Below, piece by piece: positions 1 through 32,000 of a DNA stretch of 32,000 nt. Positions within the stretch are counted from its first letter, which is position 1. Every line of letters begins with the position of its first letter. The notes beneath the pieces are model-generated. The model was not told where the DNA came from. It saw only the letters and a program-made list of their open reading frames with translations, and ran no database searches. The translations under genes were made by a program, and so were the position numbers. The stretch is from Deinococcus radiodurans R1 = ATCC 13939 = DSM 20539 (GTDB taxonomy: Bacteria; Deinococcota; Deinococci; Deinococcales; Deinococcaceae). The DNA lies in assembly GCF_000008565.1 (NCBI RefSeq), contig NC_001264.1, forward strand, positions 288,347 to 320,346. Direction: 5' to 3'.

Positions 1-239
1 TGCACGACCAGAAAAAACAGCAGCAGCCCCAGCGCAGGCCGCAGTTGCGCCCAGGTGGTGCGCCACCCCAGACGCGCGACGGCGTAGAGCGCCAGCGTCA
101 GCCCCAGCAGCGCCAGCAGGGGACGCCAGTCATGCAGCATAAACACCAGCACGCCGCACAGCAGCAGCCCCAGCAGCTTGACGCCCGGCGCGGCGCGGTG
201 CAGCGGCGAGTCGCGGGGGACATAAAGACCCAGCGTCAT
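1..239 (-). CDS. ECF/cobalt-type transporter transmembrane T component (CbiQ/EcfT-like), N-terminal part only; gene runs off the left edge
   Basis: Absent from the ORF track because it leaves the window. My translation of the minus strand from the ATG at 239-237 gives MTLGLYVPRDSPLHRAAPGVKLLGLLLCGVLVFMLHDWRPLLALLGLTLALYAVARLGW... It is hydrophobic with a CbiQ-like N-terminus. It begins 19 nt after the stop (259) of the ATPase fragment upstream. Confidence 0.55.
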   Translation of the reverse strand, partial: MTLGLYVPRDSPLHRAAPGVKLLGLLLCGVLVFMLHDWRPLLALLGLTLALYAVARLGWRTTWAQLRPALGLLLFFLVV

Positions 240-258
240 GCGGCTTCCGGTGAGCGGT

Positions 259-624
259 TCAGGGCCACGTCATCCGCTCCCGGTAGACCCGCAGCGCCTC
301 GGCGGGCGGCGCGTCGGCGATGAGTTCTCCGGCCTCGAACACCAGCACCCGCTCGAAGTCGCGCAGCAAGTCCAGGTCGTGCGTCACCACAATCGCCGTC
401 TGCGGCAACTCGCGGATGGCCGCCGCCACCCGGTTGCGGTTGCGCAGGTCGAGCAAGGTGGTCGGCTCGTCGAACACGACGTACTCGGGCCGCATCACCA
501 GCACGCCCGAAATGGCGAGCAGTTGCTTTTGCCCCCCGCTGAGCAGGTGCGAGGGGTGCTGACGGTATTCCCCCAGGTCGTAGCGTTCCAGCACCTCACC
601 GATGCGGGCTTCCACCTCGGCAGG
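259..624 (-). CDS. ABC/ECF-type ATPase, C-terminal ~120 aa only; the 5' half is missing at the vector junction
   Basis: ORF 259..615 contains the signature LSGGQKQ, Walker B VVFDEPT and H-loop VTHD. There is no Walker A/Q-loop half. The reading frame continues straight into the polylinker at 626. Confidence 0.8.
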
Positions 625-625
625 C

Positions 626-659
626 GGGGATCCTCTAGAGTCGACCTGCAGGCATGCAA
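626..659. other. pUC18/19 (M13mp18/19)-type multiple-cloning-site fragment: SmaI half-site, BamHI, XbaI, SalI, PstI, SphI
   Basis: Read directly: GGGGATCCTCTAGAGTCGACCTGCAGGCATGCAA. Five abutting 6-bp sites occur in the exact polylinker order: GGATCC 628-633, TCTAGA 634-639, GTCGAC 640-645, CTGCAG 646-651, GCATGC 652-657. Confidence 0.9.
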
Positions 660-2245
<1,586 letters not shown>

Positions 2246-2397
2246 GCTGCCGGGGAGGGCGACGGCACCTCACCGCCTGCCGCACCGCACCTGCCGCGCC
2301 GCGCCTGTCACTCTCCCCCCGCCGCTCACCCACGGTCGGTTGTTCGGGACTATGTAATTTATTTCTCTAATGGCTGCTCAGCCTCTACACTTGCACT

Positions 2398-3762
2398 GTG
2401 TCCATTCAATCATTTGAGGAAAAATCGGTCCCCATGACGGTGGACCGCGTGCTGGACGACCTGGGCCTGGGCCGCTTCCAGTGGAAGCTGCTCGCCATCT
2501 GTGGGCTGACCTGGGCCGCCGACGCGATGGAGGTGCTCCTGATGGGCTTCGCGCTGCCCGGCATCAGTGCGGCGTTCGAGTTGCCCAAAGGCTCGCCCGC
2601 CGCGACGATGCTGCTCACCGCGACTTTTGCGGGGATGCTGTTCGGGGCGTGGTTCTGGGGGTATCTGGCCGACCGGGTGGGCCGGCGCAGCGTGTTTCTG
2701 ACGACGGTGGCGCTCGGCGTGGTCTTCGGGCTGGCGGGGGCCCTAGCGCCGACGCTGACGTGGCTACTCGTCGCCCGCTTTCTAACGGGCTTCGCCATCG
2801 GTGGGACGCTACCGGTGGACTACTCGATGATGGCCGAGTTCGTGCCGACAGCGTGGCGCGGGCGGTTTCTGGTGTATCTGGAAAGTTTCTGGGCGGTGGG
2901 CACGGTGGTCGTCGCCGCGCTCGCGTGGTGGGTCAGTACCGCTTTTGCCCCCGCCGAGGGCTGGCGCTGGCTGCTGGGGCTGGCCGCGCTGCCGGGGCTG
3001 GTCGGCCTGATTGCCCGCATCGGCATTCCCGATTCGCCGCGCTCGTTGCTGGCGCGGGGCGAAGAAGCGCAGGCCCGCGCCGCGCTGCAAAAAGTCGCGC
3101 AGGCCAACGGGGGCACGCTGCCCGCCGCGCCGCTCGCGCACCCGGAGCAGCCGCCGCGCGTGTCGCCCGCCCAGCTTTTCCGGGGCGTCCTCGCCCGGCG
3201 CACGCCGCTGCTGATGGTGACGTGGTTTGGGCTGAGCCTGGGCTACTACGGCATTTTCTCGTGGCTGCCGAGCTTTCTGCGGGCGCAGGGGCTGGACCTC
3301 GGCGCGGTGTACCGCAGCACGCTGCTGCTCGCGCTCGCGCAGGTGCCGGGGTATCTGCTCGCCGCTTACCTGGTGGAAAAGATTGGGCGGCGGGTCACGT
3401 TGGTCGGCTTTCTGACGCTCGGCGCGGTGGGGGCGTACCTGTTCCTGCTCGCCCACGACGCGAACACGGTGCTGCTGACCTCGGCCCTGCTCTCTTTCGC
3501 GCTGCTTGGCGCCTGGGGGTCGCTGTACGCCTACACGCCCGAGCTGTTTCCCACCCCGCTGCGGACCACCGGCATGGGACTGGTCAGCGGGGTGGCCCGG
3601 CTCGCCAGCGTGGTGTCGCCGAGCATCGGGGCCATGCTGCTCACCGGCAACCTGACGCTCGCGCTGACCGTGTTCGCCGTGTGCTTCGCGCTCGCAGCGC
3701 TGGCGGCGTGGGGCATCGGGGTGGAAACGCGGGGGCAGGCGCTGGCGGAAACGGCAGAGTAA
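2398..3762 (+). CDS. niaP: MFS transporter of the SVOP/NiaP-like family, probable niacin transporter
   Basis: The 454-aa ORF has about 12 hydrophobic segments and MFS motif A ([10 protein letters not shown]). The N-terminus [30 protein letters not shown] is typical of SVOP/NiaP-type MFS proteins. It lies directly upstream of pncB and nadM. ATG at 2434 is an alternative start. Confidence 0.7.
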
Positions 3763-3776
3763 TGCAAGTCCAACCG

Positions 3777-3992
3777 TCTAAAGCATTTGACAGAATGATC
3801 TGGTCTGTCTTTGACCCTCTCCCTTGATGGGACTCAGAGAGCCGCTTGCGGAGAGGGCCTTGCGAAAGCTTGGGGTGAGGGTGTCTTTTTCTGGCAAATG
3901 CGCTAAAGGCCAAAGACCCCACATGCCACAGCATTTCGCGGTCAGACGGTCAAACAGTTAGCCCGTTTGACACCTCTCCCCCTCCCCAAAGG
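3777..3992 (+). repeat. Small noncoding repeat, MITE-like, copy A (Deinococcus SNR-type)
   Basis: Terminal inverted repeats GCATTTGACAG (3783-3793) and CTGGCAAATGC (3891-3901). Internal inverted repeat CCCTCTCC (3815-3822) and GGAGAGGG (3850-3857). The 22-nt stretch 3872-3893 recurs exactly, reverse-complemented, at 23212-23233. A second module at 3965-3992 is related to 23143-23180. Confidence 0.75.
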
Positions 3993-3998
3993 AACACC

Positions 3999-5423
3999 AT
4001 GACTGACCTCTCCCCCCTTCTGACCGACCTCTACCAGCTCACCATGATGCAGGGCTATTTTCTCAGCGACCTGCACCGGCAGCAGGCGACGTTTGACCTG
4101 TATTTCCGCCGCCTGCCCTTCGAGGGCGGCTACGCGGTGTGGGCCGGGCTGGAGCCGATGCTCGACTGGCTTCAGGGCTTGCACTTCGCCGAGGCCGACC
4201 TCGACTACCTCGCCTCGCTGGGGCAGTTCCGGCCCGAGTTTCTGGCGGCGCTGCGCGAGTGGCGCTTTTCCTGCGAGGTGACGGCGTTTCCCGAAGGCAG
4301 CGTGGTCTTTCCGCACGAGCCGCTGCTGACGGTGCGCGGGCCGCTGTGGGAAGCGCAACTGGTGGAAACGGCGCTGCTCAACACCCTGAATTTTCAGACG
4401 CTGGTGGCGACCAAGGCGGCGCGCTGCGTGCTGGCGGCGCAGGCGGGCGGCGGCACGGTCCTCGAATTCGGGGCGCGGCGGGCGCAGGGGCCGAACGGGG
4501 CCGTCAGCGCGGCGCGGGCGGCCTTCGTGGGCGGCGCAGTGGGCACGAGCAATCTGGAAGCGGGGCGGCAGTTCGGGATTCCAGTGTCGGGGACGCACGC
4601 GCACGCCTGGGTGGAGAGTTTTCCGACTGAACTCGACGCCTTTCGCGCCTACGCCGAGTTTTACCCCGACTCCACCACGCTGCTGCTCGACACGGTGGAC
4701 ACCCTCGGCAGCGGCCTGCCCAACGCGCTGACGGTGGCCGCCGAACTGCGGGCGAAGGGCCATGAACTGGGCGGCGTGCGCGTGGACTCAGGCGACCTCG
4801 CCTACCTCTCGCGGGTCATCCGGGAGCGGCTGGACGCGGCGGGCTTTCCCGACGTGAAAATCGTGGTGAGCAACGACCTGTCCGAATCGGTCATCTCCGG
4901 CGTGATTGCCGAGGGGGGCCGGGTGGACGTGTACGGCGTGGGGACGCAACTCGCCACGGCGGGGGGCCCCGGCGGCGGAGCGCTCGGCGGCGTGTACAAG
5001 CTGGCCGAACTGAATGGGCGGCCCCGCATGAAGCTGACCGGCGACCCCGCCAAGTCGAGCCTGCCCGGCACCAAAGCCGTGTGGCGCGGGTTAGATCATG
5101 ATCACTTCGCCTGGGACGTGCTGACGCTGGGAGACGCTCCACATGAGGGCCTGCGCGTCAGCGACCCCACCAACCCGCTGCGCTCGGCCCGGCTCACCTC
5201 GCGCCTGCACTGGCGTCCGGCCCGCGACCTCGTGATGAGCGGCGGCCAGCGCACCCGCCCTGCTGAGGCGCTGCCCGCGCTGCAAGCCCGCGCCCGCGAG
5301 GAACTTGCGCGCCTCGCCCCCGAAACGCGCCGTCTGCTTAACCCGCACGTCTACCGCGTGAGCCTTGCCCCCGAAGTCTCGGAATTGCGCGACCGGCTGG
5401 CGCAGGAACTGCGGGGCCACTGA
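3999..5423 (+). CDS. pncB: nicotinate phosphoribosyltransferase
   Basis: 474-aa ORF with an N-terminus [15 protein letters not shown] typical of NAPRTase. Context with niaP and nadM. SD AAGGA lies 5 nt upstream of the ATG. Confidence 0.9.
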
Positions 5424-5425
5424 CC

Positions 5426-6397
5426 TTGCCGCAGCCGTCCACGCTCAGCGGGGCCGTCTACGTCGGGCGATTTCAGCCGCCGCACGCCGCGCATGTCGCC
5501 AGTGTGCTCGCCGCGCTGGAGGCCGCGCCGCGCGTGCTGGTCCTGCTCGGCAGCGCCAATCTGGCCCGCAGCGTGAAAAATCCGTTCACGCCTGCCGAAC
5601 GCGAAGTGATGTTCCGGGCCGCGCTGACGGACGCAGGGGCTGACCTGCGCCGCGTCACCTTTCGCCCGCTGCCGGACCGTTTCGACGCCGACCTGTGGGC
5701 CGCCGACGTGCGGGCGGTAGCGGCGGAGATCTTTGGCCCCGGCGCGAGCGTCGGTCTGGTCGGCTTTGAAAAGGACGCGAGTTCGAGTTATCTGCGTTGG
5801 TTTCCCGGCTGGCAGCGGGTCAACGTGCCGGAAACGCCGGGCCTGAACGCGACGGATATCCGCACGGCGCTGTTTGAGGGCGCCCCGCTGCCTGCTGGCC
5901 TGCCGCGCCCGGTGTCGGGGGCGCTGGGCCGTTTTGCCCATACGCCCACCTGCGCCCGCTTGCGGCGGGAATGGACCGCCGTGGGACAGGAACGCGCCGC
6001 GTTGCCCCCCGGCACCGTCTTGCAAGAGGAACGCTGGCTGCACGTCATGGACAGGCGGGTGTGGCTCGCTCACCGGCCCGGTCCCATCGGCCAGGGCTTG
6101 TGGGAATTGCCGGGGCGGGTGCTGCCGCCCGGCGAAGTGCTGCCGCCCGGCGAAGTGCTGCCGCCCGGCGAAGTGCCCCTCCCCGGAGACGCCACGTTCG
6201 ACCACCCCGCGCGGACGCTGGTGACACGGACAGTGGCGCAGATACGGCTGGGTGCCCCTCCCGCCGGTTTTCAGGTGGTGCCCGTTTGCCTTGAAGTCGC
6301 CCTCTCCCGTCCCCGCCTGTTCCACGAGGACCACAGCGTCATTCTGGCGCGGCTGACGGGCCACGAACAGACCAACCAAGAAAAGCCCCCGGCCTGA
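5426..6397 (+). CDS. nadM: NadM-type nicotinamide-nucleotide adenylyltransferase fused to a degenerate Nudix (ADP-ribose pyrophosphatase-like) domain
   Basis: N-terminus [15 protein letters not shown] matches the GRFQPxHxGH nucleotidyltransferase motif of NadM. The C-terminal half keeps Nudix-fold flanks ([25 protein letters not shown]) but has no REx2EE box. TTG start 2 nt after the pncB stop. Confidence 0.7.
6119..6190 (+). repeat. In-frame 18-bp tandem repeat GTGCTGCCGCCCGGCGAA x3 (perfect) plus one degenerate unit, encoding (VLPPGE)3-VPLPGD
   Basis: Read directly: units at 6119-6136, 6137-6154 and 6155-6172, and a degenerate unit at 6173-6190. Confidence 0.95.
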
Positions 6398-6412
6398 GCA
6401 CCGGGGGTTTTT
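6386..6412. terminator. Bidirectional rho-independent terminator between convergent nadM and the amine oxidase gene
   Basis: Stem CCCCCGG (6386-6392) / CCGGGGG (6401-6407) with an 8-nt loop, flanked by AAAA on the left and TTTTTCTT on the right. The nadM TGA stop (6395-6397) lies in the loop. Confidence 0.7.
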
Positions 6413-6451
6413 CTTAGCGTTGTGCGGCGGCTTTAGGCCTGTCCTGTCTGC

Positions 6452-8032
6452 TCAGGCCTGACTGCTCGCGAACTTGTGCATTTCCTGCACGGCGGTGGTG
6501 GCCGCGAGCAGGGCGCCTTCCTGCCAGCCGTTCCAGTAGGAGGTGTGCTCGCCGGCCAGCATCATGCGGCCATGACGGGCGCAGAGGGTAGGGTAGTAGC
6601 GCTCGCGGGTGTCGGCGTTGTACAGGCCGTAGCAGCCGAGAGTCCAGGGCACGCGGTGCCAGCCCACGGTCACGCCGTTGTCGAACTCCTTGGCGGCGGC
6701 GGGGTGCAGCTGCGCGTTGTACTCCACGACTTTCTTCAGGCGCTCTTCGGGCGACATGCCGCTCATGACCACCGCGTCGGTGCCGAACATGTAGGCGCCG
6801 AGGACCACGCCCTTGCCGGTCGAGAAGTAGTTGTTCGAGGGGTAGGAGATGAGCTGGTTGGGCAGGTCGGTGTACGAGATGCCGCCGTAGATGTCATCGT
6901 CCTGTTCCCAGAAACGGCGCTTGTACTGCACGCCCGCCTTGAAGCTCGAGGCGTAGGGCACCTTCTTGATGGCTTCGGCGAGGTCCTTGTCCACGCCGGT
7001 CAGCTTGATCTGGCTGAGGATCGAGAGCGGAATGGTGCAGATGCAGTAGTCGCCGCTCGCGGTCTTGGTGGTGCCGTCGGCGTCCACGTAGGTCGCGGTG
7101 ACCTTGTCGGTGTCCTGCTTGATTTCGGTCACGCGGGCGCGGTACTTGATGAAGCGGCCCACCCGGCTCTCGAAGGCGCGGGCCATGGCATCCATGCCGC
7201 CGACCGGCTCGAACATGGTGCTGCGGAACTCGTACCACATACCCTGGTTCAGGTCGCTCCAGAGCCGGCGCTCAAGCAGCGTGTCGAGGCCGATCGGCTG
7301 CGAGGGCGTGCCGGGTTCGAGGCGGGCACCGGGGTCGCGGTCATAGCCACGGAATGTGCTCGTTTCGAGGCTCTTGACGTAGCGCCCGTCCTTGTTGAGA
7401 AAACCCCATTCGTGCAGCGCTTCGAGCAGTTTTTCCTTGTCCTCGGTGGTCAGGCCGGTGTCGAGGTTGCCCTGGCTGGCGGCCTTGTTCAGCAGTTCGG
7501 CCACGTGCCCCTGCATGTCGGTGCGCGCCTCGGCCTGCCGCACCCGCGTGGGTTGCTGACCATTTTTCCCCTCGCGGTGGATGTAGGCGTTCCAGTTTTC
7601 CATGATGAACGGTTCGAGCTTGACCCCGAACTCGCGGGCGTAGTGGAGGTAAGCGTGATGGTGGCAGGGAATGCGCCAGGGGCCGGGGTTGATGTACAGG
7701 CCCCGGTCGAACTCGCAGGTCTGCTTGAAGCCGCCGAGCTCGGTGTATTCGTCGCCGCCGCGAATGGTCCAGCAGCGGCCCCCGGCGCGCCCGTTGAATT
7801 CGAGAATCTGCACGTCGTAGCCGGCCTTCTGCATTTCGTAGGCGCTCGCCATGCCGGCTAAGCCCCCGCCCAGAATCAGCACGCTCTTGCCCTTGCCGCC
7901 GCCGGTAAGTTGCGGCTTGGTGTAGGTCGAGGACGCGGCGAGGCCCATCGTGTTCATCATCTGGTAGGCGGCGGCGGCCCCACCGACCATGCCGACCATC
8001 CCCAGGAAATTTCTGCGGCTCATTTCACTCAT
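6452..8032 (-). CDS. Tat-exported FAD-dependent amine oxidase-family flavoprotein (L-amino-acid/monoamine oxidase-like)
   Basis: 526-aa ORF. Twin-arginine signal MSEMSRRNFLGMVGMVGGAAAAY. Dinucleotide-binding VLILGGGLAGMASAYEMQKAGYDVQILEFNGRAGGR typical of flavin amine oxidases. Confidence 0.85.
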   Translation of the reverse strand: MSEMSRRNFLGMVGMVGGAAAAYQMMNTMGLAASSTYTKPQLTGGGKGKSVLILGGGLAGMASAYEMQKAGYDVQILEFNGRAGGRCWTIRGGDEYTELGGFKQTCEFDRGLYINPGPWRIPCHHHAYLHYAREFGVKLEPFIMENWNAYIHREGKNGQQPTRVRQAEARTDMQGHVAELLNKAASQGNLDTGLTTEDKEKLLEALHEWGFLNKDGRYVKSLETSTFRGYDRDPGARLEPGTPSQPIGLDTLLERRLWSDLNQGMWYEFRSTMFEPVGGMDAMARAFESRVGRFIKYRARVTEIKQDTDKVTATYVDADGTTKTASGDYCICTIPLSILSQIKLTGVDKDLAEAIKKVPYASSFKAGVQYKRRFWEQDDDIYGGISYTDLPNQLISYPSNNYFSTGKGVVLGAYMFGTDAVVMSGMSPEERLKKVVEYNAQLHPAAAKEFDNGVTVGWHRVPWTLGCYGLYNADTRERYYPTLCARHGRMMLAGEHTSYWNGWQEGALLAATTAVQEMHKFASSQA

Positions 8033-8083
8033 GCTTGTTCCTGCCTTTGTCTCTGGTGGCGTTCGCTGTGGCGGCGCGGCGCA

Positions 8084-8836
8084 TCAGCCCGCGTCTTCCC
8101 CGAAGGTCATTTCTCTCTCGACCGGCGGACGAATCTGCTTGAGGTCTTCGGGCTTGACCTGGTCCTGATTGTTGTTCAGCTCGGTGCGGACATAGTTGAC
8201 GATTTTGGCCGCCTGCTCGTCGCTGAGGTAGTGGGCAAAGCCGGGCATCCCGCCGTTGCCGTTCAGAACCATGCTTTCCACATAGGGCGCACTGGCGAGC
8301 TTGGCGTTGCCGGCGAGCGCGGGGTAGTTGTAGACACCGCCGCCGCCGTTGGCACCCTTGCCGCCGGGCATGTGGCAGCTCTGGCAGACTTCGACGTACA
8401 GCTCGGCGCCGGTTTGGCCGGTGAAAAAGTCGTAGGTGCGCCCCTTGACCGGGTCCGCCGCCTGGGTCGTGCCGTGCGCGGGGTCTTCGGGAGCAGCGTT
8501 TTGACCGTTGGCGTTCTGCCCATTCTGGCCCTGGGCTTCCTGGCCCGTGGTGCCAAGGCCACCAGCGGCGTTTGTCTGAGCGGTTTGATTCTGCCCCGAC
8601 TGGTTCTGGGCCGTCTGGTCCGTCGACTGAGTACCCTGGGTGGACTGGCTGGATTGAGTGGTCTGGGTGCTGGTGTTCTGGCTCGTCTGGGTCATGACCT
8701 GCCCGTTTTGCGCGGCGGTGTTGCGCTTGACCGCCGGGTTGAACAGCAGCAGGAAAATGACCCCGAGAATGACACCCAGCGCGAGGCTGAGCAGCAGGGT
8801 CGGGACGAGCGAAAAATTCCTGGGAGATGAGGACAT
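8084..8836 (-). CDS. Membrane-anchored class I c-type cytochrome with a long Q/T/S/N-rich tether
   Basis: ATG at 8836 is preceded by AGGAGG (8841-8846). The N-terminal TM segment is [24 protein letters not shown] ~90-aa low-complexity linker follows. The C-terminal domain has heme motif CQSCH and distal-Met motif NGNGGMPGF. The ORF track start at 8896 is probably too far upstream. Confidence 0.85.
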
Positions 8837-8965
8837 AGGGCCTCCTGGTGAGAAACGAAACTCCCTGTCGACAGATGCCGCAGGGAGAAAGGACACGCTG
8901 TGACCGAGTTATACGCTCTTTGTCACATTTTTCCGCTTAATAGAACGCTCAGGTTGACGCCGCGC

Positions 8966-10687
<1,722 letters not shown>

Positions 10688-10705
10688 GGGGTCTTCTCCT
10701 GGGGG

Positions 10706-10750
10706 CAAAAAGCAGGGGACCGGGAAGGCAAGCGCGTCTTCCCCGTCCCC
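10706..10750 (-). terminator. Strong rho-independent terminator between aceB and the malic enzyme gene
   Basis: Minus-strand reading: GGGGACGGGGAAGA - CGCGCTTG - CCTTCCCGGTCCCC followed by TGCTTTTT. It forms 12 bp (one mismatch inside the helix, one unpaired pair at the loop end). It starts 15 nt after the aceB stop, and the T-tract ends about 5 nt before the malic enzyme SD. Confidence 0.7.
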
Positions 10751-10765
10751 CTCACGTCAGCACAT

Positions 10766-12331
<1,566 letters not shown>

Positions 12332-12486
12332 GGGGTTCTCCTGGGAAGAGAGGCGAAAGCCGAAGAGCAGTCCTTGCAGTTTTTCACTGGATGAACTTTG
12401 ATTTCATTTTACAGCAAATGAGGCCGGCTGTTCCCGCATGTCCAGAGAACACAGACGGTAACGCGCTCTCTTTGGTTTGCCTCCTT

Positions 12487-12517
12487 GCCCCCGACGCCGC
12501 CGGGCGGGGGCTGTTTT
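12487..12517 (+). terminator. Orphan terminator-like hairpin in the aceB / lipoprotein intergenic region
   Basis: Stem GCCCCCG (12487-12493) / CGGGGGC (12505-12511) with an 11-nt loop, followed by TGTTTTG. No plus-strand gene lies upstream of it. Confidence 0.4.
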
Positions 12518-12677
12518 GCACCGACTCCAAAATTTAGAGTGTCTCCTCAGAAAGTGGACGCACAATGGGTCAAGACTCCTCCTCTTTTGCTTCTGCGCTC
12601 CGGCCGCCGCTCGCGGCTCTTGCCTTTCTTTGCCGCCTGTCACCTTTCCCCTTGCCCAGTTCTCCCGAGGTTCCGCT

Positions 12678-12863
12678 ATGACCCCCTCTACTCTGTCCAA
12701 ACGTCTGTTGCCCGCTCTGGCCCTTGCTCTGTTGGTGGTGTTGCCCGGCTGTTCCCAGTCTGCGCCGCAGGCCCCCGACAAGGCGATTTTCATCCCGCAG
12801 GAAGCACAGACGACGGCCCCCACACTGACGCCTCTCACGACGCCGCAGGACACCGAGCCGTGA
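12678..12863 (+). CDS. Small putative lipoprotein (61 aa)
   Basis: Internal ATG of ORF 12477..12863 with GAGG 7 nt upstream. Product: MTPSTLSKRLLPALALALLVVLPGCSQSAP... It has a positively charged n-region, a hydrophobic core and a lipobox-like LPGC, then a Pro/Thr/Gln-rich tail. No family recognised. Confidence 0.5.
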   Translation: MTPSTLSKRLLPALALALLVVLPGCSQSAPQAPDKAIFIPQEAQTTAPTLTPLTTPQDTEP

Positions 12864-13009
12864 CGGCGCGCCGCCTGACCTAAGCGTTAGGGTTTTTGTC
12901 CCGCTTTTGCCAGATGGGCGGCCTTTATCCCAACATCATTTGCTCCTTCCCCTGCCCTGACCCGGCGGGGATTTTTCTTTCCCCAGAGAAAAATGAGAAA
13001 AACTCATCA

Positions 13010-13052
13010 AACTTACCTTCCGGTCGGTAACATATTGACCGAGCGGTAAGTT
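13010..13052. promoter_or_regulatory. 43-bp imperfect palindrome (candidate operator or 5'-UTR hairpin) upstream of the ABC exporter
   Basis: AACTTACC (13010-17) ttc CGGTC (13021-25) ggtaacatatt GACCG (13037-41) agc GGTAAGTT (13045-52). Outer and inner arms share one dyad axis at 13031. It ends 50 nt before the ATG at 13103. Confidence 0.4.
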
Positions 13053-13102
13053 CGTCTTACCCGGATCACTTTTCTTCCCCTCTCTCGTTCAAGGAGTCGT
13101 TT

Positions 13103-14164
13103 ATGTACCTTGCTCTGCGCGAACTGCAACATCAGAAATTGCGTTCCCTGCTGATCGGCGGCATCGTCGCCCTCATCGCTTTTATGGTCTTTATGCTTAC
13201 TGGCCTGACGCGCGGCCTCTCGCGGGACAGCGCCTCGCTGCTGCTCGACACGCCCGCGCAGTCTTTCGTGACCACCAAGGAAGCCGACGGCGTGCTCAAC
13301 CGGTCTTTCCTGAGCCCGGAACAGGTCAGCGCCCTGCAACAAGACAACGAAGACGCGGCGGCCTTCGCCCAGACCTTCGTGAGCTTCAGCCACGGCGATA
13401 AACAGCTCAGCGGCGTGCTGCTCGGCGTGGACCCGCGCGGCTTTCTGGCGCCGGACGTAAGCGAAGGCCAGACCCTACGCGTGGCAGGCGGCGCGGTGGT
13501 GGACGAATCGCTGCGCGAAGACGGCGTGAAGGTCGGCGACGTACTGACCCTCAAGCCCAGCGGCGACCAACTGCGCGTGAGCGGCTTTACCCGCAGTGCC
13601 CGCCTAAACCACCAGCCCGGCATGTACGTGTCGCTGGCGCGCTGGCAAAAGCTCAACCCCCGTATGCACGGCACCGTGAACGCCGTGGCTCTGCCCGCCG
13701 CACCGGCTCAGGTCAACCTCGGCGGCGCCGACTTGAGCGTGACCAACCGCGCCCAGACGCTGCAAGTGCTTCCCGGCTACAAGGAAGAGCAGGGCAGCCT
13801 GACCATGATTCAGGTGTTCCTGATCGCCGTGGCGGCGTTCGTGCTGGCGACCTTCTTCTACGTGATGACGCTGCAAAAGACCGCGCAGTTCGGTCTGCTC
13901 AAGGCCATCGGCGCGAGCAACCGCACCCTCGCCGGCAGCGTGGTCGCCCAGATGCTGATTCTGACGCTGCTCGCCGTGGCCATCGCCGCCGCCGTCACCC
14001 TGGGCATGGTGCAACTGCTGCCCGCCGGGATGCCCTTCCACCTCACCGCCGCCAACATTGCCTCCGCCTCCGGCCTGCTGCTGGTCGTCGCCGCCCTGGC
14101 GAGCCTGCTGAGCGTGCGCCGCGTCGCCAAGGTAGACCCGCTGATTGCCCTCGGCGCAGCTTGA
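13103..14164 (+). CDS. MacB/FtsX-type 4-TM ABC permease, HrtB-like (heme-efflux-type)
   Basis: 353-aa ORF. SD AAGGAG upstream. TM1, then a large extracytoplasmic domain, then 3 TMs. Motifs MYLALRELQHQKLRS, FFYVMTLQKTAQFGLLKAIGASNR, MPFHLTAANI and KVDPLIALGAA resemble HrtB as I remember it. Confidence 0.85.
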   Translation: MYLALRELQHQKLRSLLIGGIVALIAFMVFMLTGLTRGLSRDSASLLLDTPAQSFVTTKEADGVLNRSFLSPEQVSALQQDNEDAAAFAQTFVSFSHGDKQLSGVLLGVDPRGFLAPDVSEGQTLRVAGGAVVDESLREDGVKVGDVLTLKPSGDQLRVSGFTRSARLNHQPGMYVSLARWQKLNPRMHGTVNAVALPAAPAQVNLGGADLSVTNRAQTLQVLPGYKEEQGSLTMIQVFLIAVAAFVLATFFYVMTLQKTAQFGLLKAIGASNRTLAGSVVAQMLILTLLAVAIAAAVTLGMVQLLPAGMPFHLTAANIASASGLLLVVAALASLLSVRRVAKVDPLIALGAA

Positions 14165-14233
14165 GCCCCTCCCCCTGAGGCTCTGCCCCGCCTGCGCCCC
14201 CTGCCCTAGCCCCCTCTCCTACAGGAGTTCCCC

Positions 14234-14976
14234 ATGACTGCCATCCAGATGCCGGCCCCCCGTCCCGTTCCCCTGACCCCCGCTGCCGTGGCCGCGCCGC
14301 TCGCGGAGCCCACCCTGGCGGTGCGTCACGTGTCCAAGGTCTACCGCGACGGCGACACCGAGATCACGGCGCTGCACTCCACCACCTTCGAGGTGCGCCC
14401 CGGCGAACTGGTGGCGGTCAACGGCCCGAGCGGCAGCGGCAAGAGCACCCTGCTCTCCATTGCGGGGGCGCTGCTGCGGCCCACCACCGGGCAGGTCTTG
14501 ATTGCCGGGCAGGACGTGACGCGGCTGAGCGAGCGCGAACTGCCTGCTTTCCGGCTCCAGCACATCGGCTTTGTACTCCAGAGCAGCAACCTGATTCCGT
14601 ACCTCACGGTGCGCGAGCAGCTCACGCTGGTGCCCCGGCTCGCCCACGCCGACATGCGGCAGGCCGCCGCGCAGGCCGACGACCTGTGCGCGTTCTGGGC
14701 CTCGAAGCCCGTGCTGGGCACTATCCCGATGCCCTGAGCGGGGGCCAGAAGCAACGCGTCGCCATCGCCCGCGCCCTGATGAACAACCCCGGCCTGATTC
14801 TGGCCGACGAACCCACCGCCAGCCTCGACGGCGCCCGGGGCCGCGAAGTGGTGCAGATGCTCGCCGATGAGGTGCGGACCCATCAGAAGGCCGGCGTGAT
14901 GGTCACCCACGACGAGCGCGTGCTCGACCTGTGTGACCGGGTGGTGACTATGGTGGACGGGCAACTGCGCGGCTGA
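14234..14976 (+). pseudogene. ABC transporter ATP-binding protein (HrtA/MacB/LolD-like) interrupted by one frameshift near 14686
   Basis: ORF 14234..14737 carries Walker A GPSGSGKST. ORF 14686..14976 (frame +2) carries [15 protein letters not shown], Walker B ILADEPT and VTHD. Adding one base after GACGACCTG gives ..[28 protein letters not shown].., a normal linker. Confidence 0.85.
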
Positions 14977-14999
14977 CCCATAGAGCGAGTTCGCCTGTG

Positions 15000-15027
15000 A
15001 GGCACGTCCTGAGTGGCGTGCCTTTTT
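15000..15027 (+). terminator. Rho-independent terminator after the ABC exporter genes
   Basis: Stem AGGCACG (15000-06) / CGTGCCT (15017-23) with a 10-nt loop; the run of T's is 15023-15027. Confidence 0.7.
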
Positions 15028-15094
15028 CGTTTGCTGGCATGAGCGGGAGAAAAGGACCGGCTGAGAACAGAGTGTCGGCCCCTTTACGAATGCC

Positions 15095-15108
15095 CTGGCA
15101 TATGCCAG
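15095..15108. promoter_or_regulatory. Perfect 14-bp palindrome CTGGCATATGCCAG upstream of the large lipoprotein gene
   Basis: Read directly. It ends 42 nt before the ATG at 15151. SD AGGAG is at 15141-15145. Confidence 0.35.
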
Positions 15109-15150
15109 ATTGGGCTCCTTACACGTTCACTCAAAATTCAAGGAGACCAC

Positions 15151-16997
15151 ATGAAATTCAACCGTCCTCTTTCTCTGGCTCTGCTCTCAGGTGCGCTGCT
15201 GCTGGCGTCCTGCGGCAACACTCCGGCGGGTGGAACCACCCCCGGTGGTACGAACACGGGTGACACCACCAACACCGGCGGCATCAAAGTCAACCCGATC
15301 ACCGGCACGGGCAATGCGACCCTCTCGGCTGATGTGGTGCGCTCCAACCGTGGCGCGGCGGTCGAAGGCAGCACCGTGTACCTGTACCGCACTGGGGACC
15401 GCAGCGCGCTGTCGGCAAGGCCAGCACCAACGCCCAGGGCTACGTCGAGTTCGCCAAGATTCCGGCGGGCAGCTACGACCTGGTGTTCATGAAGAGCAAG
15501 GCCGCCGGCTCCGAATTCGACGGCGCGGTGGCGAAGGACAACGTCAACACACGGCTGAAGATCGCGCAGTTCATGTCCGCCGATCCCAACGCTACGGCGG
15601 ACGTGCCGCAGCTCAAGCTCGAAACGCCCACGGCTTTCAAGGCGAACGGCGAAGTGGATACCTGGGGTCCGCTGGGCAGTGGAACCGCGTTCAACGACGT
15701 GGTGAACGTGCGCGCCTACAGCGTGAAGAACAGCGACCAGCCGCGCGTGATGCGCTACTTCCTGTTCTCGCTGGTCAACATCGACAAGGACGGCACCTGG
15801 TCCGACGTGCGCCCGGCGGCGGGCCTGTACGAGCAGGACCCCGGTTACGTGACCCCCGGCGTGGACCCCAACAACAAGGGCCAGGGTCAGGACAGCGGGC
15901 TGGTCAGCCTCGACGCCACCGGCCTCGAAGGCGACGTGTACCTGCAAGTGGTGGGTCTAGATTTCAACTACAACCGCGTGGCTTACCTCGTGCCCCTCAA
16001 GCTCAACCGCACCAAGGCGGCTTCGGAAGTCGTGGCGCCGACCAACGTGCGTGCCATCGCCTACACGCTCAGCACCCGCATCGACTACCTCTACAAGACT
16101 CAGGACCCGGTGCTCGACGCGCCGACCAGCGGCACCAACCTGTGGGTGACGACCTCCTGGGATGCCCCCGTCACCCTGAGCGGTTACCGCGGCTTCCGCG
16201 TGCTGCGCTCGACCAAGGCTGAGGGCCCCTACAGCCAGGTGGCGTTCGCGGGTGAAGCCCAGTGCGCCAAACCCGCCGACGCCAAGGCCACCACCCGCCG
16301 CTGCACGGTGAGCGACAACACCGCCAGCCTGATCACCGACCAGGACTACTTCTACAAGGTCGTGGCAGCGGGCACCAACGAGGCGACCAGCGACGTGGCC
16401 CCGACCCACACCCTGCCCATCTTCCAGCCCAAGCTGCTCTCGCCGGGCAAGGACGTGCACGACGTCGATCTGACGCCCAACTACACCGTCAAGCTCAATC
16501 TGTTCCAGACCGGCGCGACCGGCGCGGTGATGAACCTGCGGGTGGCCGACTTTATTACTGGCGAAAGCTATGCGTATGCGGCCAAGCGCCTGACGGTTCG
16601 CAAGGAACTGGGCGAAACCCAGATCCTGAGCAACCTGCAAGGCACGAGCAACTACTACGTGTTCCGCGACTCCTACGCCACCGACAACGACCCCAAGACC
16701 AACAACGACACCGTGACCTACGACGCGGCGAGCGACGTCCTGACCGTGCCGCACCAGTTCGAGGTCGATTACCTCGGCGGCAACAAGGTGCCGCTGCAAG
16801 CCAACCGCCGCTACAGCTGGTACATCGACTCCGGCTACGCCTACCGCCTCGCCGACCCCAGCAAGCCCACGACGGCGGCCAACAACTACATCGCGGCCTA
16901 CTCGGTCTACAGCGACCCCTCCGACACCGTGCGTGTGGTGCCTGGCGGCGTCAAGCAGGGCGGAGCCGAGGTCAACGATTTCACCACCCGTCAGTAA
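15151..16997 (+). pseudogene. Large secreted lipoprotein (carboxypeptidase-regulatory-like domain plus Fn3-like domain) split by one frameshift near 15405-15416
   Basis: ORF 15151..15492 starts MKFNRPLSLALLSGALLLASCGN (lipobox LASC). ORF 15483..16997 is in frame +2. A single beta-sandwich domain spans the break: ..AAVEGSTVYLYRTGDRSA / GKASTNAQGYVEFAKIPAGSYDLVFMKS.. Confidence 0.75.
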
Positions 16998-17084
16998 GCT
17001 CAGCGCCCCGGCCCCCACGCCCCGCGGGCCGGGCGCCCCTGCCTTCACTGCACACCTTCCCACTGCATGCCAGGAGCACTGCCG

Positions 17085-19253
<2,169 letters not shown>

Positions 19254-19263
19254 GCGCCTTTTC

Positions 19264-19398
19264 CCTAGAGCAGTTCTCCGAATTGCGCGTGCGTCGGAAC
19301 AGCACCGCCACCCGCTCCATTCTCCGCTCTGCTCCGTGTTTTGTACTCGCTTCGCTCGCCAAAAAGCTGTGCCATCTTTTTGTCAAATGCTTTAAACC
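19264..19398 (+). repeat. Small noncoding repeat, diverged copy C of the element at 3777-3992
   Basis: Left end CCTAGAGCAGTTCTCCGAAT matches TCTAAAGCATTTGACAGAAT of copy A and CCTAGAGCATTTGACAGAA of copy B. Right end TCTTTTTGTCAAATGCTTTAAACC matches GTCTTTTTCTGGCAAATGCGCTAAAGG. It starts 11 nt after the protease stop. Confidence 0.55.
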
Positions 19399-19428
19399 TG
19401 CCCTGGCTGACCGCTGGGGCAGGTTTTT
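19397..19428 (+). terminator. Rho-independent terminator after the protease gene
   Basis: Stem CCTGCCC (19397-403) / GGGCAGG (19417-423) followed by TTTTT (19424-428), and preceded by AAA. Confidence 0.7.
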
Positions 19429-19466
19429 CATGGTGTCGCTTCCCGCCGTATGCTGTCGGCACCTCC

Positions 19467-20243
19467 ATGACCACGACCCTGACCACCGACCTCAACGCCG
19501 ATGCGGGCGAGTCGTTTGGCCACTGGCCCCTCGGCGACGACGCCCGGCTCTTTCCCCTGCTTACCAGCGTGAATCTGGCGCTGGGCTTTCACGCGGGCGA
19601 CCCGGTGACGCTGCACAGCGCGGTGCGGCTGGCACGGCAGCACGGGCTGGGCATCGGGGCGCACCCCGGCTACCCCGACCTCGTGGGCTTCGGGCGCCGG
19701 GAGCTGGCGCTCACACCGCTGGAAATTCAGGCGGCGACGCTTTATCAGATTGGGGCTTTGCAGGCGTTTTTGACAGTGGAGGGCGGCACGCTGCAACACG
19801 TCAAGGCGCACGGAGCGCTCTACATGCGTATTCACGAGGACCGCGCCGCCGGGGAAGCGTTTTGCCACGCCGTGCAGCAACTCGTCCCGCAGGCGTATCT
19901 CATCGTGCTGGCGGGCGCGGCGGGGAGCGACCTCGCGCTGACGGCGGCAGCCCACGGCCTGCGCGTCCGGCGCGAAGCTTTTCCCGAGCGGGCGTACACC
20001 GGGGACGGTCGGCTGGCCTCCCGGCAGCTGCCCGGCAGCAGCATTCATGACCCTGCCGAGGCCGCCCGGCGCGCGGTGGGCATGGCGCAGGGCTGGGTGC
20101 AGACGCTGGGCGGTGAGCGGCTGGCGCTGGAGATGGACACCCTGTGTATCCACGGCGACAACCCACAGGCGGTGGCGATTGCCGGGGCCATTCGCGCGGC
20201 GCTAGCGGAAAACGGCGTGACGCTGGCCCGGCTGCACGACTGA
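19467..20243 (+). CDS. pxpA: 5-oxoprolinase subunit A (LamB/YcsF family)
   Basis: Internal ATG of ORF 19341..20243. Product: MTTTLTTDLNADAGESFGHWPLGDD..GFHAGDP..GAHPGYPDLVGFGRR, typical LamB/YcsF motifs. Confidence 0.9.
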   Translation: MTTTLTTDLNADAGESFGHWPLGDDARLFPLLTSVNLALGFHAGDPVTLHSAVRLARQHGLGIGAHPGYPDLVGFGRRELALTPLEIQAATLYQIGALQAFLTVEGGTLQHVKAHGALYMRIHEDRAAGEAFCHAVQQLVPQAYLIVLAGAAGSDLALTAAAHGLRVRREAFPERAYTGDGRLASRQLPGSSIHDPAEAARRAVGMAQGWVQTLGGERLALEMDTLCIHGDNPQAVAIAGAIRAALAENGVTLARLHD

Positions 20244-20247
20244 CGGG

Positions 20248-20931
20248 ATGACACGGCACGTACAAGCGCTCTATCACCGCCCGGCAACCAAGGAGGCGCA
20301 GCTCGCCCTACCCGCGCTGGCGGAGGCGCTGCTCGCGGCGGGGCTGCCGGGGGTGGTGGACGCCGTGCCCGCTTACCGCTCGCTTTACGTGGAATACGAC
20401 CCGGAGGGGACGAGCGCGGATGAGCTGCGGGCGTGGCTGGCGCAGGTATCGGTGGAGGGAACAGCCCAAGCCCAACGGGAAATAAAACTGCCTGTCGTCT
20501 ACGACGGCGCCGATTTGCCCGAGGTCGCCGCGCACGCGGGCCTGAGCGTGGCCGAGGTGATTGAGCTGCACTCGGAGCCGACTTACCGGGTGCGGGCGCT
20601 CGGCTTCGTTGCGGGCTTTCCCTTCATGGAAACGACGCCGGAGCTGCTGCAAGTGCCGCGCCGGGCCACTCCCCGCGCCGCTGTGCCCCCGCACTCACTG
20701 GCGGTGGCGAACGCGCAGACTGGCATCTATCCGGTGACGGCGCCGGGCGGCTGGAACCTGCTGGGGCGCACGCTGGTGCCTGTGTACGATCCGCACCGCG
20801 CCGAGCCTTTTTTGCTGCGGCCCGGTGATACGGTGCGCTTTGTGCCGCAGGCGGACGGAGAACCCCTCGCGGAGCCGTCGCCCCGGCTGCTGTGGCCCGA
20901 CACGCCCGCCTTTCCCGCTGCGCGTTCATAA
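20248..20931 (+). CDS. pxpB: 5-oxoprolinase subunit B (KipI / allophanate hydrolase subunit 1 family)
   Basis: 227-aa ORF with KipI-like motifs: AVPAYRSLYVEYDP, YRVRALGFVAGFPFM, TGIYPVTAPGGWNLLGRT. Confidence 0.9.
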   Translation: MTRHVQALYHRPATKEAQLALPALAEALLAAGLPGVVDAVPAYRSLYVEYDPEGTSADELRAWLAQVSVEGTAQAQREIKLPVVYDGADLPEVAAHAGLSVAEVIELHSEPTYRVRALGFVAGFPFMETTPELLQVPRRATPRAAVPPHSLAVANAQTGIYPVTAPGGWNLLGRTLVPVYDPHRAEPFLLRPGDTVRFVPQADGEPLAEPSPRLLWPDTPAFPAARS

Positions 20932-21759
20932 GGCGGGAGCCCTCGGGCTGCTGGTGGACCGGGGCCGCACCGGGCAGGGCCGCTTCGGGCTGGTGCGCTC
21001 GGGGCCGCTGGACGCGCAGGCGGCGGACATTGCCCAGGCATTGCTCGGCAATCCGCCCGGCGCGGCGCTGCTCGAACTGCACCTCACTGGGCCAGTGCTC
21101 GACGTGCTAGGGGCCGGAGCCATCGCCTGCACCGGGCTGGGGCTGCGGGCCGCGGTCAACGGCGAAGCGTGCCGCCCTACAGCTCCCGCGCCGTGCAGGC
21201 GGGTGATCGGGTGACCTTCTCCCCCACCGGGCAGGGTCGCGTGAGTTACCTCGCTGTATCGGGCGGCTTTGAAACGCTTCCCTTCCTGGGCAGTGCCAGC
21301 ACCGACCTCAAGGCAGGCCTGGGACGACCCCTACGGGCAGGAGATGTGCTGGGTTACGCGGCGCGACCGCCCGAAACACACTTTGCCCGGCAGTTTCTGC
21401 CTTACCCCGTGACGCAGCACCGGGAGGTCGTGCAGTTGCGGCTGCTCCCGGTGGCGGACGGGGAAACGATGCCCGCCGACGCTCTGGCCGCGCTGTGTGC
21501 GGCTCCCTTTCGCTTGCAGGACCTCGACCGAATGGCAGCGAGGCTCAGCGGTTCCCCGTTTCCTGGCGGCGAAATCAGTTCCGAGGCGTGTCCGGTAGGG
21601 ACAGTGCAGGTGCTGCCCGGTGGCCGCCCGCTCATTTTGCTCAACGACAAAGGGACGCTGGGGGGCTACCGGCGCCCGGCCCGCGTTCACCCGGATGACC
21701 TGCCGCTGCTGGTCCAGGCGATGCCGGGGAGTGCAATAGCGTTCGTAACCGGCGGCTAA
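20918..21759 (+). pseudogene. pxpC: 5-oxoprolinase subunit C (KipA / allophanate hydrolase subunit 2 family) interrupted by one frameshift near 21165-21170; start uncertain
   Basis: The frame of ORF 20825..21214 gives ..HKAGALGLLVDRGRTGQGRFGLVRSGPLDAQAADIAQALLGNPPGAALLELHL..AAVNGEA. ORF 21169..21759 (frame +2) continues PPYSSRAVQAGDRVTF..GRVSYLAVSGGFETLPFLGSASTD. No ATG or GTG lies near the expected N-terminus. Confidence 0.8.
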
Positions 21760-21768
21760 AGGCTAGCG

Positions 21769-22857
21769 TCAGGGCGCGCAGACTTCAGCCGTCAGAGGCC
21801 GTTCCTCCGGCAAAGTTGAGAGCAAAGCGCGGACTTCCTGCAAGGCATCCCACACTGGGATGGGGGCAAAGGTGCGCTGCCAGCGGCCTTCCGCCTCCCG
21901 CACCTCGTGCGCCCGTTCAAGAGCCAAGCCCCAGCGCGGGGCGTGCAGAGCTGCACCCAGGGCCGCCTCGCTCGTCAACCACTGGGCCGTCAACTTCGGA
22001 GCCAGCCGGCGGGCCTGCCAGCTCCGGCGCAGTGCCGCTTCCGCCTGAGCCAGTCGCAACACCTCGGCGCCGCCCGGAACCCGCCAGTGCTGCGGGCCAC
22101 GCGCCCACTCGCCGAGCTGGGTGGACAGGCCCACCGGCACCCGCCCGCAGAGCCGAGCACTCGTGTACACCCGCGCACGGGGCGTGTGACGCAGTGGCAG
22201 GTCGGCCCGCGCCAGCGCCCGCACCAGCGCGAGGTCTTCCAGGCAGGGCACCTGCGGCACGCCGCCCACTGCCCGGTAAGCCGACACGCGCAGCGCGAGA
22301 CTCGCCCCAAAGTGCTGCCAGTGCCGGGGCGCCGGGTCAAATGGGTCTGGCAGCACCCGCGCCCGCAGCCGCGACGCCGCGTCCCGGTAGCCGGTGTCGA
22401 GCAGGTAGGTTCGCCGCACCGGCTCCGGCAGCGCTGCCCGCTCAGTCGCCCGCAAGAGGATGCGCCCGGCGCTCGCCTGCACTGCCCTGTTCGCGCACAG
22501 CGGCTGCACCAGCGCGGCCAGCCAGTCGGGAGCGGCCTGGGTATCGGCGTCGGTGCTGACGATGATGCCGTCCGAACCAGCAAGCGCGGCGGCCCAGTCG
22601 AGCGCGGCGCGGCGGGCCCCCACCACGTTGGCCTCGCGGGGAGGCAGGGCCACTTCCTCCACTTGCAGCCGAAATCCTGGCATCTGCCGGGCAAAAGCGC
22701 GGGCCTGCGCCGCCGTGTCGTCCCGCGAATTGTTCACCAGCAGCAGCGTCTGAAAAGGCGGCGCACCCTCCTGAGCCGCCAGCGCCCGCAACGTCGCCAC
22801 GACGCCTGCGCCCTCGTCACGGGCAGGCACAGCCACGACGATGCGGCGCTCCAGCAT
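21769..22857 (-). CDS. Family 2 glycosyltransferase
   Basis: Internal ATG (22857) of ORF 21769..23076. Product: MLERRIVVAVPARDEGAGVVATLRALAAQ..LLLVNNSRDDT..IIVSTDADT, GT2-like DxD context. The 73-aa upstream extension is not protein-like. Confidence 0.8.
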   Translation of the reverse strand: MLERRIVVAVPARDEGAGVVATLRALAAQEGAPPFQTLLLVNNSRDDTAAQARAFARQMPGFRLQVEEVALPPREANVVGARRAALDWAAALAGSDGIIVSTDADTQAAPDWLAALVQPLCANRAVQASAGRILLRATERAALPEPVRRTYLLDTGYRDAASRLRARVLPDPFDPAPRHWQHFGASLALRVSAYRAVGGVPQVPCLEDLALVRALARADLPLRHTPRARVYTSARLCGRVPVGLSTQLGEWARGPQHWRVPGGAEVLRLAQAEAALRRSWQARRLAPKLTAQWLTSEAALGAALHAPRWGLALERAHEVREAEGRWQRTFAPIPVWDALQEVRALLSTLPEERPLTAEVCAP

Positions 22858-23139
22858 CGGAGAAAAGTAGCACGGACAGCGAGAAAGCCCCGCTGAACCG
22901 AGGCGAAGAAAGCAGGCGACAGCACAAAACCGTCCGGCCACTGACACTGCCGCCTTCCTTTTCTTTGCTTCCCCACGAAAAATGGTGAAACGCAGAACGC
23001 CAGGGCCGTCGGGCGCTGAAGGCGCACGGGCCTGACACGACTTGTCAAAACGCAAGCCTCCAGACCGCCTGTGCAATCGAGCAACACGACAAAGCCAATG
23101 ACATCACCGCCAGGTGCACAGCGCCAGCGTCGAAGCCCC

Positions 23140-23300
23140 TGTCCCCTTTGGGGATAGGGGTTTGGGGTTAGGGTCAAAAGCTGAAGCTTACGCCTCACCT
23201 AGAGCATTTGACAGAAAAAGACACCCTCACCCCTAGCTGCGCGAGGCCCTCTCCCCTGGGTAGAGGGTCAAACAGCGCAAGGCAACTCTTTTATCAGACG
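23140..23300 (-). repeat. Small noncoding repeat, copy B (inverted relative to copy A)
   Basis: 23212-23233 is the exact reverse complement of 3872-3893. 23198-23276 aligns with the reverse complement of 3805-3909, except for a ~27-nt internal deletion. 23143-23180 is related to the reverse complement of 3965-3992. Confidence 0.7.
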
Positions 23301-23307
23301 CACCAAA

Positions 23308-24716
23308 TCAGTTCAGCGTCCGCCCCCCCGCACTCCCCATCAACGCCTGCGCCCGGCTGAGGTGGTCCTGAAGCGTTACATACCAGTCGTCACTTTCCGG
23401 CGTGTGCTCCAGCGCCTGCTGCGCGTGGGCGTAGGCAGCGGCGGGGTCGGGAAAGCCCTGCTGCGCCATCACGTCGGCGGCCATCTGGTGTCCCAGCACC
23501 CAGTCGCGGCTGCCGTGGACGGCCTCACGCACGACCCGCTCGTAGTGGTCGAGGGCGTCGTCGAGGTGGTAGTAGTCGAGCGCCACGTTGCCCAGCACCA
23601 CGCTCGCCGGCACCACCGCGCCCTGGTTGAGGGCCTGTTCGGCGGCGAGCTGCGCTTCGGGCAAGCGGCCCAGGCGGTAGTCGCACTCGGCGATGTCGGC
23701 GAGCACCTCGGGGTGAAAAGGATAGTCGGGAACGAGCAGCACTTCCTCGAGCTTCTCGCGGGCTTCAAGGGGGCGGTCGAGGTCGAGCAACGCCACCCCG
23801 AGTTCATGGTTGGCGTAGGGCCGGTCGGGGTCGGTGGCGCGGGCGAGGGCTTGTCCGAACGCTTCCAGTGCCTCTTCGAGTTGTCCCAGGTGACTTAGCA
23901 CCTGCCCCTGCACGAGCGCCACGCCGTAGCTCGGGTCGCCGGAGAGCCCTTCCAGGCGGGCGGCCTCGCGGATGTCGTCCTGCGCGGCTTCGGGCTGACC
24001 GAGGTTGAGCCGCACCTGCGCCATCAGGTAATGCCAGGTGGCGAGGTTGAGGCCCTCGTCGTTGGGGTCGGTGCCCGGACGCGGCCCGGTATATAGCGTC
24101 CGCGCCCGCTCCAGCACCTGCCGGGCTTCCTCGAAATCGCCCTGTTGCAGCAGCAGCGCGGCCTGTTCCTGAAGCATCACGGCGCGGTTAAGCCCGGCGG
24201 CGAGGTGCGCGGCCTCGGCGTAGAGCAGCGTCGCCTCGGCACTCTGGCCCAGGGCTTCTTGCGCGTCGGCCTGCCAGGAACGCAGGCGCCAGCGCAGGTG
24301 CTCGGGCAGCTCAGCGGCGGGCAGCGCCACGTCCAGCGCCTCCTGGGGCCGCCCGGCCAGCGCCACGCGCACAGCGCGTGGTAGCGCACCAGCGGGTCGG
24401 GGTCGGCAGCGAGTTCAGGGGCCAGAGTCACCTCGCCCTGCGCCCGCGCCGTGAGTTCGGCTTCCAGGGCGCGGGCGAGTGGCGCGGAGCGCAGCGCGGG
24501 GGCCGCCGCGTAGGCCTGATTCAGCGCGCGGCGCACGTCGGGCTGCGCCGGGTCGCCGTAGAGCGAGTGCAGGTGGGCCAGCCGCAGCGCCAGCTCGCCC
24601 CGCACTGGGGGAGCGGCCTCGCGCATGGCCTGTTCCAGAGTGTCGAACGCAACCGCATAGTCGTCGCTGGACAGGGCTTCTTTGACCTGTTCCCAGGTGG
24701 CATCGACAGAAATCAT
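23308..24716 (-). pseudogene. TPR-repeat protein interrupted by one frameshift near 24372-24380
   Basis: ORF 24177..24716 (N-terminal part; becomes Arg/Pro-rich nonsense after ..DPLVRYHAL). ORF 23308..24372 (frame +2) continues [16 protein letters not shown].. with repeated TPR-like A/L/Y/G helix pairs. Confidence 0.7.
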
Positions 24717-24937
24717 CGTTCCGTAGTGTAGCGGGCCGCAGTGGAACCGGGCCGCAACGAAGCAGGGTCAGGCGGCAGGAAAACTTGATGGGAAACTCAA
24801 GCCGCGCCAAAGACGACATGTGAGCGCAGACACGTCAATTAACCTTGAGTCTGGTACACTCAACTTATGGCACCGCCGTGTGCCCCAACTCTGTTCTCTC
24901 CGCTGTTTTCCCCTTTTCGCCTCTGGAGGCACCCCTG

Positions 24938-26812
24938 TTGAAGCGGCTCAATCCCTGGATCATCGTGCTCCTCGTGCTCGGCCTGTTCCTGATGTTCACG
25001 AACCTGCCCGGCAGTGGGCGCTATACCGTCAACTACAACGAATTCAAGTCACTGCTGAACCAGGGCCGCATCGAGCGCGTCACCGTGCGCGAGGACGTGG
25101 CGACCGTGCTGCTCAAGGAGCGCGGCCAAGTCAGCGTCATCACCCCGCAGGGTCAGGCCACCAAGGACGGCGTCGAGAGCCTGATCGTGCGCCTGCCCGG
25201 CAACCAGGCCACGCCTGACTCCGGCCTGATTCCCCAGCTCGAAGCCAAGGGCGTGGACTACCGCTTTGAGGCGCCGAGCCAGTGGTTCGCCATCCTCATC
25301 AACTTCCTGCCGCTCATCTTGCTGTTCGGGATGATGTACTTCTTCTTTGCCCGCTCGCAGGGCGGTCAGGGCGGCGTCATGCAGTTCGGCCAGAGCAAGG
25401 CCAAGAAGTACGGCAAGGAAAACCGCGTGCCCACCAAGTTCACCGACGTGGCCGGGCACGAGGAAGCCAAGCGCGAGCTGATCGAAGTCGTGGACTTCCT
25501 GAAAAACCCGGCCAAGTACCACCAGATCGGCGCCGAGATTCCCAAGGGCGTGCTGCTTGTGGGCCCTCCCGGGACGGGCAAAACGCTGCTCGCCCGCGCT
25601 GTAGCCGGTGAAGCCGACGTGCCCTTCTTCTCGGTGAGCGCCTCGGAATTCATGGAAATGTTCGTGGGCGTGGGCGCCAGCCGTGTGCGCACCCTGTTCG
25701 AGGACGCCCGCAAGAGTGCGCCGGCCATCATCTTCATCGACGAAATCGACTCCATCGGGCGCAAGCGCGGTGCGGGTATCGGCGGCGGGCACGACGAGCG
25801 CGAGCAGACGCTCAACCAAATCCTCTCGGAAATGGACGGCTTCGACAAGTCGAGCAGCGTGATCGTGCTCGGCGCGACCAACCGCCCCGACGTGCTCGAC
25901 CCCGCGCTGCTGCGTCCGGGACGCTTCGACCGTCAGGTGACGATCGACCTGCCCAACCTCAAGGAACGTGAGGCCATCCTCAAGGTGCACCTGCGCAACA
26001 AGCCGCTCGGTGAGGGCGTGGACGTGCCCGAAATCGCCAAGAGCACGCCTTACTTCTCGGGCGCCGACCTCAAGAACATCACCAACGAAGCCGCGCTCGA
26101 AGCCGCCCGCGTGGGCAAGACCAAGATCGATATGAGCGACTTTTACCGGGCGCTCGACAAGATCACCCTGGGCCTGGAAAACAGCTCGCTCACCATCAGC
26201 GAACCCGAAAAGCGCGCCATCGCCTTCCACGAGGCCGGGCACGCCGTGACCGCCGCCGTGATTCCGGGCAGCGACAAGCTGCAAAAGGTCAGCATCATCC
26301 CGCGTGGCCGGGCACTCGGCGCCGCCTTCTATCTGCCCGAAGAGCAAGTGCTGATGAGCAAGGAACGGCTGGAAAACCAGCTCGTCGTGGCACTCGGGGG
26401 CCGCGCCGCCGAAGAAGTCTTCGTGGGCACCATAACGAGCGGGGCCGCCGACGACTTCCGCAAGGCGACCAACATCGCCCGCAAGATGGTGCTGGAATGG
26501 GGCATGGGCGAGAACTTCCGCAACATGGCGCTGCAAACCGACGGCGGCGGTCCGGTGTTCCTCGGCGAGGACATGGGCAAGCCCAAGATGTTCTCCGAGC
26601 ACACCGCGCAACTCGTAGACGAAGATGTCAAGCGCATCCTCGCCGCCGCTTACGAGCGCTCGCGCCAGATCGTCTCCGACTACAAGCAGGCGATGCAGGA
26701 AGTGGCCGACGCCCTGCTCACCCACGAACTCATCACCGGCGACGTGGTGCGCGACGCCGTGGCGCGGGTGGGCGGCCAGTCGGTGGCCGTGGCGCCTGCT
26801 CCGACCGTCTAA
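24938..26812 (+). CDS. ftsH: ATP-dependent zinc metalloprotease FtsH
   Basis: ORF 24845..26812. Walker [19 protein letters not shown], Walker [12 protein letters not shown] region, zinc site [10 protein letters not shown] at 24938 with GGAGG (24925-29) 8 nt upstream is the preferred start, giving [20 protein letters not shown] as TM1. Confidence 0.95.
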
Positions 26813-26831
26813 CCGCTTCTTTCCCGAATGG

Positions 26832-26856
26832 CCCCTCCCCTGCGGAGGGGTTTTTT
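26832..26856 (+). terminator. Rho-independent terminator after ftsH
   Basis: Stem CCCCTCC (26832-38) / GGAGGGG (26844-50) with a 5-nt loop, followed by TTTTTT (26851-56). Confidence 0.75.
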
Positions 26857-26900
26857 GTGCTTGCTTCGCGGGCAAGCCCCCGACCGCCTATGCTCGGGCC

Positions 26901-27734
26901 ATGCCGCAACCGATGAAGCTGGACCCGCTGAGCAACACCTTCAAGCACGCGCTGGCCGGGGGACGGCCCCAGATCGGTTTGTGGCTGGGCTTGGCCGACC
27001 CCTACTGCGCCGAAATCTGCGCTGGGGCGGGCTTCGACTGGCTGCTGATCGACGGCGAGCACGCGCCCAACGATGTCCGCAGCACGCTGGCGCAATTGCA
27101 GGCGCTGGCAGCTTATCCCGTCGCTCCCGTCGTGCGGCCCCCGGTGGGCGACACGCACCTCATCAAGCAGTACCTCGACCTCGGCGTGCAGACGCTGCTC
27201 GTGCCGATGGTGGACACGCCGGAGCAGGCGCGGCAGCTGGTGCAGGCGACCCGCTATCCGCCGCAGGGCATTCGCGGGGTGGGCAGCGCCTTGGCCCGCG
27301 CCTCGCGCTGGAACGCGGTGCCCGACTACCTTACGCGGGCGAACGACGAAATCTGCTTGCTGGTGCAGGTCGAGTCGCGCCTGGGGCTGGAAAATTTGGA
27401 CGAAATTGCAGCGGTAGAAGGCGTAGACGGCGTGTTCATCGGCCCCGCTGACCTCAGCGCCAGCCTGGGGCACCTGGGCCACCCCGGACATCCCGACGTG
27501 GCACAGGCCATTGAGGACGCTCTGCGACGCATTGTGGGTGCGGGCAAGGCGGCGGGCATCCTCAGCGCCGACGAGCGGCTGGCGCGGCATTATCTGGCCC
27601 TCGGCGCGACCTTCGTGGCGGTGGGGGTGGACACCACGTTGCTCGCCCGCGCAGCCCGGACGCTGGCGGCGAGTTTCAAGGACAAAAGCCGTGAGGAGGC
27701 TGAGCCGGAGCCGCAGGGCGGCAGCGTGTATTAA
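26901..27734 (+). CDS. HpcH/HpaI family aldolase (2,4-dihydroxyhept-2-enedioate / 2-keto-3-deoxy-sugar-acid aldolase-like)
   Basis: Internal ATG of ORF 26625..27734. Product: [71 protein letters not shown], typical HpaI/HpcH motifs. Confidence 0.85.
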
Positions 27735-27792
27735 GCTCCGCTCCATCCCTGACGATCAGCCCGCCCTCAGCCTGGGCACTTAAGCTGTCGTC

Positions 27793-30700
27793 ATGTCAAA
27801 GCTCACCCGCTGGCCGCTGTTGCTGACGCTTCTTCTGGGGACAGCGGGGGCTGACCGCACCGCCGCGCCCGCGCCGCTTTATCCCTCTCCGGCGCTCAGC
27901 GGCCAGCCGACGCTGACCCTCCCGGCAGGCAAACCGCTGAGCGTGGTGGCGAGCCTGCCGGACGACGTGTCCGCCGTGGCCTACGGCGAGGGGCTGTATT
28001 ACGTCCGCACGGGCCTGATTGACCGCCGGGAGCAGGACCCGCTGGCCTTTCGCAGCGATACGCAGAGCTTCATCCCGCCGCAGCAATCTGGCGAGCCGGT
28101 CACTCTCCCCCTGACCTGGGAAGGCCAAGGCACTGCCCCGCGTGACTGGCAGGTGCGGGCCCTGCCGCTGGCCGAGCCGACGCTGGGGCAGCCCGAAGTC
28201 AGGCGGGTCACGGGCAGGCCGGTCACGACGGTGCAGGCGCAGCTCACGCGGCAGTCACAGCGTCAGCGACCGCAGGCGAGGCCCGACTGGGACGCCTGAA
28301 GCCGGGGCTCTACCTCGTCACCGCCTCGCGGCTGGACGCGCCCGCCGCCGTGCTGGGAGCCGTGGTGGTGCGGGTCACCGACCTCAACCTGGTCAGCGTG
28401 GCGACGCCGGGGCGGGTACAGGTCTGGGCCACCCGGTTGGGCAGCGGCGCGCCTGTGCCGAATGTTCAGCTCAGCGCGCTGGCCGTCAAGTACGACTGGC
28501 AAGACGGGAGCCGCGTGGTCAGCCGCCGCACGCTGGCACCCGTTCGCACCGACGCTCAGGGCCTGGCGACTTTTTCTTTACGTGACGGCGAGCAGCTCAG
28601 CGTGCGCGGCCAAGTGACGCTGGGCGGACAGCCCCACAGCGCGCAGCTCGGCAGGACGGAAAACGAATTGTGGACCGGCGTCGCCGAGCGGGCGCGTGCC
28701 CTGATTCAGACCGACAAACCGGTTTACCGCCCCGGTGAGACGCTGCGGGGCTTCGCAGTGCTGCGTCGTCTGGGCGCGGGCACCCGGCTGCCGTACACCG
28801 GGCCGGTCACGGTGCGGCTGCGGGCCGGCTACCCCGACGCCACCCTCGCTCAGCTGACGGTGAAGCCCGATGCCGACGGGCTGGTGCGCTTTTCGCTGCC
28901 GCTGCCGCAGGACGTGAAGATCGGCGGGTATTCGCTGGAAGTCGAGCTGCCCGCCGCGCCGAGCGCCAGCAACCCCAACCCGGAGCCGGACGTGAGCCAG
29001 GTGCCGGTGGAAGTGCGGGCCTTCGTCAAACCGCTGTTTACCCTTGACCTCAGCGGGCCGCAGGAAGTCGTGAGCGGCACCCCCTTGACGCTGAGCGCCC
29101 GCGGCGAGCTGTATCAGGGCGGCCCGGCCAACGTGCAGGCCGAGGCGTTCATGGTGGATGGTTACGCGAGCGACGAACTGTACCCCGACTATGACGCGGG
29201 CGATAACGGGCTGCGGTATCAGGACCTGAACTCCGACGAGGTCTACGGCGAGAACGCGGCACCGGGCATTGACCCCAAGCGCCGGCCCGACCAGACCCTG
29301 ACCCTGCGGGGAGGCCGCGCCACGCTGCCGCTTAAGCTGCAAGCCAAGAACGGTCAGCCTACCCGCTATGCCGTGGCGCTGCGGGCACGCGACGAGTACG
29401 GGCGCGACGTGTGGGCCAGGCGCCCGGTCACGGTGTATCCCGCTGCCATCAAGTTCGTGCAACCCAGGGTGGAGGGCGCTGAGCGCCGCCGCGTCAGCGT
29501 GGCCGTGCAGCAGGTGGGCAGCGGCAAGGCGCTCGCCGGGCGCCGGGTGCAGGCCGAGGTGGTGCGGGTGTTCTACGTCACGCAGCCGGACGGCAAGTCG
29601 GTGCGGCGCGAGCAGCGCATTTCGCAAAGTGTCCTGACCAGCGACGCAGCGGGTCGAGTAACCCTGAACGTCACCCTGACACCGGGACAGGAAGGCGGCT
29701 ATGTGGCTCGGCTCAGCACCCAGGACAGTGCCGGGCGCACCGCGCGGGCCTCGCTGGATATAGGGTCAGTGTATAAATCTGGAGCGGAACGTCAGGCGCC
29801 GACCCTCGTGCTCAGCCCCGAGCGCTCCCGCTACCAACCGGGCGACACGGCGCGGCTGACCCTGAACACCGACCTGCCCGTCGGCACCCCGCTGCTGCTG
29901 AGCGTCAACGCCGAGGACCGGGGGCAGGTCAAACTCATTCAGGTCACTGGGCCGACCATGACGCTGACCTGGCCGGTGACGGCGGCCCTCGGCCCGGCCT
30001 TCAGTGTCAGCGCTGTGGCGGTGCGCGGGGGCCAGACGGCGCAGGCCTTCAGCGGCGAGTTGCTGGTGCCCCGGTTCGACCAACGGCTCGACGTGCAAGT
30101 CACGGCGGGCAGCGAGGTCAAACCCGGCGCCGAGGTCACCTTCACCGTTCGCACGAGTCGCGGTGGGCAGCCAGCCTCCGCTCTGGTCACACTGGCGGCG
30201 GTTCACGAATCGGTGTACGCGGTGGTGGGCGACCCCACGCCGAATCCCTGGCGCTTCCTGTGGGGCGCCACCACGCCGCAGTTCGAAATCCGCTCGTCGT
30301 CCAGTCAGGCTGACGACGGACGCGGCGGGGGCGGCGGCAGCGAAGCCGTCTTTTACCGCAGCGACCTGCGCGAGGTGGCCGCTTTTCAAGCGGTGCGGAC
30401 CGACGCCCAGGGCACCGCGAAGGTGACGGTGCGGATGCCCGAGGGGCTGGGTAGCTACCGCCTGAGCGCGCGGGCTTTCACCCGCACGGGCGCGGCGGGC
30501 GAGGCGCGGGGCGAGCAGCGCGTCGGCCTGCCCTTCGCGGTGCGGCTGATTCGGCCCCGAGTGCTCACGGCGGGCGACACCGGCAGCGTGGCCGTCAGTG
30601 CCGCCGACCGCACCGGCCAGGGCGGCAACGTCACGCTGACGTTGGGGGCGAACGGACAGACCCAAACGGCCAACTCACCGTTGCAAGGCGGCTCGGCCAC

Positions 30701-32000
30701 CCGTCTTTTCAGCATAAAAGCGCCGCAGGACGCACAGGCCCTGACCCTCACCGCCAGTGCCCAACGCGGCGCCAACGGCGAGCGCGACGGCCTGCGCGAA
30801 ACCGTGCCGGTGCGCCCCGCCGGAGCGCGGCAACTGCTGTCGGGGTCCGGATCGGTGGGCGCGGACAAGGCTGGGGGCAACGCCAGCGTCTCGCTGAAGT
30901 GGCCGCAAGAAGCCCAGCCTGAGAGCCTCACCCTCGACCTCGCCGCCACGCCGCTGCAACTGGCGCTCACAGGGCTGGACGCCGCGCTCGCCGACCCTGC
31001 CGACCGCTGGGTCACCACCGACGCGCTGAGCGCCCGGCTGAGCAGCAACCTCGACCTCGCCGCGCTCGCTGGACCCTTCGGCTGGCCCGAGGTGCGCACG
31101 CGGGCGCTGGCCCAGGCCCGGCGCGACCTCGCCAGCCTGCTGGCCCTGCGCGGCAGCGACGGCTGGGGCTGGACCGAAGGCAGCCCGGCGAGCGCCGAGA
31201 TGACCGCCCGCGCCCTCGACGCTCTGGTTCAGGCCAAGGGCGCGGGCCTGACCGACGCAGTCACCCTGCAAGTGGTGCGGCAACAGGCCGAACTGCTGCT
31301 GAAAAAATCGCCTAACTCGCCCGTGCTCGCTGCCGGCTGGCGCGGGCTGGGGCCCCCGCTGCGGCCCTGCGACTGGCCCGCGCCGGGATGAACGACCCCG
31401 CCGAGGCGGCTCGGCTGGCGACGGTGCTCGCCGGCACGCAGCCGCAGCTTGCCGGGGCGCTCTACGACCGCGCTCGCCGGGCCGCCCGCAGCGACAAGGA
31501 CGGCGCCCTGGTGCTGGGCGACTCCGCAAGCTGGCGCGGTGACAGCGAACCTACCGCCTTGCTGCTGGGAGCCGCCGCTCGACTGGGACGCAGCGCCGAC
31601 GTGCCCGCACTCACCCGCGCCGTGCTCGAACGCCGCACGGGGAGCAGTTGGGGTGGCCCGGTGGCGACGGCAGCGGCGGTGCAGGCCCTGCGCACCCTGG
31701 CCGCCCGCGAGGGCACCCCGGCGCTCCGGCAGGTGACGGTCCGCCTCGGCAGCTTTCAGCAGACGCTGACGGTGAGTGCCCCCACCCGCCTACTCATTCC
31801 GGCAGCGAAAGTGCAGCCCGGCGCCCTCAGCGTGCAGAGCAGCGCTCCGCTCGCCTACGCCTGGGAACTGCGGGTGCGGCGCAGCGGCAACGCTCCGCAG
31901 AGCCTCAGTCCGCTGAAAATAGAGCGCCAGTACGACAAGGTAACGGTGAACCGCGATGGCATCGTGACCGTGACGCTTACCCTCAAGACCCCGGTGCGCC
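27793..32000 (+). pseudogene. Bacterial alpha-2-macroglobulin family protein, cysteine-free (no thioester), in three frame pieces; continues past the right edge
   Basis: 27793..28299 has signal peptide MSKLTRWPLLLTLLLGTAGA. 28350..31391 (frame +2, open from about 28250: ..GRLKPGLYLVTASRLDAP..) has MG-domain motifs such as TDKPVYRPGETLRGF. A third piece from 31388 (frame +2 again; my translation MNDPAEAARLATVLAG..SSWGGPVATAAAVQAL..) runs off the window. Confidence 0.8.

Follow-up and report, generated by a model that had tools for sequence, protein, structure and literature searches.

Among the closest described counterparts of the locus reported here are the vector (UniVec-type) contaminations and chimeric misassemblies of the Sanger era. 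The locus lies near the left end of a 32,000-nt stretch of the Deinococcus radiodurans R1 chromosome II record (NC_001264.1, positions 288,347 to 320,346 of the forward strand), referred to here as the window. It has in common with such contaminations a synthetic polylinker, starting at a blunt cloning site, that joins two unrelated genomic places; the join occurs in one old assembly only and is absent from independent ones, and base-call errors cluster at the joint. Unlike the usual contaminant, this one lies inside a chromosome recorded as finished and 'complete', comes with a 600-bp duplication, has given rise to three gene models, one of them a reviewed Swiss-Prot entry, and has been taken for an evolutionary deletion in published work.

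Natural transformation occurs in D. radiodurans, where duplication insertion is in routine use as a genetic tool. The locus resembles a Campbell-type duplication insertion of an E. coli plasmid in D. radiodurans in that foreign DNA lies between 600-bp direct target repeats, with a pUC-type polylinker at one edge. It differs in that the block carries neither vector backbone nor replicon nor resistance marker, the 'insert' measures only 917 bp and consists of polylinker and chromosome I DNA, and the record is that of the wild type. The flanking gene fragments resemble the natural bioYMN ECF biotin transporter and adenine deaminase (ADE, EC 3.5.4.2) genes, being at least 99.8% identical to intact copies from the same species, but BioM lacks residues 1–104, and adenine deaminase lacks residues 519–558 and ends in six vector-encoded residues.

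The features at the left end of the window are as follows.

1–239, minus strand: 5′ part of bioN (CbiQ-family ECF T component), a displaced chromosome I copy that runs off the left end of the window; 99.8% identity to positions 4094–4332 of L008, a Logan contig carrying the natural locus; weak Pfam CbiQ match.
259–627, minus strand: 3′ fragment of bioM (ECF biotin transporter ATPase), residues 105–226 of the natural 226-aa protein; identity to L008 up to base 627.
625–659, plus strand: pUC18/19/M13mp18-19 polylinker remnant (SmaI half-site, BamHI, XbaI, SalI, PstI, SphI and the first two bases of HindIII); exact 35-nt match.
635–2245, minus strand: chimeric adenine deaminase ORF (DR_A0270; Swiss-Prot Q9RYP0, 536 aa), with the last six codons and the stop codon encoded by vector.
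660–1254, no strand assigned: right-hand copy of a duplicated adenine deaminase segment of about 600 bp (289,001–289,600 in PMC11219805, equal to window 655–1254; the 600-bp repeat of Table 4 in PMC11276467); collinearity with modern assemblies begins here.
718–719, no strand assigned: base-order error, CG for GC, giving Q497H and P498A in adenine deaminase, 59–60 nt from the vector joint.

The preliminary description of this DNA, made from its letters, had read the interval as BamHI, XbaI, SalI, PstI and SphI sites in pUC order, from the GGG half of SmaI to two bases of HindIII, and this is borne out by the exact match at 625–659. On the plus strand these positions read CGGGGATCCTCTAGAGTCGACCTGCAGGCATGCAA, which occurs once in the window and is identical to the pUC18/19/M13mp18-19 polylinker at 35/35 positions, with 0 mismatches. 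In 100 dinucleotide-preserving shuffles of the window there was no match to this string even at 3 or fewer mismatches (0 expected by chance), and a natural origin of the 35-mer is ruled out by the exact match and this zero expectation. The proposed check against vector polylinkers gave the same answer: BLAST against PLSDB (72,556 plasmid records) found the 35-mer in many vector-derived plasmid records, with matches that include whole EcoRI-to-HindIII pUC polylinkers (alignments: NC_019074.1, NC_012886.1 and OM136003.1). A transposon end as the source of the polylinker was considered and rejected; the 37-nt matches in 'uncultured bacterium' plasmids and in pRAx (transposon/vector cassettes) continue with GCTTCAGGGTTGAGATGTGTATAAGAGACAG, and the window does not. 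A separate observation concerns HM037272.1, a 109-kb plasmid of B. thuringiensis CT-43, in which 14 separate places match the polylinker-containing query; evidently, polylinker remnants also sit in other public 'natural' records.

The insert/vector joint lies at the blunt cut of SmaI (CCC/GGG), with identity to chromosome I ending at 625–627 and vector sequence (GGGGATCC) running from 626. Because natural bioM continues with GG, this joint is ambiguous by 2–3 nt; bases 625–627 (CGG) are common to natural bioM, and 628–659 (32 nt) are unambiguously foreign. At the other end, the polylinker match stops after the AA of HindIII, and no continuation of vector past HindIII or EcoRI (lacZ-alpha, primer sites) was found. 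A scan of the 32-kb window with about 280 nt of pUC19 MCS flanks gave no other vector 11-mers apart from one chance 11-mer at 13800. The right joint, GCATGCAA followed directly by CCCAGC, does not fall at a restriction site. Left of the polylinker, genuine bioM sequence at 610–624 (TTCCACCTCGGCAGG) matches the left half of the vector polylinker (TTCGAGCTCGGTACC) at 10/15 positions and in register, a match with a background frequency of 1.3e-3 per window position. This likeness may be due to chance, or similarity may have helped the joint to form or to be accepted.

The left flank derives from chromosome I. Window 1–627 is identical to L008 at 626/627 positions, and the gene order of the natural locus in that contig is CarD, acetyl-CoA synthetase, bioY, bioM and bioN, onward to RNase Y. 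Positions 288,083–288,973 of chromosome 2 have been reported as identical to 2,463,286–2,464,176 of chromosome 1 (PMC11219805), and the replicon of the left flank is assigned from these coordinates and the gene context of L008. Across the breakpoint, natural bioM reads GGCAGGCGG followed by CAATTTCAGG, and the window instead goes on with GGATCC. The ORF at 259–615 (minus strand) is DR_A0269, with a 118-aa product (AAF12526.1/WP_010889528.1/Q9RYP1). An ABC ATPase without its Walker A half had been claimed for this strand, and rightly: the fragment at 259–624 spans only positions 82–137 of the 137 in the Pfam ABC_tran profile, and the Walker A motif of natural BioM (GSNGSGKS, residues 33–40) lies within the 104 residues (1–104) absent from the window. 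A complete nucleotide-binding domain (Walker A, signature motif and Walker B) was not found in the BioM fragment. The fragment duplicates part of chromosome I bioM, whose natural locus on that chromosome is intact. As a side observation, L008 has C4 at its position 3763 (window 570), where the window has C5, and bioM of L008 is split into calls of 147 and 78 aa; the frame of the window at 570 gives an intact 226-aa BioM.

On the right, the 536-aa product of 635–2245 (minus strand) is AAF12490.1, the same as Swiss-Prot Q9RYP0 (ADEC_DEIRA), and a 524-aa variant is WP_234944700.1. Residues 1–518 of adenine deaminase are kept, and the last 40 codons (519–558) are replaced by MPAGRL and the TAG of XbaI, in agreement with the suggestion that the C-terminus is lost and that the end of the protein and its stop codon come from vector. 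The natural gene reads GGCAAGGTGCAG followed by CCCAGCAAG at the breakpoint. The Adenine_deam_C match ends at profile position 135/169 in the window product, compared with 167/169 in the intact 558-aa protein, and the combination of Amidohydro_1 with a complete Adenine_deam_C domain was not found in the window adenine deaminase. The warning that both genes are wrongly annotated from this sequence is justified: DR_A0269 (Q9RYP1) and DR_A0270 (Q9RYP0, WP_234944700.1) are artefactual products and, set against the full-length forms (intact BioM, 226 aa; adenine deaminase, 558/570 aa), neither ends naturally at the joint.

The vector sequence bridges two unrelated gene fragments, as had been stated, and the flanks come from different replicons. 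The latter point bears on the suggestion that the polylinker is the scar of an engineered deletion that removed the DNA between bioM and adenine deaminase. The position of the polylinker beside two truncated genes is what such a scar would look like, but the two genes lie on different replicons, both missing halves are elsewhere in the same genome record (PMC11219805, PMC11276467), and the record, that of the wild-type reference, has no marker, lox or FRT site and no vector backbone here. Nothing has been deleted, and the probability of a deletion scar is close to nil.

The window is collinear (99.95%) from 655/660 to at least 15421 with L001–L004, four further chromosome II sequences of D. 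radiodurans, and the right flank sits on chromosome II contigs of about 412 kb. All four are uninterrupted here. Three of them have adenine deaminase called at 558/570 aa, with an FmdE-family gene and an AAA ATPase gene after it; the L003 call is cut to 492 aa by a single-base difference at window 1111. No ABC gene lies within 6.5 kb of adenine deaminase in any of the four. The bioM/polylinker/adenine deaminase join is absent from every later assembly examined. The chimeric products (118, 536 and 524 aa) were each found on one contig only, the 412,348-bp chromosome II of TIGR from 1999, and the intact 558-aa adenine deaminase on 107 contigs (NCBI, JGI, ENA, Logan). The junction string had 0 matches in the GTDB species-representative genomes, a weak result since a control string of natural bioM across the breakpoint also gave 0. 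The sequenced strain, BAA-816, has itself been resequenced in no published study, and needs resequencing (PMC11219805); absence of the join from the culture actually sequenced is judged from other R1-lineage assemblies.

Base-call differences are concentrated at the start of the right-hand copy. Positions 718–719 and the vector base 659 are the sole differences from L001, L002 and L004 in 655–3362, and from L001 and L002 in 655–14320; additional single-base differences are those of L003 at 1111 and of L004 at 3363. Three of the five substitutions across 14.7 kb fall 65 nt or less from the joint (659, 718 and 719), and relative to L001 and L002 there are none over the next 13.6 kb, until 14321. 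The right copy thus opens with a short error-prone stretch, which fits the start of a single low-quality Sanger read.

Several other oddities of the record were seen in the window. At 14687, within a gene at 14234–14977 (plus strand), one base is missing compared with L001, L002, L003 and L006 (CCTGTGCGCG in place of CCTGCTGCGCG), and this ABC transporter ATPase gene, which encodes 247 aa elsewhere, is frameshifted. Two bases are also substituted, at 14321 (L30V) and 14548, and the following gene lacks a G at 15408. All four differences probably reflect additional base-calling mistakes in the 1999 record, of a kind typical of it. The intergenic region 3763–3998 holds a short repeat, of which 3850–3905 is 89% identical to 23254–23200, inverted. 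The short-read contigs L005 and L006 break at 3812–3815, and the continuation of L005 into chromosome I genes (PEPCK, pdhA) suggests a dispersed small repeat or a rearranged strain. A 1,164-aa ORF at 8900–12394 (plus strand), antisense to the malic enzyme and malate synthase genes, was rejected as a gene, being a typical spurious long ORF in DNA of 67% G+C.

The structure to the left of the window was taken from two papers that compare the 1999 TIGR chromosome II of D. radiodurans R1, now ATCC BAA-816 (AE001825.1; PMC11276467), with other strains; what was established directly is the identity of the vector, where each flank comes from, that the join is absent elsewhere and that base-call differences cluster beside it. 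From the coordinates in PMC11219805, in which 288,973 closes the chromosome I match (window 627) and 289,001 opens the repeat (window 655), window base 1 falls at 288,347. As a cross-check, DR_A0269, at 524–880 of a block starting at 288,082 (PMC11276467, Table 4), falls at window 259–615, in agreement. By the coordinates of PMC11276467, the start of DR_A0268 falls on a GTG at window 64–66, which is out of frame with adenine deaminase over the 1,051-nt span that follows from the published coordinates; six reconstructed candidate sequences for DR_A0268 had 0 exact matches on look-up. Table 4 of the same paper lists the event as a 917-bp unique block between 600-bp repeats, and PMC11219805 (Section 2.4) describes 287,484–288,083 as nearly identical to 289,001–289,600, with three bases differing. 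The three are window 659 (vector A for genomic G) and 718/719 (CG for GC); they sit in the right copy, and therefore the left copy is the correct one.

It had been proposed that genomic sequence is missing at the polylinker. This was not upheld. Adenine deaminase has its true 3′ end outside the window, some 1.5 kb to the left, in the 600-bp duplicate inside DR_A0268 (PMC11219805, PMC11276467), and the extra DNA derived from the papers (600 + 891 bp; PMC11219805, Section 2.4; PMC11276467, Table 4) adds up to about 1.49 kb. The assembly lacks nothing; instead, about 1.5 kb is spurious.

The two 2024 papers take the 1.5-kb block as genuine in BAA-816, a chromosome I segment having moved to chromosome II with a 600-bp duplication, and hold that homologous recombination between the two 600-bp repeats removed it from the ATCC 13939 lineages. 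The flanking 600-bp direct repeats would permit such a deletion (PMC11219805, Section 2.4 and Figure 3; PMC11276467, Table 4). Against this, both papers leave the 27 bases between 288,973 and 289,001 unaccounted for, and these are the core of the polylinker: the 32–35 nt between the end of the chromosome I block and the start of the repeat are an exact synthetic sequence that cannot be natural Deinococcus DNA. Neither paper invokes vector (the word occurs 0 times in PMC11276467 and once, in an unrelated sense, in PMC11219805), and PMC11276467 itself warns that events 2–4 of its Table 4 may be misassemblies. A natural block in BAA-816 is hardly credible, and if the DNA of that strain truly holds it, the block would still be of laboratory origin.

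Taken together, the polylinker join is very likely an artefact of the 1999 TIGR shotgun assembly of chromosome II of D. radiodurans R1 (BAA-816) and not a feature of the organism. This is the explanation that the preliminary description had thought simplest, an untrimmed vector read or chimeric join in a Sanger assembly, and it is supported by the age of the record (TIGR, 1999), the absence of the join from all later assemblies compared and the derivation of the two flanks from different replicons.

As to mechanism, we infer, with somewhat more confidence than doubt, that one chimeric clone was responsible and that its ends were joined in the way set out here. Two fragments would have been co-ligated into the SmaI site of a pUC-type vector, a 600-bp fragment of chromosome II adenine deaminase and an 891-bp bioN-bioM fragment of chromosome I, giving an insert of about 1.49 kb (600 + 891 = 1,491 bp). 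An insert of about 1.49 kb is a typical small-insert size in TIGR practice. With p1 and p2 as the ends of the 600-bp fragment, the clone would read ...CCC / p1-p2 / bioN-bioM / GGGGATCC..., and the read from the HindIII side would have retained 34–35 nt of polylinker that vector trimming missed. During assembly or gap closure, the two ends of the clone may then have been assigned to contig ends that faced each other and been butted together. In effect, the circular clone, minus its backbone, would have been 'unrolled' into the consensus as adenine deaminase 3′ part...p2 / bioN-bioM / polylinker / p1...adenine deaminase 5′ part. The predicted left joint is adenine deaminase ...CCCAGTAT / TTCTCGATACC... 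bioN. Unrolling of this kind would duplicate the 600 bp (p1-p2) and yield the three false gene models DR_A0268, DR_A0269 and the truncated DR_A0270. Two observations count against the clone model: the likeness of bioM to the left polylinker half, because plain blunt ligation does not predict a 10/15 match, and a right joint that lies away from any restriction site.

The same arrangement could also be produced in the cell. If a pUC clone with the 600-bp adenine deaminase segment and the bioNM fragment had integrated into chromosome II of the sequenced culture by a single crossover of the Campbell type, and its 2.7-kb backbone had been stripped by vector screening, the outcome would be the repeat-insert-repeat layout of 600/917/600 bp (PMC11276467, Table 4; PMC11219805, Section 2.4), and the end of the polylinker does coincide with the expected start of the vector backbone. 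The 'wild-type' reference BAA-816 would in that case be a recombinant that had gone unnoticed, its vector backbone having simply dropped out of the assembly at vector screening. Such an integration, however, requires that a pre-existing chimeric pUC clone of Deinococcus DNA entered a wild-type stock with no selectable marker and became fixed, and that the assembly pipeline silently closed a 2.7-kb hole. No backbone k-mer is left in the window, which has no vector backbone or marker and only 32–35 nt of polylinker, and the joint occurs in no other R1-lineage assembly or read-derived contig. A library clone explains the locus with none of these extra steps, and integration in the sequenced culture is very improbable, although less so than a deletion scar or a natural block.

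The preferred reading, a cloning artefact of the shotgun assembly, has consequences for the databases. About 1.5 kb of AE001825.1/NC_001264.1, a reference that remains in wide use, is spurious (roughly 288,083–289,600). The gene models corrupted by it are DR_A0268, DR_A0269/Q9RYP1 and DR_A0270, and the proteins Q9RYP0 (ADEC_DEIRA) and WP_234944700.1 end in six vector-encoded residues and are without the last 40 residues of the enzyme. Nothing relevant came up in a literature search on D. radiodurans and vector contamination or UniVec. The block has been published already but read as biology, and the diagnosis of an artefact is apparently unreported. Two comparative-genomics papers of 2024 treat it as truly deleted, or as lost genes, in ATCC 13939 strains (PMC11219805, PMC11276467) and use it to illustrate recombination between long repeats in a species famed for accurate repair. 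Because a polylinker is present, this example should be dropped. The value of the finding lies in database curation; it brings no new biology and is of low biological interest.

Follow-up and report, generated by a model that had tools for sequence, protein, structure and literature searches.

The genes DR_A0275 (cytochrome c) and DR_A0274 (flavin amine oxidoreductase) of Deinococcus radiodurans probably constitute an operon of two genes that encodes a periplasmic L-amino-acid:cytochrome c oxidoreductase, in which electrons would be passed to the cytochrome and not to oxygen. Support for the predicted dehydrogenase function is strong and indirect, and comes from comparative genomics. Both genes lie in the window, the stretch of 32,000 nt of chromosome II that was analysed here, with the following layout:

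6452-8032, minus strand: DR_A0274, flavin amine oxidoreductase of 526 aa (ORF; Pfam; match to the L-amino-acid oxidase of R. opacus; Foldseek; identical protein on D. radiodurans chromosome II)
8033-8083, minus strand: intergenic spacer of exactly 51 nt, from the cytochrome c stop to the flavoenzyme ATG
8084-8836, minus strand: DR_A0275, membrane-tethered monohaem class I cytochrome c of 250 aa (ORF, Pfam, orthology)
8841-8846, minus strand: AGGAGG ribosome-binding site of DR_A0275, preceding its ATG

The original prediction had described two co-directional minus-strand genes 51 nt apart, which agrees with the measured gap, a 526-aa flavin amine oxidase-family protein with the twin-arginine signal SRRNFLG, and a cytochrome c with a CQSCH site and an N-terminal transmembrane (TM) anchor; all of these were recovered at the positions given here and below. 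An AGGA is located within the spacer, 6 nt ahead of the DR_A0274 ATG. RefSeq starts DR_A0274 3 codons further in, and the MSE(M/I) N-terminus is kept in other Deinococcus. DR_A0275 has an alternative longer GTG start at 8896; D. wulumuqiensis conserves the ATG and its ribosome-binding site instead.

DR_A0274 matched the Pfam profile PF01593 (Amino_oxidase) with an E-value of 1.2e-76 and 259 bits (cut-off 19.8) over residues 58-518, corresponding to profile positions 1-442 of 443. The following sequence elements were assigned, for which conservation was scored in 103 family sequences and in the L-amino-acid oxidase (LAAO) of R. opacus (roLAAO):

8000-8020, minus strand: twin-arginine (Tat) motif SRRNFLG, residues 5-11, followed by a hydrophobic h-region to about residue 33 (sequence)
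7853-7870, minus strand: GGGLAG (GxGxxG) FAD dinucleotide-binding motif, residues 55-60 (invariant in the family and in roLAAO)
7667-7681, minus strand: PWRIP, with Arg120 aligned to the carboxylate-binding Arg of roLAAO (alignment; invariant in 103/103)
6932-6949, minus strand: SSFKAG, with Lys365 as the conserved flavin-N5 lysine of the superfamily (alignment; invariant in 103/103, also in roLAAO)
6785-6802, minus strand: LGAYMF, with Tyr414 aligned to the carboxylate-binding Tyr of roLAAO (alignment; invariant in 103/103)

The two arginines of the Tat motif are likewise invariant (103/103), as is Glu78, which is also present in roLAAO. The carboxylate-binding roles of Arg and Tyr in roLAAO are those assigned from the 2jae/2jb1 structures. 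The AlphaFold model of DR_A0274 is of moderate quality (pLDDT 71.6, 20-sequence alignment) and served for fold ranking only, not for active-site geometry; pLDDT is low across residues 1-33, and the folded domain has its first strand (E50-54) from about residue 50 on.

The top sequence match was roLAAO (2jae; 2.5e-86, about 36% identity), which also ranked first in Foldseek (3.5e-41, TM 0.80). By sequence and fold it was followed by the snake-venom LAAOs (1e-39), then by L-glutamate oxidase and L-lysine oxidase, and the match to MAO was far weaker than those to the LAAOs (1e-10). When the Rossmann segment was removed and only residues 103-526 were compared, roLAAO was retrieved with 2e-64 and Pnao (7u6l) with 7e-5, while NicA2 (7c4a/7khn) gave E = 1 and 0.06, which is not significant. 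Judged from these matches in sequence and structure, a comparison with NicA2 and the LAAOs that the original prediction had suggested, DR_A0274 is a member of the LAAO branch and does not belong to the NicA2/Pnao sequence clade, although it is predicted to work alike. Public annotation calls the family just "flavin monoamine oxidase family protein". NCBIfam gave no equivalog for DR_A0274, and every match was confined to the FAD-binding N-terminus.

The substrate had been considered impossible to read from the sequence. Its class is legible, since the sequence contains the predicted carboxylate clamp of Arg120 and Tyr414 and relatives have a linked RidA, and can be narrowed to L-amino acids. 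With the carboxylate-holding Arg and Tyr invariant in 103 sequences, and with all of the best sequence and fold matches being amino-acid oxidases, it is unlikely that the enzyme is a cytochrome c-dependent dehydrogenase for an amine other than an alpha-amino acid (such as polyamines, alkaloids or further primary and secondary amines), as NicA2 and Pnao are. The breadth of the superfamily, the unspecific annotation, the failure to reach an NCBIfam equivalog and the lack of RidA near the Deinococcus genes would fit such a substrate, but MAO, Pnao and NicA2 (1e-10, 7e-5 and 0.06-1, the Rossmann segment left out) matched far more weakly than the LAAOs, and the genetically studied look-alike from G. 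diazotrophicus acts on L-tryptophan. A further argument for alpha-amino acids comes from the linked RidA proteins, at least 28 of 37 of which keep the PxRS arginine that is needed for 2-imino acids.

Horizontal acquisition had been proposed on the basis of a GC content of 52-55% at 7381-7620, below that of the neighbours. Windowed GC gave 62.1% for this segment, neither gene contains a 240-bp stretch below 59%, and in GC3 the flavoenzyme gene (0.896) is level with its neighbours (0.88-0.89). In a neighbour-joining (NJ) tree (no bootstrap, long outgroup branch) the Deinococcus sequences formed one clade that was sister to the rest and not nested. The proposal of acquisition inferred from low GC was rejected on GC, GC3 and this placement.

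DR_A0275 matched Cytochrome_CBB3 (PF13442) with 9e-15 over residues 141-216. With a single CxxCH, a probable distal Met and a domain of about 90 residues it has the features of a class I monohaem cytochrome (PF13442/PF00034), which is preceded by an extended N-terminal part:

8741-8806, minus strand: N-terminal TM anchor, residues 11-32, with no obvious signal-peptidase site (Kyte-Doolittle 19-residue mean 3.0)
8453-8722, minus strand: low-complexity tether rich in Q/T/A/G/N/S, residues 39-128 (about 90 residues; sequence)
8372-8386, minus strand: CQSCH haem c attachment site, residues 151-155 (kept in 20/20 aligned partner cytochromes)
8237-8254, minus strand: GGMPGF with the probable distal Met haem ligand (MP invariant in the alignment of 20 partners)

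The layout with a TM anchor is also seen in D. carri, D. proteolyticus, D. radiophilus and one Deinococcus MAG. The length of the tether differs among Deinococcus species, and the D. wulumuqiensis protein is shorter by 39 residues. The haem domain of DR_A0275 is 33-58% identical to the cytochrome c that adjoins every family member, and these cytochromes are orthologous.

A same-strand gene for the orthologous monohaem cytochrome c directly adjoins the flavoenzyme gene in 85/85 loci, which comprise 4 D. radiodurans copies and 81 others (flavoenzyme identity 50-69%). Absence of the pairing from related genomes would have counted against the original prediction; it was present in 81/81 loci outside D. 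radiodurans. Each of the 85 loci contains exactly one ORF homologous to the haem domain from the window (E 1e-13 to 1e-41), and RefSeq annotation independently labels the neighbouring genes as cytochrome c. The loci are distributed over Alpha-, Beta- and Gammaproteobacteria, Campylobacteraceae and Desulfovibrio MAGs, Vicinamibacterales and Deinococcus. Bacteria with family members live in soil, in the sea and in the gut. The cytochrome gene follows the flavoenzyme gene in 78 loci and precedes it in all Deinococcus, and among D. radiodurans, D. carri and D. proteolyticus the pair stays intact while the flanking genes change. A relative with 35% identity also has an adjacent cytochrome c. On the D. 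shibae plasmid pDSHI02 the flavin amine oxidase (FAO) and cytochrome c genes follow cytochrome oxidase genes, with overlapping genes in the order coxB-ctaD-hyp-ctaG-FAO-cytc. A natural fusion of both proteins (P0113) was considered as Rosetta-stone evidence and downgraded, its linker being the cytochrome's own signal peptide. In the sister Vicinamibacterales locus a stop codon and 15 nt lie between the two genes, which share one frame; the single fusion may stem from loss of the stop codon or from a MAG error.

RidA, which hydrolyses imino acids produced by LAAO (PMC4433059), is encoded with a signal peptide (PF01042, 8.9e-21) after the cytochrome gene in 37 of the 78 non-Deinococcus loci, and this position was also seen on three annotated plasmids. 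No RidA was detected in the D. radiodurans window by tblastn. Genes for TonB-dependent receptors neighbour the module in about 22 loci; for M20 peptidases this is the case in 6 loci and one Acetobacter fragment.

That DR_A0274 is an ordinary periplasmic or secreted LAAO that produces H2O2, with the cytochrome c as a general respiratory carrier or a peroxide-related partner and not as the acceptor, is improbable in the light of these data. One specific, co-evolving cytochrome c family is adjacent in 85/85 loci and in the 35%-identity relative, the inversion of gene order in Deinococcus leaves the pair intact, the D. shibae operon joins cox, FAO and cytochrome c, and the analogous G. diazotrophicus pathway needs cytochrome c maturation (ccm) genes. 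The oxidase view can point to the closest characterised enzyme, since roLAAO is a genuine oxidase, forms H2O2 and likewise carries a Tat signal, and to the conserved flavin-N5 lysine, which is linked to O2 activation. More distant relatives have no cytochrome c at all (Metabacillus FAO-Rid-tatA-tatC, Sphingomonas FAO-TonB receptor-RidA), and FAOs with a Tat signal (Tat-FAOs) act as fast oxidases when they have no cytochrome partner (Akram et al. 2025, PMC12224317). In at least one case, a Tat-FAO of B. anthina, an enzyme with a cytochrome c partner uses both acceptors.

Regarding the transcription of the pair, the following elements were located:

6376-6407, minus strand: intrinsic terminator of the pair, bidirectional, with an 8-bp stem of 7 GC pairs at 6386-6407 followed by CTTTTCTT
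8851-8887, minus strand: hairpin of 11 pairs with a 4-nt loop (8861-8887) followed by UUUCGUUUCU (fold -25.8 kcal/mol, z = -2.3; kept in D. wulumuqiensis)
8911-8928, minus strand: RDRM-like DdrO operator ATGTGACAAAGAGCGTAT at -93, overlapping TATAAC at 8908-8913 (published, PMC8533742 Table 2)

The terminator previously claimed at 6386-6412 corresponds to the first of these. It is shared with the convergent plus-strand NadM/Nudix gene, whose stop codon (6395-6397) falls inside it. DR_A0275 is separated from the co-directional upstream malic-enzyme gene DR_A0276 by a spacer of 129 nt. The element at 8851-8887, with its terminator-like hairpin, is either the DR_A0276 terminator or a leader attenuator. 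Only the 3' half of the DdrO operator is conserved in D. wulumuqiensis. Of the upstream region of its own that had been attributed to the pair, the spacer with hairpin and published DdrO site was located, while a scan upstream of the pair found no sigma-70 consensus promoter. Rfam returned nothing beyond two sub-threshold chance matches.

Published ChIP-seq data contain a DdrO peak over the 5' end of the cytochrome c gene (PMC8533742). In DdrO-depleted cells transcript levels were increased 3.5-fold for DR_A0274 and 5.1-fold for DR_A0275 after 6 h, and in control cells at 24 h they were decreased 2.5-fold and 5.7-fold, respectively, while DR_A0276 was increased 16.8-fold (RNA-seq, PMC8533742 Table S7). 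The published RNA-seq shows that DR_A0274 and DR_A0275 are co-regulated, unlike the upstream malic-enzyme gene. Mitomycin C did not induce the DR_A0275 protein, a point against the proposed reading.

Taken together, we propose the following course of events for the L-amino-acid:cytochrome c oxidoreductase. The pair would be transcribed apart from the malic-enzyme gene, with DdrO binding and repressing it, as the published ChIP-seq and RNA-seq suggest. The flavoenzyme would fold with FAD in the cytoplasm and then be exported by the Tat pathway, as predicted from its motif. By homology to roLAAO, the Arg120/Tyr414 clamp would bind an L-alpha-amino acid, and hydride transfer to FAD would yield the 2-imino acid, which would hydrolyse to the 2-oxo acid and ammonium, spontaneously in D. 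radiodurans and assisted by RidA in many relatives. Conserved synteny and the kinetics of analogous pairs suggest that the haem of DR_A0275 re-oxidises FADH2 in two one-electron steps. The TM helix and the flexible tether of about 90 residues would hold the cytochrome at the outer face of the cytoplasmic membrane, from where it may hand electrons to cytochrome c oxidase, as supported by the D. shibae cox-FAO-cytc operon. If electrons reach this oxidase, amino-acid oxidation would therefore feed respiration and give water instead of H2O2. The dehydrogenase pair of NicA2/CycN type that was originally predicted is in agreement with adjacency in 85/85 loci, the invariant Tat motif, the cox-FAO-cytc operon and co-regulation; in sequence the enzyme is not a relative of NicA2.

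It is quite improbable that the pair has a narrow, non-energetic role (formation of one 2-oxo acid or signal, or nitrogen scavenging) rather than respiring bulk amino acids: the sole genetic data for this architecture concern tryptophan conversion to indole-3-pyruvate for auxin in G. diazotrophicus, and the TonB-dependent receptors (about 22 loci) and M20 peptidases suggest particular substrates that are taken up or released, but D. radiodurans is not plant-associated, the family spans soil, marine and gut bacteria, roLAAO has a broad substrate specificity, and the linkage to cox genes in D. shibae speaks for respiration. Such a role concerns physiology and not mechanism, and is compatible with the proposed oxidoreductase.

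It is possible, though doubtful, that a large and phylogenetically wide lineage of the LAAO branch consists of L-amino-acid:cytochrome c dehydrogenases (an unlisted EC 1.4.2.x). The use of cytochrome c would then have arisen independently once more within the FAO superfamily, and a periplasmic RidA would often take part. In D. radiodurans the module may have been rebuilt with a tethered cytochrome under DdrO, for H2O2-free respiration of amino acids released by proteolysis after irradiation or desiccation. Deinococcus is proteolytic, amino-acid-consuming and averse to reactive oxygen species (ROS). If the proposed function is correct, it would provide these bacteria with a way to break down amino acids that conserves energy, forms no H2O2 and is integrated into the radiation/desiccation regulon. 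It would also extend to the LAAO branch the recent overturning of the view that flavin amine oxidases without exception use O2, define an L-amino-acid:cytochrome c oxidoreductase in hundreds of species, where it is now annotated as "monoamine oxidase" or "tryptophan 2-monooxygenase", and explain in retrospect why auxin synthesis of G. diazotrophicus needs cytochrome c maturation. Such enzymes are attractive for biosensors and for peroxide-free production of keto acids. The concept of a flavoenzyme:cytochrome c pair is already published (Akram et al. 2025; experiments 2021-2025), though not for the LAAO branch, and our literature search for LAAO and cytochrome c in combination with twin-arginine or NicA2 found no paper.

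Among characterised enzymes, roLAAO (2jae/2jb1) shares the FAD motif, the Arg/Tyr clamp, the N5 lysine and a Tat-type signal with DR_A0274. It differs in that it comes from a monoderm, is secreted, uses O2 and forms H2O2, and no cytochrome partner has been reported for it. The relative from Metabacillus, also a monoderm, is 39% identical to DR_A0274 and is accompanied by Rid and tatA/tatC, not by cytochrome c. Membrane-bound L-amino acid deaminases of Proteus are linked to the respiratory chain (cited in PMC5053998). Like the predicted Deinococcus system they convert L-amino acids to 2-oxo acids and pass electrons to the respiratory chain without forming H2O2. They belong to an unrelated DAO-type family, are integral or peripheral membrane proteins, donate at the quinone/cytochrome b level and have no dedicated cytochrome c gene.

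NicA2/CycN and Pnao/CycN of P. putida S16 (PMC12224317; PMC9396064) have the FAO fold, a Tat signal and a co-oriented adjacent gene for a monohaem class I cytochrome c in common with the Deinococcus pair. As in that kind of system, two one-electron transfers to cytochrome c and on into the respiratory chain are predicted, with no H2O2. In contrast to it, the Deinococcus enzyme is placed in the LAAO branch with its carboxylate clamp, the cytochrome gene comes first, and the cytochrome, rather than being soluble and about 11 kDa in size, is fixed to the membrane by a TM helix followed by a long tether of low complexity. When a cytochrome c gene adjoins that of a Tat-FAO, the reduced enzyme reacts with its own cytochrome at 10^4-10^6 M-1 s-1 and slowly with O2, and the published rule, with which the predicted function of the Deinococcus pair agrees, is that a Tat signal together with an adjacent cytochrome c predicts dehydrogenase function; the same authors state that oxidase or dehydrogenase behaviour is not predictable from sequence (Akram et al. 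2025, PMC12224317). Their survey covered 2911 NicA2-centred sequences, given without accession numbers, and found more than 100 pairs of Tat-FAO and CytC (PMC12224317).

The lao-cccA-ridA operon of G. diazotrophicus PAL5 (GDI2456-2454) is the system for which genetic data exist. Tn5 insertion into its Tat-LAAO gene abolishes conversion of Trp to indole-3-pyruvate (Rodrigues et al. 2016, PMC5053998), and in mutants of cytochrome c maturation 95% of the product is lost; in the authors' view the enzyme is an oxidase that is "assisted" by cytochrome c, and not a dehydrogenase (PMC5053998). Its LAAO-like protein has a Tat signal and 533 aa and is about 34% identical to roLAAO, compared to 36% for the protein from the window. 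Family members were found in Acetobacter (53% identity) and, truncated, in Gluconacetobacter tumulicola; the search with the Acetobacter fragment returned short fragments only, with the truncated G. tumulicola remnant, which has no cytochrome c neighbour, at the top. D. radiodurans differs from G. diazotrophicus by the order cytochrome c before FAO, by the tethered cytochrome and by having no ridA (window, tblastn). The order LAAO, cytochrome c, RidA is that of 37 of the 78 non-Deinococcus loci of the family, and the operon was reported to be conserved in Xanthomonas and Caulobacter (PMC5053998), both of which are lineages represented among the loci found here.

As had been predicted, DR_A0274 and DR_A0275 are minus-strand genes separated by 51 nt. 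The flavoenzyme carries the proposed Tat motif, the cytochrome c has the expected CQSCH site and N-terminal membrane anchor, and the terminator claimed downstream of the pair corresponds to a strong hairpin with a T-run at 6376-6407. The features of the pair and its upstream region are:

6452-8032, minus strand: DR_A0274, flavoenzyme ORF (Pfam Amino_oxidase, 1.2e-76), with the Tat motif SRRNFLG at residues 5-11
8084-8836, minus strand: DR_A0275, cytochrome c ORF (Pfam Cytochrome_CBB3, 9e-15), with a TM helix (residues 11-32), then a 90-residue Q/T/A/G/N-rich tether, the haem site CQSCH (residues 151-155) and a probable distal Met within GGMPGF
8851-8887, minus strand: conserved 11-bp hairpin CUCCCUGCGGC-AUCU-GUCGACAGGGAG, then UUUCGUUUCU, between operator and RBS
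8911-8928, minus strand: RDRM-like DdrO operator ATGTGACAAAGAGCGTAT (PMC8533742), located in the window

Translation of DR_A0275 is predicted to start at the ATG at 8836, which is preceded by AGGAGG, and the same start is kept in D. wulumuqiensis. The 526-aa DR_A0274 protein occurs in identical form on chromosome II of D. radiodurans (CP031501.1, 412 kb), where its neighbouring genes match those of the window. Public annotation lists DR_A0274 as 'flavin monoamine oxidase family protein' and DR_A0275 as 'cytochrome c' or 'cytochrome c6'. The GC content claimed for 7381-7620 (52-55%) was too low, since 62.1% was measured; the genes of the pair have 63-65% GC versus 67.8% across the whole window, and GC3 values of 0.90 and 0.82 versus 0.88-0.89 in the neighbours.

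The terminator at 6376-6407 is bidirectional (AAGAAAAA ... CTTTTCTT) and also ends the convergent NadM/Nudix gene (5426-6397, plus strand), whose stop codon (6395-6397) falls within the stem. An Rfam Thr_leader match below threshold (6303-6417, E = 0.026) is probably no more than this hairpin. The NadM/Nudix gene also contains a perfect 18-bp tandem repeat (3.2 copies of GTGCTGCCGCCCGGCGAA at 6119-6176, plus strand) that codes for three PPGEVL units.

By sequence, the top solved relative of DR_A0274 is the L-amino acid oxidase (LAAO) of Rhodococcus opacus (roLAAO; 2.5e-86, end-to-end alignment); the next matches are snake-venom LAAOs, L-glutamate oxidase and L-lysine oxidase. When the Rossmann segment was excluded and residues 103-526 were compared with solved proteins, E values of 2e-64 for roLAAO, 3e-10 for MAO-B, 7e-5 for Pnao (7u6l) and 0.06 and 1 for NicA2 (7khn and 7c4a, respectively) were obtained. 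The fold ranking, based on an AlphaFold model whose quality is moderate (pLDDT 71.6), agrees with this order: roLAAO ranked first (TM 0.80), and NicA2 was not among the first 50 fold matches. Sequence scores and fold ranking thus place DR_A0274 in the LAAO branch and outside the kin of NicA2.

Arg120, Tyr414, the flavin-N5 Lys365 and the FAD motif (DR_A0274 numbering) are kept in 103/103 aligned family sequences, and the twin arginines are likewise invariant. Arg120 and Tyr414 align with the Arg and Tyr of roLAAO that bind the substrate carboxylate. The substrate had been considered not readable from the sequence; the invariant active-site residues appear to narrow its class to alpha-amino acids.

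To follow the pairing across relatives, all ORFs of 80 loci with 50-56% identical relatives (species-representative genomes) and of the D. carri locus (69%) were searched with the haem domain of DR_A0275. Every locus contained exactly one match (E 1e-13 to 1e-41), always on the same strand as the flavoenzyme gene and directly adjoining it. Flanking genes vary among D. radiodurans, D. carri and D. proteolyticus, with the pair intact in each. The cytochrome gene is located downstream of the flavoenzyme gene in 78/78 non-Deinococcus loci and upstream in every Deinococcus. The partner cytochromes form one orthologous family, 33-58% identical to the DR_A0275 haem domain (33-47% outside Deinococcus), with the common signature G..LY...CQxCHM..G.GA.GAG.YPAL...MP.F..L.D.Q.A.VVNY.R. 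Proteobacterial partners comprise about 130-150 aa and have Sec-type signal peptides. The partners in Deinococcus, without exception, combine a TM anchor with a low-complexity tether of variable length and a C-terminal tail that is conserved. This tail (8084-8160 in the window; loci L005, L009 and L087) reads ...LRP...(F/L)G(E/D)(D/S)AG and is missing from proteobacterial partners.

On plasmid pDSHI02 of Dinoroseobacter shibae (locus L088, 1-6033) the pair is the tail of an overlapping same-strand series coxB-ctaD-hyp-ctaG-FAO-cytc (FAO, flavin amine oxidase). Judged by its genes, this single operon would provide a whole mini respiratory chain from substrate to oxygen, made up of a substrate dehydrogenase, a carrier and a terminal oxidase. 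The cytochrome link reaches a 35%-identity relative in Thiodictyon; no cytochrome c was found beside the relatives in Metabacillus (FAO-Rid-tatA-tatC) and Sphingomonas (FAO-TonB receptor-RidA). Cytochrome-linked and unlinked members therefore both occur within the LAAO branch.

Several loci deviate in detail. On Metabacillus pBY2G20 (L095, 3477-6740) the gene of the 39%-identical monoderm relative precedes one for a Rid family hydrolase and a dedicated tatA and tatC, with no cytochrome c gene; this enzyme is probably secreted as a true oxidase and exported by machinery of its own. The D. lacus cytochrome c gene (L007, 3300-3998) is apparently frameshifted, with TM anchor and linker in a different frame from the CQSCH haem domain; either the gene has become a pseudogene, or the draft assembly is wrong in the low-complexity linker. 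In Vicinamibacterales (P0113 and L049) a 650-aa flavoenzyme-cytochrome c 'fusion' has the cytochrome's own signal peptide as its linker. In a sister MAG a stop codon and 15 nt lie between the two genes, which share one reading frame, and the fusion may be due to stop-codon loss or an assembly artefact.

A RidA/L-PSP gene (PF01042, 8.9e-21) directly follows the cytochrome gene in 37 of the 78 non-Deinococcus loci; for plasmid copies, RefSeq independently annotates 'flavin monoamine oxidase family protein / cytochrome c / RidA family protein'. The linked RidA proteins have a signal peptide, sometimes lipoprotein-type, and at least 28 of the 37 retain the PxRS arginine. RidA proteins are found clustered with FAD amine oxidases and hydrolyse the 2-imino acids that L-amino acid oxidase releases (PMC4433059), so the linked genes provide independent evidence for an imino-acid product. 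No RidA gene was found within the D. radiodurans window.

Also frequent nearby are genes for TonB-dependent receptors, in about 22 loci, and for M20 peptidases, in 6 loci, mostly of Mesorhizobium/Aminobacter, as well as in an Acetobacter fragment. This fragment (L099, A. pasteurianus ApAb3p6, 2046 bp, filed as 'plasmid') holds an M20 metallo-hydrolase gene and the first 190 flavoenzyme codons, in the adjacency seen in Mesorhizobium and Aminobacter, and is probably an assembly fragment. In Gluconacetobacter tumulicola (L100, 4001-4816) a truncated 271-aa family remnant adjoins a TonB-dependent receptor gene and is followed by neither a cytochrome c nor a RidA gene, which looks like gene decay. 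An S8 subtilisin-like peptidase gene is convergent to the pair on the megaplasmids of D. proteolyticus (L087) and D. radiophilus (L094), and an S8 protease gene lies a few kb from the pair in the D. radiodurans window; the pair may be linked to extracellular proteolysis. In 5/5 plasmid-database Deinococcus records (four species) the pair is on a secondary replicon.

Eugenie et al. 2021 list DRA0275 in the DdrO regulon on all three of their criteria: a ChIP-seq peak, release from repression when DdrO is depleted, and an RDRM at -93 (PMC8533742). In their RNA-seq data (Table S7, PMC8533742), fold changes on DdrO depletion (6 h) were +3.5x for DR_A0274, +5.1x for DR_A0275 and +3.9x for the upstream, co-directional malic-enzyme gene DR_A0276, while the control (24 h) gave -2.5x, -5.7x and +16.8x, respectively. 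The two genes of the pair shift together and, in the control, in the direction opposite to DR_A0276. This supports the predicted co-transcription, with the pair as one shared unit separate from DR_A0276. Mitomycin C did not induce tagged DR_A0275 protein (PMC8533742).

The operator overlaps a TATAAC -10-like hexamer (8908-8928, minus strand). Only its GCGTATAAC half is conserved in D. wulumuqiensis, and DdrO control may thus be specific to D. radiodurans. The hairpin at 8851-8887 lies downstream of the DdrO site, in the spacer that separates the malic-enzyme stop (8966) from the cytochrome c ATG, and may be the DR_A0276 terminator or a leader attenuator of the pair's transcript. A weaker second hairpin could sequester the AGGAGG RBS.

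Beyond the directly observed sequence features, conserved synteny, co-regulation and LAAO-type active-site residues, we propose as the most likely mechanism that DR_A0274 would be exported via Tat and oxidise L-amino acids to imino acids, which would hydrolyse to oxo acids and ammonium. The tethered DR_A0275 would re-oxidise the flavoenzyme and hand the electrons on to a cytochrome c oxidase. That the two proteins form a redox couple is highly likely, and one or more L-amino acids are a likely substrate; the whole scheme, from exported L-amino-acid oxidising flavoenzyme through tethered cytochrome c to the oxidase, we consider reasonably probable. The chief alternative to this scheme is a true oxidase that forms H2O2, as roLAAO does. 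What determines O2 reactivity cannot be predicted from sequence, so this alternative is compatible with the sequence; Akram et al. 2025 concluded that an adjacent cytochrome c gene is the better predictor (PMC12224317).

Pairs of this kind were already known (2021-2025), and genetic data on a look-alike operon date from 2016. [quoted passage not shown] Akram et al. 2025 analysed 2911 NicA2-centred FAO sequences, of which more than 100, in three clades, combined a Tat signal with a neighbouring cytochrome c; representatives showed kox(CytC) of 10^4-10^6 M-1 s-1, a slow O2 reaction and strong specificity for the cognate cytochrome (PMC12224317). With these results the general idea of the original prediction is already published. 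The LAAO-type family is unlikely to be in their sample, given its lack of significant similarity to NicA2, and our literature search found no paper joining LAAO and cytochrome c with twin-arginine or NicA2. New are the assignment of the D. radiodurans pair, the placement of a cytochrome-linked family, often with RidA, in the LAAO branch, the Deinococcus-specific rebuild with the cytochrome gene first and a TM anchor and tether, and the tie to the DdrO regulon.

In G. diazotrophicus, Tn5 insertions in GDI2456 (CAP56399), which opens a lao-cccA(cytochrome c)-ridA operon and codes for a 533-aa Tat-signal LAAO, abolish conversion of tryptophan to indole-3-pyruvate, and ccm (cytochrome c maturation) mutants studied earlier produced just 5% of the auxin; the same cluster was pointed out in Xanthomonas and Caulobacter (Rodrigues et al. 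2016, PMC5053998). Our family includes three Xanthomonas species, a Caulobacteraceae MAG and Acetobacter/Gluconacetobacter fragments, and the lao-cccA-ridA gene arrangement is that of the 37 RidA-linked loci. The mixture of linked and unlinked members in the LAAO branch is the same as that within the clades of Akram et al. 2025 (PMC12224317).
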